In this document: positions 1-64,000 of the stretch, piece after piece | Layout: the number at the start of each line of letters is the position of its first letter | Position numbering within the stretch: the first letter of the stretch is position 1 | Sequence record: PV390658.1 | DNA: 64,000 bases | Reading direction: 5' to 3' (one strand) | Origin: Escherichia phage vB_EcoM_P54 | Program-made: the position numbers and the translations under genes | The notes under the pieces: generated by a model | The model's input: only the letters and a program-made list of their open reading frames with translations | What the model was told of the DNA's origin: nothing | Databases searched by the model: none

Positions 1-20
1 GGAACTTAGAAGGTAGCGAA

Positions 21-485
21 ATGAAAATTAAAGAAGTCGTTCAAAAAGCAATGCTTGGCAACTCAACTAAACATGAAATGTACATAGAGATTTGTGATAA
101 GTTGAATTGTTCAAGACATGCTGCTAAGGTACTCGTGCATTGTTTTATCTGGGAATGCTCAGAAGCTTATATGCAACATGTAGCTTTTGAGAGTTCTCAC
201 TTACTAGGTGATGTAGAAGTTGGTGAGAAACTAAAAGAACCTGAGATGAAAACAGTCCCTAAAGTTGGTAATGTATACCCTCTTAAAGACTTCAAGACTG
301 GAAAGATTGTTGCAAAAGGTGTAGTAGAATCTGTTTACCATGATGGTAAATACTTACTTAAAATATTTGAGTATGATAGCAGATATACACACTTGTGTGG
401 TCTTACATTCTTAGTAACAGAAGAAGACCTCATTAAGAACAACAACAACAAGTTTGCAGTACCAGATTACCAAGTTTTACGATAA
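21..485 (+). CDS. hypothetical protein (154 aa)
   Basis: ATG at 21 preceded by GAAGGTAG SD-like sequence; open frame to TAA at 483-485. Confidence 0.55.
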   Translation: MKIKEVVQKAMLGNSTKHEMYIEICDKLNCSRHAAKVLVHCFIWECSEAYMQHVAFESSHLLGDVEVGEKLKEPEMKTVPKVGNVYPLKDFKTGKIVAKGVVESVYHDGKYLLKIFEYDSRYTHLCGLTFLVTEEDLIKNNNNKFAVPDYQVLR

Positions 486-498
486 TGGTGTGATAGAT

Positions 499-1047
499 AT
501 GGAAAAAGATAACTTAAAAGATGTTGAAGGTAACTATCTAGTCCTTGACTGGAATGATATTCGGGAAGGACTCTCCGAAGAAAATTTTGACTGGTTCCAA
601 CAAATTATCTTTGCAGTACGGCATAACAGAGAAGTTGAAAATGGTAAAGAGCCACTTGAAGGAATCTTTGTAGAAAGGTCTTATCCGTTCTATGAAGACA
701 CTTTGCAGAAAGTTAAGATGTACTTTAGACAGAAGAACCGTAAAGTAGTCACTATGGTATCTCTTGGTGGACAGAGTATGTCTGTGATGGAAGATATCAA
801 TCCTAAGAGACCGAGTAAAGGTATCTGTATAAAAATCACAGGGCATGAAGAGTATATTTCAGTGGATGACTTTAGTTCATTCTGTAATGGTTCTGCTGTC
901 TTTAATGGGTTTCACTATGATATCCGAGTGTACCCAATCAAGGGAGATGATATCATGATGCAGGTATTCGATAACAACAATGGGTTTACTCATTTTTATC
1001 AGACAACCAAGTCATCACTGAAGACAGTTCTGGAAACACTGGTTTAA
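499..1047 (+). CDS. hypothetical protein (about 182 aa)
   Basis: ORF-track frame 454..1047 begins with TTG; first in-frame ATG is at 499; followed by hairpin terminator. Confidence 0.5.
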   Translation: MEKDNLKDVEGNYLVLDWNDIREGLSEENFDWFQQIIFAVRHNREVENGKEPLEGIFVERSYPFYEDTLQKVKMYFRQKNRKVVTMVSLGGQSMSVMEDINPKRPSKGICIKITGHEEYISVDDFSSFCNGSAVFNGFHYDIRVYPIKGDDIMMQVFDNNNGFTHFYQTTKSSLKTVLETLV

Positions 1048-1056
1048 AATATCTTA

Positions 1057-1085
1057 AGAGCCTCCTTAATTGGGGGCTTTTTAAT
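1057..1085 (+). terminator. rho-independent terminator (plus strand)
   Basis: AGAGCCTCC-loop-GGGGGCT hairpin followed by TTTTT; the same motif recurs inverted at 37758-37781. Confidence 0.55.
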
Positions 1086-2630
1086 TTTTATAAAATTTCA
1101 TCGGTTGTCCCAACCTCTGGGTCACCATCATATGTGAATAAAATATCTATCCTTCTTAACAACCTTCTTAAGCTTACTCTCTATATATAGTTATATAGTA
1201 CTATATAGTATCTTAGTATCTATCTAGTGGTCTTAATAGCCCTCTGTATAAACCTTCTAAATAGCCTTCTAACAAGCCTTCTTAACAACCTATACAATCA
1301 CCTTAACCATCCCTCTATACCCTCTTAGAAGCTCCTATACACCTCTTAATCTCTAGGTTACCTATGTTACCCTCTATAGGTGTTCACTAGGTATTACTAA
1401 GCCTCTATATAGACTGTTTTAACAAACTTAACAGGAATATCTTTACAGACCTTATCTCACAAGGTCTAACACGGTATTAACAAGGTATCTTATAAGCCTG
1501 TTTATGCCTGTATTTTTAAAAGACTGTCTAGGTAATTATTCAGAATTTTAAAATTTTTATAAAATAGGACTATCAAGTCATTTTTAGGGTCTTTGAAGGA
1601 ACTCAAAAATATCTGTAGAAGATGTATATCTGCTTGGTAGCCCTTAACATCCCTGTAACATCCCCTTTGCAGAATTTTAAAATATCATTAACAATCTCTT
1701 AACAACTCTCTCAAGCTCTTAACATCTCTTCAGAGGTCTTAACAGATTCTTAACAGAACTAACAAGGCTGTAATAAGTTCTTAACAGTCGATACATGGTC
1801 TTTATAGTCTCTTAACAGATGACTAACAAGAGCTAACAAGTTAATTTTTAAGAGTTATTTTGTTAAGATAATTAACAAGTTCCTAACAAGTGTTTAACCT
1901 TTTTAACAAGCTATTAACATGGTCACTATCTCTTTTCTTATCGTTCCCTTTCTTTCTTAGTGATTCTCTAAATAGCCCTCTTAAAAGCCCTCTATAGCTC
2001 CTTGTAAGCTCTTTTAAGCCTCTTCCTAGTAATTACACCCCAACTATGCAGACACCTTTTTATAAGGCTTTACAGGAGCTTTAAAGGCTATGTCAAAGAC
2101 TCTTACAAGGCTTTTACGTGGTATTAACAGAGATTTAACAAGGGGCTAACAAGTTGCTAACAAGTGCCTTAAAAGCATAACTATGTAGGGTTTGTTAAGA
2201 AATTGTTAAGAAAATGTTAAGGGGGCTAGCATTTACGTAACTTTATAGCTTCTTTTACGTAACTTTGAAGTGACTTTATAGCCCCTATAACATACTTTTT
2301 AGTTACTATCAAGTGGCTTGTTTAGTAGTTCACAAGATAGCTAACGAGATAATAAAGCTTATAACCTTATAAGATTCTTTTAAGCCTCTATAAAGCCCTG
2401 TAAAGAGTTTTTTAAGGTGAGTTAATGCAATCCCTTAAGTTAGGTTGATAAGGCTGTTATAGAGCTTTATAGAGCGTTTAAACGGTTGCCCTTCCCTTTC
2501 GGGTTATGGGCTTATATTTAAGTTGATTTGATAAAAGGTTATAGAGTAAGCTATAGAGTTATTGCTTTTAAGGTCTAGTAAGATTCTGGAAAGGTGAGGG
2601 AAAGGGATTGTATAAGGATTCAATAGACGT
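1086..2630. repeat. ORF-free repeat-rich region: more than 20 copies of YTAACARG-like octamers (both orientations) plus CTCTATA and TTTATAGC repeats
   Basis: No ORF of 60 aa or more on either strand; octamers cluster at 1269-1289, 1689-1921 and 2123-2222 (three inverted copies TTGTTAAG at 2191-2222); bounded by terminators at about 1057 and 2631. Confidence 0.7.
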
Positions 2631-2655
2631 AAAAAAGCCCCTTTAAATAGGGGCT
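2631..2655 (-). terminator. rho-independent terminator (minus strand)
   Basis: A-run 2631-2636 then AGCCCCT-TTAAAT-AGGGGCT hairpin, i.e. hairpin plus U-run on the minus transcript; a second hairpin GGGGCT-ATTT-AGCCCC at 2669-2684. Confidence 0.6.
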
Positions 2656-2694
2656 GTAAAAGGTATCTGGGGCTATTTAGCCCCGTTGCGTCGA

Positions 2695-2943
2695 TTAGTT
2701 GTAACCTTGTTTATTGTAGTACAGTGAGATAATCAAGTCACCCCAGTAATGATAGTGATGCTCGTCGTTTAATGCCTCTTTTACAGCGTCTTTCCAGAAG
2801 TCATCAGTAGGGTTATAATCTGGGATAACTTGCTTGATAACTGTCTTCACTAATGAAAAACACTCATCAGTTCCACCAATATCAAATTTAACGTCCAGAG
2901 TATAACAGCCATAAGCATTGACAGTTGCGCGGATAGTTGCCAT
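2695..2943 (-). CDS. hypothetical early protein (82 aa)
   Basis: ATG at 2943 directly downstream of a type A cassette with AGGAG SD. Confidence 0.6.
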   Translation of the reverse strand: MATIRATVNAYGCYTLDVKFDIGGTDECFSLVKTVIKQVIPDYNPTDDFWKDAVKEALNDEHHYHYWGDLIISLYYNKQGYN

Positions 2944-3037
2944 TTTTGAATCTCCTAGTTTAAGGACTTTACTTAGTGGGGAAGGTCATTCCCTCCCCGT
3001 TGATTGACAATTTACAGATTTTTGATTGTCTCGTCAA
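2944..3037 (-). promoter_or_regulatory. type A cassette: sigma70-like promoter, 5-prime-UTR hairpin, SD
   Basis: Minus strand: TTGACG (3032-3037), 17-nt spacer, TAAATT (3009-3014), then GGGGAGGGAATGACCTTCCCC hairpin and TAAACTAGGAGATTCAAAA-ATG. Confidence 0.55.
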
Positions 3038-3542
3038 TATCTTTTTCAATATCTTTTAAAGTTTTTTCTAAGTTCTTGATATTGAACGTTAAACCTTCAC
3101 CGAGAGTCTTAGAGTAACCGCTAGGGCGTAAATCATGCAGCTTGATTTCTTCCACTTCAAAGAGACTCACCGCCTCACCATTTACATCGTAGGCCATTGA
3201 TACAGTATTTTCAGGTGCGTTGTAAAACTTGTTTAAGGACTTGATAGAACGTTCATAAGCCATTTTATAGCTATTTAAAAGGTTTTTAACGTGGCTGTGA
3301 ACGTTTTTACACTCATCTAAATAAAGACCTAAAAACATCGGGAGAAGTTCCGCGACAGCTTGCATAAAGTGAGAGACTACAACGGTTGCAACATTACGAC
3401 GATGAACGTAATAAGCCCCGTTTTCTGATTTGGTAATGGTTGCAAAGTGTACCCCATTACAACGAAATTCATAGGTATCTTTAACAGGCTTAGACATTAC
3501 ATTATTTGAACGAATATAGTTGATAGCTTTGAATTTGTTCAT
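3012..3542 (-). CDS. hypothetical early protein (about 177 aa)
   Basis: ORF-track start 3635 reads through the cassette (translates as KVLKLGDSKM); start moved to ATG at 3542 abutting the cassette SD. Confidence 0.55.
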   Translation of the reverse strand: MNKFKAINYIRSNNVMSKPVKDTYEFRCNGVHFATITKSENGAYYVHRRNVATVVVSHFMQAVAELLPMFLGLYLDECKNVHSHVKNLLNSYKMAYERSIKSLNKFYNAPENTVSMAYDVNGEAVSLFEVEEIKLHDLRPSGYSKTLGEGLTFNIKNLEKTLKDIEKDIDETIKNL

Positions 3543-3635
3543 TTTAGAATCTCCTAGTTTAAGGACTTTACTTAGTAGGGAGGTTATTGCCTCCCCGTTG
3601 ATGAGTAATTTACTTGTTTTGATATCTGATTGCAA
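3543..3635 (-). promoter_or_regulatory. type A cassette
   Basis: TTGCAA (3630-3635), 17-nt spacer, TAAATT (3607-3612), conserved hairpin and SD. Confidence 0.5.
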
Positions 3636-3764
3636 GCAATTTTTTAAGTCTATCTATAAAGAATCTTTTAAGTTAATCCCTTTTAGATAAACCCCCTCGA
3701 ACAAAGTTACCAATGTCAAGAGGGATTGTCAACATCTTTTTAAAAGTTTTTTGTAAGTTATTGA

Positions 3765-4106
3765 TTAACTGATGAATATTTTTTCAGGTTTTACATAGCT
3801 GATACGCTGTCTTTTTAGCAGGTCATCCCAGATTAACGCGGCGATATGGGAGTAACCGGATTCACGTAAAAGTTTCATTGTTTTACTTCTCGTTTCAAAA
3901 CGGCTTACATAGTGCTCACTATTCAGCGTCGTTTTATTCCCTTCGTTGTCTACATGGATAATCTGCATCACTTGAAAGGGGCTTACATCCTCACCTTTAT
4001 TCCACTGCTCAAAGTATTTTAGGCACTGCATAGGTGACATCTTATCGCTTACTTGAGTTGACCAAGATGCGCCAGCTTTATCGGTAATTACAGTTACATA
4101 AGCCAT
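3765..4106 (-). CDS. hypothetical early protein (113 aa)
   Basis: ATG at 4106 abutting a type A cassette. Confidence 0.6.
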   Translation of the reverse strand: MAYVTVITDKAGASWSTQVSDKMSPMQCLKYFEQWNKGEDVSPFQVMQIIHVDNEGNKTTLNSEHYVSRFETRSKTMKLLRESGYSHIAALIWDDLLKRQRISYVKPEKIFIS

Positions 4107-4200
4107 TTTAGAATCTCCTAGTTTAAGGACTTTATTTAGTGGGGAAGGTCATTCCCTCCCCGTTGATTGACAATTTACAGACTTTTATCAGGCTTGTCTA
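4107..4200 (-). promoter_or_regulatory. type A cassette
   Basis: TAGACA (4195-4200), 17-nt spacer, TAAATT (4172-4177), GGGGAGGG-AATGA-CCTTCCCC hairpin and SD. Confidence 0.5.
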
Positions 4201-4431
4201 GTCTTTTTCAATGATAATTTCATATTGACCATCGACACTGTCAAAATAGACGCCGTCTTCGTCTTCTGTCTTAAAGTAGCATTGAATATCATCACTGGCG
4301 GGATAGTCTTGTCTTGCTATCTGGCAAACTTGAATAGCATTTTCTTTACTCCCTGTAAACTCCTCAAGCCCTTTAAAATCACATGAATGACCATTACAAA
4401 TAGAAAGGATAAGATAAACGGTTGTAAGCAT
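4198..4431 (-). CDS. hypothetical early protein (77 aa), hydrophobic N-terminus
   Basis: ORF with ATG at 4431; N-terminal MLTTVYLILSICNG looks like a signal or anchor segment. Confidence 0.5.
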   Translation of the reverse strand: MLTTVYLILSICNGHSCDFKGLEEFTGSKENAIQVCQIARQDYPASDDIQCYFKTEDEDGVYFDSVDGQYEIIIEKD

Positions 4432-4494
4432 GATTTAAGCCCTTTAAATGGCCCTGTATGGGCCTTAAGTTGGAAGTTGGTGTCTTTGTACTGA

Positions 4495-5058
4495 TTAACC
4501 TAAAAAGTCTTTTAAATTGCGTTCTGTGATGTTTGCCGTGATTTTATCCAGCAAGTCACAAAACACGGAACTATCACCGCTATTCTGTACAATTTTCGCC
4601 ATACTTAACAAATCATCGTCAACATAGCCTAAATTGCGGTTAGTTGCATCTGGTACAAAGAAAGGTGCATACATCGCACTAAATTTCGTCGAGTGAAGGC
4701 CAATAATCCAACCTTTATCAAAGTGTCCGGTAAAGCTGGCGATATTGCTCATGTTGTCACAAGAATAATCATCCTCTAGCTCTTCCTCTGGGATATCCAT
4801 CTCAATGACAATTACGTCCTGCGTTTCCATTTGGAAAGCTGCCGTAATAAGCCCAGATTCTAAAGCGTTTTGAATGCAGCGTTCACGAATGTAAGAATCT
4901 TCCTCATCTTCCAGACATTCCGTTTTGATAATCTTGTTCATTGGGTAAACGTAGAAACAATCATCCATGTATGAGCAGTTCCAGATTCCTTCCGGCTTGT
5001 CGCCACCATTCAGCAGGTTTACAAAGTTTTTGAGGGTAGTTCCGTGATAGCATTTCAT
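4495..5058 (-). CDS. early protein (187 aa), candidate PARP/diphtheria-toxin-like ADP-ribosyltransferase
   Basis: N-terminus MKCYHGTTLKNFVNLLNGG matches the HG[ST]-x3-N-h-x2-hL NAD-binding motif of H-Y-E class transferases; Tyr cluster CFYVY and acidic stretch VIVIEMDIPEEE downstream; motif-level only. Confidence 0.3.
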   Translation of the reverse strand: MKCYHGTTLKNFVNLLNGGDKPEGIWNCSYMDDCFYVYPMNKIIKTECLEDEEDSYIRERCIQNALESGLITAAFQMETQDVIVIEMDIPEEELEDDYSCDNMSNIASFTGHFDKGWIIGLHSTKFSAMYAPFFVPDATNRNLGYVDDDLLSMAKIVQNSGDSSVFCDLLDKITANITERNLKDFLG

Positions 5059-5138
5059 TTTTGAATCTCCAGTTTAGGATTTAGTGGTAAAGCTCTTTAT
5101 CTGGGGCTTACTTTATCGAACTATAAGCCCCTTGTAAA
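5059..5138 (-). promoter_or_regulatory. type B cassette: promoter embedded in a palindrome
   Basis: Minus strand: TTTACA (5133-5138), 17-nt spacer that is the 5-prime arm GGGGCTTA, TAAAGT (5110-5115) in the loop, 3-prime arm TAAGCCCC, then AGATAAAGAGCTTTACC and SD. Confidence 0.5.
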
Positions 5139-5143
5139 GTACT

Positions 5144-5392
5144 TTATTTAACTTTTTTTGAGAAAATTAGTTTAACTGCAACTGTAGGAATCTCGTCAGC
5201 GGTTGTAACCAGCATTACTTTTTGAGTGACCAACTTATAACCGTTCTTTGCAGCGTATGCGGTAAAACGGTTGACATTGTAACTATAAGTTTTTGGTGTG
5301 TTGTCTGGCATGTGGTAAAGAAAAGGTTTACCCAAGTTTTCTTCTTGTGTCAATAGTCGGCAGGTATCAGGGACATTGAAATAGTTCATCAT
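5144..5392 (-). CDS. hypothetical early protein (82 aa)
   Basis: ATG at 5392 abutting a type B cassette. Confidence 0.6.
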   Translation of the reverse strand: MMNYFNVPDTCRLLTQEENLGKPFLYHMPDNTPKTYSYNVNRFTAYAAKNGYKLVTQKVMLVTTADEIPTVAVKLIFSKKVK

Positions 5393-5472
5393 TTTTTAAT
5401 CTCCTAGTTTAAGGACTGTGTAAAGCTCTTTATCTGGGGCTTAAGATACCAACTTTTTAAGCCCCTTGTAAA
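5393..5472 (-). promoter_or_regulatory. type B cassette
   Basis: TTTACA (5467-5472), GGGGCTTAA...TTAAGCCCC palindrome with TATCTT in the loop, SD. Confidence 0.45.
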
Positions 5473-5484
5473 GTACTTTATTAC

Positions 5485-5682
5485 TTAATTTTTGACAACT
5501 TTTAAAACTGCAAGATAACCTAAGCAATAAGAATCACCGAAGAGAGTTCTACCCATGAAAGAATCCTCTTTGATATCCTTTGCAGTGACAGTTTTTTCTA
5601 CGCCGTGGGAAAGGACTACATCACCAACTTTGATATCTTTGATGTGTGTTGTTTCAATGGTTAAGCCGTTAATAATAGCCAT
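5485..5682 (-). CDS. hypothetical early protein (65 aa)
   Basis: ATG at 5682 abutting a type A cassette. Confidence 0.55.
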   Translation of the reverse strand: MAIINGLTIETTHIKDIKVGDVVLSHGVEKTVTAKDIKEDSFMGRTLFGDSYCLGYLAVLKVVKN

Positions 5683-5776
5683 TTTAGAATCTCCTAGTTT
5701 AAGGACTTTACTTAGTGGGGAAGGTCATTCCCTCCCCGTTGATTAGTAATTTAATCTATCTAAAAATCAGTGTCAA
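5683..5776 (-). promoter_or_regulatory. type A cassette
   Basis: TTGACA (5771-5776), 17-nt spacer, TAAATT (5748-5753), hairpin and SD. Confidence 0.6.
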
Positions 5777-5783
5777 CATCTTT

Positions 5784-6188
5784 TTAAAGTTCTGCGTAGA
5801 TTGCATCACAGACATCACGGAAATCATGATTTGTTAAGTTACGTTGTAACCAAGTGGCAAAGAAATCAGCGATTGCAAAATTAGCGTCATACTCGACGGA
5901 TAGCCACACTTTAACAGCAAATCGGAACATCTTTAAATCCAGCTCTTTATTCATTACCTTTGATTTGCCTAACATGTCGGCCATCTCATGTTGTGCACCG
6001 TCTAGCGTGATACCGGCTGCAACGTCAGCCAATGAGTTTTTTACGCTTTCAACGTCTAAGATAACACTTTGAATCTTCCCAATAATGTTTTGCAGTGTTT
6101 CATCCGGTGCTGCTGATGTGATAACATTAATCCGGTTAACGGTCAAACGTGCTTTTAAGATAGATAACTCACGATTATTAATAGCCAT
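5784..6188 (-). CDS. hypothetical early protein (134 aa)
   Basis: ATG at 6188 abutting a type B cassette. Confidence 0.6.
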   Translation of the reverse strand: MAINNRELSILKARLTVNRINVITSAAPDETLQNIIGKIQSVILDVESVKNSLADVAAGITLDGAQHEMADMLGKSKVMNKELDLKMFRFAVKVWLSVEYDANFAIADFFATWLQRNLTNHDFRDVCDAIYAEL

Positions 6189-6268
6189 TTTTGAATCTCC
6201 AATTTAGGATTTAGTGGTAAAGCTCTTTATCTGGGGCTTACTGTACAGACTTATAAGCCCCTTGTAAA
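6189..6268 (-). promoter_or_regulatory. type B cassette
   Basis: TTTACA (6263-6268), 17-nt spacer, TACAGT in the loop of the GGGGCTTA/TAAGCCCC palindrome. Confidence 0.45.
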
Positions 6269-6273
6269 GTACT

Positions 6274-6546
6274 TTATGCTAAATGCAGCTTTTTGCCTTT
6301 TACTATGATGTAACTTGATGCGCTATTGCCGCATACATCTTGATAAATTCTACGCAAACGGCCTTCGTAGTATACTTTCCAGCTAGTTGGAATCTTTTTC
6401 CCGTATCCGGTAGCAGTTTTTTGGAATCCTGCAAGTTGCCAATCCAAAATGTGCTGTTCAGCTTGTAAATCCTCGAAGTGCATTACACCGTTCACATAGT
6501 GGCGTAGGGTTACGTTTAAGGTGCGACCGTTGTTAGTAGTGTACAT
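6274..6546 (-). CDS. hypothetical early protein (about 90 aa)
   Basis: ORF-track start 6588 is a read-through of cassette sequence (KVLKLGDSKM); ATG at 6546 with AGGAG SD. Confidence 0.5.
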   Translation of the reverse strand: MYTTNNGRTLNVTLRHYVNGVMHFEDLQAEQHILDWQLAGFQKTATGYGKKIPTSWKVYYEGRLRRIYQDVCGNSASSYIIVKGKKLHLA

Positions 6547-6571
6547 TTTTGAATCTCCTAGTTTAAGGACT

Positions 6572-6730
6572 TTATTTTGACAGTTCACTAATTAAGACAT
6601 CAAAGATTATATCATTATCTGCTACAGTTGCAACACCAGTGATATAATCAATTTCTAAGATAACAACAACTTTCGTACATAAACCGTCATCTATATCATT
6701 CCAGACAACTTTATCACCTGCACAAAACAT
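6572..6730 (-). CDS. small hypothetical protein (52 aa, MFCAGDKVVWNDIDDG...)
   Basis: Not in the ORF track (under 60 aa); ATG at 6730 sits exactly at the conserved position after a complete type A cassette. Confidence 0.45.
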   Translation of the reverse strand: MFCAGDKVVWNDIDDGLCTKVVVILEIDYITGVATVADNDIIFDVLISELSK

Positions 6731-6825
6731 TTTTAGAATCTCCTAGTTTAAGGACTTTATTTAGTGGGGAAGGTCATCCCCTCCCCGTTGATGTGTAATT
6801 TAACCTATCTAAAAATCAGTGTCAA
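6731..6825 (-). promoter_or_regulatory. type A cassette
   Basis: TTGACA (6820-6825), 17-nt spacer, TAAATT (6797-6802), hairpin and SD. Confidence 0.6.
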
Positions 6826-7154
6826 ACACTTTGTTTCCGTTTGCTCAATTCTTGAACAATTACAGCGTGATAGTCTTTCAAGTCACTGATGTTTAAAGCA
6901 TTTATCAGAGAATTATAATCATCAACTAACTGGAAATCATCTTTGAAGATGTCACTTATCTGATAGGTTTTCGCTTTATATCTGAAGCTCATCTCTAGCC
7001 GCTTTATTTGCTCATCACTTAAACGCCCTAGAAAGCTCTCTACAAGGTTATTGCTAACTTGCTGTGTGATTGCCTTATTTGCTAGATTATAGGCTTTATA
7101 TGCCTTATATAGCGCGAAAATGGCAATGATTGCAGTGATACCAGTCATTAACAT
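6822..7154 (-). CDS. hypothetical membrane-anchored protein (110 aa)
   Basis: N-terminal hydrophobic helix MLMTGITAIIAIFALY; start overlaps the upstream stop (ATGTTAATGA). Confidence 0.55.
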   Translation of the reverse strand: MLMTGITAIIAIFALYKAYKAYNLANKAITQQVSNNLVESFLGRLSDEQIKRLEMSFRYKAKTYQISDIFKDDFQLVDDYNSLINALNISDLKDYHAVIVQELSKRKQSV

Positions 7155-7444
7155 GGTGTTTCCTCTTTACGTGATACTTTGCCATTTACAGTTATCTCAT
7201 AGGATTCTAATAAATCGCTTTTAGACTTTACAGGACTTTTAAAAGTATCATCATAAACATTAATTTGCAATACAGGCTTTTTATACTCCCTGCAACTATT
7301 CCATAAGCAAATCACTACACGACGGCCTTTTATTTTGCCGTGTAACCATTCCATAACATCATGACTATTCCTTGATGTCTCTATAAAATCAATTTTGTTG
7401 AGTAATTTGCTAAGGTTTTCTCTAACTTTATTTGATAATTTCAT
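7148..7444 (-). CDS. hypothetical early protein (98 aa)
   Basis: ATG at 7444 abutting a type B cassette. Confidence 0.55.
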   Translation of the reverse strand: MKLSNKVRENLSKLLNKIDFIETSRNSHDVMEWLHGKIKGRRVVICLWNSCREYKKPVLQINVYDDTFKSPVKSKSDLLESYEITVNGKVSRKEETPC

Positions 7445-7527
7445 TTTAGAATCTCCTAGTTTAAGGGCTTTATTTGATAAATCTCTCTATCTGGGGCTAT
7501 CATATCCGCTTGTTAGCCCCGTGTAAA
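7445..7527 (-). promoter_or_regulatory. type B cassette
   Basis: TTTACA (7522-7527), 17-nt spacer, TATGAT (5/6 match) in the loop of the GGGGCT/AGCCCC palindrome. Confidence 0.5.
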
Positions 7528-7536
7528 GAAATCTAT

Positions 7537-8049
7537 TTAGTTCTTAAAGATATTCATCACTGAATCTTTCAACGATTCCAAACGTTCTAATACTTCAGTT
7601 TCTGCGTCTGAATTGTTCACCTCTTCTTTTAGTCTATCCTCTAAATCATCGCCGTCACGATAGCACCAATCGAAAGCATAACCAAGATAAAAACTTTCTA
7701 AAACCGTGTTACCGTTTGCATCCACAACTTTCGCGGCAAGGTTGTACTCTGAAGCCTCTAAATCTCTTTCTAGTTCTTTTTGTAAGCTTGCGTAAGCCTC
7801 TTTTGATGGATTTTCCCGGCCTTGTTTTGCATAGTCACTTGAAAGCTGTTTAAGGCTGTAATGCAAAGGGATTGCATATTTAAAATCATTATGCTGACAG
7901 TTAGGATTTTTAACAGTCACACCGCCTTGATGGTCGTTTGTAAACTCCCAATTATCGAGATTATGGCTTGCTTCGTAGAAATTTACCGCTTCGTAGATGA
8001 TGGAAAATTTTTCTTTTACAACTTCAAAGGTAGCGTCTACAGTTTTCAT
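7537..8049 (-). CDS. hypothetical early protein (170 aa)
   Basis: ATG at 8049 abutting a type B cassette. Confidence 0.6.
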   Translation of the reverse strand: MKTVDATFEVVKEKFSIIYEAVNFYEASHNLDNWEFTNDHQGGVTVKNPNCQHNDFKYAIPLHYSLKQLSSDYAKQGRENPSKEAYASLQKELERDLEASEYNLAAKVVDANGNTVLESFYLGYAFDWCYRDGDDLEDRLKEEVNNSDAETEVLERLESLKDSVMNIFKN

Positions 8050-8131
8050 TTTTGAATCTCCTAGTTTAAGGATTGAGTGGTAAAGCTCTTTATCTGGGGC
8101 TTAAGATATCAGCTTTTAAGCCCCCTGTAAA
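8050..8131 (-). promoter_or_regulatory. type B cassette
   Basis: TTTACA (8126-8131), GGGGGCTTAAAAGCTGATATCTTAAGCCCC palindrome with TATCTT. Confidence 0.45.
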
Positions 8132-8139
8132 GTACTTTA

Positions 8140-8397
8140 TCAGATTAAATTGCCAGTTAATGATAAGTGCATTTTATAGCCTTTTTTGGTAAACACGTTT
8201 ACTTTACCGAGTGATTTTACACCTTTAAAAAGGTTGTTTGAATTACGTTTTAAGGTTAATTGTTTATCAGCCTTCACGCCCCATCTTACAGTGTATTGTT
8301 TTCCGTTGTCAACCACTTTTCCGCCTAACTTTTTCGCCATGATGCGAGCGTCATCACGAGTTTTTGCAGGAATTACAACGTTTTTGATAATAGCCAT
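8140..8397 (-). CDS. hypothetical basic protein (about 85 aa)
   Basis: ORF-track start 8412 is TTG inside the cassette; ATG at 8397 after SD. Confidence 0.5.
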   Translation of the reverse strand: MAIIKNVVIPAKTRDDARIMAKKLGGKVVDNGKQYTVRWGVKADKQLTLKRNSNNLFKGVKSLGKVNVFTKKGYKMHLSLTGNLI

Positions 8398-8478
8398 TTT
8401 TAAGTTCTCCAATTTAGGATTGAGTGGTAAAGCTCTTTATCTGGGGCTTACTTTATCGAACTATAAGCCCCTTGTAAA
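8398..8478 (-). promoter_or_regulatory. type B cassette
   Basis: Near-identical to the cassette at 5059-5138; TTTACA at 8473-8478. Confidence 0.5.
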
Positions 8479-8486
8479 GTACTTTA

Positions 8487-8867
8487 TCAGTTAATTTTGA
8501 AAATTGTCACATAGCCGTCACTGCCGATTATTTGAGACACTCCAGCTTTTTCCACTGAATAGCCCATATTTTCAAGATGATAAACAGCATCATCATAACC
8601 ATATGCGCCACCCTGATAACGTCTCTTATCGCATCTTATCAGGTTTTTACCACGTCCTGCAAGTGCATTCAGTACAGCTTTTTCACTTGATAGCGTACCA
8701 TCTAACATGGTTGCTGTGTAATGGTTGATTCTATTCCCGTTTACATCATACTTAAAATTGAATGCGTGAACAACAATCAATTTGCCGTTAAATTTTTCAT
8801 CAAGTGACTTCTCCAGTGCGTTGCGGAAGTTGTCTTTGTTAATGAATTTCGGTGCACGATAAGCCAT
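8487..8867 (-). CDS. hypothetical early protein (126 aa)
   Basis: ATG at 8867 abutting a type B cassette. Confidence 0.6.
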   Translation of the reverse strand: MAYRAPKFINKDNFRNALEKSLDEKFNGKLIVVHAFNFKYDVNGNRINHYTATMLDGTLSSEKAVLNALAGRGKNLIRCDKRRYQGGAYGYDDAVYHLENMGYSVEKAGVSQIIGSDGYVTIFKIN

Positions 8868-8950
8868 TTTTGAATCTCCTAGTTTAAGGGTTAATTTAGT
8901 AAAGCTCTTTATCTGGGGCTTAAGATATCAGCTTTTAAGCCCCCTGTAAA
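8868..8950 (-). promoter_or_regulatory. type B cassette
   Basis: TTTACA at 8945-8950; palindrome GGGGGCTTAA...TTAAGCCCC. Confidence 0.45.
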
Positions 8951-8957
8951 GTACTTT

Positions 8958-9164
8958 TTATATATCGTAATAGTAAACCGCTGTCTGTTTTATATGTCGC
9001 TTTGTATTCTTCGTAAGGTAGCAATTAGAATTGATTGCCGTTTCTACATAGTTGCAATAATCAGCTTCTGATATTCTACGCCATGCGCCGCACACTTGCA
9101 TGTAAAAACGTTTTACCTTTGTATTAACGTTGGTTGTAACCATCAATTCACGGCTGTAAATCAT
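8958..9164 (-). CDS. hypothetical early protein (68 aa), first gene of the leftward array
   Basis: ATG at 9164 after TAAACTGGAGATTTAAAA SD region. Confidence 0.5.
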   Translation of the reverse strand: MIYSRELMVTTNVNTKVKRFYMQVCGAWRRISEADYCNYVETAINSNCYLTKNTKRHIKQTAVYYYDI

Positions 9165-9213
9165 TTTTAAATCTCCAGTTTAGGAAGTAGGCTTGTTTGC
9201 CTGTCTGATGCAA

Positions 9214-9242
9214 ATACTAAATAACCATAGTCAGAGAGTCAA
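9214..9242 (-). promoter_or_regulatory. candidate sigma70-like promoter for the leftward early array
   Basis: Minus strand TTGACT (9237-9242), 17-nt spacer, TAGTAT (9214-9219). Confidence 0.4.
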
Positions 9243-9404
9243 TAGGAATTTTAAAAATATTTTTGCAAAAAACTGTAATGAAACGGGCGCACGCGACTAC
9301 CACAAAACAGAACTACAATCAAGAATTATTTTTCAATCCGCTACAAATTTTTCTGTTGACTTTTCTTTTCAGATGTGGTAGCCTTGTGAGAAATGGCGAC
9401 ATCC

Positions 9405-9600
9405 CCACCTGCACCCACCTACCTGCACAATTCTAAAATGATTTTTCTTGCCCGACCTGAGCGGGGTCTGCACGTTTTGAAAATGAAAAAGCTCTTTGGA
9501 GATTACCTGCACAGTTTGAAAATGAATTTTCTCTTTGGAGTTCAAAATTTTCTCTACAGATTTCTGTCCAGAACTCTACCTGCACAATCCTGAAATGAAA
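9405..9600. repeat. four degenerate direct repeats, core ACCTGCACA-N-TTYTRAAATGA
   Basis: Copies at about 9418-9440, 9466-9490, 9502-9527 and 9575-9600; CTCTTTGGAG also repeated at 9491 and 9531. Confidence 0.6.
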
Positions 9601-9671
9601 AAGCCCTCCTTACCTGAAAAATTTACCAGATAAGAAAGGCTTAGCCTATTGTGAATATTCTACAGAGTTTC

Positions 9672-10457
9672 TTAGTTCTTTGCGTCTAAGAAGGTTACTT
9701 CCGGTGAAGAGAAAATCTCCTCAACATCCTCATCAGTTCTTGCATAGATATATGTATCTGCATCGCTGCCAAATGTTACTGCAATTCTGTGATTGCTCTT
9801 CGACAGGTGGGTAACTAGAGCGTTACTTAGAGACATCTTTTCAACCGGAGGGTTACTTTGATGTATCTTGCCTTTTCTTCGTCTGAAGAGGGTAACTACA
9901 TCATTAGTGAACACTACTACACCAGCAAAGTATTCTGGTTCACAGTAGTTCTTCCAACCTGAGCGTAACTTGTGGTACATCTCTCCTTCATAGACATACA
10001 GATACACATCTACACTCTTCATCACCTGATTAATGATGACTGTGACGGCTTGAGAGTCTAGTCCACCGATACCTGCACCAATCATAGGTAACCCAACTTT
10101 CTTCAACTGATTGACTTCACAGTATCTGTTAAGCTGTTTCAAAGATGACTCTAAAGCACTGTATCGGGCATCTTTACCAGTCTTAAGCTGAGTGTAAAGG
10201 TTAGCTATACGGCCTTGTTCTAAACGTGCTACAGAGAAATTGCCTAGTAAATTTTCACAGGGTTTGTGACCTATACCACCTGCATACAGATAGACTTCTG
10301 TATCAGTCTCATATGCTTTTGGGTAAAGTTTAGAAATCTTGTCAGCGATACCTGCACCCATTAAATTCATACAGTTGCAACCGTGACCAATAATATCAAA
10401 CTTACCTTTATCAAATGCGGAGAAGATATCCCCATTGATGATTTTTACAATACCCAT
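9672..10457 (-). CDS. macrodomain-like protein (261 aa), putative ADP-ribose binding or hydrolase
   Basis: N-terminal VKIINGDIF...FDIIGHGCNCMNLMGAGIADKI and GLPMIGAGIGGLD resemble macrodomain motifs GDIT...DAIVNAAN...GGGV and ISTGIYG; extra C-terminal region of about 110 aa. Confidence 0.5.
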   Translation of the reverse strand: MGIVKIINGDIFSAFDKGKFDIIGHGCNCMNLMGAGIADKISKLYPKAYETDTEVYLYAGGIGHKPCENLLGNFSVARLEQGRIANLYTQLKTGKDARYSALESSLKQLNRYCEVNQLKKVGLPMIGAGIGGLDSQAVTVIINQVMKSVDVYLYVYEGEMYHKLRSGWKNYCEPEYFAGVVVFTNDVVTLFRRRKGKIHQSNPPVEKMSLSNALVTHLSKSNHRIAVTFGSDADTYIYARTDEDVEEIFSSPEVTFLDAKN

Positions 10458-10658
10458 TTAGCATCTCTCCCAAGATTCTTTATCTTCTGAAGGTTTTACA
10501 CGTTGTCCTTCGTGGTCTACCCAGATACATCCACAACCTTCACAGATTACTGGCATTGCATAGCCAGCTTTAAAGTCATCTTCAGTGATAAGACCTTTTA
10601 AGTCACCTGTATCACGTCCGAACATTTCGATAGCACAGTCTTTGCAGAAGTCAGCCAT
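10458..10658 (-). CDS. small Cys-rich protein (about 66 aa)
   Basis: CKDC ... CEGCGC motifs; start moved to ATG at 10658 with AAGAGG SD. Confidence 0.5.
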   Translation of the reverse strand: MADFCKDCAIEMFGRDTGDLKGLITEDDFKAGYAMPVICEGCGCIWVDHEGQRVKPSEDKESWERC

Positions 10659-10878
10659 GAATAATTGCCTCTTGAATGATGATACCTTTACCACAACGAC
10701 TTTTAAAGTCTTCTAATGGTTCAGAGATAAAGCCACGTAAACAGTCAGTGAATACTAAGTTCTTCCGGTAAGCTATCACATCATTTGCTGTAAATGGTAT
10801 GACCTCATTTCGTCCAATGAACACCGCTGAACTGATAAGTTTCCGTGTCTTTTTATCTCTGGCTAGTATTACTTTCAT
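10651..10878 (-). CDS. hypothetical protein (75 aa)
   Basis: ATG at 10878 with GAAGGT SD. Confidence 0.5.
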   Translation of the reverse strand: MKVILARDKKTRKLISSAVFIGRNEVIPFTANDVIAYRKNLVFTDCLRGFISEPLEDFKSRCGKGIIIQEAIIHG

Positions 10879-11179
10879 AGTTTACCTTCTCAGTTAGCTC
10901 ATATAAATCAACATGCTCAATACTATCAATGTTGATACTAATCTTTTTGAAGCGTTCTATCACTTCGTTGTCAGTCATCCATATCAGACACCAATGATTG
11001 TGGATGGATTCTTCAAGAAGGTCAACACAGTCTTTAAAAGTTTTTGTATCACTTCTTGTTCCGACTACTGCGATTGTCCCATACAACCACTTACCATTGC
11101 CATAAGATACTTGTGCTACGCCAACTTCTTTATCTTTCTCGTAGTAAACGGCTACAAAATCTCTTCCGTTAATCTGCAT
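10853..11179 (-). CDS. hypothetical protein (about 108 aa)
   Basis: ORF-track 10853..11218; ATG at 11179 has AGAGGA SD. Confidence 0.45.
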   Translation of the reverse strand: MQINGRDFVAVYYEKDKEVGVAQVSYGNGKWLYGTIAVVGTRSDTKTFKDCVDLLEESIHNHWCLIWMTDNEVIERFKKISINIDSIEHVDLYELTEKVNYESNTSQR

Positions 11180-11477
11180 TTGTAAGTTCCTCTGTTGGTA
11201 ATTCACCATTTTCAGCAAAGTACTGAAGGTATGGCAATAACTCTTTCACCTGTTCTTGGTTGAGTTTCATTCTTTGGTTACCTACAAAATCTTTGCCTAC
11301 TAATGCTGGGATATCAAGTGTTTTCCAGCCACCATCTAGGTACTGAACAGAGACCTCTTTAGCACCTAACCAGATACACGGTTCATATGATGAACTCTCT
11401 TGTAAAGTACAAATTTCCCCTTTAGCATCTTTAAATTCTGCATAAGAAAATCCACGATTTGTTGGCTGGAATTGCAT
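11169..11477 (-). CDS. hypothetical protein (about 102 aa)
   Basis: ORF-track start 11483 is GTG; first ATG at 11477. Confidence 0.5.
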   Translation of the reverse strand: MQFQPTNRGFSYAEFKDAKGEICTLQESSSYEPCIWLGAKEVSVQYLDGGWKTLDIPALVGKDFVGNQRMKLNQEQVKELLPYLQYFAENGELPTEELTNAD

Positions 11478-11479
11478 AA

Positions 11480-11749
11480 TCACTTCCTCGTTTTAAGAAC
11501 TGCTAAGATTTCTTTAGAGTCTGGTAAGAACCATGTGTAGTGATTCTCTTTGATTTCTGGATGAGTGTCAACCTTTATTTTGCACTCTTTACCAACATGC
11601 TTAAGCTGTGCTGTGACACCTTGCATAAAGATATGACACATCACGTTATCCATAATGGTTGGTGAGAAATCAACCCGCATATAAGTTTCTTTTGGTCGTG
11701 GTAGCAGTAAGTACCCTTCTACATAGAAAGTATCTTCATTCTCTGTCAT
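11480..11749 (-). CDS. hypothetical protein (89 aa)
   Basis: ATG at 11749 overlaps the upstream stop by ATGA. Confidence 0.5.
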   Translation of the reverse strand: MTENEDTFYVEGYLLLPRPKETYMRVDFSPTIMDNVMCHIFMQGVTAQLKHVGKECKIKVDTHPEIKENHYTWFLPDSKEILAVLKTRK

Positions 11750-12015
11750 TGCTGTTTGTTTCCTAATAAAATCATATCAATAAGGTTATTAGCTTTGATT
11801 GTGCACTGGTAAAAACCATCACGATAAAACTCAAGGGCTGCTGCCACATCACTACCAGTATTACCTTTGACAGTGAATCTTGACTCTTCTTGAGTGTACT
11901 TGTCACTCTCACTTACTTGGGAGTTTTTGAATGTACTGTTCACTTTGTTCGTTGAACACCCTGACATAATTATCAGTAACACAAACATTATAAAACTCTG
12001 GCTTAGTCTTTTCAT
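11746..12015 (-). CDS. putative o-spanin (outer-membrane lipoprotein, 89 aa)
   Basis: N-terminal signal peptide ending in a Cys lipobox-like site (LIIMSGC); lies in a different frame overlapping the 3-prime end of the i-spanin-like ORF. Confidence 0.5.
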   Translation of the reverse strand: MKRLSQSFIMFVLLIIMSGCSTNKVNSTFKNSQVSESDKYTQEESRFTVKGNTGSDVAAALEFYRDGFYQCTIKANNLIDMILLGNKQQ

Positions 12016-12256
12016 ATGTTAGTACCTCTTTTGTGTGCTTATTCTTAGCAAGCACGTCTTTCAAATCATTTTTGTAATTGGTGCTGAGTGTGGCTAAACC
12101 TTCCTGATAAGCATCTTTAGCAACACTTATTAGTTTCTCATTATTTAGCTCAGCTTCAGCAACTTGGTAGTCTCTGTAAGAGTATCCTCCCCAGACACCT
12201 GCTCCAACTAAGAAAACAATTATGAAAGTAGCTTGGCAGAACTCTTTAAATGTCAT
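11909..12256 (-). CDS. putative i-spanin (115 aa)
   Basis: Single N-terminal transmembrane segment then charged helical region; AGGAG SD before ATG at 12256. Confidence 0.5.
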   Translation of the reverse strand: MTFKEFCQATFIIVFLVGAGVWGGYSYRDYQVAEAELNNEKLISVAKDAYQEGLATLSTNYKNDLKDVLAKNKHTKEVLTYEKTKPEFYNVCVTDNYVRVFNEQSEQYIQKLPSK

Positions 12257-12275
12257 TTAACAATCTCCTGAAATG

Positions 12276-12296
12276 AAAAAGGCTCCCGAAGGAGCC
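12276..12296 (-). terminator. rho-independent terminator (minus strand)
   Basis: A-run then GGCTCC-CGAA-GGAGCC hairpin. Confidence 0.6.
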
Positions 12297-12308
12297 TGTA
12301 TCTTAACC

Positions 12309-12773
12309 TTAACTGAGGACTTTAGCAAGGATATTCGCAGCCATCGAAGAAGCTTTTGCAGCAGCAACTACGCCAGCTTTGACAGTGCCATCCTTAATAG
12401 CAGATACCGTTGCAGCATCAGTAAAGAGGTAAGTGATTGTTTTAGAACCACTTGTAAAGGAAAGCATAAGAGTAGTTTCCAGATTGAAAGAGCGATACGG
12501 AGCACCTTCTTTAACGATACCTTCAGCACCTAACTCTGAAGCCTTACCCATATCATAGATAGTCATCAGGTTTTCTTTGTGTGCAGTCGTTGAACCAGCA
12601 CCTTTTACGTGCTTTTTAACATTCAACAATGCACGGTATTCACGAATGCTGCCATCAGCTTTTACATTAACAGCACGAAAAATTTTACCTTCAAAATTAC
12701 CTTGAATCATTTTACGAACTACTTCAGATTTGTTTGCCGTATCGTCCAGTGCTACCGTAATGATATTGTTCAT
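12309..12773 (-). CDS. hypothetical protein (about 154 aa)
   Basis: ORF-track start 12788 is TTG; first ATG at 12773. Confidence 0.45.
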   Translation of the reverse strand: MNNIITVALDDTANKSEVVRKMIQGNFEGKIFRAVNVKADGSIREYRALLNVKKHVKGAGSTTAHKENLMTIYDMGKASELGAEGIVKEGAPYRSFNLETTLMLSFTSGSKTITYLFTDAATVSAIKDGTVKAGVVAAAKASSMAANILAKVLS

Positions 12774-12784
12774 AAGTTTTTCTC

Positions 12785-13480
12785 TCAATGTTTAACTAAC
12801 ATGGTTTTAATGTGTGGAAGGATTCTGTTTACCTTCTGAACATTCTTCTCTGTATCTTCTATAAAACATACTATATTAAAGTAAGGTAGAATGCAAGACT
12901 GAATCATCCTCACTTTCAAACTTTCTGCACTTATAGAGTTAGTTCCAAAACCACGCATAAAAAGCATGTAATCATGCTCTATGTAATGCCTTAAAAACAT
13001 CTCAGTAGGTACTCTCTGAGATTCACCCCTCGCTGTCAAGAGTCCAATGGCAGCATGATTAGAGATTGCATCAATAATATTGAAAACATATGTTGGTTTT
13101 GCACTTACAGAGTCAAGCAAATTAGTGTACTGTGAAAATGACCCATCAATCAGTTCCGTTGAGCAATCTTCGTGATTAAAATTTGTAAGAACACCATCAA
13201 TATCTGCTAAGATGAGGTTACCTTTTTCTACAAGGTCTTTATTGACTATGACTAAACTGTCACGTCTTACACCTATAGATTGCCCAGTCTCTTTATCCAC
13301 AACGTTCACAATTGGTTGTAATGTGTGGAACTCTTCAAGTGAACATACAACCTCTCTTGCAATGTCTTCAAAATCCCTGCACTGTTCTGGAGTCCATACA
13401 CAGTAATCGAGACCTAACTCATGAGGATGCAAGTCATAAGCATGGCACAATACTTCATCAGACTTTCTTAATTTTTTCAT
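12785..13480 (-). CDS. HAD-superfamily hydrolase-like protein (231 aa)
   Basis: Motif LILADIDGVLTNF matches the HAD motif I (hhhhDxDGhL). Confidence 0.5.
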   Translation of the reverse strand: MKKLRKSDEVLCHAYDLHPHELGLDYCVWTPEQCRDFEDIAREVVCSLEEFHTLQPIVNVVDKETGQSIGVRRDSLVIVNKDLVEKGNLILADIDGVLTNFNHEDCSTELIDGSFSQYTNLLDSVSAKPTYVFNIIDAISNHAAIGLLTARGESQRVPTEMFLRHYIEHDYMLFMRGFGTNSISAESLKVRMIQSCILPYFNIVCFIEDTEKNVQKVNRILPHIKTMLVKH

Positions 13481-14006
13481 GGTTTACCTTAGAAATGTTT
13501 GTTGCAAATTCACATTGAGCAATGACTTTCATATTGTTGTAGACATCTTGAGAATATTTCTTAGCTTTAGGGATTTTGTACGAATACCCAGCATTATATG
13601 ATGCTAAAACTTTTTGTAAAGTCTTCTTTGACTTTGGTTGACCATGTACCTTCGTCCAAAACTCAAGCTCTTTGTGTGTTTCCTTTGCAGCATAGTCAAA
13701 ATCTTTTAAGAGTTTCTTTTTAGCCACATTAGGACTGATTTTGTTACGCTTTACAACAGTCTTCAAGTGATTCTGGAAGATACCATAGTCATGGGTCTTT
13801 TTATTCTCTACCTTCAGACCTAACTCTGACTCTTGTAAGGCTATAGCAGCTAGAGTGATACCCCAACCTTTACCCATATTATTCTCACCATATTGGTAAG
13901 CTTTTAACATGTTTACTTTTTGGCTAATTGATAGCTCTGGGCAGTCAACTGCATAAGATAAGTGTGCTGTAAACATTAAGCACAAACCTAGAATCAACTT
14001 CTTCAT
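13458..14006 (-). CDS. secreted lytic transglycosylase-like protein (182 aa)
   Basis: Cleavable-looking signal peptide MKKLILGLCLMFTAHLSYA; QESELG...YGIFQ resembles the SLT ES...GLMQ catalytic motif; AGGAG SD. Confidence 0.45.
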   Translation of the reverse strand: MKKLILGLCLMFTAHLSYAVDCPELSISQKVNMLKAYQYGENNMGKGWGITLAAIALQESELGLKVENKKTHDYGIFQNHLKTVVKRNKISPNVAKKKLLKDFDYAAKETHKELEFWTKVHGQPKSKKTLQKVLASYNAGYSYKIPKAKKYSQDVYNNMKVIAQCEFATNISKVNHEKIKKV

Positions 14007-14065
14007 TGGTTCTCCTGTTTAGTTTATCGTGACAACAATTATACAGCACTCTGCACAAAATACAA

Positions 14066-14095
14066 ATAAAAAAGGCCGCCGAAGCAGCCTTTTAA
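14066..14095 (-). terminator. hairpin terminator after rIIB
   Basis: AAAAGGC-loop-GCCTTTT inverted repeat with flanking A and T runs. Confidence 0.5.
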
Positions 14096-14106
14096 GAAAT
14101 TACTTA

Positions 14107-15216
14107 TTAGATTTCACGTTTACGTTGAGAGATAAGTTCACCAGCAGTGCCAACGATGACATGCAAAGCTTCAGTCTTACCGTCCCATGCTTTCAGCACT
14201 TTACGCTGATTATCAACGATTGCTGCAACTTCATAACGGGATGAGCGCATCTTCATATCGTTGTAATCAGTCGGAACAGATACAACATCTCGTGGATGGA
14301 CACGAACCTTCAGGATTGTATCACCTGAGAAGCAACGAACATAATCCCAAGCACCAACATGAAGACCCTGAGAGCAAGTTACGTTACGGTTGTTGTCAAC
14401 CATCCAACGTGGCATTTCTACAATGTTACCCAAATCATTAGGTACTTTGTAGGTGTGGGAGTCAACCAACTTGCCTTCACGAGTAGAGACTTTCTTCCAA
14501 CCAATGATGTAACCTTCTTCATCAATTTCAACATCAAGGTGAGATACGAATCCCCAAAGTTGTTCTACAGAATCTTTAGATGGGTTTTCCATCAGTTTTT
14601 CGAAGAACATTACAAGTCGTTCAAAACCTTTATCACCAGTCTTCATCATGTGAAGAATACGGTCAACCAGAGTAGAACGCATCTCAACAGCACCGTAGAA
14701 TAACTTGTCACCTTTGATTGTGATAGCACCCTGAGTGAAGTTTTCGATAGACTTACGAATGTTCATCAGTTCAAATGCTTTCTTGAACTCACCTTTCACA
14801 ACATGAACTACAATTTCTTGATAGTTCGGATGAGTAGACTCAACAATTTCAGATTCTGAACCATAAGTCATAATTACAGAGTCACCAGTAATCATGTACT
14901 CAATCTTGTCATCTTTCTGCATAGCTTCGTGCAGTTTATTTACTGGAACTTTCTGTACAGTGTCTTTAACAACCTTTTCAACTGGTTTTCCAGCTTTCTT
15001 TTTAACTGACTTAGCAACTTGCTTCAAAGTCTTCTTAGCTGCTGTCGAAGTTGCCTTTTTCTTACCCTTTAAGGTTGCTTCATGACGCTCTACAGCACGA
15101 CCAACTGAACGGGTTGAAGTGTTGAACTTCTGTGCAATAGCTGTTTTAGTCAGCTTGCCTTCTTTAACCAGTTTGTAAATTTCTGCGTCAATCTGTGCTT
15201 TAGTTTTAGTAGTCAT
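14107..15216 (-). CDS. rIIB: rIIB-like protein (369 aa)
   Basis: C-terminal VRVHPRDVVSVPTDYNDMKMRSSRYEV and TCSQGLHVGA match T4 rIIB as I recall it; adjacent to rIIA. Confidence 0.8.
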   Translation of the reverse strand: MTTKTKAQIDAEIYKLVKEGKLTKTAIAQKFNTSTRSVGRAVERHEATLKGKKKATSTAAKKTLKQVAKSVKKKAGKPVEKVVKDTVQKVPVNKLHEAMQKDDKIEYMITGDSVIMTYGSESEIVESTHPNYQEIVVHVVKGEFKKAFELMNIRKSIENFTQGAITIKGDKLFYGAVEMRSTLVDRILHMMKTGDKGFERLVMFFEKLMENPSKDSVEQLWGFVSHLDVEIDEEGYIIGWKKVSTREGKLVDSHTYKVPNDLGNIVEMPRWMVDNNRNVTCSQGLHVGAWDYVRCFSGDTILKVRVHPRDVVSVPTDYNDMKMRSSRYEVAAIVDNQRKVLKAWDGKTEALHVIVGTAGELISQRKREI

Positions 15217-15260
15217 CTTATTACTCTCTCTTGTTAGTTAATAAATCATTTTGTAAGGCT

Positions 15261-15290
15261 ATTCTAAGGGGCTTCAAAGCCCCTTGTCAA
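15261..15290 (-). promoter_or_regulatory. candidate promoter for rIIB
   Basis: TTGACA (15285-15290), 18-nt spacer that is the palindrome AGGGGCTTTGAAGCCCCT, TAGAAT (15261-15266). Confidence 0.45.
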
Positions 15291-15295
15291 ACACT

Positions 15296-17662
15296 TTAAT
15301 CGTAAATTGTAGTCCCTTCTGGAACACACTTCACATCAAAGCCTAAGAACTTACTCACTTCGATGGGTGACACTTTATTCCAATCTAAATGAGAAAGCAA
15401 GAAGTTTTCTTGTTTTCTTTTTGAAAGATAGTTTGTCACCTTAATGACCATACGGTCACCAGCTTTCTTGATTTTCTTGTACAGCTTTGTATCGTTGTCA
15501 AGGCATTCTTTCAAAGTTTGCAACCTGCTAACAGTGTAAGTGTATGCAAACGGTGCAGCAACGTATTGGATTTTACCAAACATTGCCTCAACAGCATCTT
15601 CATTACCTTCTAAGAAGATAGTTTTGTTTGTGTCTCGTGAATAGCAATAACCACGAGAAATCTTCCTGTTATTGAACGTAAAGTTTCTGGCAATAATCCA
15701 ACTGCTTGTCAGGTCTAGGACACCATTCATATAGATACGTGTCATATACCTGTTATGATTAATCCAGTGAACATCAGTTAAGCTGTCGTTCAAGAGCTTC
15801 TCATCTACTTCAATCCAGTCTTCTGGTATCTTTTTCCAATTTGCTTTTCGGAAAACATATACTGTCTTTCCAATGACATTGGCAACTGACTTAGCTACAT
15901 CTTCTGGAGATGAGCAAAAACATTCGCCATCAACTGTGTCGCCTACTGCCTTAATATAAAGCTGAGGCTCTTCAATCGTATCTAAGTCTTCTGACACCTC
16001 TTTGTATGAAGCTACACCTTCTGCTGGAACAGCTTTCCAAAGTTTTACAACACCTCTTACAGCTTCTTTACGCTGATAATGATGTTCCTTATCAGACATC
16101 TTCACAATCTTTAACAAGCTTTTATCAAGTTTGTGCAGATTGATTAGGTTGTCTAACTCTTTTTCAGTCGAGAATACAAAGACGATACCATTGTATCTGT
16201 GAAACAGACTAGACTCACTGGCATAGTCTCGACATGCACCACGCAGAATCTGATTGCGTCCTACAGTCTTCTCAGTACCATTTTTATTGCGACGGTCGTT
16301 TATAACAAACAAAAACTGCTCAATTTGACTTTTACGCATTGCGCCAAAGATATTGAACATACTTGCCTCTTGAGTGTAGGAAAGTGATGTTGCACGAATC
16401 TTACTCTCTAAAGAGTTGAACTTGACATAAGCAACTGGGTCATAAAGATAATCTACTTTAGGGATGTTGTTTCCGTTTCTATCAACCTTAATATTACCTT
16501 TGCCGTCACGTTCATAGATGACTGAGCCGTCTTCTGCGTAGATAATCCCACGACGAATGTTTAGTAATTCTTCTTCCAGAGAATCAAGCTTAACACCTCC
16601 CCACTCTAGCTTTGGACACACAGCATTAAACATCTCTCGTGAGTTTAAACGTAACTCAGCATAAGCCTGTGCAGCATCCATGAGTGTAGGTTGGCTATTA
16701 ACTTTCTTGATAACATCCTTTGTAATCGCTTCAGTTATCTTTTTAGTAGCCTCAATGATAACATTTTTTGTCGTATCATTCATCTGCAATGCTTCACGAG
16801 AAGCTGCAATAGCAACTGAACCAATAGGCATGTAGATGTTTACAAGGTCTACGCTCCTACGGAAAAATTCTGGCAAGACTTTGAAGAAATCATCTCCAAG
16901 TAATGCTTCCATGTTGACTGGATAGGCGATATTACCCATCACCACATTAAACTCTGTCCTGTTACCACTAGAACGCCAGCTTTGCTTATGAATCATGGCA
17001 TCATAGACACCTTCTTCACGGGCAATGACATTCATATCTGCTAATACATCGTCATACTCGATGTTACTTTCTGGTTTTACAGCAAAGTATGAGTATACAT
17101 GACCAGCTTCTTCAAAGAACTTTGAGATACGGTGGTCAGCAACTGCTACACGTACAGCTAAACCATTAGGCTCTTTTGTTGAGTTGGTGGTCAGCTTAGT
17201 TACTTGAGGGATACCATTCTCAAGGTAAACAGAGTACTTATTAACAACACCATCAACATAACTAGATACTGTGAATGACTGAGCAATTGCAAATGGAGAT
17301 TTTGAACCGATACCCATTGCACCAATGTAGTCATTAGAGTCATTCTTCGTAGAAGCCCCGTAATTTAGGTACAAACTCATAACTTTATCATGAGTCAATC
17401 CAGTTCCAAAATCACGAACTTCAAAGTAAGGTTCAAAACGAGTAGGTAAATGCACATGGAACGGGATGTTCTCTTTTCCAGCTTCTTTCTGAGCATCTAC
17501 TGCGTTACATGACAGTTCACGAATAACTGCCCTTTCTTTAAAGGTATATACACCAGAACTCAAAAGGCTGAACATTTCAGGTGTCATTGTAATCTGTGCT
17601 TGAGACGTCTCTAAAGAAGTTGAACTCTTAATCACTTCTGCGTGGTCGTTTACCATGCGCAT
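15296..17662 (-). CDS. rIIA: rIIA-like protein (788 aa)
   Basis: N-terminal GHKL-ATPase-like motifs (ELSCNAVDAQ, RDFGTGL, GAMGIGSKSPF); size and position upstream of rIIB. Confidence 0.75.
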   Translation of the reverse strand: MRMVNDHAEVIKSSTSLETSQAQITMTPEMFSLLSSGVYTFKERAVIRELSCNAVDAQKEAGKENIPFHVHLPTRFEPYFEVRDFGTGLTHDKVMSLYLNYGASTKNDSNDYIGAMGIGSKSPFAIAQSFTVSSYVDGVVNKYSVYLENGIPQVTKLTTNSTKEPNGLAVRVAVADHRISKFFEEAGHVYSYFAVKPESNIEYDDVLADMNVIAREEGVYDAMIHKQSWRSSGNRTEFNVVMGNIAYPVNMEALLGDDFFKVLPEFFRRSVDLVNIYMPIGSVAIAASREALQMNDTTKNVIIEATKKITEAITKDVIKKVNSQPTLMDAAQAYAELRLNSREMFNAVCPKLEWGGVKLDSLEEELLNIRRGIIYAEDGSVIYERDGKGNIKVDRNGNNIPKVDYLYDPVAYVKFNSLESKIRATSLSYTQEASMFNIFGAMRKSQIEQFLFVINDRRNKNGTEKTVGRNQILRGACRDYASESSLFHRYNGIVFVFSTEKELDNLINLHKLDKSLLKIVKMSDKEHHYQRKEAVRGVVKLWKAVPAEGVASYKEVSEDLDTIEEPQLYIKAVGDTVDGECFCSSPEDVAKSVANVIGKTVYVFRKANWKKIPEDWIEVDEKLLNDSLTDVHWINHNRYMTRIYMNGVLDLTSSWIIARNFTFNNRKISRGYCYSRDTNKTIFLEGNEDAVEAMFGKIQYVAAPFAYTYTVSRLQTLKECLDNDTKLYKKIKKAGDRMVIKVTNYLSKRKQENFLLSHLDWNKVSPIEVSKFLGFDVKCVPEGTTIYD

Positions 17663-17690
17663 AATACTTTCCTCTTAATTTACTGTTGAA

Positions 17691-17867
17691 TTACTTATTA
17701 AACATTTTACCAGAACCGCCACACATAGGGCAACAACCTGCTCTTGTATAACCTTCTCCATTACAGTAGTCACATTTTTTGTGCTCTGCAAAGTACTTAC
17801 AAAGAAGGTAAACAAACACTGCTACACTACCAAGTGATAGCAAAATTTCTATCCAATATGCTTGCAT
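17691..17867 (-). CDS. small membrane protein with C-terminal CxxC-x-CxxC zinc-ribbon (58 aa)
   Basis: Not in the ORF track; ATG at 17867 after GAGAGGTGAG SD; hydrophobic N-terminus then CDYCNGEG...CCPMCGGSG. Confidence 0.4.
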   Translation of the reverse strand: MQAYWIEILLSLGSVAVFVYLLCKYFAEHKKCDYCNGEGYTRAGCCPMCGGSGKMFNK

Positions 17868-18184
17868 GACTCACCTCTCATATTCTTGTAAAGGATAAAG
17901 CTTCTGTCATGGACGATACTTGTAGACACTGCAAAGTTACTTTCAAGCATCTGTTTGTTTGGATTGTAGAAGCTCTCTTTAAACTCGTCAAGTGCAAATT
18001 GGTGATTGTCTGGAAGACCTTTTACACAGACCTTTATTGTGATTGCTGCTGCAATCTTACCAGTCAGTTCTTCTTTAGCTGCTACTAAAATTTTGTTAAG
18101 GAACTTATGACCATTTTCAGGTTTCTTAATGTTCTCCCAGCGTTCTTCTAAGACAATATTGATGTTCATTTCTTTGATTTTCAT
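17849..18184 (-). CDS. hypothetical protein (111 aa)
   Basis: ORF from the track; first gene after the terminator at 18202-18222. Confidence 0.5.
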   Translation of the reverse strand: MKIKEMNINIVLEERWENIKKPENGHKFLNKILVAAKEELTGKIAAAITIKVCVKGLPDNHQFALDEFKESFYNPNKQMLESNFAVSTSIVHDRSFILYKNMRGESCKHIG

Positions 18185-18201
18185 AATCTTCTCCAGAAAT
18201 T

Positions 18202-18222
18202 AAAAAGGCTCCCGTAGGAGCC
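18202..18222 (-). terminator. rho-independent terminator after the NAMPT-like gene
   Basis: A-run then GGCTCC-CGTA-GGAGCC hairpin. Confidence 0.6.
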
Positions 18223-18237
18223 TCTTATCATATACTT

Positions 18238-20019
18238 TTAAAGCTGCTTGTCAATATTATTTCGAATATCACCAAGAGTTGTGTAACCGAACTGCTCAGA
18301 GTCACTAAAGACTAAACGTAAAGCACAAGCTGGATGTTCAAGCACATCTGCAAAGCTCTGGAATCCATAGCCATCTACAGCTTTCAGCTTATCGCCATCC
18401 CACATAGGTGCTACACCACCAAAAGCAGACTTCTTAACACCGCTATCTGTTTTAGGGTCTTTTGCAAGCATAATCTCTTTACCACCAATGCTTGCAAGAG
18501 TTGCTTTGACAGCAAATGCAAAGGTGTCACGAGTCATGTACTGGTAAGTGTAAGAACCTACACCAAACACTACGTTAGAGCTTGCAAAACCCATTTCATA
18601 CAAACGCTTCAGGATTTCGTTTGCACGTTCCAACGTGATAGAGTCACCATAGATAAGGCCAATGTGCTCATCCAGTACCTTAAAGCCTTTAGAGTTGATA
18701 GTCCCTCCAAAGATGTTATACAGGGTCTTAATAGCCCCATCAATCTCTGCTACAGGACGTGTTACAACGTTTGCAGAGCCGTTGATGTAGGCATCTTTCA
18801 GAAGCACTGTATCAGCTACTTCAAAGTCTTCTCTGTCAACCACCATTTCATAGCCTTCTGTACGTAACCACCCAGCCATAATATAGTGAATGTCTTCAAG
18901 ATTCATGTTCAGAACAGCATTCAACATTGTGTCGCTGGCTTCCAGCTTGCTTAGGTGTTCGTAATAAGCCTTTTTAGCACACTCTAAGTGGATTGCTTTA
19001 TAGCCTGTGACAATATGTACAGGGTCTCCAGAGTCAGGACGAATTACCAGTTTACCATCACGTTCCATAATCTCTTTACGGAGTTCTGGTAATATAACTG
19101 ATACAGTTCTCCAGAAGTTATAAGTATCTGAAACAACACTTGCAATACCAGTTGGGTAAGTTTCTGTTAAGAAACGACGGAAGGTTTGTAACTCACCTTT
19201 AAAACGTCTTTCATCTTCAATTAACTCATTACCACCTTCCCAAGCAATGTTTGCACACATTACAGAGTGTTCAGTGGCTGGCACAGAACTACCAATATCA
19301 GAGATTGGGTAGGACTGTCCATAGATGCGTTTAGCTGTATACACAGCAGGGAAGCTGTCAGTTCCTTTAAAGCTGGTTAAGTGACCTACAGCGTTAAATG
19401 CGTCATCAGTAAAGCCAGACATACCACGCATAGCAAAGTCATGGCACTGATAAGGTAAATGCAAGTCGTTGTCACAAGTAAGGTCAGCCCACTTCTTACA
19501 GATACGTTTGTAGTGCAATGCAATAGTTGCAATGGTACAAGCCTTCCAAATCTCAGCAGAGAAAGCATCTTCCAGATACCCCGCTACCCAATGGAAACCT
19601 GAAACAGTGTTCTGGAAGACAATCATTGGCACACGCATAGGGACAACTGTACCTTCTTCTACAGCGTAGACTTCAACTGGTAGATAACCTAAGTCGTGGA
19701 GTGCTTCCCAATGTTCTCGACCAATAGCATCTTTACCCAGAACGCCGTTCATGACTTCTAAGATTTCATCAATTGCTTCTTTTTTGTCACGTTCGAAGAA
19801 GGTGGCGTTCCAGTGGTCTATCAGGTAATCTTTAACAAAACGTTGAATACCAAAAGCAACTACACCGTCAATTGCTAAAGGGCTGTTAAACCATTTATCA
19901 CTACGTGGTGTCAGGTTGAACATTAGGTACTCTGTTGCACTAGGATACTGATAAATATGGCCAGATTTGTAAGCATCCGCGTTTAAACCTGCTGGTACTG
20001 CATAAAGTGATTTAGTCAT
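18238..20019 (-). CDS. nicotinamide phosphoribosyltransferase family protein (about 593 aa)
   Basis: N-terminal NADAYKSGHIYQYP resembles the NAMPT DSYK-x-THY motif; ORF-track start 20070 is TTG, start moved to ATG at 20019. Confidence 0.7.
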   Translation of the reverse strand: MTKSLYAVPAGLNADAYKSGHIYQYPSATEYLMFNLTPRSDKWFNSPLAIDGVVAFGIQRFVKDYLIDHWNATFFERDKKEAIDEILEVMNGVLGKDAIGREHWEALHDLGYLPVEVYAVEEGTVVPMRVPMIVFQNTVSGFHWVAGYLEDAFSAEIWKACTIATIALHYKRICKKWADLTCDNDLHLPYQCHDFAMRGMSGFTDDAFNAVGHLTSFKGTDSFPAVYTAKRIYGQSYPISDIGSSVPATEHSVMCANIAWEGGNELIEDERRFKGELQTFRRFLTETYPTGIASVVSDTYNFWRTVSVILPELRKEIMERDGKLVIRPDSGDPVHIVTGYKAIHLECAKKAYYEHLSKLEASDTMLNAVLNMNLEDIHYIMAGWLRTEGYEMVVDREDFEVADTVLLKDAYINGSANVVTRPVAEIDGAIKTLYNIFGGTINSKGFKVLDEHIGLIYGDSITLERANEILKRLYEMGFASSNVVFGVGSYTYQYMTRDTFAFAVKATLASIGGKEIMLAKDPKTDSGVKKSAFGGVAPMWDGDKLKAVDGYGFQSFADVLEHPACALRLVFSDSEQFGYTTLGDIRNNIDKQL

Positions 20020-20040
20020 CTTTTTAATCTCTCTCAAAAT

Positions 20041-20056
20041 GGGGCTTTGAAGCCCC
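20041..20056 (-). promoter_or_regulatory. intergenic hairpin between the Prs-like and NAMPT-like genes
   Basis: GGGGCTTTGAAGCCCC palindrome preceded by TTTATA and followed by ATTTTGAGAGAG SD region. Confidence 0.45.
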
Positions 20057-20066
20057 CTATAAAGTT

Positions 20067-20948
20067 TCAATCAATGGTAATTACAGTAACTTGGGCATAA
20101 TGTGTTAAGCCACGGTCTTTAGCTTCCCCTAAAGAGTTTGTAGTGTAGATATGGTCAATACCATTGTCAAGTAAGTTTTCAACACCTTTAGAGAAAATGC
20201 CATGAGTTACATAGAGTTCCACACGTTTTGCACCTGCTTCACGAAGATGTTTAGCTGCTTCTATGAAGGTTCGACCTCCATCACAGATGTCGTCCAGAAT
20301 CATGACAGTTTTATCTGTCAAATCAACATCATCGAGGATTCGCATACCGGTAATCTCACCAGTCTTAAGGTTACGCACTTTAGACATTGTGATGTATGGT
20401 TTATCCACCTCTTTAGCGGTCTCTGCAATCTTCTTAGCAGCACCTGCATCTGGGGCTACTAAGTAATCAACCAGTGGGTCATTCGCATAGTGGACTGCAA
20501 TCTCCTTTTGGGGGATACTCTGGAAGCAGTTAAACAGGTTATCTGGTACATAACTGTGAGAGTCAACTGCACAGACTGCATCGAAACCCATTGCATTAAC
20601 CTGTTGTGCAAACACTTTCAAAGCTGCTGCATCACCTTTAAACATGTGACGGTCGTAACGTGCATTTGGCAAATAGTAAAAGATGACAGTCTTCATAGCA
20701 AACTTATGGGGCACTAAGTTGTCAACCGCCTCTTTAGCAAGTGCCACAGCAAACAATGTATCTTTATCATAACCTTTTACAATCATAATCACATTGTTGA
20801 TAGATGATGCTGCATAAGCAGTGAAGTCAACAAACTCTGGTGAAAAGTGTCCACCAATCTCACCAGAAGGGAATTGGATGATGTTAAACTCTTCTTCATG
20901 AGTCCCTTTAGTTGGTGAATGAACTGTAACACGGATAGATGTTTTCAT
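20067..20948 (-). CDS. ribose-phosphate pyrophosphokinase (Prs) family protein (about 293 aa)
   Basis: Type I PRTase PRPP-binding loop VMILDDICDGGRT; start moved from TTG at 20963 to ATG at 20948. Confidence 0.7.
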   Translation of the reverse strand: MKTSIRVTVHSPTKGTHEEEFNIIQFPSGEIGGHFSPEFVDFTAYAASSINNVIMIVKGYDKDTLFAVALAKEAVDNLVPHKFAMKTVIFYYLPNARYDRHMFKGDAAALKVFAQQVNAMGFDAVCAVDSHSYVPDNLFNCFQSIPQKEIAVHYANDPLVDYLVAPDAGAAKKIAETAKEVDKPYITMSKVRNLKTGEITGMRILDDVDLTDKTVMILDDICDGGRTFIEAAKHLREAGAKRVELYVTHGIFSKGVENLLDNGIDHIYTTNSLGEAKDRGLTHYAQVTVITID

Positions 20949-20959
20949 AGTTTTCTCTC

Positions 20960-21238
20960 TCAATCAAAAGTTACGTTTGTTACTGCCATTGCAGATTTGC
21001 ATTTTGCAGGGTCTACAACGTGATAAAGTACACTACAGTTACCTGTGCTGTCTGGTACAGGTTTAACCCATTGTTGCTTGACAGTTGGTTCTCCTAAATC
21101 TTTGTAAGAACCATCTGTAAAATTGTTTACCATCTCAAGTGCAATTGGTTCTGGAACATGACCTCGTATCATGTACATTTCACAACCATTACCACCCTCA
21201 CTGACTAGTGGTAAAATCTCCCACTTCTCTTTAGCCAT
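20960..21238 (-). CDS. hypothetical protein (about 92 aa)
   Basis: ORF-track 20960..21265 starts with TTG; ATG at 21238; no clear SD, start uncertain. Confidence 0.35.
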   Translation of the reverse strand: MAKEKWEILPLVSEGGNGCEMYMIRGHVPEPIALEMVNNFTDGSYKDLGEPTVKQQWVKPVPDSTGNCSVLYHVVDPAKCKSAMAVTNVTFD

Positions 21239-21746
21239 TGTAAGTTGCCCTATAAACTGTCTCAAACTTCAACAGGAGAGATATTGCCAAATCTGTATAG
21301 TTGTTGTCAAGCACATCTGGCATATTATTTTTGATATATTTCTCTTGCTCTTCATAGGTCATCTTAGGGATGCTTAGGAGTCTATCTCCTTGCTTCTGGT
21401 TATCAGCTTTAGTTTGGATAAACCAGTTCGCACAGTGATGTTCACCACCTTTTGTAACAGGCTTGTGGTGGCCTAATGTGAATGTTTGCTTACCTGTATA
21501 CCTGCAAAGATTGTTCAGTGTTGCAATAGTGTTCTTCACGACACACCATTCATACAGGTTATCTATTGTGTAGTGTGGGTAATAACGGACAAGTGCTCTT
21601 TCACGGAAGTTATCACGATTCCAGAGAATCATGTGATTTGAGTTAGAAGGGTCGTATTGGTGGGAGTCAATGAACTCTTGACGTTCCTCAAAGCTCAGTC
21701 TTAGGACAGACATTGCAGCAGAACGTTTCAGATTTGACAGATACAT
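21231..21746 (-). CDS. HNH endonuclease-like protein (171 aa)
   Basis: GHHKPVTKGGEHHCANWFIQTKADNQKQ matches the HNH motif pattern; GGAG SD. Confidence 0.55.
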   Translation of the reverse strand: MYLSNLKRSAAMSVLRLSFEERQEFIDSHQYDPSNSNHMILWNRDNFRERALVRYYPHYTIDNLYEWCVVKNTIATLNNLCRYTGKQTFTLGHHKPVTKGGEHHCANWFIQTKADNQKQGDRLLSIPKMTYEEQEKYIKNNMPDVLDNNYTDLAISLLLKFETVYRATYNG

Positions 21747-21797
21747 ATTATCTCCAAAATAAAAAGGGAACCTTTACAGTCCCCTTATAGTATCTGT

Positions 21798-22118
21798 TTA
21801 CTGAGCTACTTTCAAGATGCTTGTGAATGAGATTTCACTCTCATCCATAAACTCTTTTGCTTCTCCAGTAACTTTTACAAAGTTATCTAGGCAGATAATC
21901 TTCTTATCTTTCTTGCTGTAGGTTAGCTTAACCTTTTCAATATCTTTCTTAGAGCTTTTCTCTTCATTGAAGAGTTTTACAGCCTCTTTGAATGGTAGAT
22001 ATGAGCCATCATTGTCACTAATGAATCCTGTACCGCAATAGTAGTAGTTATATTCTTTAGCCATAAACTGGCACAGTACGAAAATCTGTAATTTACGAGT
22101 ATTATAAACTTTGCTCAT
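21798..22118 (-). CDS. hypothetical protein (106 aa)
   Basis: ORF with ATG at 22118 next to the upstream stop. Confidence 0.5.
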   Translation of the reverse strand: MSKVYNTRKLQIFVLCQFMAKEYNYYYCGTGFISDNDGSYLPFKEAVKLFNEEKSSKKDIEKVKLTYSKKDKKIICLDNFVKVTGEAKEFMDESEISFTSILKVAQ

Positions 22119-22120
22119 GA

Positions 22121-22378
22121 TTATTTAGCCTTCTTGTTACGTTTACGGTTACGAGCTTTTTTAGCTGCACGTTTAATTGCTGCTGCACCAGTTGGTCGAT
22201 GTGCCTGTTTTTTACCACCTTTGCCACGGCCTACGTAGATACTTTTCATAATCTCATTAGCCAGCTTCTCATCCATCTTGAAGTTCTGCATGAGATGAGT
22301 CACATCCACACCAGTAAGCATACCTAGTGATGCCAGTGCTGCTTTTACTTTTGATTTAAAACTATTCCAGATTCCCAT
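22121..22378 (-). CDS. hypothetical basic protein (85 aa)
   Basis: Lys/Arg-rich C-terminus (KKARNRKRNKKAK). Confidence 0.5.
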   Translation of the reverse strand: MGIWNSFKSKVKAALASLGMLTGVDVTHLMQNFKMDEKLANEIMKSIYVGRGKGGKKQAHRPTGAAAIKRAAKKARNRKRNKKAK

Positions 22379-22647
22379 TTAGTATCTCTCTCAATCTTTT
22401 CACAAAATGTTTTGAGTTCTTCTTCAGTGACACCAACAACACTGTCACCAACGTTTAAATTTGTTTTGTAGAACATTGTAAAGTGGCCTTTACCAACAAC
22501 TTCGAATGTTCCAGCCTTCTCAATCTCTGCTAAGGCTTCCATTCCAACATTACCAAAAAGTGAGTTTGTATACTTTTTCCACTCATTAAGGAGTTCAGTC
22601 TTAACCTTATAAGTGCCTAATAAAGCACTATTAAAAGAGATAATCAT
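22345..22647 (-). CDS. hypothetical protein (about 100 aa)
   Basis: ORF-track start 22803 would overlap nrdG by 118 nt; ATG at 22647 has AAGGTGAG SD. Confidence 0.45.
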   Translation of the reverse strand: MIISFNSALLGTYKVKTELLNEWKKYTNSLFGNVGMEALAEIEKAGTFEVVGKGHFTMFYKTNLNVGDSVVGVTEEELKTFCEKIERDTKWESGIVLNQK

Positions 22648-22684
22648 TATCTCACCTTTCCCGTAGCCAATTTTACGACGAGAT

Positions 22685-23170
22685 TTACTCTGCTCGCCAT
22701 TGACAATCACCTTGCCACCCATACTCTTTTCTCCAGAGGTTTTGGTTATCAGAACCACGATATGGTTTAACTGTTGGTTTAGATGAATCATACTTACCAT
22801 CAATCACCACGTCAACATATTTCATCACATCTAGGTGGATTTTTTCATGTAACTGAAAACCTGTCCAAAGCCAGATAGATTTTTCTGGGTAAACAGTTCT
22901 AATACGTTTACATATGTTGGTGACTTCTTGAATGTTTCTATCATCAAGAGGCTCTCCACCAAGTATTGACAACCCACTGATGGCCTCATCATCCATTAAC
23001 TTAATGATGCCGTAAAGGTTTGCATAAGTAAACACTTTACCAGCATTAAACTTCCAAGACTCCCTGTTAAAGCAGCCTTCACAGTGATGTTTACAACCAG
23101 CTACGAAGAGGCTTACACGAACCCCTTCACCATTGGCTGTATCAAATGGTCGAATCTCCATGTAATTCAT
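22685..23170 (-). CDS. nrdG: anaerobic ribonucleotide reductase activating protein
   Basis: Radical-SAM Cys cluster CKHHCEGC near the N-terminus; size; just downstream of nrdD. Confidence 0.8.
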   Translation of the reverse strand: MNYMEIRPFDTANGEGVRVSLFVAGCKHHCEGCFNRESWKFNAGKVFTYANLYGIIKLMDDEAISGLSILGGEPLDDRNIQEVTNICKRIRTVYPEKSIWLWTGFQLHEKIHLDVMKYVDVVIDGKYDSSKPTVKPYRGSDNQNLWRKEYGWQGDCQWRAE

Positions 23171-23205
23171 CTAGTTACCTCACCAATATTATTTAATTGT
23201 TTTAC

Positions 23206-23601
23206 TCATTCAAACACTACCTGACAAGGAACCTGTTTAGTAATAAACTCTTCACAGTGTTCTTTAATGAAGTCCTGTAGTGGCACACAGTCTTGTGCAC
23301 AAGTCATTAGCATAATGTACTCTGGATTCATGATGTTTTCAAGGGTGTAGAAGACAACATCACCAGATAGTTCATGACCATCTTCTTCAGACCAAGTTCC
23401 AGTGACTACAGCTAATTTGTCAAGTAATTCATTAGGTAACGCTACACCGTCTTCTACGGAATCACTTAGAACGTTGTCACTGATATACAATGTGAAAACT
23501 GTATGGAATGTTGAGTACCTTACGTGATTCTTCTCACAAGAGCCACACTCTGAGGCATAATCTTTAATCCACTCTAACTGTTTCTGGTTGAGCTTAATCA
23601 T
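23206..23601 (-). CDS. hypothetical protein (131 aa)
   Basis: ATGA start/stop overlap with the upstream gene. Confidence 0.5.
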   Translation of the reverse strand: MIKLNQKQLEWIKDYASECGSCEKNHVRYSTFHTVFTLYISDNVLSDSVEDGVALPNELLDKLAVVTGTWSEEDGHELSGDVVFYTLENIMNPEYIMLMTCAQDCVPLQDFIKEHCEEFITKQVPCQVVFE

Positions 23602-23798
23602 AATTTCACCTTAGTTGGTAATGCACTGAATGCTATAGCTAACCCTAAAAATGGTTTGAAGCATGACCATAAATCCATCTGACCATGATATGCAAAACTC
23701 CATTGTGGGTCTGAAAAACCCCATACCATAACACTAACCCCAAAGAAGAAGATTAGAATGTGGAGTATGTATATCAATGTTTTTGATATTTTAAACAT
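23598..23798 (-). CDS. small membrane protein (66 aa)
   Basis: Two hydrophobic segments. Confidence 0.45.
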   Translation of the reverse strand: MFKISKTLIYILHILIFFFGVSVMVWGFSDPQWSFAYHGQMDLWSCFKPFLGLAIAFSALPTKVKL

Positions 23799-23952
23799 TT
23801 TAACTTATCTCTCAACTCACAATAAGAGAGTCCTAAAAAGAACCCTAGTAAAACAGAACCTATGAACAGGCCAATGATGCTCTCTGCCATATCTAACATC
23901 CAATAAAAAAGGTGATGTAAGCCTATCAAGACCCACACCACCTTGTCAAGTT

Positions 23953-26097
23953 TTACATAGAAACCCTGTCACGAATCTCAGCAATTTTTGCATCATTCAT
24001 TCGGGATTCACCTTTAATCTTAGTCCACCCAAGATACCCACACACTCTGTTAATCACAGAGATGTCATGTGAATGGCAAACCTCACATTCTTCAACATCA
24101 GCCTTTGGTCTGTTACCACAATGTTCACAGATTGCTAAGTCAAAGTTAAGTCCCTGATAAAAACCTTTCAACATGCCTCTTGTAATACAACTTTTAAGTG
24201 CTGGTAAGTTTTCTGGGTTAGCTACCCTTACATACTGGATTCTGCCACCTCTACAGATATGGAAGAATGGCTCTTCTAAGTCCTGCTTCTCAAATGGTGA
24301 GATGTCTGCTGCAACATTCATATGGAAACTGTTTGTAAAATATTCCTTATCAGAAACGCCTTTGATAACGCCAAACATATCTCTGAACTGTTTTAGCTGA
24401 GTTCCACACAATGACTCTGCTGGAGTGCCATATACTGCATACAGGAAGCCATCTTCATTCTTAAACTCTTCAGTTTTCATGTTAATGTATGCCAGAACAT
24501 CGTATGCAAAACTAGAACTTCCAACTTCATGAAGTCGTTTACCTTCAGCAAGAACAGATAGTTCATCAAGCGCAGTAACCCCAAAAGAAGCTGTGAAGGA
24601 CTTCACGATATCCCAACCAACCTTGTCAGTAGGTTTCTTAGTCCCTTTGTACAGACCACCTTGTGTGAATGCAAGAGGGTTAGAACTTGCTGGCATATTA
24701 GCAATCATTTCGTAGCGTTTCTTGTGGAAGCTGCGAATCATCTCTAGGTACTTATCAAGCTCTTTCCAGAAATCTAAACCATTCTCTTTAGAATACTGGT
24801 AAATCATTGGCAAGTTCAAAGATACAGCACCAATGTTAGCACGTCCAACGTAGAACTCTTCTCCATTCTCGTTAAGATATGGGGATAAGAAAGCTCTGCA
24901 ACCCATCGGTGAAATTACCTTGCCAGAACGCTCAAAAGCCTCTGCTACAGCACCATGACCAGATACACTTAAGAAGTCTGGATACATTGCTTTAGAGCAA
25001 CACTCAATAGCTTTACTGTACAGTTGGCCTTGACAGATATTCTCATTGTGTCTCTTCTGGTCATGAATATAAACCAGTTTAGGGAATACAACAGGCTTCT
25101 TGCTCTTACCTTGTCCATTCATGCGAACATCAAGAATGGTGTTTGCAATCATGTATTGTAGTCGGTTGTCTTCATTAGACATGTCTGAGTCAAGTAAACC
25201 AAATGTTAAAGTTGTGAATGCGAAATCACCACGGCTACAAGGTACAGTGTTTAGCTTCATCTCTAGTGACTGGAAGCCCTGAGTTAATTCAAGCTGTAGC
25301 TGCTCCATGACATAATTATGGTAATGTTCTTTAGGAATACCGTAAGATGCTGCTTTCTCAGCATGATAGCGTAGAGACTTCTTAGCATACGGTACAAGCA
25401 CCTTATCAATCTCTGCTAAAGTAAAACCACCAAATTGCTGTGCAGTTGCTGAAAGAACTACATCACCGATAACTTGTAAGGCTGACAGTACAGACTTCGG
25501 TTCACAGTATTCGATGCCAGACATTTCAAAACCACCTTTCAGTACTTTACCAATGTCAAACAGGCAACAGTTGATACCACCAAAAATTAGGTCTCTTAAG
25601 TCATGGATGTAGATAAACCCTTTTTCAATGGCTTCGAGTTCCTCTGGTGTTAAATGGTATTGTTTAAAGATTTCTTTAGTCAGATAGCCACGAATAATTG
25701 AACCTTTTGTAGAAATTAAACTGCTGTCAAAGTTAGCATTTTCACGGTCACCTAAGAAGAGTGTGTCTTTAGTCTTTTGGTAAAGCTCATCCCAATTTTG
25801 AGCAACCTCTTTACGGTAATTTCTATATGTTGAGTAAGACTCATAAATCTCGTGATTGACTTCTGCCAAAGCACCCTCAACAATACTGTGAATGTCATTT
25901 ACCGAGATGAGCAAATTATTCTGCTTAGTGGACTTTACCAGAATCCTCATAAATGCTGACTCAAGAGCTTGGGTAACATCTGGTGGAAGTTCTTTATACC
26001 CAACCCTGTTAGCTGACTTAGTTACTGCTGCTAAAACTTTTTTGATATCAGGTTCTTCAAGTGAGCCATTCTTTTTAATAATCTGTACTTTGTTCAT
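23953..26097 (-). CDS. nrdD: anaerobic (class III) ribonucleotide reductase
   Basis: C-terminal glycyl-radical motif RVCGYLG; 714 aa; Cys-rich region CEHCGN...CEVC. Confidence 0.85.
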   Translation of the reverse strand: MNKVQIIKKNGSLEEPDIKKVLAAVTKSANRVGYKELPPDVTQALESAFMRILVKSTKQNNLLISVNDIHSIVEGALAEVNHEIYESYSTYRNYRKEVAQNWDELYQKTKDTLFLGDRENANFDSSLISTKGSIIRGYLTKEIFKQYHLTPEELEAIEKGFIYIHDLRDLIFGGINCCLFDIGKVLKGGFEMSGIEYCEPKSVLSALQVIGDVVLSATAQQFGGFTLAEIDKVLVPYAKKSLRYHAEKAASYGIPKEHYHNYVMEQLQLELTQGFQSLEMKLNTVPCSRGDFAFTTLTFGLLDSDMSNEDNRLQYMIANTILDVRMNGQGKSKKPVVFPKLVYIHDQKRHNENICQGQLYSKAIECCSKAMYPDFLSVSGHGAVAEAFERSGKVISPMGCRAFLSPYLNENGEEFYVGRANIGAVSLNLPMIYQYSKENGLDFWKELDKYLEMIRSFHKKRYEMIANMPASSNPLAFTQGGLYKGTKKPTDKVGWDIVKSFTASFGVTALDELSVLAEGKRLHEVGSSSFAYDVLAYINMKTEEFKNEDGFLYAVYGTPAESLCGTQLKQFRDMFGVIKGVSDKEYFTNSFHMNVAADISPFEKQDLEEPFFHICRGGRIQYVRVANPENLPALKSCITRGMLKGFYQGLNFDLAICEHCGNRPKADVEECEVCHSHDISVINRVCGYLGWTKIKGESRMNDAKIAEIRDRVSM

Positions 26098-26116
26098 TAT
26101 TGCCCCTTTACATGCT

Positions 26117-26137
26117 AAAAAGGTCTCCGAAGAGACC
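26117..26137 (-). terminator. rho-independent terminator
   Basis: A-run then GGTCTC-CGAA-GAGACC hairpin. Confidence 0.55.
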
Positions 26138-26145
26138 CTTTCATT

Positions 26146-26352
26146 TTAAATCTTTTTAGAAAACTTCGAAAAGAGTTCTCTTAGTTTTTCAGTGATGCCT
26201 AACTGTATCTCTAATATTTCAAAGATAACCCATATTAGCATGGCTCCAAACAATGAACCTTGTTCAAAATCAGCAAATAGGTTAATAACAAGCATACCAA
26301 TCACAATAACTGGTGCATCAACAACCAAACCTTCCCAAAGGCGTTTAAGCAT
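26146..26352 (-). CDS. small membrane protein (68 aa)
   Basis: Hydrophobic core VVDAPVIVIGMLVINLF. Confidence 0.45.
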   Translation of the reverse strand: MLKRLWEGLVVDAPVIVIGMLVINLFADFEQGSLFGAMLIWVIFEILEIQLGITEKLRELFSKFSKKI

Positions 26353-26587
26353 TGTTCACCTCTGACATAAAATTCTGTAGCGTTCCAACAGGTTCTAGGT
26401 TTTGACCATCAGTTTTCATGATGAGTGGCATCTGACGAACTGGCATCTGTGCAATATCCATCAGGTCTGACAGTTCATAATCCTGCCCTAACATTCTCAC
26501 AACATGGTCAATACCACGAGCTTTTGCAAAATTCTTTGCAGTCTCACACTGAGGGCATCCAGTTTTGGAGTAAATTACATAAGTCAT
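26345..26587 (-). CDS. glutaredoxin / NrdH-like redoxin (80 aa)
   Basis: CPQC active-site motif at residues 11-14; adjacent to nrdB. Confidence 0.7.
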   Translation of the reverse strand: MTYVIYSKTGCPQCETAKNFAKARGIDHVVRMLGQDYELSDLMDIAQMPVRQMPLIMKTDGQNLEPVGTLQNFMSEVNNA

Positions 26588-27660
26588 TAAGGAACCTCTA
26601 AAAATCCACTATTCAAATCATCTACAACAGTATTCAATAAATACGCACCGTTCTGTTGCTCCTGATTAGCATTCTGCTCTTTATCAATTTCCATCTTCTT
26701 AATCATATACTTCAAAGGTGGTTCTTTAGGAGCTACAAAATCTCTGGGAATGCCAAACATATCATACAGTGGGGCAGCATTATAGTAAACCCACTCATGA
26801 AGAAGCTTTGTATTTAATCCAACTACAGCGCGTCCTTCGGAGAAGATATAATACGACCATTTCTCTTCGCTTTCAACTACTTCATCTAAGATTACTTTAA
26901 TCTCTGGAAGAATTTGTTGGAAAGCTTTTTGCCACTCATCATCTCTTAAAGTTTCTTTTAAAACTTCAATATCAATTTTAGTGTGAAGGATTTCATCAAG
27001 CATAATTTTCTGGACAGCTTGAGCAATACCCTGAAATTTATCTTGAGCATCAAGTGCAAAAGTACATGCAAAGGATGCCATAAAGGATATACCTTCCAGT
27101 GCAGTCACTGCAAATAGACCTTTTAGAATCACTTTATGGAAGTGCAAAGGGTCTTTATCCAGAAGTGAGTCACGGACATAACTCAGTCGATAGTTTATGC
27201 CTTCATCTAGTAATTCTTCAAGAACACGATTCACAGTTTTTAATCGGTCTTGCACAGCAATATTCTGGTTAATCTCATCTAAGATTGTTTCAGGGTTTTT
27301 AATACATTGCCTTACAATCTCCGAGTAAGTGAGGGCATGTAGGTTTTCAATCTCAGACTGCTTCATAATTGCAGTTGCATAAATGTCATCAGAGATGAAT
27401 GGTGCAAAGGCAAACGCTAAACTTTTAGCAACTTGAGTATCTGCTTCCCATTGCCACTTAAGAATCTCAAGCATTACACCTGACATTGATGCTGGTACAC
27501 TCTCAAAATCAAGACGTGATTGTTCAAAAGGGAACTCATCTTCTGACCAGTCTTGTGCTTTTTGTTGTTTATATAGTTCAAAGATTTTTGGGTAGTGTTT
27601 ATTAAGTGAGTCGAATGTTTTTCTCTCACCACCTAAAAAGATTGGGTGTTGGTTAATCAT
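26587..27660 (-). CDS. nrdB: ribonucleotide reductase small subunit
   Basis: Size and position next to nrdA; start moved to ATG at 27660 (ATGA overlap, AGGAG SD). Confidence 0.8.
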   Translation of the reverse strand: MINQHPIFLGGERKTFDSLNKHYPKIFELYKQQKAQDWSEDEFPFEQSRLDFESVPASMSGVMLEILKWQWEADTQVAKSLAFAFAPFISDDIYATAIMKQSEIENLHALTYSEIVRQCIKNPETILDEINQNIAVQDRLKTVNRVLEELLDEGINYRLSYVRDSLLDKDPLHFHKVILKGLFAVTALEGISFMASFACTFALDAQDKFQGIAQAVQKIMLDEILHTKIDIEVLKETLRDDEWQKAFQQILPEIKVILDEVVESEEKWSYYIFSEGRAVVGLNTKLLHEWVYYNAAPLYDMFGIPRDFVAPKEPPLKYMIKKMEIDKEQNANQEQQNGAYLLNTVVDDLNSGFLEVP

Positions 27661-27914
27661 AGCGTGATTTCTCCTTTCTTTATCATCTCTAAGGCTTGTT
27701 TTCTGTCTAAAACTTCCCAATTTTCTTTGTTAAACATGTCATAAGGTCTTGCATAGATTTTACCATCTGCTGTAGAGATGTAAGAGACACCAGCGACCCA
27801 TGAGTCATCATTCTGTTTTATCATCATATCTGTGCTACTCACATAGTACAGCGTTTTCCGAGGTTTGTGGAGCAAGTATATGGGTCTCTCATGTTTTTCT
27901 ATTAAGTCTTTCAT
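27657..27914 (-). CDS. hypothetical protein (about 85 aa)
   Basis: ATG at 27914 with GGAG SD; the longer ORF-track start 27998 lacks an SD. Confidence 0.45.
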   Translation of the reverse strand: MKDLIEKHERPIYLLHKPRKTLYYVSSTDMMIKQNDDSWVAGVSYISTADGKIYARPYDMFNKENWEVLDRKQALEMIKKGEITL

Positions 27915-27969
27915 AGTTTCTCCAAAGTTAATTTTAGAGGGTCTTTTACGACCCTCGTAGTTATTAAAA

Positions 27970-30204
27970 CTAAACACCACAACCCTCGCAATAAGCATCT
28001 TGCAGTGCAGATTTACCTACACCAATGCGGCTGTTGAGATAGTACATGGTTTTCATACCTACTGAGTTGGCATAAATCATATACTTCAAAGCTTGAGCCA
28101 ATGATACCTTCTTAGCTTTTGCGTAGTCAACATAGAAATCTGAAGAGATAGCTTGACCAGTGAACTTTTGAACAATTGCATAACAATCAATCAGGTCAAA
28201 GGTGTCAATATCCCAAGCAATTTCATAGACATACTTCAACTCTTCATAATCTGGAACAATAAACAGTACGTTACCAGTTGCAGACTTTTTAGTTAAAATA
28301 AAGTCACGAATTGGATACAAGCCATTTGTCGTATTAGTTGCCAGTGAAGAACTCTCATTAGGCATGTAAGCTTCTAATACAGAGTTACGGATTCCACCAT
28401 TTTCTTTAATACGTTGTGCTAAGTCATCCCAATCATAACGAAGTTTTGCATCATGCTTCTCATCAATCTTCCTGTTAGCTGTCTTCGGAGGAACCCAACC
28501 TTCAGGATACTTAGTGAACTGCATATACTCAGGTACACCACGTTCTTTAGCAAGTCTTAAAGAAGCTTCGTGTAAGTAGTAAGAGTGCATTTCAGCAAGC
28601 TCATGAAGCTTCGTCTTACCTGCTCTTGAAGAATAGTTCACGTAATTTTTTGCAAGGTAATGAGCCACATTTGTAAGGCCAATACCAACAGAACGACGCT
28701 TCTGAACATGGTTGCGCATCGACGGATACGGATAATCCATAAGGTCAATAACGGAGTCAACCATTGCAAGAGCATAATAAGCAACGTCAGCGTATTCATC
28801 TTCTGAAATTCTCCCTGCAACCAAACTAGCTAGGAAGCAAAGAGCTACCTCACCATCCTCTTTCACAGCATCATCTCTGTAAAGGTCTGTCTCTTTCTCA
28901 AAGCCGTACACTGGCAACACAATTTCCATACAAAGATTTGACATCTTCAAAGGTTCTTTAAATGGTGTATGTGTGTTTGCATTATTTGTGAAGAATGGGT
29001 ACACACGTCCTGTTGCATAACGCTGCTGGATAAACAGTTTAGCAATTTCACGAGCCTTCACCCGTCTGTGCTTCACACCTGAATGCACTGCATGACCAAC
29101 TGCCATAGCAAACTCATCAGCAGATGCTGTGTAGAACATGTCATAGAGTTTTGGTGCATCCTTGTAAGAGAATAGCAACCAGTCTGTATCATATTGAACA
29201 CACTGCCAGAAATAATCATTTGTACCAAATGAGTAGTCCATCTCGTTAATACGTTTCGAAGGAACCGTTGTAGGGTGCTTCAAACGCAGTAAATCTTCAA
29301 TCTGCGGGTCTAGAGCGGTGTAGAAGTTGTTAGCTGAACCACCACGGCTCTTTTGTTTGTTTGCCTCTACAGATGAACGTACAAGCTTGTAATAAGGTAG
29401 TTTACCCATATGCTCAATAGTATTTTGACGGATACCATCACCAATAGTGCGAGTCTCCATCAGCATCCCAATACCAGCTTGCTTTGTAGTCATATCATAA
29501 GCAACCTTTGCAGCAATACCTAGAGATTCAGCAGTATCATTCGCCTTAATCAAACAGCATGACGCATAACCTGATTTAGTAGCTCTTAAACCATTCAGAT
29601 AAGGCGTAGGAGCATTAATCTTAAGGTCAGATAGGTAAGTGTATAGCTTGATAACATCTTGCAGTCTACGGTGCTTTGGTTGCTTCTCAAAGGCTTTCAT
29701 AGCCATACCCATAAACATAAACTGTGGTGACTCAAAAAGTCTTCCCGTTTTAATATCACGGATACCATACTTGTCTCTGAACTGTTTCAGGACTGCATAA
29801 CCATAAGAGATATCTTTTGAGTGCACAATGTATCCTTGCAGGTATTCAAGCTCTTCCTGAGAATAGTCCATCTTCTCCCAAAGTCCTGCTCTCTCCATAT
29901 TTTTAACGAAGGTAACCAGCGTAGGAACCTTAGTAAAGCCTCCAAAGGCTTCTTTGTAGATAATCCCTAGAAGTAGCCGTCCAGCCATGTCTGAGTACTC
30001 TTGAGTTTGTTTATCAACACAAACATCAATCATAGCTTGGTGCATCTCTTTTGTAGTGCAACCTTCATAGACACGTTTCATGGCTTCCATAGTGACTTCT
30101 GACCAAATAATACCACGCTTATCTGCCCATGATGCCCACTTATTCAGTCTTTCTGGGTCAAAGCTTACTACTGTACCGTTTGATTTTTTAATTGTCTTAA
30201 TCAT
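27970..30204 (-). CDS. nrdA: ribonucleotide reductase large subunit
   Basis: 744 aa; active-site SNLCMEIVLP (compare NrdA SNLCLEI); N-terminal ATP-cone-like region. Confidence 0.9.
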   Translation of the reverse strand: MIKTIKKSNGTVVSFDPERLNKWASWADKRGIIWSEVTMEAMKRVYEGCTTKEMHQAMIDVCVDKQTQEYSDMAGRLLLGIIYKEAFGGFTKVPTLVTFVKNMERAGLWEKMDYSQEELEYLQGYIVHSKDISYGYAVLKQFRDKYGIRDIKTGRLFESPQFMFMGMAMKAFEKQPKHRRLQDVIKLYTYLSDLKINAPTPYLNGLRATKSGYASCCLIKANDTAESLGIAAKVAYDMTTKQAGIGMLMETRTIGDGIRQNTIEHMGKLPYYKLVRSSVEANKQKSRGGSANNFYTALDPQIEDLLRLKHPTTVPSKRINEMDYSFGTNDYFWQCVQYDTDWLLFSYKDAPKLYDMFYTASADEFAMAVGHAVHSGVKHRRVKAREIAKLFIQQRYATGRVYPFFTNNANTHTPFKEPLKMSNLCMEIVLPVYGFEKETDLYRDDAVKEDGEVALCFLASLVAGRISEDEYADVAYYALAMVDSVIDLMDYPYPSMRNHVQKRRSVGIGLTNVAHYLAKNYVNYSSRAGKTKLHELAEMHSYYLHEASLRLAKERGVPEYMQFTKYPEGWVPPKTANRKIDEKHDAKLRYDWDDLAQRIKENGGIRNSVLEAYMPNESSSLATNTTNGLYPIRDFILTKKSATGNVLFIVPDYEELKYVYEIAWDIDTFDLIDCYAIVQKFTGQAISSDFYVDYAKAKKVSLAQALKYMIYANSVGMKTMYYLNSRIGVGKSALQDAYCEGCGV

Positions 30205-30222
30205 TTTTAAATCCTACAGGTG

Positions 30223-30244
30223 AAAAGAGCCTCCGAAGAGGCTC
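30223..30244 (-). terminator. rho-independent terminator
   Basis: A-run then GAGCCTC-CGAA-GAGGCTC hairpin. Confidence 0.55.
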
Positions 30245-30250
30245 CCTAGT

Positions 30251-30589
30251 TTAAATCTTGAAAATTTGCTCATTCTGCCACATATCGTAAAACTTATCAC
30301 TTACTTTTGTGACTGAAGAAGTGTGCATACAATTCAGGAAGAACCATGATGATGTATTATTCTCCATAAGTGTTTCAAGTTTTTGTGTAACGTTCACATC
30401 CATGTCTGCAACAACGTAATTACCTCGCATCTTGCAAACAATTCTTCCAAACAAGATTGCACTTCTGCCTCTTCGGTCATCACAGTACATAACTGTGTCT
30501 CCGTGCTTAACGTCTTGTCCGATACTGTCAACACCTAACTTAGCACCTGAGATAATGTCATCATAAGATAACTTTTTTGCTTTAGACAC
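30251..30589 (-). CDS. hypothetical protein (112 aa)
   Basis: ORF from the track. Confidence 0.5.
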   Translation of the reverse strand: MSKAKKLSYDDIISGAKLGVDSIGQDVKHGDTVMYCDDRRGRSAILFGRIVCKMRGNYVVADMDVNVTQKLETLMENNTSSWFFLNCMHTSSVTKVSDKFYDMWQNEQIFKI

Positions 30590-30914
30590 GGTATTTCTCC
30601 AAGTTTCTTTTTAGATATAACCAACCATAGTCAGTTCTTTCTACACCCATGAAGAGTGGAGCCATCACAACTTTCCCAAAAGTATTTCTGTGTAGGCAGA
30701 TTTCAAAGGAATACTCTTTCTCGATATCAATCCCATATTTGTACAGGACTGCTTTTAAAACTTGTTCATTATCCAGAAGTGTATCTGGAGTCTCACCATA
30801 CTTCTCAAGTAACGGGTCATACATAAACACCGTCATAGAGATATTGTAGTTTGAGAAGTGGCTCTTCTGAGCCACACCTTCTTTATTAATGTTCTGTGAA
30901 TCCATTATAACCAA
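30582..30914 (-). CDS. hypothetical protein (110 aa)
   Basis: ORF from the track. Confidence 0.5.
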   Translation of the reverse strand: MVIMDSQNINKEGVAQKSHFSNYNISMTVFMYDPLLEKYGETPDTLLDNEQVLKAVLYKYGIDIEKEYSFEICLHRNTFGKVVMAPLFMGVERTDYGWLYLKRNLEKYRV

Positions 30915-31641
30915 CCCCTTTTAACCAGCACTTCAGGTTATTAGCATCATAATTCAGTTTCGGGTATGAGGTTACATGGAACTGCTCACCATCATAGTAG
31001 ACAATATCTGCAATCCATAGCCCATTCTCTTTACAGAAATCTTTATCTGCTTTAGAGGTAATTGGATTAACTTCTACAAAACCATCTACACCCAAATCCT
31101 TTAAGCTACCTACAATACCTTTGCAGATAACGCATGTCTCAGATACTACCACAAAAAGTTCTTGGCTTTCAAGCTCTACAATGTATTCACCAAGCTGTAC
31201 TTTAGGGAGATTTGATTGCTTCATAATCTTCCCATCTGCTGCACGGACAATTGCATACCATTCTTTACCATCAACTACTGACATTCTGATGATACACTCT
31301 TGACCAGTACGCTTCTCAATATCTGCAAGACGTTTTAAAGCTTCTTCATAGTCGTCTGTGTACTTTAGGTCATTATTATGGCAAACAGCTTCCATAGCGC
31401 CATTGTGGTCATGTTGTGACAGATAAATTAGACCGTCAAGAACATATTGCAAATCTGCCTGAGCATCCAGTGTCTCAATGGGGTCTTTCTCTTCAATTGC
31501 TTTTACAAGCTCTTTTGCTTCTTCAAGCATACACAGAGACTGGGATTTCAAAGATTCCCAATACTCATCACTGTAAGGTTGCTTTTGGGTGTTTCCGCAA
31601 CGAAGATTCCAGTTTTTTACTGATTCTCTTGAGTTAAACAT
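30886..31641 (-). CDS. MazG-like nucleotide pyrophosphohydrolase domain protein (251 aa), tentative
   Basis: LEEAKELVKAIEEKD...DAQADLQYVLDGL resembles the MazG EExxEL...D helical motif. Confidence 0.35.
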   Translation of the reverse strand: MFNSRESVKNWNLRCGNTQKQPYSDEYWESLKSQSLCMLEEAKELVKAIEEKDPIETLDAQADLQYVLDGLIYLSQHDHNGAMEAVCHNNDLKYTDDYEEALKRLADIEKRTGQECIIRMSVVDGKEWYAIVRAADGKIMKQSNLPKVQLGEYIVELESQELFVVVSETCVICKGIVGSLKDLGVDGFVEVNPITSKADKDFCKENGLWIADIVYYDGEQFHVTSYPKLNYDANNLKCWLKGVGYNGFTEH

Positions 31642-31879
31642 TCGGACTCCTTAAAAATCTGTTAACTTTTAGCTCTCGTGTTTCAATATATTCCAGATGC
31701 TCACGTAACTCTTGACGTTTAAGCATTAGGTGCTGCATTTGAGATTCAACAGCTTCAACTTCTTTAATTATTGACTCTCTGGCATTTGCAAGAATGCGCT
31801 CAAGTTCTTCAATCTTGCTGTCAACCTTTGCTACATGACTCACAGCTTTACTTTTGTTAAACATTTTATTCTCTCTCAA
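31634..31879 (-). CDS. hypothetical coiled-coil protein (81 aa)
   Basis: ORF from the track. Confidence 0.45.
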   Translation of the reverse strand: MRENKMFNKSKAVSHVAKVDSKIEELERILANARESIIKEVEAVESQMQHLMLKRQELREHLEYIETRELKVNRFLRSPNV

Positions 31880-31885
31880 TAGTTA

Positions 31886-32383
31886 TCAAGCACAATTTGC
31901 TTTCATTACCTTATGGATTCTTTTTTCAGCATCTTCATAAGTTTCTTTAGTGATAAACTTAATTGCTGCAATATTGGCATTGTAGAAGAGTCTGAGCTTA
32001 GAGTCAATCCTTTTTGTCATTACATCGAATTTATGTTGAAGGTTTGCTTCGCCATAAACTAGACCGCCTTTTGTGTAGTAGGTTTGAATAATGTAAAAGT
32101 CAAAAAATTCTTTTCCAAAGCTCTCAATATCTTTTTTAATATACTCAGAAGAAGTCTCATAAGTCATCCAATCACTCTCCTTAGTGACTACCTTCTTCCG
32201 AGTCTTACCAGCAACTTTTCTTTTGGTCACGCTATTAAGCTGTTTCTTTCCAATATAATATTGTCCGGTTTTCTTACAGTATACTAAATAGACAAAACCA
32301 AAATGTTTAGCGGGGTCAACTTCCCCGCATAAAGATATCCAATGACCATAGGTAGGACAATTGCCAAATCCTTTAATCTTCAT
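31886..32383 (-). CDS. GIY-YIG nuclease domain protein (165 aa)
   Basis: GFVYLVY...GQYYIGKK matches the GIY-x10-YIG motif. Confidence 0.55.
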   Translation of the reverse strand: MKIKGFGNCPTYGHWISLCGEVDPAKHFGFVYLVYCKKTGQYYIGKKQLNSVTKRKVAGKTRKKVVTKESDWMTYETSSEYIKKDIESFGKEFFDFYIIQTYYTKGGLVYGEANLQHKFDVMTKRIDSKLRLFYNANIAAIKFITKETYEDAEKRIHKVMKANCA

Positions 32384-33413
32384 TCATACACGGCTCCCAA
32401 TTATATTTCTTAAAAGAGAAATTATCTTTTGGATTTCTCTCTTGATATGCTATCCAGAAATGCTGTTCCATTAACTCTAATGGCGTTTTGGTAACAGTCT
32501 GTCCATCCCATGACACATAGGTATAAGAGTCTTTTTTAGCATAGAGTTCATAGATAGCATCAAGGCACTCTTTATATGTCTCTTTACCATCTAAAGCATT
32601 CATTACAGCTACTTTGCCAGCACCTTTAAGGCCGAAGTAGTTGTCTGCATTATCTCCAGCAACAGCCTGATAACACAAGAATTTAAAACCTACACCAACT
32701 GTTTTTGCAGCTTTTGGTTTTGATTTGATAGGACAATCCCAGATATCACCAACATTATTGTCAGCAATAAAAATTAGTGGTGACTTTTCATAAGTCATAT
32801 CAATACAATAAGTCCCTTCAGCTTGTCGAAGGTCTTTGTCAATACTCATAAGAGCAGCTTTTTTACCCATCTTTTCAGCTTTAGCAATTACGATTGAATC
32901 AGCTTCGAATCCACCCTTTAAGAGTTTGAACTCTGGTCTGGATAAAAGATATTCACGACAAGCGACTAAATGTGTTGGTGTGACAGCATCTTTACGGTTA
33001 CCTTGATATTGGTGCTCAAGACCTTTAACGTCTTTATGTTTATGTACACCTTTCTCTGTTAAGTAACCTACCCAAGTTCTTTCTTTGCCAACAATCTTAA
33101 GCCATTCCTGAAGAACCTGCTGAGTAGCCATGATAGCTTCTTTTTCACTCTTAGCTTCTTTCCAAGTCTGTCTTTCCCATTCATCTTCATCAAATGCTAG
33201 GCCAAGCTCTTCTACAAGGGTTCTCTGGTCTGCTAACCATCTTGCAGCATCTTTTGCGTTATCAAATGATTCAGATTCTTCTGCTGTGAGCTTATTGACA
33301 TATTTATATTTTGCTTTCTCAACTACACAAGCACCTTTATAGGCAATACTGTCAGAGTCAATAAAGACATGTGTAACTGAATCGGGAAGTTTTTTTAATG
33401 TGTACTTCTCCAT
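32373..33413 (-). CDS. 5-prime to 3-prime exonuclease / RNase H (FEN family)
   Basis: THVFIDSDSIAYKG, GFEADSIVIAKA and LMSIDKDLRQ resemble T4 RNase H motifs (ICLIDFSQIA, YEADDHIA, IISSDGDFTQL). Confidence 0.6.
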   Translation of the reverse strand: MEKYTLKKLPDSVTHVFIDSDSIAYKGACVVEKAKYKYVNKLTAEESESFDNAKDAARWLADQRTLVEELGLAFDEDEWERQTWKEAKSEKEAIMATQQVLQEWLKIVGKERTWVGYLTEKGVHKHKDVKGLEHQYQGNRKDAVTPTHLVACREYLLSRPEFKLLKGGFEADSIVIAKAEKMGKKAALMSIDKDLRQAEGTYCIDMTYEKSPLIFIADNNVGDIWDCPIKSKPKAAKTVGVGFKFLCYQAVAGDNADNYFGLKGAGKVAVMNALDGKETYKECLDAIYELYAKKDSYTYVSWDGQTVTKTPLELMEQHFWIAYQERNPKDNFSFKKYNWEPCMNED

Positions 33414-33428
33414 TGTGACTCTCCATAT

Positions 33429-33457
33429 GAAAAAGCCCCATACTAAGTACAGGGCTT
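33429..33457 (-). terminator. rho-independent terminator
   Basis: A-run then AAGCCC-loop-GGGCTT hairpin. Confidence 0.45.
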
Positions 33458-33475
33458 TAAAGTAACTTTTAGAGA

Positions 33476-34333
33476 TTAGTCTTCTGTATCGAAGTCTTCA
33501 TCTTCTTCGTCATCTGGGTCTGGCAAGTCTTCATCGTCACCATCATCAGAATCATTCGAAGGTTTGTGGTCTTTTGCGTCTTCTTCAGTGATTTCACCAT
33601 TATCTTCAACACCATCAAGACCAAGCATAGCCAGTTCGTCTTCATCCAGTTCAGGTTCACCGTTAGCACCGTTACCACCAGTGTAAGGTACAAGGGTGTC
33701 AATGATAAACTGTTCCTGAATAGGTTTTGTCAGAACATTGTTCTCAAAAGTGTAGAAGTGAGTAGAAAGAATCACACTACCAAAAGAACCGTTACCAACT
33801 GCAATATCTGGATGAATTACATCATAGTTCTTGTCATCTTCATGTTTATCGGATGCTTGAGCTTTGATTTTCTTCATCGGCTGTTTAACAGCTACACGTT
33901 TACCATTTACTTCTTCAATCAGCATTACAGGGAATGACTGTTTAGCTGTCCACACAGCACCATCTTTATAAGCTGCTGCACGACTTACTTTCAAGATGTA
34001 GTAAGTGTCTGCTTCAAATGGTGGTTTGCAACCAAACTTCTCTTCGAAGTCATCTGCATCAACCGCTTCAGTAGTAACTTTATCCCAACCTTCTGGGTTT
34101 TTCTTAGACTTAGTGAACTCTTTAAACAGTTTGTTACCATCTTCTGCCAGAATTGAAACACTGTAGTTGCAGTCTTTGCCTGGGAATTTCTTATCAATGG
34201 ATTTACCTTTTCCCGGACGTGGTGAAGTGTTCAGGTAATAAAACCAGACATCTTTCAGAAGGTAACGCAGAGTTTGACGTTCAGTACCATTGTACTTCTC
34301 TACCGGAGCTTTCATTTTAACAACTTTAGACAT
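33476..34333 (-). CDS. putative single-stranded DNA-binding protein (285 aa)
   Basis: Strongly acidic C-terminal tail ending DEDFDTED (as in T7 gp2.5 / SSB tails); lies between the exonuclease and primase-helicase. Confidence 0.4.
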   Translation of the reverse strand: MSKVVKMKAPVEKYNGTERQTLRYLLKDVWFYYLNTSPRPGKGKSIDKKFPGKDCNYSVSILAEDGNKLFKEFTKSKKNPEGWDKVTTEAVDADDFEEKFGCKPPFEADTYYILKVSRAAAYKDGAVWTAKQSFPVMLIEEVNGKRVAVKQPMKKIKAQASDKHEDDKNYDVIHPDIAVGNGSFGSVILSTHFYTFENNVLTKPIQEQFIIDTLVPYTGGNGANGEPELDEDELAMLGLDGVEDNGEITEEDAKDHKPSNDSDDGDDEDLPDPDDEEDEDFDTED

Positions 34334-34405
34334 TATTTAAACCTCTATCTCAATTTATGAAGAGTACCAATTCTAATTTGTTGATACTCTATTGTCAAAC
34401 ATTAA

Positions 34406-34555
34406 TTACTGGAAGTTGTGCTTATCTTTAGAAGCTGCTTTACGTGCAGTTTTTCCAGTTCTTACACGCTTCTCTTCATAGTATTTTGCTGGTTTTCCAG
34501 CAGTGGCTTTTAAGGAATCCCCAAAAACTTTTTCAAATGCTTTAGAGTGTTTCAT
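34406..34555 (-). CDS. small basic protein (49 aa)
   Basis: Not in the ORF track; ATG at 34555 forms an ATGA overlap with the upstream stop. Confidence 0.3.
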   Translation of the reverse strand: MKHSKAFEKVFGDSLKATAGKPAKYYEEKRVRTGKTARKAASKDKHNFQ

Positions 34556-34845
34556 GATATTCTCCGATATACTTGATATTCAAACACATTTTCTTTAATT
34601 ATAAAGAGCCAACCAATATTATGTCGAGGTATAGTAATAGTGACTGTTATCATACTGTGATGGAACTTTTCTTCTACCTCAACACCTCCATCACATTTCA
34701 TGTAGAGCATTCTATAGAACCTATCAACCTTTGTCAAACACTCTTCCTGAAATTCATTTAAACTTTTTTCTTCAAAGAATGGTATGAACCCCTCTCTTTT
34801 ATAACTATCACTCAGTTTCAAACGGGCAGTCATCTGCATCCTCAC
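34552..34845 (-). CDS. hypothetical protein (97 aa)
   Basis: ORF from the track. Confidence 0.45.
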   Translation of the reverse strand: MRMQMTARLKLSDSYKREGFIPFFEEKSLNEFQEECLTKVDRFYRMLYMKCDGGVEVEEKFHHSMITVTITIPRHNIGWLFIIKENVFEYQVYRRIS

Positions 34846-36793
34846 TTAATACAGGTGGAATCGTTGAGCTTTGACGCTGTTCTTCAGTATAGACTTCACC
34901 AGTCTCACGGTCAAACACTTCATCCTCATAATGAGGTAAAGAGTCATCGTAATGGTCTTCAGCTTCACCAATACCAAACTGTTGACGAATATTTTCTGCT
35001 GCACCATCAATGTCAACACCACATCCAGAGGCTTTGATAAGACGTCCTGTATCTGGATTGTACCAAGTATGACCAGCAATACCTGTTGACTTACCATGAC
35101 GACGACACTTAGTTAACTTGATTTTTGTCAAGTTTTTCTTAACAGGGTCTGGGTCAACCTTGTTACGCATTAACAGAATGTTGTTCATGGAAATCTGGAA
35201 ATACGCACCAGAACCTTTAATGTCCTCTTCAGAGATATCTCCACCTTCAGAGTTAGCTTTCTGACCACCTGCACTCTTACGAACGTGACATACGTTTACC
35301 TGCGCATACTGGTAGCGTTTGCAACGACGCAATAGTTCAGACAAAACTTCCTCTTCATCCGTATCGGAACGTGACAGAGCCAATGTAATAGGGTCAAGAA
35401 TAATAATCTTACAGTCTAAACTGTTAACAAGATAGTCAACAAACTCCAGCAAATTATCTTGGTCAATTGCCCCTTGATGGTCTACGATATGGATACGACG
35501 ACCTTTAGATAGCTCTGCGTGTGCTTCCTTCAATTCATCCCAATCACGTTCGTCATAAGGAATCTCAGAAATCTGCTTGCTTAGATGAATTGCACAGAGC
35601 ATCTCCATCAACTCTTCATAGGTATCTTCTACAGGAATTACACCGATATTATAATCAGTTTCCTTCCAAGCAGTGTAAATCATTTCACGGGTATATGCTG
35701 ATTTACCTACTGAAGATGGTGCTGCCAGAGTTGTAATCTCACCTAAACCGTAACCACCATAAGTCAACCTGTTCAAATCCCCGAAAGATTCTGGGAAAGG
35801 AATCAATGGAATCTGACCACGATTCTTCATTGCCTCAAAACCATCTGCAAAGTTCTTGATACCAGCAGGGCAGTAACGAGGTGCGTTGTAGATACGCTGC
35901 TTAAATCCTTCCAGAACTGTATCTTTCTCTTTATAGAACTTTGTCCACCATTCGTTAAGGTCTTTTACACCTTCTGGATACTGGAATAAACGAACCTTCT
36001 CAATAGGTAGGATACCAGCAGCCTCTTTGGTAGCTTTAGCACCTGCTTCATCATTATCAAAGCACAAGTAAATCTCATCAAATGATGTGATGTACTGATA
36101 GTTGTCTTTGATAGACTTAATGTTTGCACCTGATGGAACAGATACGTGGCAGTAATTCTTACGACGAGACTTATCTTTAATCGCCAGAGAAGTCATGTAG
36201 ATTGCTGTAGCGCATTCCATCTCACCTTCCCAGATGAATAAACGGTTACCACCTTCTGGAGCAATCCATGAACCGAACATTGCCAGTTCACCTTTAATAT
36301 CTCCGACACCACCTGAAAAGTCTTTTAGCTTACCACGTAGGTGTTCTTTTGGATGGTCTTCTGGGTAACGGTGACGAACACGGTAGCCAACATGTTCTAG
36401 CTTGCCATCTTCATTACGTTTGTAAGTTGGATAGAAATGTGCATCAATTTCACCATCACTATCAATGTCAACCTTGATACCTAAACGTTCAAGGACTTTT
36501 GCAGGAATCTTCCTATCTTTCAAGTCCATTGCTTCTAGGTTTTCTTTTACATCATCTAAATCCATTCCACGGAAAGTACGGTTTTTATTATCTGAACCAG
36601 TAGAATAAGTGCTCACGATTTGTCCTTTATCAAAATCCCACTCTGGGAAACCTTTGTTACAGCTAAAGCAAGTCATCGAATAAGAATCATCGTCATGATG
36701 GTAGATTGAACCAGCATCTGATGAACCACAACGTGGACATGCACAATGACCAATAAACTGACCAGCCTCTTTCAATTTACGACCTTTAGACAT
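34808..36793 (-). CDS. DNA primase-helicase (T7 gp4-like)
   Basis: N-terminal zinc ribbon CACPRCGSS...CFSCNKGF; Walker A APSSVGKS in the C-terminal helicase half; start moved from GTG at 36799 to ATG at 36793. Confidence 0.8.
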   Translation of the reverse strand: MSKGRKLKEAGQFIGHCACPRCGSSDAGSIYHHDDDSYSMTCFSCNKGFPEWDFDKGQIVSTYSTGSDNKNRTFRGMDLDDVKENLEAMDLKDRKIPAKVLERLGIKVDIDSDGEIDAHFYPTYKRNEDGKLEHVGYRVRHRYPEDHPKEHLRGKLKDFSGGVGDIKGELAMFGSWIAPEGGNRLFIWEGEMECATAIYMTSLAIKDKSRRKNYCHVSVPSGANIKSIKDNYQYITSFDEIYLCFDNDEAGAKATKEAAGILPIEKVRLFQYPEGVKDLNEWWTKFYKEKDTVLEGFKQRIYNAPRYCPAGIKNFADGFEAMKNRGQIPLIPFPESFGDLNRLTYGGYGLGEITTLAAPSSVGKSAYTREMIYTAWKETDYNIGVIPVEDTYEELMEMLCAIHLSKQISEIPYDERDWDELKEAHAELSKGRRIHIVDHQGAIDQDNLLEFVDYLVNSLDCKIIILDPITLALSRSDTDEEEVLSELLRRCKRYQYAQVNVCHVRKSAGGQKANSEGGDISEEDIKGSGAYFQISMNNILLMRNKVDPDPVKKNLTKIKLTKCRRHGKSTGIAGHTWYNPDTGRLIKASGCGVDIDGAAENIRQQFGIGEAEDHYDDSLPHYEDEVFDRETGEVYTEEQRQSSTIPPVLSEDADDCPFETE

Positions 36794-36986
36794 TAGCACC
36801 TCTTCGTTGTAGTTCTGCCTTCAATCCATTTTCAATCTTGTCCAGTTCATGAATCTCATCTGCAATCTCTTTCCTTCGTGATTCAACTCTCTTAAGACGT
36901 TCAATCATTACCTCATTGGAAAGAGATGAGAGTTCCACTAAACGATGGTCAATAACCTTAAAATTATCTTTTACTCTCATCTTCAT
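36786..36986 (-). CDS. hypothetical coiled-coil protein (66 aa)
   Basis: ORF from the track. Confidence 0.45.
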   Translation of the reverse strand: MKMRVKDNFKVIDHRLVELSSLSNEVMIERLKRVESRRKEIADEIHELDKIENGLKAELQRRGANV

Positions 36987-36994
36987 TCTCTCTT

Positions 36995-37738
36995 TTAAAT
37001 TTTCAGGATAGCTCTTAGCTTGCTTTCAAGGTCTGCAAGAGTACCATTATTATGGATAATGTCACGCGCATATTTAGTAGAAATCCCATTTTCTGAAACA
37101 TGTGACGAAACCTTATCCACATTGTCTCTTTTTACTTCAATAATCTGGTGTGCAAATCTACTCAGCCACTCAGCTTCAGAGTCAAACCTTAAGTCACTGA
37201 TTAAAACAACACCCTCTTGATTCATAAGTGAACAAGATTCAAAGAAGCGAGCCATTCGTTTTTCAAGGTCTTTAGCCCAGAATTTGTCACCCATAACTTT
37301 ACGGATTACTTCAGTGCCCCAAATCTGTTGAATTTGTCTTGATGAGAATTTATACTTCTTGCTAAATCCCAGACGTGTCAATAGAGTTGGCTTAGCAACC
37401 TTCTTAAGTTCCATGATTAATCGTCCGGTTAACTCCGACATAAGCTTAAAGTCCATATGGTAACGTTCATCTCTGAAGGTGAACTCCATAGCTTCCGTAA
37501 CTTTACCCATAAGTTCAGAGTATGATAAATCAAAAACCTGTGGAGTCTCTTTAGTTTCACCGTACAGGTCATTCCACGTCAAGTCAAATATCTTTGATGC
37601 AGATAGCTTGAGATTGTCTGCATAGGCCATTACTGCAACATTGTAGCCATACTCATCTTCTAGGATATTCTTAACAATAGAGCATGAGGTATCTTTTCCA
37701 GAACGTGCCTTTCCAGTAAATGCGATAATATTACTCAT
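36995..37738 (-). CDS. deoxynucleoside monophosphate kinase
   Basis: P-loop FTGKARSGKDT; C-terminal NNGTLADLESKLRAIL resembles T4 gp1 NDGSLEELFSKIKNTL. Confidence 0.75.
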   Translation of the reverse strand: MSNIIAFTGKARSGKDTSCSIVKNILEDEYGYNVAVMAYADNLKLSASKIFDLTWNDLYGETKETPQVFDLSYSELMGKVTEAMEFTFRDERYHMDFKLMSELTGRLIMELKKVAKPTLLTRLGFSKKYKFSSRQIQQIWGTEVIRKVMGDKFWAKDLEKRMARFFESCSLMNQEGVVLISDLRFDSEAEWLSRFAHQIIEVKRDNVDKVSSHVSENGISTKYARDIIHNNGTLADLESKLRAILKI

Positions 37739-37757
37739 TTTGCCTCCCTTAATTACT

Positions 37758-37781
37758 AAAAAGCCCCCAACTAAGGAGGCT
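37758..37781 (-). terminator. rho-independent terminator
   Basis: A-run then AGCCCCC-AACTAA-GGAGGCT hairpin; inverted copy of the motif at 1057-1085. Confidence 0.55.
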
Positions 37782-37799
37782 TGTAAGATTTATAAAGAC

Positions 37800-38612
37800 T
37801 TAGTGCAGTTGGTCACTAGTAATTTGTGAGTGCTCTTTTTCAGCCATAGCTGAGATTTGCTTCACAAAATCATCGCCGAAGTTAATGCGAAGCTTCTCTT
37901 CAATGATTGAAGCACCGATGCTTACCAAAACATCATTGATTGCTTGCATACTCACACCACCAGTCATGCTCTCAATGAACTCAATGCTTGTACCCATCAT
38001 CTGTGAAAGTTGGATTAGTGCAACGATATTCATCATCGTAGAGATAGCTGGAATCATCAATGCAACTTTCACCTGTAGTGGCTCTACATCAGCTACAGAG
38101 TCATCTTTCACAGCTTCTGCTAAAGAGTCTTTAGTTTGCTGGATAATCTCTTTGATTCGTGGGTTTAACTCTTCTACACCCCAATCAAGTTTTTCATATC
38201 GTGACAGCTTCTCTTCCATTCGCTTCTCAAGAGCAGCCATAACAGCACTCGTTGACGAAATTAACAGGTCAACTAGCTCATTATTATCTAAGAGCAGTAG
38301 CGAGTCTTTTTCTTCAGGTGTCATGGCAATATAGTCATTTTTCTGCATCTCATAAAAAATGAACTCTGCAAGAGCATCAACACCTACAACAATAGATGCT
38401 AAGGCAAGCTTTTTGTCACACAGCATCATATTAACCTGTTCTGCAAAAGCACCGTTATCAGACTTGTCTTTAGGCAAGTTATAGCTTGCAGGCATAAACT
38501 GTTCTGTGTAGTTGTTTCCACGAAGAATCATAGCCATGCTTTCTACGGCATTGATTAAGAATGCTTCGTCAATACCTTTTTCTTCAAGCATCTGGTCTAC
38601 AGTAGTGTTCAT
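37800..38612 (-). CDS. hypothetical protein (270 aa)
   Basis: ORF from the track. Confidence 0.55.
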   Translation of the reverse strand: MNTTVDQMLEEKGIDEAFLINAVESMAMILRGNNYTEQFMPASYNLPKDKSDNGAFAEQVNMMLCDKKLALASIVVGVDALAEFIFYEMQKNDYIAMTPEEKDSLLLLDNNELVDLLISSTSAVMAALEKRMEEKLSRYEKLDWGVEELNPRIKEIIQQTKDSLAEAVKDDSVADVEPLQVKVALMIPAISTMMNIVALIQLSQMMGTSIEFIESMTGGVSMQAINDVLVSIGASIIEEKLRINFGDDFVKQISAMAEKEHSQITSDQLH

Positions 38613-38613
38613 A

Positions 38614-39036
38614 TTATTTCTCTCTCAGTTGGTTAAGTTTCTTTCTAGAACATTTTAAGTTTTCTGATGAAGAAAAGTCAAGTGTCTTTTCAGAACGTGG
38701 ATAGTAATGTCTATCCCAAGAAGTTTCAACATCGTTAATCAGTGACGCTAGATTACACAGGTCTGTACCACTTTGCAACCTCTTTTTAAGAGAATCTAGT
38801 AAAGCAACTGTGTCTTTAGCTTTACGTCTCGCTGTAGCAACATCTTTCATATGCTCAAATACAGAGCATTTTAAGTCATCTTCATAGTTTTCAGACAACT
38901 CTATTTCATGTTGTATATCAACCATTCTCCTGTGATGGTGAGCATATTCCCGTTGAGCAGCAATGTCAAGTTCTTCCAACTTCTGCAAAGCTCTAACAAA
39001 GTCAGCTATGTCTGGGTGAACAAACATTTTCTGCAT
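38614..39036 (-). CDS. hypothetical protein (140 aa)
   Basis: First gene of the leftward unit leaving the divergent region. Confidence 0.55.
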   Translation of the reverse strand: MQKMFVHPDIADFVRALQKLEELDIAAQREYAHHHRRMVDIQHEIELSENYEDDLKCSVFEHMKDVATARRKAKDTVALLDSLKKRLQSGTDLCNLASLINDVETSWDRHYYPRSEKTLDFSSSENLKCSRKKLNQLREK

Positions 39037-39293
39037 GTAAGCCTCTTTTAAGTAACTATTAAGTTTTAATCTTTTATCTTAACGTATTCTATACGTTATA
39101 CTTTAAAGCTTTTTAAAAGCTATTAAATAATCTTTTAAGAGTTTTAAAGTATCTGTATAGTTAAACTGTTAAGTAACCTTTTAAGTAAAAACCCACTTCG
39201 CAAAGATTAACACCTTGTCAAGTACATTGTCAACTTGCTTTTTATAATTTTTTGCAGTAATGTATGAGGTTAATGATTTTAGAGGGAGTAAAA
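39037..39293. promoter_or_regulatory. divergent intergenic control region
   Basis: 257-bp AT-rich spacer between leftward and rightward units; TATAAT at 39243-39248, two TTGTCA copies at 39215 and 39227 at non-canonical spacing; AGAGGGAG SD before the polymerase ATG. Confidence 0.4.
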
Positions 39294-41993
39294 ATGGAAA
39301 ACGTAGATTTTAAAAACTTACATTTAGTTGGTGATACAGAAACTGATGGTTTACTCCTTGAGTTCACTAAGGTGCACGTAATGGCTTTCGCAGACTATAA
39401 ATCTGACGACGAAGAGCCACCTGTATGGGTCTTTACAGATGAACCTATCCTCGGTCACAAGTATACCAAGTACATTAAGGGTGGTTTGCGTGAAGGTATT
39501 GAGTTTGCGTTAAAGGCAAAACGACTTTGCATCCATAATGGTTTAGGATATGACTGGTGGGTTTTCAATCACATTGCACCTGATTTGTGGAACTTTGATA
39601 ATCCAAAGTGTAAGCCGTGGAGTAATTTCTTTCAGGATTCTCTTATCCAGTCTCGTGTTCAATGGATGGATAGACCAACTCCAAAAGGCTATAAAGGTGC
39701 TCATGGCTTGGCAGCATGGGGTGCTCGTGTTGGTGTCCGTAAACCAGAGATTGAACATTGGGGTGTGTGGAATGCAGAAATCTTCACTCGTGTTGTGGAA
39801 GATATCCGTATTAACGCCAAAACTAAACGTGCACTGGATAATGAATATCTCAAGCTGAAGAAGTGTGGCGTAGATACTTATGAAACCTACATGCGAGCTA
39901 AAGAAACATCTTTCTGGATGAGTCAACAAGCTATCAATGGTTGGAAAGCTGATAAAGAGCTTATGGAGTTCCATGTAAAGGAACTTGACAAGTTGACTAA
40001 TGAGCTTGCTTCAGAAGTTGAACCACATCTTCCTCCAACTATTAAGACCAAAGGTAAAGTCACTGGAGAAGAATTTGCAAAAGCTTGGAATGAGTATGTT
40101 GAAGCATTCGGTCATGCAGATGGACTGAAGAGAATTACTAAGTACCCTAAGACAAAGTATCGTCAGCAGGTACGTAATGGTGAGATGCAGACATATGAAA
40201 TCAAGCCATTTGGTAAACCAACTACCAAGATTTTTAACATTGAAAAGCGGAATTGCTATACACCAACCAACTCTGTAACTGGTGAAGAGTACAAGGAAGG
40301 CTTTGTAGCAATGAAGGATGCTCGTGCAATTTGCAATGAGTTGAATGCAAAGATTGGTAAGAAGTGCAAAGACTGGAAGCCAGTAAAAACAGTTAAAACT
40401 GTGAAGTACTATAACAGCCATGTTGTTAACCACTTTGAGCTTGAGTCAAGTCGCTACACAGGTTTGATTGATGCACCATATACACCAATTGAGTTCGAAG
40501 TTTCTCGTATGACTCAGGTAGCAGTTGTTAAAGACTACTTGAAATCAGTTGGTTGGATTCCAGATGACTGGAACTATAAGAAAGACTCTGATGGTCGTCC
40601 TGTTAAGGTTTGTCGCTTCAAAGACAACAAAAAGATGATTACAAAACATCCTAAGTGGGATGAGATGGTGGAACGGTGTGGTTTGAGTTATGTTGAACAC
40701 GAAGGTGTCCAGTACATTGAACATAACTGGTCTGTGAAGAAGTACACAGATTTGCTTGAGCCTTGCTTAATCCGTACTTCACCAAAACTTACTGAATCAT
40801 CTTATGATACAATTGAAGGTGAGCTTGGACAGAAGATTGCGAAATACTATACTTTGATGCACCGACGCAGAACTATTGAGAACTCAAAGGATGATGAAAA
40901 AGGTTGGTTGAACCAGATTCGTCCTGACGGTCGCCTTAGTGCTGGTGCAATGGTGTTTGGTACTTCAACTGGACGTATGACACAGTATGGTATTGTAAAC
41001 GTACCGTCTGGTGCTGCTGTCTATGGGGAACCAATGAGGGCAGTGTGGATTTGTGAAGAAGGTACTAACGTTGTCTCTGTAGACATGAACTCAGCCCAGC
41101 TAGTTCTTCTTTGTAACTTTATGGGTGACAAAGACTTCACTAAAGCGGTAACGCAAGGTAAAGAAGAGATTGAGTTTATTCGTCAAGAAGATGGACGCTA
41201 TTACTGCAAACATTTTGATGAGTACCTCAACCCAGAGATTGATAAGTACCTTCGCTATGACTCTGAGAATGACCTTTACGTTGTCTATTCAGGGACTGAT
41301 GCACACACACTGAACAGTATTTACTTTAGCTTGAATGATGAGCAGGATATCTTGACTTGTCGAGCTACTCAGGATGAGAACCTTCTCCATGAGATTAGCA
41401 AAGGTCGTAAGAAAGCTAAGAATGGTATCTATGCACTGCTGTTCGGTGCAGGTGATGAGAAGTTTGCTAAGACAATTAAGGCTGCAACTACTCAGGAAGG
41501 TGCACTGACTAAGCAGACTTACTTTATCCGTTTGCCTAAGATTAAGAAGCTGCTAGATGACTTGGAAGCTGACTACAAAGCAACTAAGAAGGCACTTGAA
41601 GAGGTGTTTGGTAAGACCGCTGCAATCTCTAAAGGGGGTTTTGTAAAGGTTGCTGGAGCTTGGTTGTGGTGTAAATCTCCACACAAACTGTTGAACTATC
41701 TTTTGATGGGTTCAGAGGCTCAGATTCAAAATGAGGCGATTAACCTTGCTTGTCGTCGTATGATTGACGAAGGTTTGATGAAGTTGAATGGTCGTCAACC
41801 AGCTATTGGTGCTCGTTTGCTCTGCGCATATCACGACGAGACGAGTTGGGAATGTCCAGAGAGTATGACGGCAGATGTGAAAGCAGTTACTGACTGGTAT
41901 TATGGGCAAGCTTCTAAAAACTTAGGTCTTAAGAAAGAAACGCTTGTTACAGGCACTGGTAAGGTTGGCAAAAGCTGGCTTGAAGTACACTAA
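39294..41993 (+). CDS. DNA polymerase, family A, with 3-prime to 5-prime exonuclease domain
   Basis: Exo I motif VGDTETDG; motif A-like VDMNSAQLVLL; motif B-like RKKAKNGIYALLFGAG; motif C YHDE; start moved to ATG at 39294. Confidence 0.85.
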   Translation: MENVDFKNLHLVGDTETDGLLLEFTKVHVMAFADYKSDDEEPPVWVFTDEPILGHKYTKYIKGGLREGIEFALKAKRLCIHNGLGYDWWVFNHIAPDLWNFDNPKCKPWSNFFQDSLIQSRVQWMDRPTPKGYKGAHGLAAWGARVGVRKPEIEHWGVWNAEIFTRVVEDIRINAKTKRALDNEYLKLKKCGVDTYETYMRAKETSFWMSQQAINGWKADKELMEFHVKELDKLTNELASEVEPHLPPTIKTKGKVTGEEFAKAWNEYVEAFGHADGLKRITKYPKTKYRQQVRNGEMQTYEIKPFGKPTTKIFNIEKRNCYTPTNSVTGEEYKEGFVAMKDARAICNELNAKIGKKCKDWKPVKTVKTVKYYNSHVVNHFELESSRYTGLIDAPYTPIEFEVSRMTQVAVVKDYLKSVGWIPDDWNYKKDSDGRPVKVCRFKDNKKMITKHPKWDEMVERCGLSYVEHEGVQYIEHNWSVKKYTDLLEPCLIRTSPKLTESSYDTIEGELGQKIAKYYTLMHRRRTIENSKDDEKGWLNQIRPDGRLSAGAMVFGTSTGRMTQYGIVNVPSGAAVYGEPMRAVWICEEGTNVVSVDMNSAQLVLLCNFMGDKDFTKAVTQGKEEIEFIRQEDGRYYCKHFDEYLNPEIDKYLRYDSENDLYVVYSGTDAHTLNSIYFSLNDEQDILTCRATQDENLLHEISKGRKKAKNGIYALLFGAGDEKFAKTIKAATTQEGALTKQTYFIRLPKIKKLLDDLEADYKATKKALEEVFGKTAAISKGGFVKVAGAWLWCKSPHKLLNYLLMGSEAQIQNEAINLACRRMIDEGLMKLNGRQPAIGARLLCAYHDETSWECPESMTADVKAVTDWYYGQASKNLGLKKETLVTGTGKVGKSWLEVH

Positions 41994-42054
41994 TTAGTAT
42001 TGACAAGGTGCTCATGGAAGAGTACCTTATACTATATCTTGTATAGGAGGTCAC

Positions 42055-42273
42055 ATGACACTTTCAGAGATTGAAGTTCAGTTGCAATGTGCAGGTTATT
42101 CTCAAAAAGAGATTGAAGGGATGTTTATTGTTCTTTGCAGTAGCTGTAGGAATTTGAAGGTAAACCCTGAAGTTCTACGTAGAGTAGATATCTTTATTGC
42201 TGGAGATAAAATCGCAAAAGATAAGACAGGCTACTTAAAAGGTGAGCGTGTAAATATTGAGAGTTTACTATGA
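42055..42273 (+). CDS. small protein (72 aa), paralog of 42476..42694
   Basis: AGGAGG SD; C-terminus GDKIAKDKTGYLKGERVNIESLL. Confidence 0.55.
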   Translation: MTLSEIEVQLQCAGYSQKEIEGMFIVLCSSCRNLKVNPEVLRRVDIFIAGDKIAKDKTGYLKGERVNIESLL

Positions 42274-42479
42274 GCCACCGTGGAAGAACCCATGCAGCGA
42301 TGATGAAAGGTGCTTCAAAGGAAACTATCAAGAACCGTAAGCAGAAGTTGTTTGAGAGAATGAACAGGTTAATTGACAATTCATCTCTTTCAGGTTCTGA
42401 GAAGGTTTTCTTGAAAGGTAATCTGAAAAGCATTGCACAAGAACTTATTGATATTGAATATTGGAGACATCAAAAATGA
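42270..42479 (+). CDS. hypothetical protein (69 aa)
   Basis: ATGA overlaps at both ends. Confidence 0.5.
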   Translation: MSHRGRTHAAMMKGASKETIKNRKQKLFERMNRLIDNSSLSGSEKVFLKGNLKSIAQELIDIEYWRHQK

Positions 42480-42694
42480 CACTTGCAGACGTTATTCAGC
42501 AACTTCACGATAATTGCTACACTCCTGAGTTGATTCAAGAGATGCTTATTGTGGTGATGCCTAGTAAGTTCTTAAAAGGTTTTAATCGTGAGGCTTTAAA
42601 GGTCGCACATATCCTTATCGTTGACGGTAAGATTGCAAGAGACCGTACAGGTGTTCTTAAGGGTGAACGCATTGATATCTTGGAATTGTTATGA
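42476..42694 (+). CDS. small protein (72 aa), paralog of 42055..42273
   Basis: ORF-track start 42461 is TTG; ATG at 42476 after GGAG; C-terminus DGKIARDRTGVLKGERIDILELL. Confidence 0.55.
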   Translation: MTLADVIQQLHDNCYTPELIQEMLIVVMPSKFLKGFNREALKVAHILIVDGKIARDRTGVLKGERIDILELL

Positions 42695-42870
42695 ATAGGT
42701 TATATAGTCTCTGGGGAAGGATGGGTAAAGACTCTGATTGGAACCTACTAAAAACAAACGTAAAAAGTAATGAGATAGCGTACTACAAAATTCATTACTA
42801 CAAAACTTTCAGAGAGCTTGAGTATCGTGAACAACAGACAGGAGAAGTATTATGTGGAAATCAGTAATTG
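42691..42870 (+). CDS. small hypothetical protein (59 aa)
   Basis: Not in the ORF track; ATGA overlap with the upstream gene; 3-prime end overlaps the next SD. Confidence 0.3.
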
Positions 42871-43088
42871 TGCTTGGTGTTATTTTTCTAGCTGGCTGCA
42901 ACCCTTCTTATGAAGATAAAAATGCTTCTTATAGCCTCCCACCAGAGATGCAAGATTGCAAAGTCTATAAGTTGCATGGTGATGCCATAAGTAGAGATAT
43001 TGTTGTTGTCAGATGTCCAAACTCTCAAACAACAACATCTTATAGTTATGGAAAAAATGGTCAATCACACACTACGGTTATTGAGTGA
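42852..43088 (+). CDS. small lipoprotein (78 aa)
   Basis: Signal peptide VIVLGVIFLAGC with lipobox LAGC; strong AGGAGAAG SD. Confidence 0.55.
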   Translation: MWKSVIVLGVIFLAGCNPSYEDKNASYSLPPEMQDCKVYKLHGDAISRDIVVVRCPNSQTTTSYSYGKNGQSHTTVIE

Positions 43089-43098
43089 GGTTTTCACG

Positions 43099-43305
43099 AT
43101 GGAAGTCCTAGTAAACTATATCTATTGTTATGATGTTGTTCACTCCACTACAACCGTAGCTCAACGTAACCCAATTGTCCCACGAGAAGGTGAATTGGTT
43201 CGCATTGAGGGTTGGACTTACACTGTGGAAAGTATCATTCATAAGTTTGATGTTGCTGGTGATGTTCAAGTTATCGACGTAGAGATTGGTGGTAAGAGAA
43301 AATGA
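43099..43305 (+). CDS. hypothetical protein (about 68 aa)
   Basis: ORF-track 43000..43305 overlaps the lipoprotein gene; ATG at 43099 has GTGAGG SD. Confidence 0.4.
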   Translation: MEVLVNYIYCYDVVHSTTTVAQRNPIVPREGELVRIEGWTYTVESIIHKFDVAGDVQVIDVEIGGKRK

Positions 43306-43461
43306 AACCTAAGCAAACAATGACAGATGCAACCTTCACAGTACACAGCTTCGAAAGGTTGCACATCAAAGATACAAAAGATACACCAAAATGCGTTGTA
43401 CATTTTATTAAAAGGAGTAGTAACATGTCCTATATGAAATCTGACAAAGGCAATAGCACAA

Positions 43462-43653
43462 ATGAATAAAGAAGACAAGCATAAAAATGCTGTACGGACT
43501 CCTGATGGAAAGGTTCAATCCTTCATCCTGACAGTTGGTGGAAAGCCGTTTCGTTGCCACTGCGGAGCAAACTGTTTTCATAAACCAGATAAAAATGACT
43601 TAGAGCTTTACGCATGTAATGCTTGTAATACTTGGTATCACTCAGAGGAATAA
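43462..43653 (+). CDS. small Cys-rich zinc-ribbon protein (63 aa)
   Basis: CHCGANC ... CNACN motifs; stop immediately before the ligase SD. Confidence 0.45.
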   Translation: MNKEDKHKNAVRTPDGKVQSFILTVGGKPFRCHCGANCFHKPDKNDLELYACNACNTWYHSEE

Positions 43654-43654
43654 A

Positions 43655-44758
43655 ATGACAATACTGTACAAACAAAATAAAGACGGCTCTTTTAACGTCT
43701 GGTCATGCGTTGCTGTAGGTGACAAAGTTATTACAACCTACGGTAAAGAAAATGGCAAGATGATGTTTGAAGAGTACACAGCAGAACCTAAAAACATCGG
43801 TAAAAAGAATGAGCGTAACGCTGAACAGCAAGCTCTCTTTGAAGTTGCTGCTAAGTATAAAAAGCAGGTTGACCGTAAAGGCTACGCTTACACAAAAGAG
43901 TCTGCACAGAATACTGAGAAGGTAGGTGTACAGCTTGCTCATGATGCTGCAAAGGTTAGTCATGCAAAGTATCTGAAGTTCCCTGCTGATGCTCAACCGA
44001 AACTTGATGGTGTCCGTTGTAGGATTTCAAGGCACTTGAGTATTGGCAGTGTATTTACAGCATATTCTCGTGAGAATACTGTTTACAAAATCCCTACTGA
44101 ACTAATACCTGACATTATGGCAATGTTAAGGCTCCACAAAGATGTTGATGAATTTGATGGAGAGATTTATGCTCATGGGTGGGACTTAGAAGATATCGTC
44201 TCCATGATTAAAAATGAAGACAATCCTGACAGACACTTGCTCAAGTTTTACTGGTACGATATCTGTGACAGTACTAAGACGTGGCCTGAGCGTAGAGATA
44301 TTATTGAGACTTCACCATTGAATGACTTTAGAGATGGCTGTAAAGTTGTTCCTGTTAAGTCTCGTCGTGTAAATTCTTGGGAAGAGTTTGATGAAGCCCA
44401 TGATAAGTGGGTTGAAGCTCAGTTTGAAGGTGCAATGTACCGTTCAATCTCTGAAGACTCCTTCTATGAGTGTTGTCACCGTTCATACTTCTTGATTAAG
44501 CACAAGAAGATGCACACTGAAGAGTTTAAAGTGACTGGTGTAAAGACTGATAAGCGTGGTCATGGCAAGTTCGTTGTAGAGACTCTTCCTAACGTCTTTG
44601 TAGATGTCTCATGGAAGACTACTCATGAGAAGAAACAGTATCTTGCTGAGCATCCTGAAGAGTTTATCGGGAAACCTTTAACGGTTCAGTTCCAGAAGAT
44701 GACTCGTAAGGGGTCTTTACAGTTCCCTGTTGGGCTGGTTATACGAGATTATGAATAA
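43655..44758 (+). CDS. ATP-dependent DNA ligase
   Basis: Adenylation motif I KLDGVRC (KxDGxR); size typical of T7-type ligases; start at ATG 43655 after AGAGGAA SD. Confidence 0.8.
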   Translation: MTILYKQNKDGSFNVWSCVAVGDKVITTYGKENGKMMFEEYTAEPKNIGKKNERNAEQQALFEVAAKYKKQVDRKGYAYTKESAQNTEKVGVQLAHDAAKVSHAKYLKFPADAQPKLDGVRCRISRHLSIGSVFTAYSRENTVYKIPTELIPDIMAMLRLHKDVDEFDGEIYAHGWDLEDIVSMIKNEDNPDRHLLKFYWYDICDSTKTWPERRDIIETSPLNDFRDGCKVVPVKSRRVNSWEEFDEAHDKWVEAQFEGAMYRSISEDSFYECCHRSYFLIKHKKMHTEEFKVTGVKTDKRGHGKFVVETLPNVFVDVSWKTTHEKKQYLAEHPEEFIGKPLTVQFQKMTRKGSLQFPVGLVIRDYE

Positions 44759-44764
44759 AAGTTG

Positions 44765-44792
44765 TTGACATAGAAAATTTGGTGAGTATACT
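44765..44792 (+). promoter_or_regulatory. sigma70-like promoter
   Basis: TTGACA (44765-44770), 16-nt spacer, TATACT (44787-44792). Confidence 0.55.
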
Positions 44793-44798
44793 GAGCAG

Positions 44799-44977
44799 CA
44801 TAAACCAACGGGTACTCACCAGCATCACTTAAGAGTCTTCTAAGAAGGTTTTTAAGTGATGCTCGGTCAGGTATGGTGCGGTGGTGTAAGGTGGTGTCAG
44901 GTGTAGTATGGTGCGGTGATGTGAGGTATGGGTAGTTAGTCTCAGCTACATTAAAATGAGACTTACCTTTTTAAAAG
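44799..44977 (+). ncRNA. candidate small structured RNA (about 175 nt)
   Basis: Downstream of the promoter at 44765; 12-bp stem AGCATCACTTAA/TTAAGTGATGCT (44821-44863); GGT-phased tract; hairpin AGTCTCA-GCTACATTAAAA-TGAGACT (44938-44963) followed by a T-rich run; no ORF. Confidence 0.35.
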
Positions 44978-45760
<783 letters not shown>

Positions 45761-45762
45761 TT

Positions 45763-46203
45763 ATGAATACAAAAGCATTAGCAGCAAAGTTTAGTTACGG
45801 TGACACTGTATCACATTCTGAGATGGATACCTTCTTAGGTATTGCGAAGCCAACTTATCAAGGTGACATTGTTAAGTACGAAGATGAAATGAAGGCTTAT
45901 GCACTTACACGTCTAAACCGACTTGAGAAGTTTATTGAGAAGCTCCTTAAAGAAGAGAAGATTTATCTGGTTGCTTCAATGGGTGTTGGTTATCGTGTGG
46001 TTGAGCCTAAGCATCAAGCAACTATTGCAAAACGCAAAATGTCTGGTAAGATTGGTCGTGCTTTAAAGCAAGCCACTCAAGCAATTGAGAATGTGAACAC
46101 TATGGCACTTAGCCATCAAGAACGTTCACGACTGATTGAACAGCAAAACCATTTAGCTGCTATGAAAGCTAACATTAACAAGCAACGTAGAAAACCTTTC
46201 TAA
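45763..46203 (+). CDS. hypothetical protein (146 aa)
   Basis: ORF from the track, followed by a terminator. Confidence 0.55.
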   Translation: MNTKALAAKFSYGDTVSHSEMDTFLGIAKPTYQGDIVKYEDEMKAYALTRLNRLEKFIEKLLKEEKIYLVASMGVGYRVVEPKHQATIAKRKMSGKIGRALKQATQAIENVNTMALSHQERSRLIEQQNHLAAMKANINKQRRKPF

Positions 46204-46212
46204 GTTGACTAG

Positions 46213-46238
46213 GTAGCCTCTTCGGAGGCTCCTTTTTA
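46213..46238 (+). terminator. rho-independent terminator (plus strand)
   Basis: AGCCTC-TTCG-GAGGCT hairpin followed by TTTTT. Confidence 0.65.
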
Positions 46239-46500
46239 AAAGGTCTTTAAGAGGGTCTTTTAATAAGGCTCGGCAATGTTCGGCATGGTCTGGTATAGTC
46301 CGGTGCTGTTCGGCGTGGTAAGGTGAGGTATGGGTAGTTAATCGGAGCTACATTAAAATTCGATTACATCACTTAAGAGTCTTCTAAGAGGATTTTTAAG
46401 TGTTGTGAGGCGAGGTACGGTCGGGTATGGCTATGTCTGGTATGGTTTGGTATGGAAGGATGGCAGCAGCCTTATAAAAAATCTGCCAAATAAGCTATAA
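46239..46500 (+). repeat. paralogous copy of the GGT-phased structured module
   Basis: Shares with 44799-45157 the box TTAAAAGGTCTTTAA.AGGGT.TTTTAATAAGG, GGT-phased tracts, GGTATGGGTAGTTA...GCTACATTAAAA and CACTTAAGAGTCTTCTAAGA; hairpin stem changed compensatorily (AATCGGA/TTCGATT versus AGTCTCA/TGAGACT). Confidence 0.55.
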
Positions 46501-46579
46501 AATCTGTTGACAAGTCAGGTGTTATAGCTTATTTTTATACTCAATGTAATACAAAATTTAATATAACTTTGAGGTCATT

Positions 46580-46963
46580 ATGAAAAAGATTTTATTAGCT
46601 GCTGCAATGGTTATGGCAATGAATTTACCAGTCAATGCAACAGAACTCCCAAATGTGGACTTATCAGGTGTTCCAGAAGACACTTGCCAGATTGTTAAAG
46701 GTGTTGCTCTAGCTAATGGTGAGCTACTTAAACCAATCTCTGAAGAATCTTTGACAGAGATGACTGATAAGGTAACTGACTATCAGTATCGTGTTCTTGC
46801 AGAGTATTTCCTGCAATCTGCAAACATTAAAGAGAAACACCGTGATGATATTGATGTACAGGCTATGCTCAACCACCGTATCCAGTTTAAAGAAGACTTG
46901 ATGCAAAAAGCTATGTATGGTGTTGAGTATTTCTTAGAAAACAGAAGCTGCACAGGTATTTGA
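46580..46963 (+). CDS. secreted/periplasmic protein (127 aa)
   Basis: Signal peptide MKKILLAAAMVMAMNLPVNA; TGAGGT SD. Confidence 0.55.
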   Translation: MKKILLAAAMVMAMNLPVNATELPNVDLSGVPEDTCQIVKGVALANGELLKPISEESLTEMTDKVTDYQYRVLAEYFLQSANIKEKHRDDIDVQAMLNHRIQFKEDLMQKAMYGVEYFLENRSCTGI

Positions 46964-46964
46964 T

Positions 46965-47177
46965 ATGGCTCTTAAAAAGTTACATCCCAGAAGCGGTTAT
47001 GGTAAGATAATTGACGATACAGACGGCTTTACAGTCTTTACAGTTATCTGTCAAGATGATTCACAGATTGAAAAGGCTCTTGATGATTATCTTAACGATG
47101 AACGTGAAAAGGTTAGAGCTACAAACATAGATTCATTGATTGACACTTCACGCAAACGGAAGAAGAAAGATGAATGA
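46965..47177 (+). CDS. hypothetical protein (70 aa)
   Basis: ORF from the track. Confidence 0.45.
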   Translation: MALKKLHPRSGYGKIIDDTDGFTVFTVICQDDSQIEKALDDYLNDEREKVRATNIDSLIDTSRKRKKKDE

Positions 47178-47469
47178 GACTTTTGACCCTTATGCTCCAC
47201 AAGATGATTGGGAGGCTGACAGAGAGGCTGAAATGGAGAGTTATATTTGCCCAATGGATGTAGACGAAATGAGAGACTTCGTTGCACATCGTTTTAAGAG
47301 AGAGATTAAATCCAGAGGTCTTTCTCAAGAACAAGTTGCTAAAATTTGTGGTATCTCTCAAGCTCGTGTATCCAACATAATCAACCTCACTGGTAATGTC
47401 TCTCTTGAGTTTATGTTGGAAGTATGTGAAAAATTTGGTGTTAACTTTAATTTAAGGCTGGCAGATTAA
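47170..47469 (+). CDS. helix-turn-helix (XRE-like) DNA-binding protein (about 99 aa)
   Basis: LSQEQVAKICGISQARVSNIIN matches an HTH motif; start moved to ATG at 47170 after GGAAG. Confidence 0.55.
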   Translation: MNETFDPYAPQDDWEADREAEMESYICPMDVDEMRDFVAHRFKREIKSRGLSQEQVAKICGISQARVSNIINLTGNVSLEFMLEVCEKFGVNFNLRLAD

Positions 47470-47470
47470 T

Positions 47471-47830
47471 ATGAAACGTGAAAACATTATCCACTCTGAA
47501 AACTTCGCATTAGGCTTTTATGGTGTACCTACTCACCTTGAAAAGTATTACGGTGTAAAGATTCTTTCCAACCTCATTATGGCTTACAAAGATGGTAAGA
47601 TTAAGCATACTGAGAAGAAACGTGTCATGGGTTACATGGCTGTAGGTTCAGCAATCTCAAACATTAAGCTGGAAACAACTAGCAGTAAGATTGTGAAAGA
47701 CCACTTCATCAAAGAGCTTTACCAGAATCTTGATGGTGTAGATGTTCAGGCTGTTTGGCTGGATGTTGATGGTCATAACTACACAAGTTTCGTTTTCAAA
47801 AACGATGACATCAAGTGTCTGTTCCCATAA
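47471..47830 (+). CDS. hypothetical protein (119 aa)
   Basis: ORF from the track. Confidence 0.5.
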   Translation: MKRENIIHSENFALGFYGVPTHLEKYYGVKILSNLIMAYKDGKIKHTEKKRVMGYMAVGSAISNIKLETTSSKIVKDHFIKELYQNLDGVDVQAVWLDVDGHNYTSFVFKNDDIKCLFP

Positions 47831-47843
47831 TAGGTGATGAATT

Positions 47844-48359
47844 ATGATTGATATCTACTTGCAAGATGCTCATGCAGACTTCCTTAAATTGATGCTTAAA
47901 AAGTTTATGGCTTCACAGTATGAGAATGAAGCATCTTTTAAAATAGTTACATGTGGCGACGAAGCTGGTTTTGTTGAGATTGAACATGAAGGCACTGGAA
48001 AGACTGTTTGCAAGTTACCTGATAGCATGTTCTCTAGCACATTCTTAGCAAAGACTAGCATAAATGTTAAGCTTGTACCTCAGATTGAAACATACTCTGG
48101 TACAGATTACCCTAAAGGTTTTAAGTCACTGATGAAGTACTTCTTAGATGACTTTGTGAGTAATCTTCTGAGAGAGGTAAAAGAAAGCCGTACAGTGTTG
48201 ACTGTAGAGAATATGGGAGGCACTATAAGGGTTACTTCTGACTGCTTTGTTATGAGCCTTTTCGACTTCGTTCCTAAGAACTTTGATGGTATTCTGGATG
48301 AAGAAGATGACTGCGTAGACTTTATATTGGTTCTTGAACCAGTTTTTGAGGTTAAATAA
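47844..48359 (+). CDS. hypothetical protein (171 aa)
   Basis: AGGTGA SD; ORF from the track. Confidence 0.55.
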   Translation: MIDIYLQDAHADFLKLMLKKFMASQYENEASFKIVTCGDEAGFVEIEHEGTGKTVCKLPDSMFSSTFLAKTSINVKLVPQIETYSGTDYPKGFKSLMKYFLDDFVSNLLREVKESRTVLTVENMGGTIRVTSDCFVMSLFDFVPKNFDGILDEEDDCVDFILVLEPVFEVK

Positions 48360-48620
48360 ATGAAAATTGAGCACTGCTATGAGTCTGATGGAACACCTAT
48401 ACGTTGTCCACATTGTGGGTGTACAGACTTGCAAGGTGAAGTTCATGTGATTGTTAATGGTCATATAGCTGAAGAAAGTACTACATGTGTTGGTTGTGGT
48501 GAGCATCTATCATTCTGGGCTTACGGTTCATACCAACCTACACCGCACTTAATCTACCATAGCAATAAAGCTGTGAAGAGTGTTATCAACTGGTTCATTA
48601 AGAAAGGATTTACAAAATGA
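48360..48620 (+). CDS. small zinc-ribbon protein (86 aa)
   Basis: CPHCGC ... CVGCGEH motifs. Confidence 0.5.
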   Translation: MKIEHCYESDGTPIRCPHCGCTDLQGEVHVIVNGHIAEESTTCVGCGEHLSFWAYGSYQPTPHLIYHSNKAVKSVINWFIKKGFTK

Positions 48621-49162
48621 TTAAATTAATCTTTGCAAGTGGTGAAAATGGTGAGTTTGGTACTCCAACTGGTATGCCGTGGCCTCGACATAAACAGGAC
48701 ATGCAAGAGTTTAAGAGACTCACTAAAAATAACTTAGTAGTTATGGGTAATGAGACTTTTAAGACTCTGGGAAGTAAGCCTTTACCAGAACGTGCAAACC
48801 TCATCTTAACAAACTCTGTACCATATTTAGGCATAGATTTTGGCAAAGATGATGTAATGTATGCTAAGGCCAACAAAGAATCCTTTGGAGCATTTTTGAA
48901 GTATCTTGATAGTTCTATTGATGAAGATGTCTTTGTAATTGGTGGTGCAGGTGTTCTTGTCGATGCTTTGCCGTATGCTGATGTAGTTTTCCATACAGTT
49001 TTCCATAAAGTTACTGAAGAGGCCACTGTGTATTTACCTTTTGAAAACTTCTTCGATAAACTGTATGATAACCGTGTATTTGCAAAGGTGCAGTCAAGAC
49101 CCTCAGATGATGGTAAAGCAACCTTTGAAATCTATGTTCCACAAGTAAAAGGACACTTTTGA
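48617..49162 (+). CDS. frd: dihydrofolate reductase
   Basis: N-terminus IFASGENGEFG...MPWPRHKQDMQEFKRLT...VVMGNETFKTLG resembles FolA (AMPW...F...IMGR.T..S.G); directly upstream of thymidylate synthase. Confidence 0.85.
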   Translation: MIKLIFASGENGEFGTPTGMPWPRHKQDMQEFKRLTKNNLVVMGNETFKTLGSKPLPERANLILTNSVPYLGIDFGKDDVMYAKANKESFGAFLKYLDSSIDEDVFVIGGAGVLVDALPYADVVFHTVFHKVTEEATVYLPFENFFDKLYDNRVFAKVQSRPSDDGKATFEIYVPQVKGHF

Positions 49163-49163
49163 T

Positions 49164-50063
49164 ATGTCACAAGCTGATTTGAGTTACAAAAATATCCTGA
49201 ACCATGTTTTATCCGTTGGTGAACTGCGTACTACACGAACTGGAGATGTTATCTCTGCATTTGCTCCACCACAGTTTCGTTTTGATATGAGAACTGGTTT
49301 CCCACTCTTAACATCTAAACAGGTGTTTACAAGGCAAGTTATTGGGGAAGCTTTATGGTTCATGAATGGTGAGAACAGGCTTGGTGAACTCCGTTATCGC
49401 ACTTGGGGTGAAAATGATGGAGAACGCTGGACTATCTGGTCAGATGATTTTAAACGCTGGTTAAGCTCTAACTATTCTTCTGAACAAGATTGGTTAGAAG
49501 ATGCAGGCGGAAGAATCTATGGAGTTCAGTGGAGAAACTTTGAAGGTCATAATGGTTGTGTTGTAGACCAGTTAGAAACCTTAGTAACGAAGATGAAGGG
49601 TGATATTACAGACCGCTACATGCTTGTTAATGCTTGGAATGCAGCAGATATTGCAGCTAACTCAATGGCTTTAGCACCTTGTCATGTTCTGTTTCAGGTT
49701 TATATCACTAATGAGGGTGAAGTTGACTTGCAATGGTATCAGCGTTCTGTAGACACCTTTTTAGGACTTCCGTTTAACATTGCATCTTATGGTTTTATTC
49801 TGGAAGTTCTTTGTAAGATGACTGGATACACTCCACGGTACTTGATAGGTGTCTTTGGAGATACTCAGATTTATCAGAACCATATGAAGCAGGTTTATGA
49901 ACTGATGAACAATGAAGAGTTTCATGCACCGACTTTTGAGATTGGTGTCCCACTTAACACTTTAAGTGACTTAAAACATCTCACTGCAAGTGATTTTATC
50001 GGTGGTATTAATAATTACCAACATGCAGGAAAGATTGAAGCACCTTTGTCAGTAGGTAAATAA
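49164..50063 (+). CDS. thyA: thymidylate synthase
   Basis: ALAPCHVLFQVY active-site Cys motif, RTGTG-like RTGD, FLGLPFNIASY, GDTQIYQNH; near-collinear with E. coli ThyA. Confidence 0.92.
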   Translation: MSQADLSYKNILNHVLSVGELRTTRTGDVISAFAPPQFRFDMRTGFPLLTSKQVFTRQVIGEALWFMNGENRLGELRYRTWGENDGERWTIWSDDFKRWLSSNYSSEQDWLEDAGGRIYGVQWRNFEGHNGCVVDQLETLVTKMKGDITDRYMLVNAWNAADIAANSMALAPCHVLFQVYITNEGEVDLQWYQRSVDTFLGLPFNIASYGFILEVLCKMTGYTPRYLIGVFGDTQIYQNHMKQVYELMNNEEFHAPTFEIGVPLNTLSDLKHLTASDFIGGINNYQHAGKIEAPLSVGK

Positions 50064-50065
50064 AA

Positions 50066-50098
50066 CAAAAAAGGCTCCCGTAAAAAGGAGCCTTAAAC
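50066..50098. terminator. bidirectional terminator between convergent units
   Basis: AAGGCTCC-CGTAAAA-AGGAGCCTT hairpin flanked by an A-run and a T-rich run; convergent genes end at 50063 and 50100. Confidence 0.6.
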
Positions 50099-50099
50099 T

Positions 50100-50471
50100 T
50101 TACTTTTCAGTATTCTTTGTGTTCTTTTCAGTAATAGCTTGGAGGGCTGATACTGATTGAGCCAGATTGTTCACACTATCAGAGAATTTATCAAGAGTCT
50201 TAGTAAGTTTTGCGTTCTCACCCTTAACATTCTCTAACTGGACTTTCTGGTTCTCCATCCCTAGCTGAAGCAGCCTCATATCAGACTGTAAATCACGAAT
50301 AGCTGAATAATTACTTTTGGAATAATTATCTAACTGCTGTAACTTTGTTGTGATAGACACTTCTTGCTTACCATCCGAGACTTGCATGGTGGTATACATC
50401 CCAATAACACTAAAAATACCAACTACAATTGCACCAATATTATTTTTAAAAGCTTCCTCTAGCCACTTCAT
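50100..50471 (-). CDS. membrane-anchored coiled-coil protein (123 aa)
   Basis: N-terminal transmembrane helix IGAIVVGIFSVIGMY then heptad-rich region. Confidence 0.5.
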   Translation of the reverse strand: MKWLEEAFKNNIGAIVVGIFSVIGMYTTMQVSDGKQEVSITTKLQQLDNYSKSNYSAIRDLQSDMRLLQLGMENQKVQLENVKGENAKLTKTLDKFSDSVNNLAQSVSALQAITEKNTKNTEK

Positions 50472-50665
50472 TTATTCTCCCCCTTAAAAGCTTTTTCTAA
50501 GTTATCTACGAACTCATCATCAATAGGTGTGTCTGTTTTACTCGCAAGGTATCTTGCAAGCCTAAAGAACACTTTCTCAATCATGTATTCACTTAGAAGG
50601 GATAAAATGAGTTTCCAGAAGAAGCTACCTAGATTTTTTAGAAGAATTGCTAGGATTGTAGGCAT
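50468..50665 (-). CDS. small membrane protein (65 aa), holin-like topology
   Basis: Hydrophobic N-terminus and charged C-terminus; just downstream of the tail fiber genes. Confidence 0.4.
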   Translation of the reverse strand: MPTILAILLKNLGSFFWKLILSLLSEYMIEKVFFRLARYLASKTDTPIDDEFVDNLEKAFKGENK

Positions 50666-50743
50666 TTAATCACCTCATCAGCCAAGATGGTGAGAATACC
50701 CATAAAAATATTAACACCATCTTAACAATCAGTCAACAAGGGA

Positions 50744-53131
50744 TTAAGCAGTTCTTACCCAAGCCATTAACTTATAGAACTGGTTAGTAACACTAAATGC
50801 TGAACCAGAACCTGTACTACCAGTGTTACCACTAACTGTGTGGCTGTGAGCACCAATACCTACAGAGTGGGAATGGTCACCAGCACCGCTTGTAGTACCA
50901 GACCATGTGTGTGTATGGTTACCAGTTGTGTTAGTGTTAGGGAACTTGTTATCTCTTCTATCAAGCCAGTCAAGCGTTCTAGGGAGGCTGTTACCAACTG
51001 TTGTATATCCGTACAAAGCATCACCACCATTAACCAATAGCAGACCTAAGTGGTGAGCGTGGTTACCAGCAGCACTTGTTGTACCACTTACAGAGTGAGT
51101 ATGACCACCAGTACTATTAGTGCCCTTCGTACCATAATCAAAAGATGAAGTGGTAGCAGAGAAACTGTGAGTGTGTGATGGTAAGTTACCAACAGCTAAC
51201 GTCACAGAATCTGAACCACCTGTTGTAGCAACATCTGAACCGTTTGCTGCTGCGATTCTGATAGTTCTACCAACACCATTGTTCAGGTACGTCCAAGTTA
51301 GACCAGGAAGTGCTGTATTAGGGTCAACATTACTGTTAAACCACGTTACAATACCTACTGGATAGATTTTATTAAGGTCTGTAGAGTCACTAATTGCTGT
51401 TGCAATTTTCTGGTCAGTTTCTGCTTTAGTGTATGCACCAATCTCTGAAGGGGTTGGTCTCTGAGCTTCGGTGTAAACCTTAGACCATACATCCTCAAAA
51501 CCAAGTGCATCTCTGGCTGTTCTGTACCACATCCCACCATTTTTGTACCTAAACTTTAATTGTGCAGATGGTGTAGAGGCTTTCGTATTACAAAACAGGT
51601 TTAAGACTAAGAGTTCTGCCCCACCATCACTTGTTGATTCAGTGTAGATTCCTGAAGGTTGGTTCCAAGCTACACCACCTTCAGTCTCTTTTACCAGACC
51701 TCTGGATGCTGACCAGAAATACTTCGAATCAGTTTCTGATTTACCGTAGTATCTTGCATCAATGTTAGCCCAATCAGAGGGTTGAACTTGACCATTGATT
51801 TTCACTGTTTTATTTAGAAAAAAGTCATCTTGCATAAAAATAGTGGTCCCAGCTTTATCATTGTGGATAATGAGTTTAGATGGGTTTTCTACCTCGCCAT
51901 TCCCGATGTACCATCTTCTCACATTATCAGCGTTATAACCAGCAAAGTATAGTGCATTATCCTGAACAGTGTTTCTTAGCTGTAACGATAGGTCATCTTG
52001 GAGAATAACTTGTGTAGACCTGAAAATGTTCATGTCACTGAGTTTAGCAAGATTACTCAAAGTAGCTGCTGGAATGTATCTAGAGTCAATGTTAGTCCAA
52101 TCAGAAGGTTGAACTTGACCAGTGATTCTCACAGTCTTAGTAGCACTAATCACATCTGACAAAGAGATGGTTGTGCTTGTGCTGTAGTTGTGCAGATTAA
52201 CTACAGAGTCAGAAGTATCAGTCCCTAAGTAGAATTTGCTTGTACCATCAGCCTTCACTCCAAGTAGGTATAGTCCGGTTGCATTAGAGGCATTCTTAAT
52301 AACTAACGCAGCATTATTTCTGGTAATTTTGAACTCACCTACAAAATTATTAATACCACTAAAGGTGTTATCACCAGCTAGCTGTGCAAATCTCTGATTA
52401 GCTACTGTCTGAGTAAAGTATCTAGCATCTAAGTTAGAGAAGTCAGAAGGTTGAACTTGACCCATGACTCTTAGTGTCTTGTTAAATGACGCTGTTGCGT
52501 CAAGGGTTAACATTGAGCCAGTGGCATGATTGTACAGATAAACATTAGTGTTGTTTGCATTTCCCTGTCCAACATACCACGTTTGCTGGTTATTAGCATC
52601 TCTACCCTGAATATATGAAGCTCCTGCATTCGTTGCTTTCTTAAGGGTTAACTGCTCACCATCAGTTACAATTGCTTGCCTAATGTTGAAGTTATTTGTT
52701 ACAGCCAGCCTTGCATATCTTGCATCATTCTCTTCATTAGTTCTCATCCCAAGTTCATTAGGGCTTGGTTTATTCAGAGTATGATAAACAGTTGCCGACC
52801 TTGAAGCATCTGCAATAGTCAGTTTAAGGCCATTTGCGTTGATTTTAAAAGTCTTTAAAACATCCCCAATAGTAACCTCAGAAGAGCCTGTTGGGTTAAA
52901 GACTACCTTACCACCATAAAGTAACTTAACAATCCCTAAATCACCCGTCATGGTACTACCAGCAATCTGAACAAACCTTTCAAGTTTAAAAGATGCTAAG
53001 AAGTCTTGATAGGTCATTCGACGGTCTTCATCACCCAGCATTTCAGGTCTCTTTTTAACTCTGACATGAAGAAGGTCATCTGAACGGATTGTGTCGATTG
53101 AGTTTAATTCACTCAACTTGTAATCTGCCAT
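50744..53131 (-). CDS. long tail fiber protein (795 aa)
   Basis: Three internal repeats GQVQPSD(F/W)xN(L/I)D(A/S)RY; C-terminal Gly/Ser/Thr/His-rich region with GHTHS/GNHAHH/GDHSHS His-x-His boxes. Confidence 0.75.
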
Positions 53132-53145
53132 TATAAATTTTCCTC

Positions 53146-53168
53146 TTAAAAGGGGCTATAAAGCCCCT
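53146..53168 (-). terminator. hairpin between the two tail fiber genes
   Basis: Minus strand TTTACA then GGGGCTTTATAGCCCC then UUUU. Confidence 0.45.
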
Positions 53169-53177
53169 GTAAAGAAA

Positions 53178-54365
53178 TTAAGCTGTTCTCTGCCATACAT
53201 ACAGTACGAAGGATGGCTGTTCAATGTTGAAAGCTTGTCCACCACCAACACTGTTCGTGTTTCCACTATGCGTATGCTCAGAAGAAGAAACTGTCACAGT
53301 ACCATTGTGCGTATGTGAACCAATACCAACTGTGTGACTGTGAGCACCAATACCCACCGTATGGTTGTGGTTACCAGTTGTATTAGTGGTAACGCTAAAA
53401 GAGTGGGTGTGTGCACCAGCGACTTCACAGACAACATCTGCTGAGTACCATGATTGGTCATTCCTTGAAGACCAGACCATTGCAGGTCTTTCCGATAGAC
53501 CACCACCCGATTCATAGGTCAATCTGTGGTTGTGAGCACCAGCAGCACTTGTTGACCCACTACCAACGTGATTGTGGTTACCAGTTGTGTTAGTAGTCTT
53601 TGTTCCATAGTCAAAAGAGTTGGTAGTCTTAGTCCCATAATCAAAAGCTGAAATTGAAACAGTTGCATTATGAGTATGACCACCACCACTAAGAGATACA
53701 GAGTGTGAGTGTTGAGGCATGTTATTAACTGACAAAGTGACAGTTGAAGCACCAAATACAGAACCTGCTGGCCTTGTATCAGAGTCATAACCAACCAACG
53801 CCCTACCTTTTGAAACTAACTCCCAAGTACCTCCACAAATTAAGTATGTAGAAGGGTTTGCAGAGTTCATAGAAAGATGGATAGTACCTACTGGATAAGA
53901 AGCCTGAACAGCCTTGTACAAGTTATTTACTGCTCTTGCTGTAGCATACTTATCTGCATCTTCATTATAAAGGTTAGATGTTGTCCAGTTCTGAACATTA
54001 CTTAAACCAACCTGTGCCTTAGTTGTATTGTGTGGGTTACTCTTGTCCTTGATATGTTGCTGGACAAGGTTATTAACCTCTTCTGAAGACATAATCTGTA
54101 GATTTGCTCTTGCCTCAGCTACATTAACAATATCTGATAAGTTATTTGCAGCAACTAACTGAAGAGCATTAATAACATTATCTAAACCAATTTGTGTTTT
54201 AGTAACACCATGAGGGTTATTTTTTAGGCTTGCGTGTGGAGCAAGTAATTGCTCAAGAGTACACCTCTTATCCTCAATACCCTGCTTAAGATGGAAGATA
54301 TCACTAAGGTCAATTGGTAAGGCTGCTTGAGGCAAGGCACTAATTTGAATTTCACCTACTGCCAT
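53178..54365 (-). CDS. tail fiber protein (395 aa), paralogous C-terminal domain
   Basis: C-terminal His-x-His boxes (QHSHSV, GGHTHN, GNHNHV, GAHTHS, GAHSHT, GSHTHN) and ending WQRTA like the 795-aa fiber (WVRTA). Confidence 0.7.
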   Translation of the reverse strand: MAVGEIQISALPQAALPIDLSDIFHLKQGIEDKRCTLEQLLAPHASLKNNPHGVTKTQIGLDNVINALQLVAANNLSDIVNVAEARANLQIMSSEEVNNLVQQHIKDKSNPHNTTKAQVGLSNVQNWTTSNLYNEDADKYATARAVNNLYKAVQASYPVGTIHLSMNSANPSTYLICGGTWELVSKGRALVGYDSDTRPAGSVFGASTVTLSVNNMPQHSHSVSLSGGGHTHNATVSISAFDYGTKTTNSFDYGTKTTNTTGNHNHVGSGSTSAAGAHNHRLTYESGGGLSERPAMVWSSRNDQSWYSADVVCEVAGAHTHSFSVTTNTTGNHNHTVGIGAHSHTVGIGSHTHNGTVTVSSSEHTHSGNTNSVGGGQAFNIEQPSFVLYVWQRTA

Positions 54366-54367
54366 TA

Positions 54368-62383
<8,016 letters not shown>

Positions 62384-62384
<1 letters not shown>

Positions 62385-62623
62385 TACATTTTTCCTGCTC
62401 TTCTAAGTTCGTTGTAAGCAATTTCCTCTTTATACGACCTCTGAATTTCAAGAAATTGTCTCAATGATAATAAATCAGAGAATGTCATAGCAAAGAGTTG
62501 GTCAAGTGTTTCTTTACACCCTTCCATACCATAAATAGCAAGCACAAATTTCATCTCGTCTGCTTCTTCATAGGTTGCCTCTACAGCAGCATCAGTCAGT
62601 GGTGTCTGTAGAGTGTTACCCAT
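62384..62623 (-). CDS. tail assembly chaperone, frameshift extension ORF (79 aa)
   Basis: Lies in the -1 frame of the upstream ORF; that frame is open from the slippery site. Confidence 0.5.
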
Positions 62624-62625
62624 GT

Positions 62626-63024
62626 TTACTGAGAAGTTAGGCTTTTGAAAATGCTTGCTTCGAAAAAACTTCCGAAATTTGCCTCCAGCGCAAATGCTAA
62701 GTAATCAATAAATTCACCATAGTTTGCTTGGAAGTATGTATCAATATTAAGTGGGAAGTCATCAACAGTTGCCCCTTGAAATAATAGGGTAGCCATTTCT
62801 TCAAGGTTAATTTCTTCAATTCTGTCAAAACAAGCTTCAACAAGTTCTTTAAATGGAACCATTGGAGCTTCTTTCTTATCTTTATCAGTCAGACTTGATA
62901 GCATCTGTGCAAAGGTTGGAACAACAATCTTACCCAACTTCATAGACATCTTAATACCATCTCTTGCCCCAAGCAGAACGATATTTACTTTCTTACCATT
63001 AATTACTCTAGATTCTGTTTTCAT
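62626..63024 (-). CDS. tail assembly chaperone (132 aa)
   Basis: Position between tube and tape measure genes; slippery heptamer near its 3-prime end. Confidence 0.55.
   Translation of the reverse strand: MKTESRVINGKKVNIVLLGARDGIKMSMKLGKIVVPTFAQMLSSLTDKDKKEAPMVPFKELVEACFDRIEEINLEEMATLLFQGATVDDFPLNIDTYFQANYGEFIDYLAFALEANFGSFFEASIFKSLTSQ
62662..62668 (-). other. candidate -1 programmed ribosomal frameshift site T_TTT_TTC
   Basis: Heptamer in the 0 frame (AGT TTT TTC) 12 codons before the stop; -1 frame is stop-free into ORF 62384..62623. Confidence 0.5.
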
Positions 63025-63053
63025 TGTGATTCCTTAATACTTTTAAAAGAAAC

Positions 63054-63086
63054 AAAAAAGGGGAAGACCTTTTAAAGTCTCCCCCT
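63054..63086 (-). terminator. hairpin terminator after the tail tube gene
   Basis: A-run then GGGGAAGAC-loop-GTCTCCCC hairpin with one mismatch. Confidence 0.45.
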
Positions 63087-63097
63087 TATAGGATTTA

Positions 63098-63544
63098 TTA
63101 AACACTTGACGCTGGAATTGTTGAAGTGTAGTCTAGCTTCTCACAACCAAAAATCCAAGTTTTAGAGTTCTGGTCACGACCAAGTTCAATCTGTGGTAAT
63201 TCCTGCAACCAAGCATTAATACCAGTTGCCAGAACAGAGCCTGATGGGTCGTAGATTACGAAGTTAGAAGAGATATCTTCTTCAAGTTCCATATTGTCTT
63301 GTTTAGCTTGAATTGCAGAAAGCATCTGGTTAGAGAGAGAAGTCTGCATTAGCTCAATCTCAATAGTACCTGTCTTGTCTGCATTTCTTGTCAGAGCAAC
63401 TTGACCACCTGCACCAACAACTGGTGTGATAAGTGGTGATGTTCTCTGTAGACGTAAGAATGAATCTGGAGCAAAGCCTTCAATAGCAATGCCGTTCCAG
63501 CTACACACAACGTCTTTAGGGGAATATTGCTGATACATAGCCAT
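63098..63544 (-). CDS. putative tail tube protein (148 aa)
   Basis: Size and position upstream of the chaperones and downstream of the sheath-like ORF. Confidence 0.5.
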   Translation of the reverse strand: MAMYQQYSPKDVVCSWNGIAIEGFAPDSFLRLQRTSPLITPVVGAGGQVALTRNADKTGTIEIELMQTSLSNQMLSAIQAKQDNMELEEDISSNFVIYDPSGSVLATGINAWLQELPQIELGRDQNSKTWIFGCEKLDYTSTIPASSV

Positions 63545-63559
63545 TCCAATTTACCTCTA

Positions 63560-64000
63560 TTATTCGTAAGCCACTGTACCTTTCAAGTCAACATCCAAGA
63601 TAGCCCCTGCTAAGATACCTGCGAAGGTAACATCTTTCAGGATACGAGCTTTCTTGTCTGCCAAAGCAACTTGAGAGGCTTTAGGAACATTAACTGTGTA
63701 AGATGACAGGAAGTTTCTGTTGACTGCTCTTTGTAGAGAGGTTTCAATGACTTGACGAATACGGGTAATACCAGTATCATCATAAGTAATCTTACCACCC
63801 TTCTGGTTAATTAGCAAGTCTCTCAGAGAAGTTTTCAGGTCTGATTCCAACCAGTCAACGCCACGGATGATATCAATCCATTCCCCACCAGAAGTAATCC
63901 CTCTACGAACCACTGGAACACCACCATCAAGGTCAATAAAGTTACAGTGACGTGCATCTAAAGCTGACTTCTGAATACTTGTCAGAGGTCTCTTATTAGC
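63560..64000 (-). CDS. partial CDS (C-terminal part), putative tail sheath protein
   Basis: Frame stays open to the window edge upstream of the ORF-track GTG at 63913, so the N-terminus lies outside the window. Confidence 0.45.
   Translation of the reverse strand, partial: ANKRPLTSIQKSALDARHCNFIDLDGGVPVVRRGITSGGEWIDIIRGVDWLESDLKTSLRDLLINQKGGKITYDDTGITRIRQVIETSLQRAVNRNFLSSYTVNVPKASQVALADKKARILKDVTFAGILAGAILDVDLKGTVAYE

Follow-up and report, generated by a model that had tools for sequence, protein, structure and literature searches.

A phage macrodomain protein with an orphan C-terminal domain in Felix O1-like phages, possibly a distant partner of the NARP1 pathway

What does a macrodomain do in a Felix O1-like phage, and is it connected with the NAD+-related genes that the same phage carries some kilobases away? 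The question is raised by the window analysed here, a stretch of 64,000 nucleotides from Escherichia phage vB_EcoM_P54 (sequence record PV390658.1), in which an earlier note, made from the letters alone, had placed a macrodomain-like protein at 9672-10457. The open reading frame exists and its strand can now be added: according to the ORF list and the translation, it lies on the minus strand, starts with ATG, ends with a stop codon and encodes 261 aa. The strings that had been quoted from it, GDIF, FDIIGHGCNCMNLMGAGIADKI and GLPMIGAGIGGLD, are all found in the 261-aa translation. The gene and its two parts are as follows.

9672..10457, minus strand: whole macro-CTD gene, stop included (ORF and translation; PHROG 335 'phosphatase'; 99.6% match to CRP22)
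9987..10457, minus strand: N-terminal macrodomain, aa 1-157, assigned to the Poa1p-like/Tk.4/Adpp clade (Pfam, fold, clade placement, dN/dS)
9675..9986, minus strand: C-terminal orphan domain (CTD), aa 158-261, with a linker helix, about six beta-strands and a terminal helix

At the DNA level the region matches over 100 Felix O1-like myoviruses from Escherichia, Salmonella and Shigella with 93-97% identity; these phages, of about 87 kb, belong to Felixounavirus (Ounavirinae). Phages of this kind are in use for diagnostics and therapy, and theirs is the group where NARP1 was discovered. The gene as such is not new, since GenBank and PHROG 335 already annotate its orthologues: the PHROG 335 ('phosphatase') match spans the full protein length (E 3e-112), the 'putative phosphatase' of vB_EcoM_CRP22 is 99.6% identical, and GenBank labels on orthologues read 'putative phosphatase', 'macro domain protein' or 'O-acetyl-ADP-ribose deacetylase'. 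Very recent work has likewise established the macro family and the two parts it plays in counter-defence. What has not been described before is the joining of such a macrodomain to an orphan C-terminal domain in a two-domain protein. Translation of the gene is probably coupled to that of an upstream 78-aa ORF, because its ATG directly adjoins the TAA of that ORF and is preceded by GGGAGAG.

Is the N-terminal part a true macrodomain? Judged by the Pfam score and the predicted fold, aa 1-157 is a bona fide one. Pfam PF01661 (Macro) matches aa 25-141 with 31.3 bits (E 2e-7), where the gathering cutoff is 22, in an alignment that covers profile positions 2-117 of 118. A profile built from 15 family members, from which the conserved columns were also taken, finds human TARG1/OARD1 (E 2e-11), the DarG macrodomains of M. 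tuberculosis (E 2e-8) and T. aquaticus (E 4e-7), and yeast Poa1p (E 2e-5). In the AlphaFold2 model of the protein (mean pLDDT 81.5), aa 1-157 adopts the three-layer alpha/beta/alpha macro fold. In a Foldseek search of the PDB, TARG1 is the best match (E 2.4e-9, TM (target) 0.79), with DarG (E 1.4e-8) and Poa1p (E 1.9e-7, TM (target) 0.71) behind it; alphavirus and coronavirus macrodomains are matched too (viral Mac1, E about 3e-7). The initial macrodomain claim is thus borne out on all three counts, and the profile and structure searches that had been proposed as a check, with a different fold named as the result that would count against the claim, give a macrodomain as the predicted fold.

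The key residues are D10, H25, N28, G34-A35-G36, N86-L87-Y88-T89-Q90 and G127-A128-G129-I130-x-G132; the family columns show little or no variation at D10, G34-A-G36 and G127-A-G-I-x-G132. The adenine-contacting Asp (D10), the H25/N28 pair and both glycine-rich phosphate/ribose loops are retained, and ADP-ribose binding is predicted from these conserved binding motifs. Within Felixounavirus, the macrodomain has a dN/dS of 0.02-0.09.

Which kind of macrodomain is it? The earlier note had seen an unusual GHGCNC where NAAN was expected. The string is instead an instance of the H-x-x-N-C signature common to Poa1p-like macrodomains, which reads HSCNC in Poa1p, HGCNC in T4 Tk.4 and HQCNC or HQANC in Adpp, and N28 falls in the same column as the catalytic-site Asn of NAAN and N22 of DarG (Taq). 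In an Erwinia orthologue Gln replaces the motif His, a substitution that, on the alignment, weakens the case for this His being essential. Three motifs run through the clade, H-x-x-N-C, N-[LV]-Y-[GT]-Q and G-x-G-[IL]-x-G-x-D. In the window protein they are HGCNC, NLYTQ and GAGIGGLD, invariant across the family, and they are also present in T4 and RB6 Tk.4, Gary Adpp and PAK_P1-type proteins. By contrast, the 'FPTK' lysine of DarG and TARG1 (K80 in Taq DarG, K84 in TARG1, K78 in PhiKZ AdfM) is replaced: in both the profile and the MAFFT alignments, the invariant Q90 of NLYTQ sits at this catalytic-Lys position. TARG1 D125 aligns with G131, a column that is Gly or Ala across the family. The NCBIfam antitoxin_DarG equivalog matches the macro part only, with 48.4 bits against a cutoff of 250, and the PADLOC DarG model gives 47.6 bits for the window protein, 36 for T4 Tk.4 and 45 for Gary Adpp, compared with 132.9 for PhiKZ gp104. 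The protein is not filed as a DarG/TARG1-type enzyme because the Lys is replaced and the DarG HMM scores are low; with the catalytic Lys and Asp absent and the scores far under the cutoffs, membership in that type was rejected.

Homologues of the macro part occur in about 2,800 phage records (tblastn); the T4-like match is gene tk.4, which adjoins vs. When the relatives are compared by MAFFT alignment and a neighbour-joining tree, the window protein falls inside the Tk.4/Adpp phage clade. Identity is 34% to T4 Tk.4, 34-37% to RB6 Tk.4, 30-35% to the Pseudomonas and Acinetobacter NARP1-associated macro proteins, 27-28% to Gary Adpp, and 22-27% to DarG, PhiKZ gp104 and TARG1. By aligned identity, the nearest characterised homologue is T4 Tk.4 (marginally), not Adpp. 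The closest CHARACTERISED relatives of the macro part are T4 Tk.4 (AdfM) and Adpp. Outside the phages, the closest homologue sharing H-x-x-N-C is yeast Poa1p, an ADPR-1''P phosphatase. Clade members with no NARP1 nearby are found in T4-likes and in an unrelated Phapecoctavirus. The clade alignment yielded no residue that separates 'AdfM-type' from 'Adpp-type' proteins.

The use of macrodomains by phages against host defences has come to light only lately, with AdfM opposing DarTG2 and Adpp opposing aRES. T4 Tk.4 received the name AdfM, for anti-DarT factor Macrodomain, because deletion of tk.4 sensitises T4 to DarTG2, evidence that is genetic, with the activity on DNA inferred (HIDEN-SEQ preprint, 10.1101/2025.11.20.689424). 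Adpp is a macro protein within some NARP1 operons that converts ADPR-1''-phosphate, the product of the RES-domain defence aRES, to ADPR, letting NARP1 rebuild NAD+; this was shown biochemically and genetically with Vibrio phage Gary (KNV71_gp137; Osterman et al. 2026, 10.64898/2026.01.28.702374). The suggestion in the earlier note of de-ADP-ribosylation directed against a DarT-type defence matches what has been found for these relatives, T4 Tk.4 and Adpp.

How far do the likenesses extend? With Adpp, the window protein shares the Poa1p-like phage macro clade, the same three motifs and 27-35% identity to Adpp-type proteins, and the window phage too encodes Adps and Namat. Adpp, however, is a single domain of about 158 aa whose gene sits in the NARP1 operon or no more than two genes from it, whereas the window protein carries an extra 104-aa domain and its gene is 7.8 kb off, in another transcription unit. 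T4 Tk.4 is 34% identical over aa 3-160 (RB6 Tk.4, 37%), with identical HGCNC and NLYTQ and, in both proteins, Gln where DarG has its catalytic Lys; it differs in its length of 155 aa and in lacking a C-terminal domain, and no NARP1 lies near tk.4 in T4. DarG2, PhiKZ gp104 and TARG1 have the macro fold, are the top structural matches (Foldseek E 2e-9 to 1e-7) and conserve the catalytic-site Asn (N28 = Taq N22), and DarG is also a two-domain protein. They are unlike the window protein in the FPTK Lys (Gln here) and TARG1 D125 (Gly here), at 22-27% identity, and the DarT-binding domain of DarG is unrelated to the CTD. Yeast Poa1p (PDB 6LFQ) has HSCNC for HGCNC and a G-I-F-G loop for G-I-G-G, but identity is about 24%, a long insertion precedes its second loop, Ser rather than Gln follows the beta-strand Thr, and it is a non-viral ADP-ribose 1''-phosphate phosphatase of a cellular tRNA-splicing by-product pathway. 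That T4 AdfM, Adpp and the window protein share one lysine-less active site, as their motifs indicate, has not been described before; here is one active-site design, yet it is credited with different substrates.

The second part of the question concerns the Prs/NAMPT pair that had been noticed 8 kb away. These are adjacent same-strand genes, 7.8 kb upstream of the macro start:

20067..20963, minus strand: Adps (ADPR pyrophosphokinase, Prs-like), the first NARP1 enzyme (Pfam Pribosyltran and Pribosyl_synth)
18238..20070, minus strand: Namat (nicotinamide ADPR-transferase, NAMPT-like), the second NARP1 enzyme (Pfam NAPRTase and NAMPT_N)

By homology the pair is NARP1 (Adps/Namat). The window Adps is 39% identical to the Adps tested from Gary (E 2e-38) and 80% identical to that of Bas63, and the window Namat is 40-45% identical to Gary Namat (E 2e-67). 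NARP1 was discovered in Felixounavirus Bas63, where deletion of genes 79-80 sensitised the phage to SIR2-HerA; ADPR-PP was detected in Bas63-infected cells, and Felix O1 and wV8 were listed as NARP1 carriers (10.1101/2024.02.11.579819). During Bas63 infection ADPR-PP decays to ADPR-cyclic-phosphate. Osterman 2024 lists the Namat sequences of Felixounavirus as 'Adps-associated'. By itself, NARP1 is unable to use ADPR-1''P and is ineffective against aRES (10.64898/2026.01.28.702374), a defence present in E. coli, Klebsiella and Enterobacter, the hosts of this phage group. The census of Adpp extended only to within two genes of NARP1 (10.64898/2026.01.28.702374), and because of this scope the Felixounaviruses are missing from it; none is listed in its Table S1. 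Nor has it been described before that the Ounavirinae may carry a NARP1-associated phosphatase far from the pathway's own genes, beyond the reach of that census.

The reading we prefer, at a probability of roughly 0.45, is that the protein is Adpp-like, a phage counter-defence enzyme that would convert ADPR-1''P to ADPR for NARP1. The macrodomain would bind the ADP-ribose moiety, hydrolyse the ribose 1'' substituent and free ADP-ribose. Its substrate would be the ADPR-1''-phosphate made by NAD+ phosphorolysis of the aRES/RES type. A second source of ADPR-1''P might be hydrolysis of the ADPR-cyclic-phosphate that stems from decay of the NARP1 intermediate ADPR-PP, a route that would need a cyclic phosphodiesterase. 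The freed ADPR could then be used by Adps/Namat 8 kb upstream, and NAD+ would be rebuilt ('NARP1-AP in trans'). The same site may have a second activity, the hydrolysis of DarT2-made ADP-ribosyl-thymidine, which is the role of T4 AdfM. This Adpp-like reading is preferred because NARP1 alone is beaten by aRES, which is found in enterobacterial hosts, because the product of the enzyme would be the substrate of NARP1, and because Bas63 infection yields ADPR-cyclic-phosphate from ADPR-PP. The clade and motifs shared with Gary Adpp point the same way, as do the ADPR-1''P phosphatase activity of Poa1p and the presence in the window phage of NARP1 in a conserved layout. The conjecture in the earlier note that the protein feeds Prs/NAMPT is, by analogy, essentially the published NARP1-AP logic. 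A literature search found no published tests of Felixounavirus against DarTG or aRES, and the preprint contains no test of Bas63 against aRES.

Several observations count against an Adpp-like role. The macro gene lies outside the NARP1 operon, in a spanin unit; co-occurrence with NARP1 in Ounavirinae is confounded by shared ancestry; and the clade has members in T4-likes and Phapecoctavirus with no NARP1 nearby, T4 Tk.4 being nearer than Adpp. The layout can be described in some detail. The macro gene is about 17 genes downstream of Namat, and so is neither in the Adps-Namat operon nor within two genes of it, as the Adpp census would require. Three terminator-like hairpins, at about 18215, 14080 and 12290, lie between NARP1 and the macro gene, and co-transcription of the two was rejected on these grounds. 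The macro gene is the last of a unit of about 2.6 kb that begins with two spanin genes and is followed by one further element:

9601..9642, minus strand: terminator-like hairpin, 17-bp stem and T-run, 30 nt past the macro stop (consensus scan, pattern match)

This hairpin is a putative terminator that would end the transcription unit of the macro gene; the gap downstream of the gene has no Rfam match to a structured RNA. The order NARP1 - rIIA/B - Pnk - spanins - macro-CTD is kept in Felixounavirus, Mooglevirus, Kolesnikvirus and distant metagenomic relatives. Co-occurrence with NARP1 was rejected as independent evidence, as it reflects conserved synteny and shared ancestry within Ounavirinae-like contigs.

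Could the protein be an AdfM-like factor against DarTG2 instead? We regard this as a close rival of the Adpp-like reading, only somewhat less probable. The enzyme would strip ADP-ribose from DarT2-modified thymidines on phage ssDNA and restore replication, and the CTD, by analogy with the second domain of DarG, might aid engagement of DNA or DarT2. DarTG2 occurs in E. coli. T4 Tk.4, whose deletion sensitises T4 to DarTG2, is the closest characterised relative (34-37%) and has identical HGCNC, NLYTQ and GxGIxG; the best solved-structure matches are TARG1 and DarG, the PADLOC and NCBIfam DarG models match the macro part, and DarG too carries a second, toxin-binding domain. Yet an invariant Gln replaces the catalytic Lys of DarG/TARG1 and Gly or Ala replaces TARG1 D125, the DarG model scores 48 bits against the NCBIfam cutoff of 250 and against 133 for PhiKZ gp104, the DNA activity of T4 Tk.4 is inferred from genetics, and the CTD is unlike the C-terminal domain of DarG and not consistently basic. 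The Adpp-like and AdfM-like readings would not be mutually exclusive, because the active sites are indistinguishable by sequence.

A housekeeping role outside immunity is improbable. The protein would then be an ADP-ribose eraser or metabolite cleaner, that is, an O-acetyl-ADPR deacetylase, a hydrolase of mono-ADP-ribosylated protein or RNA, or an enzyme of Pnk-linked RNA repair that clears Appr-1''p. GenBank labels orthologues 'O-acetyl-ADP-ribose deacetylase' or 'phosphatase', and macrodomains of this fold are promiscuous. Pnk lies 2.3 kb upstream of the macro gene in conserved synteny, and RNA ligase genes flank the NARP1-AP operon in phage Gary. Pnk, however, belongs to a different unit with terminators at its borders, the surroundings of the macro gene yielded no RNA 2'-phosphotransferase or ADP-ribosyltransferase, and both experimentally studied members of the clade serve counter-defence. 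Least probable of all is a non-catalytic sponge, which would bind up ADPR-based immune signals (His-ADPR, gcADPR) without hydrolysing anything and would oligomerise through the CTD: phages do employ sponges against Thoeris, macrodomains are signal receptors in type II Thoeris ThsA and the catalytic Lys of DarG/TARG1 is absent, but the Asn/His motif and both loops are invariant in the family and present in the enzymatically active Gary Adpp, and the macro dN/dS given above fits an enzyme active site.

What, then, is the CTD for? The earlier note had put the extension at 110 residues; it is present, and its length is 104 aa, close to that estimate. It had also been said to have no recognisable function, and indeed no sequence or fold relatives were detected. 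Modelled alone with AF2, the domain has a pLDDT of 79.5 and a pTM of 0.71. When 1.84 billion representative proteins were searched with its profile, every occurrence of the domain was a fusion to this macrodomain, apart from two truncated calls. P0030 (114 aa), a candidate stand-alone CTD protein, begins with the last macro strand 'VDVYLYVY' and so is a gene call cut short; P0040 is a fragment too. The CTD alone has no match among the PADLOC models or in the PDB, and a BFVD fold search with it returned only the SUSP2 orthologue. No likeness was found to the C-terminal (DarT-binding) domain of DarG or to any solved structure, and the DarG HMM matches end at about profile position 146-153 of 329-338. 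Weak matches to PQQ/BamB beta-propellers come from blade-motif similarity summed over 3-7 repeats, not from homology, and a PH-like assignment was dropped, as neither the Pfam PH threshold nor a significant structural match was reached.

The domain is present in every Ounavirinae genus examined (Felixounavirus, Suspvirus, Mooglevirus, Kolesnikvirus) and in syntenic metagenomic relatives. Across the family its identity is 14-54%, against 40-80% for the macrodomain, and within Felixounavirus its dN/dS is 0.16-0.29; by dN/dS, both domains are under purifying selection. Net charge among orthologues ranges from -5 to +4, an inconsistency in basic character that disfavours a nucleic-acid-binding domain. 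Because its presence is conserved while its sequence evolves fast, we infer a targeting or partner-binding module of the arms-race type, and the orphan domain becomes a candidate for a new targeting module.

The two domains can be joined in one scheme, which we consider rather unlikely as a whole: an Ounavirinae form of NARP1 'in trans', in which the macro-CTD protein would feed NARP1 both from aRES-made ADPR-1''P and from the ADPR-cyclic-phosphate/ADPR-1''P that escapes from the unstable NARP1 intermediate ADPR-PP, while the CTD, as a new protein-binding module, would dock either on the host immune effector (aRES or DarT2) or on Adps/Namat. If this were true, about one-fifth more of the NARP1-carrying phage records would resist aRES, on top of the 15% already counted, the fifth being about 262 macro-CTD records set against 1414 Adps-positive records. 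If the window protein is of the Adpp type, the reach of NARP1-AP, and with it the expected resistance to RES-type NAD+ depletion, has been underestimated.

A point of nomenclature may be added. The name AdfM covers two non-orthologous proteins, the Poa1p-type T4 Tk.4 and the DarG-type PhiKZ gp104, a biochemically proven AdfM of a chimallivirus (PMC13309987).

The long minus-strand block is split by GC-rich hairpins into four units: Adps-Namat (the NARP1 pair), rIIA-rIIB, the polynucleotide kinase gene (pnk), and the spanin genes through the macrodomain gene. A promoter lies immediately upstream of the hairpin that follows Namat, partly overlapping the end of that gene.

18254-18227, minus strand, strong sigma-70-like promoter (TTGACA-16-TATGAT)
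18203-18226, minus strand, GC-rich hairpin then T-run, after Namat
14070-14093, minus strand, GC-rich hairpin then T-run
12785-13480, minus strand, polynucleotide kinase, PHROG 3970
12280-12297, minus strand, GC-rich hairpin then T-run
11746-12256, minus strand, two overlapping spanin genes, for an i-spanin of 115 aa and an o-spanin of 89 aa
9601-9642, minus strand, GC-rich hairpin then T-run
9165-9671, gene-free gap of about 500 bp, just downstream of the macrodomain gene
9394-9613, direct repeats inside the gap, 3-5 copies of 22-34 nt each

The spanin genes, of which that for the o-spanin encodes a lipobox-like LLIIMSGCS, form the head of the terminator-bounded unit that also contains the macrodomain gene. 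Lysis genes and a putative counter-defence gene are an odd combination for one unit, and the pairing is of relevance to the 'early-middle' label that the earlier note attached to this region.

What might the downstream gap represent? Its repeats, with consensus TACCTGCACA(A/G)TT..AAAATGA, are confined to 9394-9613 within the 64-kb window (three matches observed, 0.05 expected by chance), and an Rfam search of the non-coding gap returned no match. The repeats may constitute a promoter or regulatory array of the next minus-strand unit.

The location directly after the spanins is retained by the orthologue in Erwinia phage vEam_PM_27 (Kolesnikvirus; L008:12998-13780), as is protein length (260 aa). 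The histidine of its H-x-x-N-C motif is replaced by glutamine (IGQGCNC), and its C-terminal domain has diverged too far for BLAST alignment. In the window, the profile of this domain (9675-9986) weakly matches PQQ/BamB-type beta-propeller blades via a 'P..(F)DGVV...' beta-hairpin motif. E values of 1e-10 to 1e-3 are reached only by summing over repeats, and BamB gave 0.018 against the PDB; the likeness was judged to be at the motif level, and homology was rejected.

Synteny of pnk with the macrodomain gene is maintained throughout Ounavirinae-like contigs, and in Vibrio phage Gary, RNA-ligase genes and a phosphoesterase gene flank the NARP1-AP operon. Together these hint at a possible RNA-repair or cyclic-phosphate connection.

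Two recent papers give the name AdfM to non-orthologous macrodomains (PMC13309987; 10.1101/2025.11.20.689424).

L004:22518-23006, PhiKZ gp104
L003:4923-5390, T4 tk.4

PhiKZ gp104 belongs to the DarG type: it has the catalytic lysine of FPTK, and the PADLOC model for DarG gives it 133 bits. T4 Tk.4 is Poa1p/Adpp-type, carries NLYTQ without the lysine and scores 36 bits on that model.

Follow-up and report, generated by a model that had tools for sequence, protein, structure and literature searches.

A gene pair on the minus strand of Escherichia phage vB_EcoM_P54 very probably encodes an overlapped spanin of the Felix O1 family

Two small genes which share part of their DNA at 11746..12256 of Escherichia phage vB_EcoM_P54 (PV390658.1) raise the question of whether both are real and, if so, what their products do and how the pair is placed relative to the other lysis genes. 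A preliminary description of the stretch of 64,000 nt which was analysed (the window) had named ORF 11909..12256 an i-spanin and ORF 11746..12015 an o-spanin. The PHROG families, the labels given to the genes of related phages and the SpaninDB entry for Felix O1 agree with these names, and we are highly confident that the pair codes for a two-component spanin which is ‘overlapped’ in its architecture and belongs to the Felix O1 family.

Both ORFs were found at exactly these coordinates on the minus strand, which had been left unstated. The i-spanin gene (11909..12256) starts with ATG, encodes 115 AA, belongs to phrog_1152 and has annotated relatives. The o-spanin gene (11746..12015) likewise starts with ATG and encodes a precursor of 89 AA, of which 70 AA form the mature protein. 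The overlap of about 107 nt in different frames which had been described is a dual-coding segment of 107 nt (11909..12015, minus strand), and the o-spanin ORF is in the +1 frame with respect to the i-spanin ORF with a start offset of 241 nt. The segment holds the i-spanin’s residues 81-115 and stop codon, as well as residues 1-36 of the o-spanin, which run from the signal peptide across the lipobox into the start of the mature protein. In overlapped spanins the 3’ part of the i-spanin gene contains the start of the o-spanin gene, which is in another frame and runs past the i-spanin stop codon; this arrangement is found here. Each gene has its own Shine-Dalgarno sequence on the minus strand: AGGAG at 12265..12269 with a spacer of 8 nt to the ATG of the i-spanin gene, and GAGG at 12025..12028, inside the i-spanin coding sequence, with a spacer of 9 nt to the ATG of the o-spanin gene. 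The o-spanin stop codon shares the sequence ATGA (11746..11749) with the ATG of the next gene. A consensus scan for terminator-like hairpins gave hits at 14093..14070, 12297..12280 and 9642..9601. The second of these, a putative terminator consisting of a GC-rich hairpin and a T run (12280..12297, minus strand), is located between the upstream gene, the stop codon of which is at 12309..12311, and the ribosome-binding site of the i-spanin gene. The motif TTTCATTTCAGGAG after this hairpin was examined as a possible repeat; it has 3 matches versus 1.1 expected and 12 of 100 shuffles gave an equal result, which is not significant.

The 4-kb stretch around the pair is 95-97% identical to dozens of Felixounavirus phages of Escherichia, Salmonella and Shigella. 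The window is a Felixounavirus genome which is closely related to Felix O1 but distinct from it. The i-spanin matches phrog_1152 ‘Rz-like spanin’ with an E-value of 8.9e-42. For the o-spanin, the matches are phrog_4180 (8.7e-51), a family without assigned function, and phrog_456 ‘Rz-like spanin’ (6.1e-5). Scans of both proteins against Pfam and NCBIfam returned sub-threshold matches only. Near-identical genes are labelled i-spanin and o-spanin in CRP22 (gp_107 and gp_108), in SME50 (SME50_064 and SME50_065) and in many more records; i-spanin genes of relatives which are 97-100% identical carry the label i-spanin or Rz-like spanin. In SpaninDB, Felix O1 (NC_005282.1) is assigned to class ‘ovl’ (Kongari et al. 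2018, PMC6139136), with the i-spanin p014 at 5330..5678 (115 AA) and the o-spanin at 5571..5841 (89 AA, mature 70), an overlap of 107 nt and the ribosome-binding context tttttcatttcAGGAGattgttaa (PMC6139136). The genes studied here have the same protein lengths (115 AA and 89 AA, 70 mature), the same 107-nt overlap in the +1 frame and the same ribosome-binding context as those of NC_005282.1, from which they differ by few point substitutions; only four i-spanin residues differ from those given in the supplement. An overlap of 107 nt is given for Felix01, FO1a, FSL_SP-010 and FSL_SP-012 as well, and the tabulated groups of identical overlapped spanins include one made up of Felix01, FO1a and UAB_phi87 (Kongari et al. 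2018, PMC6139136).

For comparison, 29 related loci with an i-spanin identity of 76-100% were taken from viral metagenome contigs of IMG/VR. The distant set consisted of Hafnia phage SarahDanielle, the podovirus phiEco32 and Erwinia phage M7, the i-spanins of which are 27-35% identical in the alignment.

The first protein had been described as anchored at its N-terminus, and a single hydrophobic stretch is indeed predicted. The putative transmembrane segment FCQATFIIVFLVGAGVWGG (12185..12241, minus strand) corresponds to codons 6-24 and is the best Kyte-Doolittle window of 19 residues (mean 1.75). Outside residues 6-24 the protein is polar and 30% of its residues are charged. Judged from its sequence, the i-spanin is predicted to be anchored in the inner membrane by its N-terminus and to have its C-terminal domain in the periplasm, i.e., to be of type II topology. 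Its sole periplasmic cysteine, Cys92 (11981..11983, minus strand), is invariant in the homologues from Felixounavirus, Hafnia, phiEco32 and Erwinia M7. The residues invariant in the distant alignment include EK, F88, N90, C92, Y97, F101 and N102, all of the C-terminal block, and YEKTKPxFYNxCxTDxY..FNE at the C-terminus is the most conserved segment of the protein; therefore, the DNA that codes for it also codes for the o-spanin signal peptide and lipobox. A single-sequence AlphaFold2 model of low confidence (mean pLDDT 51) has helices at residues 27-71 and 103-111 and short strands within 78-101. For Felix O1, the periplasmic domain of the i-spanin is taken to begin at R28, the secondary-structure table gives 66% helix and 10% strand, and the protein is without a coiled-coil segment in the coiled-coil table (Kongari et al. 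2018, PMC6139136). The label ‘helical’ for the i-spanin is thus based on a low-confidence model together with this published secondary-structure table, and the protein may be called helical only tentatively.

The N-terminus of the o-spanin reads MKRLSQSFIMFVLLIIMSGC, followed by Ser, and contains a signal peptide. The lipobox M17-S18-G19-C20 (11956..11967, minus strand) is part of the PROSITE PS51257-type match MFVLLIIMSGC, in which Cys20 (11958..11956) is the predicted lipidation site with Ser at position +2. In this sense the lipoprotein with a lipobox-like Cys which had been proposed passes the PROSITE rule. The strict consensus [LVI][ASTVI][GAS]C is not matched because position -3 is Met; o-spanin lipoboxes deviating from the consensus are documented (Kongari et al. 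2018, PMC6139136). An alignment of five sequences shows no variation at Cys20 and Ser21. The lipobox is ISGC in 2 IMG/VR relatives, and MSGC, MSAC or TASC in the distant phages. Besides the lipidated residue, the mature protein (70 AA, zero proline) has a sole cysteine, Cys71 (11803..11805, minus strand), located in the conserved motif EFYRDxFYxC..N.L. Cys71 is invariant in the alignment and present in 32/32 relatives; in the distant alignment C20, S21, C71 and parts of the motif are the invariant o-spanin residues. Each of the two proteins consequently has one periplasmic cysteine, C92 in the i-spanin and C71 in the o-spanin. Periplasmic cysteines for intermolecular disulfide bonds occur in 507 of the 528 catalogued spanin systems (Kongari et al. 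2018, PMC6139136). A unimolecular spanin (u-spanin) of the T1 gp11 type was rejected, as the o-spanin ends with ...NLIDMILLGNKQQ and lacks a C-terminal hydrophobic segment of membrane length, and a separate i-spanin partner exists.

Each of the 29 IMG/VR relatives retains the two frames intact (28/28 distinct Felixounavirus sequences). Scanning the plus strand of the loci for lipoboxes gave an overlapped lipoprotein ORF just downstream of the i-spanin homologue in 32/32 loci, and only two extra matches in total; the three distant relatives retain this ORF with the same C-terminal motif. Since the pair is kept in the 29 IMG/VR relatives and the lipoprotein ORF in three distant phages, the pair is more than a chance arrangement. 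Nucleotide diversity at codon positions 1, 2 and 3 is 0.080/0.056/0.226 in the i-only part, counted in the i-frame, and 0.083/0.053/0.324 in the o-only part, counted in the o-frame. The mean diversity of the overlap is 0.054 versus 0.120 (i-only) and 0.155 (o-only) in the flanking single-coding parts, and within the overlap there is no excess of diversity at third codon positions. A diversity peak for each frame together with lower diversity in the overlap is the pattern expected of two real coding genes with a dual-coding segment. Both frames are under purifying selection at the protein level, with an extra constraint in the overlap.

The preliminary description had further stated that the pair is not next to an obvious holin/endolysin cassette and that lysis functions appear dispersed. 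The gene annotated as ‘holin’ in SME50 (SME50_003) maps to 50100..50471 on the minus strand with 99% identity, ~38 kb from the spanin genes. In its product of 123 AA, a single transmembrane segment at the N-terminus is followed by a long polar tail; the PHROG of this product has no function assigned. The SME50 ‘lysin’ (SME50_102) is a protein of 154 AA encoded at SME50 57898..58362, the N-terminal region of which we take, by eye, to be T4-type lysozyme-like. It has no tblastn match within the 64-kb window. The left end of the window corresponds to SME50 position about 54273, hence, the lysin gene is located ~3.6 kb outside, beyond that left end, and ~15.5 kb from the spanin genes. With the putative holin gene this far off and the lysin gene outside the window, the dispersed layout stands; scattered lysis genes without a cassette have also been published for Felix O1-like phages in a genome announcement of 2015.

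On the minus strand upstream of the pair (11746..12256, both genes), an rIIA-like gene (15296..17662), an rIIB-like gene (14107..15216), a gene for a signal-peptide protein (13458..14006), one for a ‘polynucleotide kinase’ family protein (12785..13480) and, adjoining the pair, one for a protein without assigned function (12309..12788) are found. Downstream on the same strand, five small genes without assigned function (10458..11749) are followed by that of a macro-domain ‘phosphatase’ (9672..10457). The spanin genes are part of a long run of small function-unassigned genes downstream of rIIA and rIIB, away from late and lysis genes. The gene at 13458..14006 had been named as the nearest lysis-like gene, encoding a secreted transglycosylase-like protein. 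To call it lysis-like is reasonable as a tentative label; its likeness to a transglycosylase is weak, and the endolysin recognised in this phage group is a different protein. The product has a signal-like hydrophobic stretch at its N-terminus and a sub-threshold match to Pfam SLT (E 0.0012, 18.8 bits versus a cut-off of 21.3), and we presume by eye that ES in ALQESELG, GIFQ and YNAG are family-1 lytic transglycosylase motifs. Its PHROG has no function assigned, and a sequence search against the PDB gave no match. In the Hafnia phage, the corresponding cluster opens with a gene labelled lytic transglycosylase domain protein, a counterpart by position only.

When the six reading frames of the window were scanned for lipoboxes, seven ORFs were obtained, of which only two have an ATG and a Shine-Dalgarno-like sequence, namely the o-spanin gene and 42852..43088. 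The latter, with the lipobox LAGC, was considered as an alternative spanin and rejected because no membrane-anchored partner lies upstream of it and its product has no transmembrane segment at the C-terminus. A second two-gene spanin candidate was not found within the window.

Three other explanations have to be weighed against an overlapped spanin. That only the 115-AA gene is real and the 89-AA ORF a chance frame with a fortuitous lipobox-like Cys might be suspected from several GenBank records in which the 89-AA ORF is absent or shortened to a start at an internal GTG. However, overlapped o-spanin genes are systematically overlooked by gene-calling programs (Kongari et al. 2018, PMC6139136), and the data for the o-frame contradict a chance frame: diversity at codon position 3 outside the overlap is about four- to six-fold higher than at the other two positions (0.324 versus 0.083 and 0.053), synonymous codon differences outnumber nonsynonymous ones (368 versus 124), and the ORF with its own Shine-Dalgarno sequence keeps the lipobox Cys and the C-terminal motif in each of the 32 relatives. 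The probability left for a chance frame is negligible. A slight probability, somewhat larger, is given to the idea that other genes disrupt the outer membrane, either 50100..50471, whose membrane-anchored, coiled product has an i-spanin-like layout, or the second lipoprotein gene 42852..43088, so that the spanin pair would be redundant or vestigial. Yet a distance of 7 kb separates these two genes, which are on opposite strands and both lack an adjacent partner, whereas clear purifying selection acts on the pair at 11746..12256, which for this reason is not vestigial.

It is also improbable, if a little less so, that the pair serves some envelope function unrelated to lysis, for instance superinfection exclusion or receptor masking, and is expressed with the early-region genes. 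Small phage lipoproteins such as T5 Llp act in superinfection exclusion and receptor masking. The position of the pair among small function-unassigned genes near rIIA/rIIB and the macro-domain ‘phosphatase’, far from endolysin and putative holin, would suit such a role, as would an o-spanin without the proline-rich region of lambda Rz1; moreover, the literature search returned neither experimental lysis data for a Felix O1-type pair nor any published experimental test of Felix O1-type spanins, including complementation of a lambda Rz/Rz1 defect. Against this, an anchored protein combined with an out-of-frame overlapping lipoprotein gene is the defining signature of spanins, it is kept down to 27% identity in myoviruses and a podovirus, and the pair is the sole one of its kind found in the 64-kb window. 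Furthermore, the T4 spanin genes are likewise found among early genes. T4-family o-spanins likewise are without a proline-rich region (Kongari et al. 2018, PMC6139136). Points against a spanin are the proline-free mature o-spanin, the Felix O1 i-spanin without a listed coiled coil, the missing similarity to T4 PseT.3 and PseT.2, the Met at lipobox position -3 and the location remote from late and lysis genes. An overlapped two-component spanin remains the best explanation, and from family membership we infer that the pair would function in lysis.

Compared with lambda Rz/Rz1, the pair is predicted to have the same general composition: a type II inner-membrane protein, an outer-membrane lipoprotein for which the same DNA is read in the +1 frame, periplasmic cysteines in both proteins and a presumed role in the last step of lysis. 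However, lambda Rz1 is wholly embedded in Rz, whereas the genes here overlap by 107 nt only. Mature lambda Rz1 contains an essential penta-proline stretch, in contrast to the proline-free mature o-spanin, and the Felix O1 i-spanin is without a predicted coiled coil. Membership of the o-spanin in the lambda Rz1 sequence family was therefore rejected, since the proline-rich region with the central penta-proline is absent; the functional class is still shared.

T4 PseT.3/PseT.2 resembles the pair in that its spanin genes are found in the early region beside a gene of the polynucleotide kinase/phosphatase type. The holin and endolysin genes of T4, t and e, are away from its spanin genes. However, the T4 genes are ‘separated’, with a junction overlap of 4 nt only versus 107 nt here, and the numbers of periplasmic cysteines are 0 and 2 versus 1 and 1. 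Homology to PseT.3/PseT.2 was rejected based on BLASTP E-values of 17 and 8.3, and the neighbouring ‘kinase’ resembles only the phosphatase half of T4 PseT, weakly (E 0.04). With spanins that lack similarity to PseT.3/PseT.2 and a weak ‘kinase’ match, synteny with T4 was dropped as evidence.

The pair gp39/gp38 of the phiEco32 group (Kuravirus) is closer. Its i-spanin (about 27-34% identity) and o-spanin (about 25%) are homologous to those described here, the same invariant Cys and motifs are found, and the two genes overlap and are followed by a macro-domain gene. Differences are the podovirus background and the overlap, which is 116 nt as called (2679..2794 in L035) versus 107 nt. In the GenBank record both genes are hypothetical and gp38 is called shorter; the phiEco32-related phage KBNP1711 is listed among the overlapped o-spanins (Kongari et al. 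2018, PMC6139136).

The mechanism proposed for the pair follows the model which Kongari et al. 2018 (PMC6139136) summarise for lambda Rz/Rz1, and localisation, complex formation, disulfide bonding and the role in lysis are accordingly stated by analogy. The i-spanin of 115 AA would be anchored in the inner membrane by its N-terminal segment, with ~88 residues reaching into the periplasm. The precursor of 89 AA would be exported, lipidated at Cys20 and cut by signal peptidase II. As residue +2 is Ser and not Asp, the o-spanin would be sorted to the outer membrane, where it is expected in the inner leaflet. The periplasmic domains of both proteins may then bind to each other, giving a complex which spans the periplasm through the peptidoglycan mesh. 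Once holin and endolysin, encoded elsewhere, have degraded the wall, the spanin complexes would be free to move and would disrupt the outer membrane, probably by fusion with the inner membrane, whereby lysis would be completed. Given exactly one invariant periplasmic cysteine per subunit, a heterotypic disulfide bond could join i-spanin and o-spanin, in contrast to lambda Rz and Rz1, which form homodimeric disulfides. In view of a proline-free o-spanin with a conserved and probably folded C-terminal motif, and of an i-spanin which has no predicted coiled coil and is most conserved at its C-terminus, the Felix O1/phiEco32 family might represent a structurally distinct spanin bridge, possibly with such a heterotypic bond; this is a speculative idea which we consider rather unlikely.

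Both the spanin pair and the scattered lysis genes are already known: the former from the catalogue of Kongari et al., the latter from the genome announcement for Felix O1-like phages. The preliminary description was therefore correct but ordinary. The pair is a textbook overlapped spanin and adds little beyond a correct annotation. Such an annotation is of use in so far as many GenBank records of these phages, which are widely used for biocontrol, have one or both genes as ‘hypothetical’ or the labels swapped, and some start the o-spanin at an internal GTG, whereby the signal peptide is lost. The comparison of sequences supports the ATG-initiated product of 89 AA as the probable o-spanin of these phages.

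Both genes of the spanin pair, the i-spanin gene (11909..12256, minus strand) and the o-spanin gene overlapping it (11746..12015, minus strand), were left hypothetical in the records of many relatives, and some of the existing calls are faulty. The o-spanin gene of CRP22 (L001 2247..2444) was called from an internal GTG, which gives a product of 65 aa and removes the signal peptide, and the i-spanin of Hafnia phage SarahDanielle (L034 2468..2818) is mislabelled 'putative o-spanin'. A comparative paper ascribes 'only the i-spanin gene' to one Felixounavirus (PMC8300805), which is probably a gene-calling miss. A copy of the o-spanin gene, 93% identical to that of the window, was found at 125936..126202 of GU169904.1, a record named Staphylococcus phage SA1. 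Such Felix O1-like DNA comes from a Gram-negative phage, and finding it under a Staphylococcus phage name points to an assembly that is mixed or mislabelled. The DNA matches also include one record each from a Campylobacter and a Listeria phage.

Terminator-like hairpins on the minus strand at 12280..12297 and 9601..9642 are followed by the nearly identical tail GCTTTTTCATTTCAGGA. Behind the hairpin at 12280..12297, this tail is directly continuous with the ribosome-binding site of the i-spanin gene, and the space between the hairpin and this site is too short for a promoter. The hairpin-tail motif was counted three times in the window versus 1.1 expected, which is not significant.

The gene at 13458..14006 (minus strand), flanked by rIIB and a kinase-like gene, encodes a signal-peptide protein and putative secreted transglycosylase, distinct from the lysozyme-type endolysin. 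Its Pfam SLT match is sub-threshold (18.8 bits versus a cut-off of 21.3), it carries ES, GIFQ and YNAG motifs, which we take to be lytic transglycosylase-like, and a sequence search of the PDB with this protein gave no matches. The gene annotated 'holin' in the relative SME50 (window 50100..50471, minus strand) encodes 123 aa with a single N-terminal transmembrane segment followed by a long polar, repeat-like tail; because the product falls in phrog_4038, a family with no assigned function, the label looks unsupported by family evidence. It is preceded, with 4 nt shared, by a 65-aa gene (50468..50665, minus strand) whose product also has a hydrophobic segment at its start. The gene for a second small lipoprotein of the window (42852..43088, plus strand; 78 aa) has a strong ribosome-binding site, AGGAG, and its product contains the canonical lipobox LAGC, two cysteines besides that of the lipobox, and belongs to phrog_902, likewise without assigned function. 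Neither an upstream membrane-anchored partner nor a C-terminal transmembrane segment was found, and it was therefore rejected as a spanin; the product could be a lipoprotein of the superinfection-exclusion type.

The kinase-like neighbour, a 'polynucleotide kinase' family protein (12785..13480, minus strand; phrog_3970), is weakly similar to T4 PseT in the phosphatase half only (E 0.04, around a DxDG motif). In the T4 region L037 7003..8782, pseT likewise has spanin genes, pseT.3 and pseT.2, next to it. The neighbourhood common to both phages may nevertheless be coincidental, because the spanins of the window have no similarity to PseT.3 and PseT.2.

A macro-domain 'phosphatase' gene was found downstream of the spanin pair in three settings. 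In the window it lies five genes downstream (9672..10457, minus strand). Its counterparts in two other phages follow the pair immediately: that of Erwinia phage M7 (L036 2995..3777) has 43% identity (E 1e-39) and that of the podovirus phiEco32 (L035 2939..3379) 25% identity (E 1e-9). The linkage of spanin pair and macro-domain gene is kept across unrelated virion types.

Follow-up and report, generated by a model that had tools for sequence, protein, structure and literature searches.

A Felixounavirus gene pair that is very probably a core two-gene NARP1 operon rebuilding NAD+ from ADP-ribose and nicotinamide

Two adjacent genes of Escherichia phage vB_EcoM_P54, one of the Prs family (adps) and one of the NAMPT family (namat), very probably form the core two-gene NARP1 operon, which rebuilds NAD+ from ADP-ribose (ADPR) and nicotinamide. 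The pair lies in a stretch of 64,000 nucleotides from sequence record PV390658.1, termed the window. The two proteins belong to the expected families, are orthologous and syntenic with a pair in Escherichia phage JohannRWettstein (Bas63), and carry the catalytic and selectivity residues. The chemistry and anti-defence phenotype ascribed to them here would follow by analogy from published work on orthologues and homologues, and we infer that the window alleles share this activity. NARP1 identity of such a pair is already known; the genes are a copy of a characterised system, and the finding is therefore correct but adds no new principle.

The proposed pathway would begin when a host NADase defence of the SIR2, TIR or SEFIR type cleaves NAD+ to ADPR and nicotinamide. 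Adps would then move the beta,gamma-pyrophosphate of ATP onto the 1'' position of ADPR, generating ADPR-PP. Namat would exchange the pyrophosphate of ADPR-PP for nicotinamide and so yield NAD+ directly, a route that would need neither an NMN intermediate nor an adenylyltransferase. Both enzymes would be encoded on a single minus-strand transcript ending at the terminator at 18226..18203.

The locus and its transcription unit

The window falls taxonomically within Felixounavirus, with 258 matching phage records, the best of which is 96% identical. Both genes are adjacent and co-oriented, as the first-pass annotation had described; they lie on the minus strand, the Prs-family gene first and the NAMPT-family gene directly after it (table 1). 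The adps ORF opens with an ATG at 20948 and closes with a TGA at 20069..20067, while namat runs from an ATG at 20019 to a stop at 18240..18238. The spacer between them (20066..20020) measures 47 nt rather than the 48 bp given previously. Both protein motifs singled out in that annotation occur, with VMILDDICDGGRT at aa 215 of Adps and NADAYKSGHIYQYP at aa 13 of Namat. A PADLOC search returned weak PsyrT and ShosT matches to the PRTase core (E ~1e-6), which reflect generic phosphoribosyltransferase similarity and no defence system.

Table 1. Features of the adps-namat locus in the window.
Feature	Position	Strand	Basis
namat, nicotinamide ADP-ribose transferase (NAMPT-family), 593 aa	18238..20019	-	Bas63_0080 orthology, structure matches
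Namat selectivity-clamp helix motif GSYTYQYMTRD (aa 488-498)	18526..18558	-	alignment
Namat selectivity-clamp loop RSDKWFNS (K42, W43)	19882..19905	-	identical to Bas63
Inserted alpha/beta domain in Namat, ~88 aa (aa 340-427)	18739..19002	-	
adps, ADP-ribose diphosphokinase (Prs-family), 293 aa	20067..20948	-	ORF, Bas63_0079 orthology, phrog_619
Adps catalytic lysine K190	20379..20381	-	aligned with SPbetaL1 K162, ICP1 K185
Adps PP-loop region DDICDGGRT (D219-T227)	20268..20294	-	aligned with ICP1 DDICDGAAS
Spacer stem-loop GGGGCU-UCAA-AGCCCC, then AUUUU and namat ribosome-binding site	20041..20057	-	fold z = -2.3
Intrinsic terminator after namat, GAGGCUCC-UACG-GGAGCCUUUUU	18203..18226	-	terminator scan
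Two conserved upstream ORFs (171 aa, phrog_3500; 92 aa, phrog_4726)	20960..21746	-	synteny, terminator scan

The hairpin reported earlier in the spacer is indeed there (GGGGCTTTGAAGCCCC at 20041..20056 on the plus strand, read as GGGGCTTCAAAGCCCC on the coding strand), but it is a generic intergenic element of the phage and no feature of the pathway. Its stem is invariant and its loop variable across four Ounavirinae genera. Hairpins of the form GGGGCN6GCCCC occur four times in the window, the spacer copy included, against none expected; all are near-identical and intergenic. Operon-specific attenuation was rejected as the main reading of this element because the U-tract is short and unconserved (AUUUU, ACUAUU, ACUUU), the terminator scan makes no call at the spacer hairpin, and the three further copies stand at intergenic sites elsewhere.

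The terminator downstream of namat is invariant in Bas63, Sf14 and PC79-13. At the other end of the locus, a terminator-like site (21786..21764) precedes the two upstream ORFs, and the scan finds none between those ORFs and adps. The order of these ORFs and the pair is kept in Bas63, Sf14, PC79-13 and Omen, and they probably share the adps-namat transcription unit. Neither contains a Macro or RyR domain on scan.

Orthology with the Bas63 operon

NARP1 was discovered in an operon of Bas63, genes 79-80 (Osterman et al., bioRxiv 10.1101/2024.02.11.579819). Bas63 belongs to the same genus as the window, and its two proteins are equally long (293 and 593 aa); gene order and neighbours are shared, running from NrdG over the pair to rIIA. 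Both proteins align without gaps, Namat at 97% identity to Bas63_0080 and Adps at 80% to Bas63_0079; the two phages also have identical clamp residues and the same spacer hairpin and terminator. Bas63_0081, which lies just downstream in Bas63, is absent from the window. The 58 positions at which the Adps proteins differ are concentrated in the N-terminal domain, with identity of 70% over aa 1-170 (64% for aa 1-90, 76% for aa 91-170). In its N-terminal half, the window protein is a divergent allele relative to Bas63. Within Namat, the inserted domain is 86% identical and the remainder 98%.

The nearest relatives of the window are OL825705, MW423797 and Felix O1, whose genes appear in the Adps and Namat supplementary tables of the discovery paper; its Adps table holds their near-identical proteins, with the Namat neighbour marked 'Yes'. 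The earlier proposal that this Felix O1-type pair represents NARP1 is upheld, since the genes of its nearest relatives are already tabled as Adps or 'Adps-associated' Namat, and Bas63 genes 79-80 are orthologous to the pair and syntenic with it. Bas63 lacking these two genes forms ~20-fold fewer plaques on SIR2-HerA hosts, ADPR-PP is seen only in defended cells infected with wild-type Bas63, and the rescue is independent of host pncC or nadR (bioRxiv 10.1101/2024.02.11.579819).

Adps, the Prs-family enzyme

HMM searches place both proteins in the Prs and NAMPT families far beyond chance. Adps matches Pfam Pribosyltran (1.1e-11) and Pribosyl_synth (2.5e-9) and, more closely, phrog_619 (1e-97). 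It passes the broad TIGR01251 model (120 bits; cut-off 113) but fails every NCBIfam Prs equivalog, with a best score of 105 bits against cut-offs of 296-536. E. coli Prs reaches 423 bits against TIGR01251 and 533 against NF002320, a Prs subfamily model, whereas the Adps of Bacillus phage SPbetaL1 scores low like the window protein (106 bits). Compared directly, window Adps scores 97-119 bits against assayed Adps proteins and 64 bits against E. coli Prs. These scores, together with the gapless, syntenic match to Bas63 Adps and the tabled relatives, point to membership of the phage Adps clade rather than a true PRPP synthetase.

Alignment to characterised NAD+-rebuilding enzymes locates catalytic and substrate-selectivity residues in the pair. 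Mutation of SPbetaL1 K162 or ICP1 K185, the equivalents of K190, abolishes ADPR-PP formation (bioRxiv 10.1101/2024.02.11.579819; PMC13586617). The Adps of Vibrio phage ICP1 shares its PRPS-like fold family and the DDICDG motif with window Adps (PMC13586617), and each of the ICP1 residues K185, R87, H121, D161, D212, D213 and D216 has a window counterpart, the last six corresponding to R97, H131, D167, D219, D220 and D223 of the acceptor site. The ICP1 PP loop, C215-S220 (PMC13586617), belongs to the stretch DDICDGAAS that aligns with DDICDGGRT of the window; E. coli Prs reads DDMIDTGGT there. All four aligned Adps proteins have a C-terminal gap of ~20 columns relative to E. coli Prs; Adps homologues are reported to have lost the PRPS alpha11-alpha12 module, which is involved in regulation and filament formation (PMC13586617).

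Identity between the ICP1 and window enzymes (~39%) extends over the C-terminal 190 aa only. In the alignment, which is unreliable N-terminally (~30% identity, with SPbetaL1 gapped there), the ICP1 adenine contacts F18 and F92 stand opposite H17 and M102, and Phe is retained neither at these two sites nor at that of the lid residue F223. Aromatic adenine contacts of the ICP1 type are probably not universal in the Adps family. The search of solved structures with Adps returned PRPP synthetases only (best 4twb, 8.5e-18). The ICP1 Adps structures were missing from these matches, and the comparison was therefore made with the ICP1 gene itself.

Namat, the NAMPT-family enzyme

Namat matches Pfam NAPRTase (1.3e-34), phrog_448 (8e-202) and NCBIfam NF006629 (1.8e-140). 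Its best solved-structure match is SPbetaL1 Namat (9w5w/9w5x), by sequence at 1.7e-128 and by fold with a TM-score of 0.95 on the target, and its AF2 model has a pLDDT of 92.9. Residues D13, Y15, F189, R192, D215, the catalytic His, R306 and D308 of the SPbetaL1 core correspond to D15, Y17, F195, R198, D221, H251, R327 and D329.

The first-pass annotation held that sequence alone could not tell the substrate, ADPR or ribose-5-phosphate/PRPP. This no longer applies: a Namat-specific adenine clamp, published in 2026, discriminates between them, and it is present in the window. The helix motif of this clamp is absent, by alignment, from VH7D Nampt, HdNadV and Xcc Nampt, which read GGGLLQQLDRD, GAQTYQRNTRD and GGALLQKVDRD, respectively. 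The second element is a loop in which the adenine-stacking residue is either Arg at position 3 or the residue that follows Lys or Tyr. Where Lys is third, the fourth residue stacks on adenine, and Bas63 has been cited as an example; the window loop positions are S40-D41-K42-W43.

Two insertions (~88 aa and ~15 aa) in the Ounavirinae Namat are absent from the crystallised SPbetaL1 enzyme. The larger forms a domain that is missing from the SPbetaL1, ICP1 and enterobacterial homologues, and this inserted domain of Ounavirinae Namat is so far undescribed.

Comparison with other NAD+-rebuilding systems

In vitro biochemistry of this pathway comes from SPbetaL1, ICP1, DyoEdafos, Gary and a Paenibacillus homologue, whose enzymes are 31-48% identical to those of the window. 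For SPbetaL1, purified Adps was given ADPR or ribose-5-phosphate and purified Namat ADPR-PP or PRPP, and the discovery paper concludes that ADPR and nicotinamide are the materials from which the pathway rebuilds NAD+ (bioRxiv 10.1101/2024.02.11.579819). With purified homologues, both ADPR-PP and the synthesis of NAD+ from ADPR, ATP and nicotinamide have been reported. SPbetaL1 NARP1 has the same two-gene order, catalytic Lys and Arg, clamp helix motif (GSFTYQYNTRD, window GSYTYQYMTRD) and fold as the window pair (PMC12774641), with identities in multiple alignments of 31% (Adps) and 48% (Namat). The two differ in that the SPbetaL1 genes abut without a spacer and the clamp loop carries Arg40 in place of Lys-Trp.

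NARP2, which combines a KVP40-type Nampt with Nmnat, and the bacterial HdNadV (9ke8) share the NAMPT superfamily and catalytic core with Namat. In their Nampt enzymes the aromatic residues of the clamp are missing (GGGLLQ.., GAQTYQR..; GGGLLQQ in the KVP40-like phage VH7D), whereas window Namat has GSYTYQY. NARP2 also requires an adenylyltransferase, and none was found in the window. The genes beside the VH7D Nampt were considered as a source of a NatV query and gave no Pfam match, so E. coli NadR and NadD served as probes; tblastn with these returned nothing below E = 0.4 in the window and the whole of Bas63, at BLAST-level sensitivity. NARP3 combines a PnuC-like protein with a NadR-like bifunctional enzyme, and the latter likewise had no tblastn match in the window.

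Alternative readings of the pair

An extension of NARP1 would resemble NARP1-AP, the Adps-Adpp-Namat arrangement of Vibrio phage Gary and its relatives, in which the core enzymes are as in the window (bioRxiv 10.64898/2026.01.28.702374). A Macro-domain protein (9672..10457; Pfam 2e-7) is encoded 7.8 kb from the pair and might dephosphorylate ADPR-1''-phosphate left by aRES-type defences, feeding ADPR to Adps and Namat. The protein matches phrog_335, 'phosphatase' (2.6e-112). The Macro gene that Vibrio phage AG74 carries between its adps and namat belongs to this PHROG too (27% identity, E 2e-14), and the three-gene layout of AG74 equals that of Gary, which has been tested experimentally. Bas63 and Felix O1-like phages conserve the window protein, whose sequence also matches Poa1p (E 0.012-0.02) and OARD1 (E 2e-5) weakly. 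Against a role in the pathway, the gene lies outside the operon, whereas the NARP1-AP Macro gene stands between adps and namat, and the product predicted for the window gene has an additional C-terminal half, ~100 aa long, that matches no known domain. The Macro family is moreover very broad (2854 matching phage records, including T4-like phages), so that membership implies no NARP1 link. Scanning seven ORFs flanking the pair, five upstream and two downstream, revealed no Macro or RyR domain. We regard this extension as unlikely.

A wider version, which we hold to be somewhat less likely still, is a dispersed extended NARP1 in Felixounaviruses, with the Macro 'phosphatase' supplying ADPR from ADPR-1''-phosphate or other modified ADPR, and with the Namat domain and Adps N-terminus as arms-race surfaces. 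If true, surveys restricted to Macro genes no more than two genes away from the operon would overlook it. Divergence within the operon is greatest in the lineage-specific ~88-aa Namat domain and the hypervariable Adps N-terminal domain, which could present surfaces exposed to an arms race, with host inhibitors for instance, or be involved in enzyme pairing.

Classical salvage, in which a true PRPP synthetase and a true Nampt make NMN and a host NadR or PncC route completes NAD+, is the function named by Pfam, PHROG, NCBIfam and nearly all GenBank annotations. The biochemistry lends it one further point, in that SPbetaL1 Namat converts PRPP to NMN about half as fast as human Nampt does; because Namat keeps appreciable PRPP-to-NMN activity in vitro, some classical salvage may occur. 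As the function of the pair it is nevertheless very improbable. Bas63 defeats SIR2-HerA even when the host lacks pncC and nadR, with ADPR-PP made in vivo (bioRxiv 10.1101/2024.02.11.579819), the clamp is of the Namat and not the Nampt version, Adps scores far under all Prs equivalog cut-offs, and the search of the window and whole Bas63 found no phage NMN adenylyltransferase. The reading of the pair as a remnant, decaying or inactive, has the divergent Adps N-terminal half as its sole supporting point and can be given practically no credence, as both ORFs are intact and equal in length to those of Bas63, all mapped catalytic residues are kept, the Namat structure model is highly confident, and four Ounavirinae genera and >200 genomes conserve the two genes.

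Significance

As a very probable core NARP1 operon, the pair is mis-annotated in most records as PRPP synthetase and nicotinamide phosphoribosyltransferase, and the practical value of the present analysis lies in correct annotation. Three small leads come with it: the domain inserted into Namat, the two alleles of Adps and the Macro gene 7.8 kb away. NARP1 lets a phage reverse NAD+ depletion by SIR2, TIR, SEFIR and related defences; its presence therefore predicts host range on defended strains, and this prediction would be useful when picking Felix O1-like phages for therapy or typing.

The gene pair and its relatives

The first-pass annotation had described two co-oriented genes within 18238..20948, and both are found there, on the minus strand (see the table of features). 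The Prs-family member, adps, and the NAMPT-family member, namat, carry the motifs attributed to them, VMILDDICDGGRT at Adps residue 215 and NADAYKSGHIYQYP at Namat residue 13. Family searches were unambiguous for both proteins: Adps matches Pfam Pribosyltran and Pribosyl_synth as well as phrog_619 (1e-97), while Namat matches Pfam NAPRTase and NAMPT_N, phrog_448 (8e-202) and NCBIfam NF006629. The hairpin described in the spacer is present (GGGGCTTTGAAGCCCC; the coding strand reads GGGGCTTCAAAGCCCC), although the spacer is 47 nt long, one fewer than the 48 bp claimed.

Features of the adps–namat region and related elements
Feature	Coordinates	Strand	Description
adps	20948..20067	-	ATG 20948, TGA stop 20069..20067; 293-aa ORF
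namat	20019..18238	-	ATG 20019, stop 18240..18238; 593-aa ORF
Intrinsic terminator (strong)	18226..18203	-	After namat; unchanged in 4/4 phages compared
Terminator-like site	21786..21764	-	Upstream of two conserved function-unassigned ORFs preceding adps
Promoter-like site	18227..18254	-	TTGACA, 16 nt, TATGAT; near-consensus, 11/12 matches
Hairpin copy	2669..2684		Spacer between co-oriented minus-strand genes
Hairpin copy	15268..15283		Same context; between rIIA and rIIB
Hairpin copy	20041..20056		Same context; adps–namat spacer
Hairpin copy	53152..53167		Same context
Macro-domain protein gene	9672..10457	-	261 aa; Pfam PF01661 (2e-7); phrog_335

A megablast search with 18000..21300 matched 258 phage records (top match 96% identical), almost all of them Felix O1-type phages of Escherichia, Salmonella, Shigella or Citrobacter. 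The gene order around the pair (NrdG, small ORFs, adps/namat, two small ORFs, rIIA, rIIB) is the same in Bas63 (Felixounavirus), Sf14 (Mooglevirus) and PC79-13 (Suspvirus), and is matched more loosely in Erwinia phage Omen (Kolesnikvirus). HNH homing endonucleases occupy the adps–namat spacer in some relatives.

Discovery of NARP1, the Adps–Namat pathway that acts via ADPR-pyrophosphate (ADPR-PP), began with genes 79-80 of Bas63 (JohannRWettstein, MZ501086.1; bioRxiv 10.1101/2024.02.11.579819). In that work, deletion of the two genes caused a roughly 20-fold loss of plaques on SIR2-HerA cells and abolished NAD+ restoration, host pncC and nadR were dispensable for the rescue, and ADPR-PP was seen only in defended cells infected with wild-type phage. 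Purified Adps of Bacillus phage SPbetaL1 was tested on ADP-ribose (ADPR) or ribose-5-phosphate and its Namat on ADPR-PP or PRPP, and the conclusion was that NAD+ is rebuilt from ADPR and nicotinamide (10.1101/2024.02.11.579819). Both window proteins match their Bas63 counterparts in length and align to them without gaps, at 80% identity for Adps and 97% for Namat. For the nearest relatives (OL825705 vB_EcoM_DE7, MW423797 Seyj1-1 and Felix O1), the supplement of the same study already tabulates one gene under Adps, marked as having Namat next to it, and the other as "Adps-associated" Namat. One difference from Bas63 lies just past the namat terminator, where the window lacks Bas63_0081, a 114-aa ORF with no Pfam match that directly follows the terminator in Bas63; its absence is a clean 346-nt difference at about 18185..18237.

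Substrate specificity

It had been held that sequence alone cannot tell ADPR from ribose-5-phosphate/PRPP, a view that changes with determinants described in two structural papers of 2026. The Namat-specific adenine clamp has two parts, the second a loop that provides a third stacking residue (PMC12774641). The window Namat has the clamp motif GSYTYQYMTRD at aa 488-498 and the loop S40-D41-K42-W43, which is the same in Bas63, where it is cited as the Lys-then-stacker type (PMC12774641). True Nampt enzymes, in contrast, lack the aromatic clamp residues, the corresponding position reading GGGLLQQLDRD in KVP40-like phage VH7D, GGALLQKVDRD in Xanthomonas and GAQTYQRNTRD in NadV of Haemophilus ducreyi, which is the closest Nampt of solved structure. 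The catalytic core is complete (D15, Y17, F195, R198, D221, H251, R327, D329), and the AlphaFold model (pLDDT 92.9) finds its best structural match in Namat crystal structures (TM-score 0.95 on target). Enterobacteria such as Klebsiella, Cronobacter, Kosakonia and Erwinia have chromosomal homologues of ~496 aa, annotated as nicotinate phosphoribosyltransferase; their clamp motif is of the Namat type, GS[YF]TYQYNTRD, which makes them probable Namat enzymes of bacteria and not Nampt.

For Adps, the determinants come from Vibrio phage ICP1 (PMC13586617). The catalytic lysine is K190 (K185 in ICP1, K162 in SPbetaL1), ICP1 residues R87, H121, D161, D212, D213 and D216 correspond to R97, H131, D167, D219, D220 and D223, and both proteins share the sequence DDICDG. 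The C-terminal module of PRPS is absent. The adenine-contacting F18 and F92 of ICP1 align, weakly at these places, with H17 and M102, and SPbetaL1 also lacks them. Profile scores agree with the residue evidence: Adps scores 120 bits against the broad TIGR01251 model, whose cut-off is 113, and no more than 105 bits against any of the Prs equivalogs (cut-offs 296-536), similar to SPbetaL1 Adps at 106 bits, whereas E. coli Prs scores 423-533 bits.

Classical salvage, from PRPP to NMN, is conceivable as a side activity, and SPbetaL1 Namat does keep PRPP-dependent NMN synthesis in vitro (PMC12774641); the Bas63 genetics and metabolites (10.1101/2024.02.11.579819) and the Namat clamp speak against it as the pathway of the pair. 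NARP2 (Nampt and Nmnat) or NARP3 (PnuC-like and NadR-like) would require an adenylyltransferase, and tblastn searches of the window and the whole Bas63 genome with the NadR and NadD proteins of E. coli gave no match. The NARP1 interpretation is supported: on each criterion that sequence could resolve, the pair belongs to NARP1, and it is orthologous to the founding example.

Known NARP1 operons may be extended by an internal Macro-domain phosphatase (Adpp) or RyR-domain glycosidase (RyDEP). As neither domain was detected in the seven flanking ORFs scanned, the window's operon is the core two-gene form. The distant Macro-domain protein is 96.6% identical to Bas63_0095, a "putative phosphatase", and shares phrog_335 (27% identity, E 2e-14) with the Macro gene of Vibrio phage AG74, which instead lies between adps and namat in an Adps–phosphatase–Namat operon. 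A further C-terminal half, ~100 aa long and lacking any known domain, is present in the window protein. The family is very broad, and a role for this protein as a remote Adpp, an ADPR-1''-phosphate phosphatase that would feed NARP1, is a lead only.

Transcription signals

The terminator after namat and the terminator-like site upstream suggest a transcription unit that probably spans 21746..18203. The promoter-like site overlaps the final namat codons and borders directly on the terminator hairpin, within which any transcript from this site would start; both elements are kept in Bas63, Sf14 and PC79-13. The spacer hairpin has a stable, invariant six-pair stem with variable loop and flanks and a short, unconserved U-tract, and was not called by the terminator scan. 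Its form, GGGGCN6GCCCC (GGGGCT-N4-AGCCCC), occurs at four sites in the window, with none expected by chance. Its presence at three other intergenic positions led us to reject it as a feature of the NAD pathway; it is a generic, recurrent intergenic element of this phage's polycistronic transcripts, and may act as a weak terminator or an RNA-stabilizing hairpin.

Divergence within the operon

Two insertions, one at aa ~258-272 and one at aa 340-427, make Ounavirinae Namat ~100 aa longer than the crystallized SPbetaL1 protein. The larger is modelled confidently as a separate alpha/beta domain, has no structural relatives in the PDB or BFVD, and goes unmentioned in the Namat structure paper (PMC12774641). 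Nucleotide identity to Bas63 is 59-78% over the first ~500 nt of adps, 81-88% in the Namat insertion region and 88-97% across most of the remaining stretch; in protein, Adps aa 1-170 (20440..20948) are 70% and aa 171-293 94% identical. Among the phage records, 205 genomes have a Namat of >95% identity, whereas Adps falls into several identity bands. This uneven divergence, with banded Adps against uniform Namat, indicates that N-terminal alleles of Adps have been exchanged within the operon. The rarer allele is the one tested in Bas63.

The NARP1 pair is already known, and near-identical relatives are already catalogued. The Namat insertions, the Adps allele divergence and the distant Macro gene offer leads for follow-up, and the added value for these phages lies in annotation, with adps and namat in place of prs and nadV.

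Follow-up and report, generated by a model that had tools for sequence, protein, structure and literature searches.

Hyperplastic regions rich in small genes are well known in T4-like and T5-like phages, in which packed and coupled ORFs lie between replication genes, cassettes are gained and lost, homing endonucleases are present, and an anti-defence gene occasionally occurs. In T7, the small early proteins gp5.5, gp5.7, and gp5.9, which act on host factors, are encoded after the DNA polymerase gene. Felix O1-like phages have found wide use in Salmonella typing and biocontrol, and we know of no role for most of their small early genes.

The locus considered here lies in the window (the whole 64-kb stretch of phage DNA that was analyzed), in a region that shares 85-98% identity with many Felix O1-like myophages (Ounavirinae, Felixounavirus) and for which Escherichia phage EcF-vB was the best full-length match (94.9%). 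Small genes on the plus strand follow one another closely: gene A, an optional upstream paralog of the protein family PHROG 4230 (42055..42273, 72 aa); gene B, which encodes a basic all-helical protein between the paralogs and belongs to PHROG 5180 (42270..42479, 69 aa, E 2e-46); gene C, the widely retained downstream PHROG 4230 paralog (42476..42694, 72 aa from its ATG); and gene D, a PHROG 2381 member that is the next ATGA-joined gene of the cluster (42691..42867, 58 aa). Genes A, B, and C are located directly 3' of the DNA polymerase gene, and the tightly packed small-gene cluster containing A-D ends at the DNA ligase gene (43619-44758). The A/B, B/C, and C/D junctions each consist of an ATGA start/stop overlap; in the whole window, ORFs of at least 50 aa meet in this way at only nine places, four of which are inside 42270-43302. 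These overlaps imply that A, B, and C are probably coupled in translation. A first-pass annotation of this DNA had described ORFs of 72, 69, and 72 aa joined by ATGA overlaps, and the ORFs and their junctions were all found where it had placed them.

In the records of related phages, the small genes of this region are annotated as hypothetical throughout, and the PHROG entries for A and C (4230), B (5180), and D (2381) do not list a function. The GenBank record of phage mio labels the orthologs of both A and C as pVOG VOG9270. Literature searches by PHROG number and on Felixounavirus comparative genomics, Felix O1 transcriptomics, and Ounavirinae anti-defence retrieved no paper on these genes. 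For PHROG 4230 and VOG9270, the databases record membership only, with no function, fold, or two-lineage distribution. The family itself was already catalogued.

Both A and C are full-length members of this family, with residues 1-72 of each aligned to positions 1-72 of the PHROG 4230 profile (E 2.3e-35 for A and 6.2e-42 for C). Direct comparison of the two proteins by BLASTP revealed 30 identities in 72 residues (42%, gapless, full length, E 3e-15), a value that was reached by none of 100,000 shuffles, the highest of which gave 15 identities. The identities are spread over all thirds of the protein (8/24, 8/24, and 14/24), and the similarity is thus neither short nor low-complexity, which removes the reservation in the first-pass annotation that it might be confined to a short low-complexity stretch. 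The same annotation had presented the near-identical C-termini as a feature of this pair; the ends were quoted correctly, but they represent the most conserved part of the protein throughout the family. In a 22-sequence alignment, positions Q9, L10, Y15, I46, I53, D56, T58, G59, K62, G63, and E64 were invariant in the family, and all of them are present in both window proteins. The hairpin-loop motif GK(I/L)xKDxTGxLKGE was also invariant and common to both lineages. Comparison of 29 A-type with 121 C-type sequences identified 20 positions conserved in both lineages, mostly within residues 46-64 (the hairpin and its loop), and 15 positions fixed differently between lineages, 10 of which fall within residues 5-21 (the two N-terminal helices). 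A and C have one surface motif in common, while another surface has diverged between them.

At the DNA level, A and C are only 52% identical, with a pS of 0.68 (dS ~1.8, saturated) and a dN of 0.62. This saturation makes a direct dN/dS comparison of A with C uninformative, and values within each lineage were used instead (Nei-Gojobori, fetched loci); these were 0.16 for A-type genes, 0.15 for C-type genes, and 0.06-0.08 for B, indicating that A, B, and C are all real, constrained genes. The earlier suggestion of diversifying paralogs holds insofar as 15 positions are fixed by lineage, but ratios of 0.15-0.16 speak against positive selection. Divergence between A and C is about as great as that separating either protein from the sole copies carried by distant metagenomic phages (38-46% identity), whose polymerase identity is only 66-74%. 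In a neighbor-joining tree, the C-type genes formed one clade with 100% bootstrap support, whose sister was the upstream copy from Michonne, a Citrobacter phage (92%). Window A paired with A of Shigella phage Sf19 (Mooglevirus) at 74% bootstrap, in a 72-aa tree whose resolution is limited and in which the A clade itself lacked bootstrap support of at least 50%. The two A genes are 92% identical in nucleotides, compared with 87-88% for the flanking polymerase end and B, and this higher identity of A than of its flanks suggests that the A cassette may have been exchanged between genera. Residue 51 of window A is D, compared with a nearly invariant G51 in the other listed A-type and C-type sequences. 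A and C are true and old paralogs, each of which has been maintained separately by purifying selection.

In a set of 5.8 billion proteins, a word-indexed search detected 133 relatives for C and 30 for A; most of these carry no source name, and the names that are shown all refer to Felix O1-like phages or enterobacterial records (E. coli, Salmonella, Shigella, and Citrobacter). When a profile built from both lineages was compared with 1.84 billion representative proteins, only 12 clusters were obtained at E <=0.001. PHROG 4230 is a narrow, phage-restricted family of ~70-aa alpha/beta proteins. In Pfam, there was no match for A, and C matched only YiiM_3-alpha (12.9 bits, E 0.11, cut-off 22.7); in NCBIfam, nothing was found for A or B, and only a local PRK15484 match for C. 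At E up to 1, neither database linked A, B, or C to a toxin or an antitoxin. Membership of A and C in a known anti-defence family (Tad2-like) was also considered and rejected, as neither protein matches the HMM of such a family in Pfam.

The census of cultured phages showed that 254 records carry the family, 218 of them with a C-type and 65 with an A-type protein at >=60% identity. C is the only copy in ~183, the upstream copy the only one in ~36, and both are present in ~35 of the ~254 records, all of these counts being approximate since they were derived from BLAST identity bands and numbers of BLAST "places" rather than from curated gene calls. By comparison, 258 records have a polymerase whose N-terminus matches that of the window at >=80% identity, and setting this number against the 254 family records indicates that at least one copy is near-universal in members of the subfamily that infect E. 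coli, Salmonella, Shigella, or Citrobacter. In Erwinia Kolesnikvirus, whose polymerase is 58-66% identical, no family member was detectable. The upstream copy is the sole copy in Mooglevirus, and Felixounavirus mostly has C alone. The order of polymerase gene, PHROG 4230 gene, and ligase gene is kept in phages whose polymerase is as low as 66% identical.

A survey of gene order, in which 30-odd related loci were classified, revealed a variety of arrangements after the polymerase gene. The order A-B-C-D is found in the window, mio, and UAB_Phi87, B-C-D in loci L007, L008, L010, and L013, and HNH-B-C in Felix O1 and others. Mooglevirus phages Moogle and Sf19 have A-B followed by another gene, which is preceded by an HNH gene in locus L019 (HNH-A-B-other). 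In Michonne, an HNH gene is followed by a C-like copy, B, a Tad2-like gene, and further genes. VpaE1 and SUSP2 have C with neither A nor B, and locus L027 has the family protein P0152 without B. In the metagenomic phages L036 and L037, the order is a C-type gene (in some cases after an HNH gene), B, and a P0152-type gene; paralogs again flank B in these phages, but the copy of the C lineage is upstream, so that the order is swapped. The Tad2-like gene occupies the slot after B in Michonne and in locus L035 (PF11195, E 3e-5, 24.9 bits, cut-off 25). A 75-83-aa protein encoded upstream of the family member in loci L023 and L024 was examined as a third paralog or a B homolog and rejected (hhalign probability 0.3%). 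No phage of the group among those examined lacked both copies. The A-B-C arrangement is one of several gene combinations, and A and C are distributed independently; the history of gain and loss drawn from them is based on these 30-odd loci and BLAST identity bands, rather than on a reconciled phylogeny.

Alignment of the junctions showed that gene A is a presence/absence cassette with exact ATGA-to-ATGA limits: after the same 61-bp spacer, the sequence continues as ATGA|CACTT... where gene A comes first and as ATGA|GCCACC... where gene B does, and in VpaE1 and SUSP2, C comes directly after the spacer. This spacer, which separates the polymerase gene from the first small gene (41994..42054, plus strand), stands before whichever gene is first, be it A, B, or C. 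It is 94-100% identical in 24 related loci, compared with only 72-96% for the adjoining 3' end of the polymerase gene, and its content is promoter-like: a perfect TTGACA (42000-42005), a -10-like TACCTT 17 nt after it (42023-42028; TACCAT in divergent loci), TATACT (42028-42033), and the Shine-Dalgarno sequence AGGAGG (42045-42050). The spacer may therefore be read as a putative promoter with a ribosome-binding site, as judged from its motifs and conservation; a consensus promoter scan did not list this promoter because the -10 element matches at only three of six positions. An imperfect hairpin could also be formed within it (AAGGTGCTC at 42005-42013 and GAGTACCTT at 42020-42028), with an RNA fold of -18.8 kcal/mol (z -2.4). 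A role of this hairpin as an RNA structure was rejected, since its pairs lack compensatory changes in the divergent loci L036 and L027; as the pairs are not kept, a role of the spacer as a promoter at the DNA level is more likely. An Rfam scan of 41800-43200 found nothing.

The only repeat between A and C at the DNA level is a 14-nt near-repeat of the gene A start at the beginning of gene C (42476..42489, plus strand), where ATGACACTTGCAGA matches ATGACACTTTCAGA (42055-42068) at 13 of 14 positions. Recombination between these repeats would delete A and B together, and it fits this possibility that C of VpaE1 and SUSP2 starts with the A-like version, ATGACACTTTCAGA. However, such a repeat-mediated deletion is not diagnostic, because C of Felix O1, which is downstream of B, also begins with MTLS (same serine codon).

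Fold prediction, which had been proposed in the first-pass annotation, yielded a confident AlphaFold2 model of C from a mixed alignment of A and C (pLDDT 92, pTM 0.79), with no solved relative. It contains a helix (3-12), a second helix (17-21), a strand (25-28), a third helix (38-43), a hairpin (46-49/52-56), the conserved loop, and a short C-terminal helix, i.e., an alpha-alpha-beta-alpha-beta-beta topology with a short helix at the end. The model matched neither a solved structure nor a nucleic-acid-binding fold, and a profile search of PDB sequences with the family gave no hit with E below 0.07. Foldseek comparison with predicted viral structures returned, apart from family members, only B0FIR2 of phage phiEco32 (TM 0.62, probability 1.0) and a related protein of EP335. 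B0FIR2 is the product of phiEco32 gene 100, and its relationship to the family was also detected locally by HMM (E 0.004, or 7.5e-4 with a broader profile). Counted from their sequences, A and C are near neutral in charge, and B has 15 K/R and 7 D/E. The AlphaFold2 model of B consists of three helices (pLDDT 87); Foldseek against viral models returned only its own orthologs and no informative fold match, and Pfam, NCBIfam, and PDB sequences gave no usable match for it. The sequence of B does not vary among many Felixounavirus genomes (100% identity), and Erwinia Kolesnikvirus and the T4-like Karamvirus CC31 each have B but no PHROG 4230 gene.

The account we favor is that the A-B-C arrangement would have arisen through the gain or loss of cassettes or recombination among phage lineages rather than by recent duplication in place, and that the A and C proteins may be non-enzymatic small binders, in which the conserved hairpin-loop would hold a partner common to both and the diverged helices would set specificity. 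Their role might be early and directed at the host (takeover or counter-defence), with the two paralogs widening the range of targets. Taken as a whole, this account (old paralogs, cassette history, binder proteins, and an early host-directed role) is considered on balance probable, if only slightly so. Its functional part, the early host-directed role of PHROG 4230, is preferred tentatively and somewhat short of an even chance. It is favored because of the restriction of the family to enterobacterial phages, the relative in phiEco32, and the homing endonucleases and the Tad2-like gene in the region, and the absence of the family from Erwinia relatives with a homologous polymerase was counted on the same side. 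On the other hand, anti-defence genes are usually patchier than gene C, which counts against it, and retention, strong purifying selection, and synteny with the polymerase gene would fit a core role (e.g., one linked to replication) at least equally well. In the main alternative, the PHROG 4230 protein would assist replication as a replisome accessory bound to the family-A DNA polymerase of the phage (or to the ligase), with A and C as interchangeable isoforms. In all arrangements, the gene is indeed found directly 3' of the polymerase gene, usually with the ligase gene further on, and this also holds for distant phages whose other small genes are different; at least one copy is present in ~254 of ~258 genomes; both lineages are under purifying selection; and one copy of either kind might suffice, since Mooglevirus has the upstream copy alone and Felixounavirus in most cases C alone. 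However, Erwinia Kolesnikvirus has a homologous polymerase (58-66%) and no detectable family member, the remote relative in phiEco32 does not adjoin the polymerase gene of that phage, the small genes have a conserved promoter-like spacer of their own, and the protein is near neutral with no match to a nucleic-acid-binding fold, so that a replisome role is regarded as unlikely.

Other explanations concern the three genes as a unit or their origin. If A-B-C were a three-part module, in which B acts with the PHROG 4230 proteins as a regulator-effector or toxin-antitoxin-like system and coupling fixes the ratios, the ATGA overlaps, the high conservation of B, the position of a PHROG 4230 gene next to B in most genomes, and the recurrence of the paralog-B-paralog sandwich with the lineages swapped in L036 and L037 would all be expected. 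An obligate module is weakened by the fact that each part occurs alone: C directly follows the spacer without B in VpaE1 and SUSP2, L027 has P0152 after the polymerase gene and no B, ~48 records carry the family without B at >=60% identity (BLAST counts), and B is found without a family member in Erwinia phages and the T4-like CC31. With no toxin or antitoxin match in Pfam or NCBIfam at E up to 1 either, the module appears quite improbable. A type II toxin-antitoxin pair in particular was rejected, given the lack of such domains in these databases and the separate occurrence of B and PHROG 4230 genes. The first-pass annotation had proposed a local duplication, possibly for dosage, and the equal length, same frame logic, and adjacent positions of A and C are what a recent tandem copy retained for dosage would show. 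The genes proved to be true paralogs, but recent copying in place was rejected: the 52% DNA identity, the saturated synonymous sites (pS 0.68), the 42% protein identity, and the 15 fixed lineage-specific differences are all against it, A groups with the Sf19 A from a different genus and not with the C gene of the same phage, the C-type genes form a clade of their own, and the copies occur independently of each other. Such an origin is accordingly considered very improbable. The same holds for the derivation of C-type proteins from, or their mimicry of, a segment of the host LPS N-acetylglucosaminyltransferase WaaK, by which synthesis of the phage receptor would be disturbed; the LPS core GlcNAc added by WaaK serves as the receptor of Felix O1. 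In a check that covered 22 family members, five distant members, and reversed and shuffled controls, all 11 C-types tested matched the WaaK model NCBIfam PRK15484 locally (C residues 4-53 on model positions 122-170, E 8e-5 to 4e-4), and the reversed and shuffled controls gave no match. The scores are only 19.6-21.2 bits, in contrast to a curated cut-off of 618 over a 380-position model (GT4), and no match was found for A-type or Michonne-type proteins or for P0152, P0153, P0156, and P0158. As only C-types match, the signal resides at positions that are not conserved across the family, and since the C-types are 78-99% identical to each other, the 11 matches are effectively one observation. In addition, the host listings show that E. 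coli K-12 serves to propagate phages of this group. The PRK15484 similarity of C-types is probably due to chance, and a WaaK origin is scarcely credible.

The favored account of small binder proteins with a cassette history can be carried further. PHROG 4230 might represent a new small fold, at least one copy of which would be needed by nearly every enterobacterial Felix O1-like phage; the hairpin-loop (GKIxKDxTGxLKGE) could hold a single conserved partner, which might be the phage polymerase or a factor of the host, and at least two classes of specificity (A and C) would have emerged through divergence of the N-terminal helices, so that phages with both classes, in which B is always flanked in either order, may cover two target variants. 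This extended form is doubtful, although, if true, A and C would constitute a compact natural two-allele specificity system. The family stands out by its near-universal retention, its position next to the polymerase gene, its confidently predicted fold without a solved relative, and its two lineages that can replace or accompany each other, which makes it a well-defined and cheap target for knockout and pull-down work. The finding alone changes no current view, as diverged paralogous cassettes are common in plastic regions of phages, and the A-B-C locus should be regarded as a well-defined but fairly ordinary feature of such a region, with a modest extra interest that comes from retention and fold.

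Compared with described systems, the locus resembles that of gp5.5, gp5.7, and gp5.9 in that those small genes also follow a T7-like family-A polymerase gene; PDB searches gave no likeness in sequence or fold, and homology is not claimed. Gene 100 of phiEco32 belongs to a leftward cluster, located on the right side of gene 79, that is described as early and probably devoted to host takeover (PMC8948821). The gene 100 product (B0FIR2, 73 aa) is 22% identical and has the '(I/L)I(I/V)DG.(I/L).K' hairpin in common with the family; however, it ends right after this hairpin, without the TGxLKGE loop and tail, and it is encoded by a podophage gene that does not adjoin a polymerase gene. The locus also resembles the hyperplastic regions of T4-like and T5-like phages, in that the stretch between polymerase and ligase genes has packed small ORFs, turnover of cassettes, homing endonucleases, and a Tad2-like gene. 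It differs from these regions in that PHROG 4230 is retained in essentially every genome and stays beside the polymerase gene even in distant relatives, which is unusual for a gene in such a setting.

The interval between the DNA polymerase and DNA ligase genes opens with a 61-bp spacer (window 41994-42054), which was also found in the related loci L001-L022, L027-L029 and L036 (a metagenomic phage). According to the locus comparison, this spacer is 94-100% conserved at the nucleotide level, exceeding the coding sequence on both sides, and it stands directly before the first small gene, whichever gene that is. In its composition it resembles a sigma-70-type promoter (TTGACA and TACCTT separated by 17 nt), after which come TATACT and AGGAGG. 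At 46507-46541 of the window, another site was observed that combines TTGACA with TATACT across a gap of 23 nt.

In many relatives, an HNH homing-endonuclease gene separates the polymerase gene from the spacer, as in Felix O1 (L002 1740-2243) and in loci L012, L014 and L018; it is absent from the window. Where the endonuclease is 98-100% identical to that of Felix O1, the 3'-terminal 600 nt of the polymerase gene have only 72% identity to the window, compared with 87-96% in loci without the insert, a pattern resembling divergence linked to the endonuclease in the vicinity of its insertion site. In some relatives, including VpaE1 (L028 1-2439), L005 and L010, an insert of approximately 700 bp interrupts the polymerase gene itself, which there consists of two ORFs. 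Since the VpaE1 insert holds an endonuclease VII-like gene, the sequence suggests that the splitting element is a mobile intron or intein-like element.

Among the small genes, the paralogs A and C (72 aa each, PHROG 4230) showed two peculiarities. Residues 4-53 of protein C (gene at 42476-42694) aligned locally, at about 21 bits, with positions 122-170 of the NCBIfam model PRK15484 (LPS N-acetylglucosaminyltransferase WaaK), and LPS core GlcNAc is reportedly the receptor of Felix O1. The match was limited to C-type proteins, reversed and shuffled controls for it were negative, and the similarity to WaaK is probably due to chance. In gene A, codon 51 (42205-42207) encodes aspartate (AGDKIAKD) at the turn of a conserved hairpin, a position occupied by glycine in the other listed A-type and C-type sequences; as GD is likewise found in P0152, a divergent lineage of the family, this aspartate is probably tolerated.

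Toward the ligase gene, gene E (42852-43088; 78 aa, PHROG 902) encodes a protein with a lipoprotein-type signal (...FLAGC) at its N-terminus, and its homologs in L034 and L035 matched Pfam DUF4884. Gene H (43462-43653; L001 5394-5612) shares its final 35 nt with the beginning of the ligase gene and encodes a cysteine-rich, zinc-ribbon-like protein of 63 aa (CxC...C, then C..C). Its homolog is labeled 'DNA ligase' in the GenBank record of phage mio, which looks like an annotation transferred from the adjacent gene.

The basic protein encoded by gene B (42270-42479, PHROG 5180) is 100% identical across many Felixounavirus genomes, and homologs with 50-59% identity were detected in Erwinia Kolesnikvirus phages and T4-like Karamvirus phages such as CC31, where the gene adjoins a tRNA cluster (homologs: L030 3001-3252, L031 2495-2707); Erwinia phage Cronus provided a further match. 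The slot after gene B is occupied in Citrobacter phage Michonne (L020 3207-3410) and in L035 (3396-3605) by a gene for a protein of about 65 aa that matches Pfam Tad2-like (Thoeris anti-defence 2, PF11195; E 3e-5), its 24.9 bits just missing the cut-off of 25. Based on this gene, the polymerase-ligase interval may be a site where counter-defence genes are kept.

What the first reader, a model, noticed from the sequence alone, without database searches (positions are those of the whole stretch)
42852..43088. Small early lipoprotein: candidate superinfection exclusion factor
A 78-aa protein with a lipoprotein signal peptide and lipobox LAGC and a strong SD. Small phage lipoproteins in other systems (T5 Llp, Cor-type proteins) inactivate the phage receptor to block superinfection and protect progeny. 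It is next to a partly overlapping 59-aa ORF (42691..42870).
Basis: inference. Interest (0 to 1): 0.4.

Follow-up and report, generated by a model that had tools for sequence, protein, structure and literature searches.

The report
Conserved early phage lipoprotein, function unknown
This is a real, strongly conserved gene for a tiny membrane-anchored lipoprotein of a Felix O1/wV8-like phage; it belongs to a very large uncharacterised family found in big lytic phages, is not related to the known receptor-blocking lipoproteins (T5 Llp, Cor, Rtp45), and its proposed role in blocking superinfection is plausible but untested.

Summary
ORF 42852..43088 (+) encodes 78 aa with a lipoprotein signal peptide (MWKSVIVLGVIFLAG|C), Asn at +2 and an AGGAG Shine-Dalgarno 7 nt upstream. 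The neighbouring ORF is 58 aa (42691..42867), not 59.

The window is a Felixounavirus. The protein is identical to wV8 gp101, annotated 'hypothetical' in every record seen. The gene is under purifying selection (dN/dS 0.02-0.27) and keeps its place between the DNA polymerase and ligase genes across Ounavirinae.

It belongs to PHROG 902 (unknown function): 668 clusters of about 75-100-aa lipoproteins with two invariant mature-domain cysteines and the motif Y.LP.EL.DCK.Y...VVRCPNS.T.T..GK. Members occur in large virulent phages of Escherichia, Salmonella, Vibrio, Acinetobacter, Aeromonas, Erwinia and Pseudomonas. In the contexts examined they lie in early, replication or nucleotide-metabolism blocks, not beside receptor-binding genes, and share no partner gene.

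It is not the o-spanin; the spanin pair lies at 11746..12256 (-). Sequence, profile and fold comparisons found no relation to Llp/Cor or Rtp45. Felixounaviruses use LPS, not a protein receptor.

Best reading (about 0.4): an outer-membrane-anchored periplasmic 'lytic conversion' lipoprotein acting on a conserved host envelope component, probably excluding further phage entry. This function is inferred, not shown.

The parts
42840..42844 (+). Shine-Dalgarno AGGAG, 7-nt spacer to the ATG
   Evidence: Read from the sequence.
42852..43088 (+). Lipoprotein precursor CDS, 78 aa plus stop. Identical to wV8 gp101 / UniProt C5H7N0. Member of PHROG 902.
   Evidence: (phrog_902, E 5e-17). dN/dS 0.02-0.27.
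42852..42896 (+). Signal peptide II, aa 1-15 (MWKSVIVLGVIFLAG). Predicted LspA cleavage before C16.
   Evidence: Sequence. The lipobox Cys aligns in 148 of 149 family members. Cleavage itself is inferred.
42888..42899 (+). Lipobox L-A-G-C (aa 13-16). C16 is the predicted lipidated N-terminus of the mature protein. Asn17 at +2 gives no Lol-avoidance signal.
   Evidence: Outer-membrane sorting is inferred from the E. coli +2 rule (established knowledge, not tested).
42897..43085 (+). Mature lipoprotein, 63 aa, about 7.0 kDa (protein part), pI about 6.1. Predicted small beta-rich domain with five strands and two short helical turns.
   Evidence: (AF2 mean pLDDT 71.7 and 67.2, same topology in both).
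42957..42959 (+). Cys36, invariant in the family. Predicted disulfide partner of Cys55.
   Evidence: Invariant in 149 of 149 sequences. The disulfide is inferred from invariance plus export to the periplasm.
43011..43037 (+). Signature motif R54-C55-P56-N57-S58-Q-T60-T-T62 (family consensus VVRCPNS.T.T). C55 is invariant.
   Evidence: R 0.85, C 1.0, P 0.95, N 0.77, S 0.84, T60 0.91.
43050..43055 (+). G67-K68 turn between predicted strands 4 and 5, nearly invariant (G 0.90, K 0.95). In 25 of 149 members the mature domain has two extra Cys; in the examples read (e.g. P0016, P0017, P0041, P0099) they flank this turn as C-G-K-x-C. Candidate functional loop.
42691..42867 (+). Upstream 58-aa gene (phrog_2381, unknown function), overlapping the lipoprotein start by 16 nt. 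Not conserved as a neighbour in all Ounavirinae.
43099..43305 (+). Downstream 68-aa gene (phrog_4427, unknown function). Neighbour within Ounavirinae only.

Best explanation
The gene encodes a small secreted lipoprotein.

[quoted passage not shown] The two invariant cysteines C36 and C55 are predicted to form a disulfide in the periplasm. This would give a beta-rich domain of about 7 kDa held by a tether of only about 3 residues just under the outer membrane.

Expression: it is most likely made with the replication genes (early or middle), because it lies in the tightly packed + strand block DNA polymerase ... ligase ... DHFR/thymidylate synthase, with no terminator-like site between the polymerase gene and it.

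Mode of action: it works alone, with no conserved partner gene. Because the same sharply conserved motifs occur in phages of many gammaproteobacterial genera, it probably binds a host envelope component that is itself conserved, not a strain-specific receptor.

Most likely benefit: 'lytic conversion' of the infected cell, meaning the envelope is altered from the periplasmic side so that further phages (its own kind or competitors) cannot complete entry. It is unlikely to mask the phage's own LPS receptor.

Shown: the ORF, its conservation, the lipoprotein signals, family membership, and non-membership of the Llp/Cor, Rtp45 and spanin families.

Inferred: processing, location, timing, target class and function.
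For: - Canonical lipoprotein signal and Shine-Dalgarno.
- Lipobox Cys aligned in 148 of 149 family members; two invariant Cys 16-19 residues apart in 143 of 149 (15-22 overall).
- Purifying selection, stronger on the mature part than on the signal peptide.
- Syntenic in Felixounavirus and Mooglevirus between the DNA polymerase and ligase genes.
- By organism counts, present in nearly all E. coli, Shigella and Citrobacter Ounavirinae and about 70% of the Salmonella ones.
- 668 homologous clusters, found in large virulent phages of many genera. In the contexts examined they sit in early, replication or nucleotide-metabolism blocks.
- No shared neighbour across lineages except DHFR and thymidylate synthase.
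- No + strand terminator-like site between 39264 and 43548.
- The characterised small non-spanin lipoproteins of virulent coliphages read about here (Llp, Cor of T1, Rtp45) are exclusion factors acting on the periplasmic face of outer-membrane proteins (PMC9586334, PMC12685063, PMC11990801).
- In the T5-like Vibrio phage JSF12 the family member is the only small lipoprotein in the first 100 kb, and there is no Llp-like gene at the canonical locus. The organism counts leave little room for T5-like coliphages, which carry Llp, among the hits, but this was not checked directly. That would be a weakly complementary distribution.
Against: - No member of the family has been tested.
- The gene is not adjacent to receptor-binding genes, unlike every characterised exclusion lipoprotein.
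- The phage's receptor is LPS (PMC8594841).
- 22 of 148 family members have Asp at +2, including the copy in the E. coli jumbo phage fEgEco12. In E. coli this would favour inner-membrane retention, so an outer-membrane target may not hold for the whole family.
- High motif conservation across host genera is unlike the fast-diverging Llp/Cor proteins (18-25% identity; bioRxiv 10.64898/2026.03.26.714494). It fits a housekeeping envelope target equally well.
- The AF2 models are only moderately confident (pLDDT 67-72).
- Promoter scans are uninformative (19 sites found versus 18.6 expected).
- Timing is inferred from gene neighbourhood only.
Confidence: 0.4

Rival explanations
1. Llp/Cor-type blocker of the phage's own receptor. 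The lipoprotein would bind the receptor from the periplasmic side and switch it off, protecting progeny from adsorbing to debris.
For: Same size and same signal-peptide length as T5 Llp. A disulfide-containing beta-rich small domain. Early-type location. One jumbo-phage homologue is labelled 'lytic conversion lipoprotein'. Some family members give weak phrog_1119 (Cor/Llp) hits, E 0.002-0.008.
Against: - Those weak hits disappear when signal peptides are removed (hhalign probability 0.2% versus Llp and versus T1 Cor), whereas the Llp-versus-Cor control gives E 4e-4.
- No PDB sequence or profile hit to 7QJF/8A60 or 9RPS.
- No fold hit.
- Different cysteine architecture.
- Not next to a receptor-binding gene.
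- Felixounaviruses depend on LPS, not a protein receptor (PMC8594841).
- Fibre tips vary widely among felixounaviruses (PMC12609058), while this protein's mature domain is nearly constant.
Confidence: 0.1
2. Envelope-homeostasis or lysis-timing factor. The lipoprotein would bind a conserved periplasmic or outer-membrane machine or enzyme (for example a lytic transglycosylase or other peptidoglycan hydrolase, Tol-Pal, Lpt, Bam, or an incoming tail lysozyme as T4 Spackle does). This would keep the infected cell intact until programmed lysis, or prevent lysis from without.
For: - Motif conservation across phages of distant hosts suggests a conserved target.
- The family is concentrated in large virulent phages, mostly myoviruses with long latent periods.
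- The +2 residue is heterogeneous, which argues that the target need not be in the outer membrane.
- There is no linkage to receptor-binding genes.
Against: - No similarity to known lysozyme inhibitors or to Spackle by Pfam, NCBIfam or PDB searches.
- Not in the lysis cassette.
- Absent from about a third of related Ounavirinae records, so it is dispensable.
Confidence: 0.2
3. Counter-defence. The lipoprotein would neutralise an envelope-located host or prophage exclusion or abortive-infection system.
For: An accessory-type small early gene sitting among mosaic tiny ORFs. It acts alone.
Against: No hit in PADLOC or to any known anti-defence family. Conservation across many host genera is unusual for a specific anti-defence protein. 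There is no evidence of any kind for a target.
Confidence: 0.08
4. A second o-spanin or other lysis component.
For: It is a small outer-membrane lipoprotein. It gives a very weak hit to a spanin PHROG (phrog_6073, E 0.28), limited to residues 3-21.
Against: - A complete spanin pair exists elsewhere: the i-spanin at 11909..12256 (-) (phrog_1152, E 9e-42) with an overlapping lipoprotein ORF at 11746..12015 (-).
- This gene is 31 kb away on the other strand among replication genes.
- It has no partner i-spanin.
- It is predicted to be a folded beta domain with an intramolecular Cys pair, not a proline-rich extended chain.
Confidence: 0.02
5. Chance ORF, not a gene.
For: None beyond its small size.
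Against: 668 homologous clusters, dN/dS well below 1, and a good Shine-Dalgarno.
Confidence: 0.01

Closest known systems
PHROG 902 (phage protein family, unknown function)
   Same: Direct HMM match for the window protein (E 5e-17) and for five diverse family representatives scanned (E 1e-10 to 1e-15). This is the family the protein actually belongs to.
   Different: The family carries no function, no structure and no literature. The description given here (lipobox, two invariant Cys, VVRCPNS.T.T..GK motif, distribution) appears to be new annotation.
T5 Llp and Cor of T1/phi80/N15/HK022 (PHROG 1119), which inactivate FhuA
   Same: A small (about 60-aa mature) outer-membrane lipoprotein of a virulent phage. 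A 15-aa signal peptide. Beta-rich with one disulfide. An early-type gene. It may work in a similar way.
   Different: - No mature-domain sequence or profile similarity.
- No fold match.
- The disulfide closes a central hairpin (mature C21-C40) instead of clamping the termini (C11-C58).
- Not adjacent to the receptor-binding gene (compare).
- The host receptor here is LPS.
Rtp45 and the Oekolampad exclusion lipoprotein (bind LptDE; PDB 9RPS)
   Same: A lipoprotein of about 6-7 kDa acting at the periplasmic outer-membrane interface. This shows that such proteins can target an essential, conserved machine.
   Different: No sequence hit to 9RPS in PDB profile searches. Those genes sit next to the receptor-binding gene of small siphophages (PMC12685063, PMC11990801).
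o-spanins (Rz1-like)
   Same: A small phage outer-membrane lipoprotein.
   Different: The window has its own spanin pair at 11746..12256 (-). This gene has no i-spanin partner and is not in the lysis region.
T4 Spackle (Sp) and Imm
   Same: Early, envelope-located exclusion factors of a virulent myovirus that act after adsorption (cited in bioRxiv 10.64898/2026.03.26.714494). This shows that an LPS- or porin-binding myovirus can exclude at the penetration step without touching the receptor.
   Different: No sequence or fold similarity was found. That these proteins are not lipoproteins is from my own knowledge.
Plasmid entry-exclusion lipoproteins TrbK and EexN
   Same: Tiny lipoproteins that exclude incoming DNA.
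   Different: Only signal-peptide-level NCBIfam hits, below the curated cut-offs (E 0.011-0.09).

Membership tests
Bacterial-type lipoprotein (signal peptidase II substrate) | Positively charged n-region, hydrophobic h-region, and lipobox [LVI][ASTVI][GAS]C within about 15-35 residues of the start | tested here: met
   MWK / SVIVLGVIF / LAGC. The lipobox Cys is conserved in 148 of 149 relatives.
Bacterial-type lipoprotein (signal peptidase II substrate) | Actual lipidation and LspA cleavage | not testable with these tools
   Needs globomycin or palmitate-labelling experiments.
PHROG 902 | Significant match to the family HMM over most of its length | tested here: met
   E 5e-17, residues 1-76 against profile positions 8-87 of 118.
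Llp/Cor superinfection-exclusion lipoproteins (PHROG 1119) | Sequence or profile similarity of the mature domain | tested here: not met
   - The window protein has no phrog_1119 hit at E<=1.
- hhalign of the family against Llp aligns only 19 signal-peptide columns.
- With signal peptides trimmed, probability is 0.2% versus Llp and versus T1 Cor, while the Llp-versus-Cor control gives E 4e-4.
Llp/Cor superinfection-exclusion lipoproteins (PHROG 1119) | Disulfide linking the N-terminal region to the C-terminus (Llp C11-C58) | tested here: not met
   The invariant Cys are at mature positions 21 and 40, 16-19 residues apart in 143 of 149 family members (15-22 overall). Llp data from PMC9586334.
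Llp/Cor superinfection-exclusion lipoproteins (PHROG 1119) | Fold similar to Llp (PDB 7QJF, 8A60) | tested here: inconclusive
Llp/Cor superinfection-exclusion lipoproteins (PHROG 1119) | Gene adjacent to the receptor-binding or tail-tip gene | tested here: not met
   Here the gene lies between the DNA polymerase and ligase genes. T5 llp abuts oad. T1 cor follows the tail genes.
Llp/Cor superinfection-exclusion lipoproteins (PHROG 1119) | Inactivates the phage's outer-membrane protein receptor | not testable with these tools
   Felixounaviruses are reported to use LPS, not a protein receptor (PMC8594841).
Rtp45-type LptDE-binding exclusion lipoproteins | Sequence similarity to Rtp45 (PDB 9RPS), and a locus next to the receptor-binding gene | tested here: not met
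   No PDB hit at E<=10 other than signal-peptide matches. Locus as above.
o-spanin (Rz1-like) | Gene embedded in, overlapping or adjacent to an i-spanin gene in the lysis region | tested here: not met
   The spanin pair is at 11746..12256 (-). No i-spanin lies near 42.8 kb.
Pfam PF16225 (recalled from memory as DUF4884) | Match to the Pfam HMM above the gathering threshold | tested here: not met
   Precomputed tables list PF16225 for the 11 full-length close homologues. Direct hmmscan of 19 family members did not return it at the E-value limits used (1 or 10).

The most novel reading that the evidence does not exclude
PHROG 902 may be a receptor-independent 'envelope lock'. In this reading it is a family of phage lipoproteins that bind an essential, conserved outer-membrane or periplasmic machine of Gammaproteobacteria (for example LptDE, Bam, Lol, Tol-Pal, or the plug/TonB-box region of TonB-dependent transporters) through the invariant RCPNS.T.T and G-K loops. 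Many unrelated large lytic phages would then share a common way of excluding competitors or stabilising the infected envelope, and the binding site would be a new inhibitory epitope on an essential envelope target.
Probability: 0.15. Interest if true: 0.7.

Novelty: new variant of a known kind. Interest (0 to 1): 0.4.

Why it matters
If it excludes phages, it would be the first exclusion factor described for the Felix O1 group, which is widely used in Salmonella and E. coli typing, biocontrol and therapy cocktails. It would also be the first lipoprotein exclusion family that is not tied to a protein receptor or to the receptor-binding gene locus.

That bears on cocktail design, because co-infecting phages could be shut out. 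It also bears on the open question, raised in the BASEL papers, of how virulent phages that use glycans deal with superinfection and loss of progeny to debris.

The family is large (668 clusters at 50% identity) and sharply conserved across host genera. Identifying its target could reveal a conserved, druggable site on the Gram-negative envelope. If it proves to be an envelope-maintenance factor instead, it still annotates a gene present in hundreds of deposited genomes as 'hypothetical'.

Tried and rejected
- Pfam, NCBIfam and PADLOC scans: nothing beyond signal-peptide-level or sub-threshold hits.
- PDB sequence and profile searches with one sequence, 9 sequences and 149 sequences: no relative.
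- The search for related loci with the 149-sequence alignment failed because the alignment was too diverse. It was replaced by a degenerate VVRCPNSxTTT DNA pattern. That pattern found 23 viral contigs, mostly 81-90 kb and so the size of Felixounavirus genomes, and one bacterial contig. The pattern is too strict to measure the family's true spread.
- Search for a conserved partner gene across lineages: none.
- Search for paralogues in the window: none.
- Promoter and terminator scan: counts equal the shuffled expectation, so uninformative.
- Literature searches for Felixounavirus plus lipoprotein, 'lytic conversion lipoprotein', and Felix O1 plus superinfection exclusion: no paper deals with this gene.
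- The 'lytic conversion lipoprotein' label in phage fEgEco12 has no stated basis in the record. The likeliest source is a signal-peptide-driven weak match to PHROG 1119 of the kind seen for other family members; fEgEco12's own protein was not scanned. The label was rejected as evidence of homology.
- Tried to check whether the 'DUF4884' protein of T1-like phage Henu8 belongs to this family, using the relative pSf-1. pSf-1 has no member, so this stays unresolved.
- The o-spanin idea was rejected.

Full report
**What the window is.** The region around the finding is 91-97% identical at the DNA level to many Felixounavirus genomes (wV8, the O157 typing phages, SapYZU01, vB_EcoM_Shy and others). 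The finding lies in a + strand block that begins with the family-A DNA polymerase gene (39264..41993). The block runs through a string of tiny, tightly packed or overlapping ORFs to the DNA ligase gene (43619..44758), then on to DHFR and thymidylate synthase.

**Observation check.** ORF 42852..43088 encodes 78 aa, MWKSVIVLGVIFLAGCNPSY....
- The n-region carries one Lys, the h-region is about nine hydrophobic residues, and the lipobox is L-A-G-C with the Cys codon at 42897..42899.
- AGGAG lies at 42840..42844, 7 nt before the ATG.
- The signal peptide is 15 aa, the same length as that of T5 Llp.
- The upstream ORF is 58 aa and ends at 42867 including its stop, overlapping by 16 nt.
- My own six-frame scan for lipoprotein signals found five candidates in the 64 kb. 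Two lie in conserved genes: this one and an 89-aa ORF at 11746..12015 (-).

**It is a real gene.**
- The protein is 100% identical to wV8 gp101 / UniProt C5H7N0. Every named member of its cluster read is called 'hypothetical' or 'uncharacterized'.
- Close homologues keep K3, L13, G15, C16 and almost the whole mature domain, while the h-region varies conservatively.
- Pairwise Nei-Gojobori dN/dS against Shy, Ro111lw, UAB_Phi87, Sf14 and Sf15 is 0.02-0.27. Where dS is not saturated, it is mostly lower for the mature part than for the whole gene.
- The gene keeps its position between the polymerase and ligase genes in Felixounavirus and Mooglevirus, while several flanking mini-ORFs are swapped. 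The Felix O1 orthologue is FelixO1p170 (note).
- tblastn finds it at 60% identity or more in 196 phage records, against 302 records with the polymerase at 60% or more. By organism name it is almost universal in E. coli, Shigella and Citrobacter Ounavirinae, present in about 70% of the Salmonella ones, and rare in the Erwinia ones.
- Two metagenomic variants and one unverified GenBank record carry frameshifted copies.
- It therefore behaves as a widespread but dispensable accessory gene.

**The family.**
- PHROG 902 (unknown function) matches at E 5e-17.
- An exhaustive HMMER search with a 9-sequence profile found 668 cluster representatives at E<=1e-3 and 115 at E<=1e-10. Nearly all of the 150 best listed are 60-140 aa.
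- In a 149-sequence alignment the lipobox Cys aligns in 148, and two further Cys are invariant, 16-19 residues apart in 143 of 149.
- P30, P56, T60 and K68 are present in more than 90%. The consensus reads Y.LP.EL.DCK.Y.L...VVRCPNS.T.T..GK.
- 25 of 149 have two extra Cys; in the examples read they bracket the G-K turn as C-G-K-x-C.
- The +2 residue is heterogeneous: N 23, D 22, S 22, E 20, T 19, G 14, A 12.
- Members occur in Vequintavirinae (4MG), Saclayvirus (Acinetobacter), Vibrio Demerecviridae (JSF12) and 114-kb V. crassostreae phages. They also occur in jumbo phages (121Q, fEgEco12, Erwinia pEa_SNUABM_12), a 166-kb Pseudomonas phage, the Aeromonas phages Aeh1 and phiAS5, Yersinia fHe-Yen9-03 and Acinetobacter ME3.
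- In each context examined the gene sits among small early-type ORFs or replication and nucleotide-metabolism genes, not beside a receptor-binding gene.
- No neighbour is shared between lineages apart from DHFR and thymidylate synthase.
- The window has a single copy.
- A strict back-translated motif found one genuine chromosomal copy, in Hylemonella gracilis, among 185,579 species genomes.

**Structure.** Two AF2 runs, one on the full precursor and one on the mature protein only, give the same topology at moderate confidence (mean pLDDT 71.7 and 67.2). A strand starts three residues after the lipidated Cys, followed by two short helical turns and then four more strands. C36 precedes strand 2 and C55 follows strand 3, so a C36-C55 bond would close that hairpin. 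G67-K68 form the turn between strands 4 and 5. The disulfide is an inference from invariance plus export to the periplasm.

**What it is not.**
1. *Not the o-spanin.* The i-spanin is at 11909..12256 (-) (phrog_1152, E 9e-42). It is overlapped out of frame by a lipoprotein ORF at 11746..12015 (-) that hits phrog_4180 and, weakly, an Rz-like PHROG.
2. *Not an Llp/Cor homologue.*
   - T5 Llp maps to PHROG 1119; the window protein does not.
   - hhalign of the family against Llp aligns only 19 signal-peptide columns.
   - After trimming signal peptides, the probability is 0.2% against both Llp and T1 Cor, whereas Llp versus Cor still gives E 4e-4.
   - Llp's disulfide links C11 to C58 (PMC9586334), a different architecture.
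   - The weak PHROG 1119 hits of some relatives (E 0.002-0.008) are therefore signal-peptide driven. A match of this kind is the likeliest source of the 'lytic conversion lipoprotein' label in fEgEco12, though that protein was not itself scanned.
3. *No hit to any solved structure by sequence.* This includes the entries holding Llp (7QJF, 8A60) and Rtp45 (9RPS).
5. *No Pfam, NCBIfam or PADLOC family*. A precomputed PF16225 tag on the close homologues could not be reproduced.

**Biological frame from the literature.**
- Their fibre tips are highly variable (PMC12609058).
- The known exclusion lipoproteins of virulent coliphages bind the periplasmic face of an outer-membrane protein receptor and are encoded at the receptor-binding locus. 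These are Llp on FhuA, Cor, and Rtp45 on LptDE (PMC9586334, PMC12685063, PMC11990801).
- The BASEL authors note that glycan-targeting virulent phages show no recognisable receptor-inactivation strategy (PMC11990801).

**Most likely mechanism.** I commit to the following at about 0.4.
- It is an early or middle, Lol-sorted outer-membrane lipoprotein (Asn at +2) whose compact disulfide-stapled domain sits just under the outer membrane.
- It binds, on its own, a host envelope component that is conserved across Gammaproteobacteria.
- The benefit is 'lytic conversion': blocking completion of entry by further phages. It does not mask the phage's own LPS receptor.
- In favour: the precedent that the characterised small non-spanin lipoproteins of virulent coliphages discussed here are exclusion factors; the short tether; the early-type context; and the weakly complementary distribution with Llp among T5-like phages. 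Vibrio JSF12 has this family and no Llp-like gene in its first 100 kb. The organism counts leave little room for T5-like coliphages, which carry Llp, among the hits, though this was not checked directly.
- Against: no linkage to receptor-binding genes; unusually strong conservation across hosts; and Asp at +2 in 15% of members, including an E. coli jumbo phage. These fit a periplasmic housekeeping target, the envelope-stability or lysis-timing rival (about 0.2), almost as well.
- The strict Llp-like 'own receptor' reading gets about 0.1, counter-defence about 0.08, and spanin or artefact 0.03 or less. The remainder is unassigned.

**Novelty and interest.** The gene has been in databases since wV8 was sequenced, always as 'hypothetical'. 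The family is catalogued only as an unknown-function PHROG. If it works as an exclusion factor, it is a new, structurally unrelated variant of the known kind 'phage envelope lipoprotein that shuts the door'. It would be uncoupled from receptor-binding genes and shared by many large lytic phages. That is moderately interesting (0.4): a good, cheap experimental target, but nothing here is surprising yet, and the function rests on analogy.

**Limits.**
- No multimer prediction or wet-lab test was possible.
- The AF2 models are of moderate confidence, so 'no fold match' is weak evidence.
- Expression timing is inferred from neighbourhood.
- Presence and absence counts rest on organism names in BLAST summaries.

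Noticed in passing
window 11746..12256 (-): Spanin pair. The i-spanin is at 11909..12256 (115 aa, phrog_1152, E 9e-42). An out-of-frame overlapping lipoprotein ORF lies at 11746..12015 (89 aa, MKRLSQSFIMFVLLIIMSGC|STNK; phrog_4180 E 9e-51, Rz-like phrog_456 E 6e-5). The UAB_Phi87 paper (PMC4837284) lists only the lysin as a clear lysis gene in Felix O1-like phages.
   Followed up: partly
window 42055..42273 and 42461..42694 (+): Two paralogous small genes (72 and 77 aa), both phrog_4230 (E 2e-35 and 8e-42), separated by a phrog_5180 gene at 42270..42479. This is a local duplication of an unknown-function gene just downstream of the DNA polymerase gene.
   Followed up: no
L002 5968..6248 (Salmonella phage GE_vB_B3); proteins P0012 and P0013: Frameshifted copies of the lipoprotein gene occur in an UNVERIFIED GenBank record and in two metagenome contigs (64-aa truncated products). 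They are either sequencing errors or natural loss of a dispensable gene.
   Followed up: no
L013 4568..4846 (Hylemonella gracilis ATCC 19624, NZ_AEGR01000062): A genuine 92-aa family member in a betaproteobacterial chromosome contig. Nearby are a small ORF with a helix-turn-helix-like sequence, a second ORF with a lipoprotein-type signal, and a 488-aa ORF with an N-terminal hydrophobic signal-like segment; none of these was scanned against any library. It was the only bacterial hit of the strict VVRCPNSxTTT pattern among 185,579 species genomes.
   Followed up: partly
family alignment A2 (e.g. P0016, P0017, P0041, P0099): 25 of the 149 aligned members have two extra cysteines in the mature domain. 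In the four examples named they bracket the nearly invariant Gly-Lys turn (C-G-K-x-C), which points to that loop as a functional epitope.
   Followed up: partly
L003 3989..4240 and 4602..4877 (Escherichia phage fEgEco12): Two genes are annotated 'lytic conversion lipoprotein'. Only the first (g526) belongs to this family. The second (g528) is phrog_31263 and unrelated. The label therefore looks like a loose call, not evidence of Llp homology.
   Followed up: yes
L005 3744..3989 (Escherichia phage 4MG gp112): Directly upstream of the 4MG family member is another small protein annotated 'Rz-like spanin' (phrog_6073, E 2e-22). It lies far from any obvious lysis cassette among early genes and may be a second non-spanin envelope lipoprotein.
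   Followed up: no
L038/L039 (Vibrio phage JSF12, 1..100000): In this T5-like Vibrio phage the family member gp028 is the only small lipoprotein. No Llp-like gene lies beside the putative receptor-binding/terminase locus. A 187-aa lipoprotein (gp079, annotated 'virion structural protein') is the only other candidate.
   Followed up: partly
Precomputed tables attach Pfam PF16225 to all full-length close homologues, but direct hmmscan does not return it for any of 19 family members. A T1-like phage (Henu8, PMC12210894) has an 86-aa 'DUF4884 domain-containing protein'. Whether that protein is related could not be checked.
   Followed up: partly
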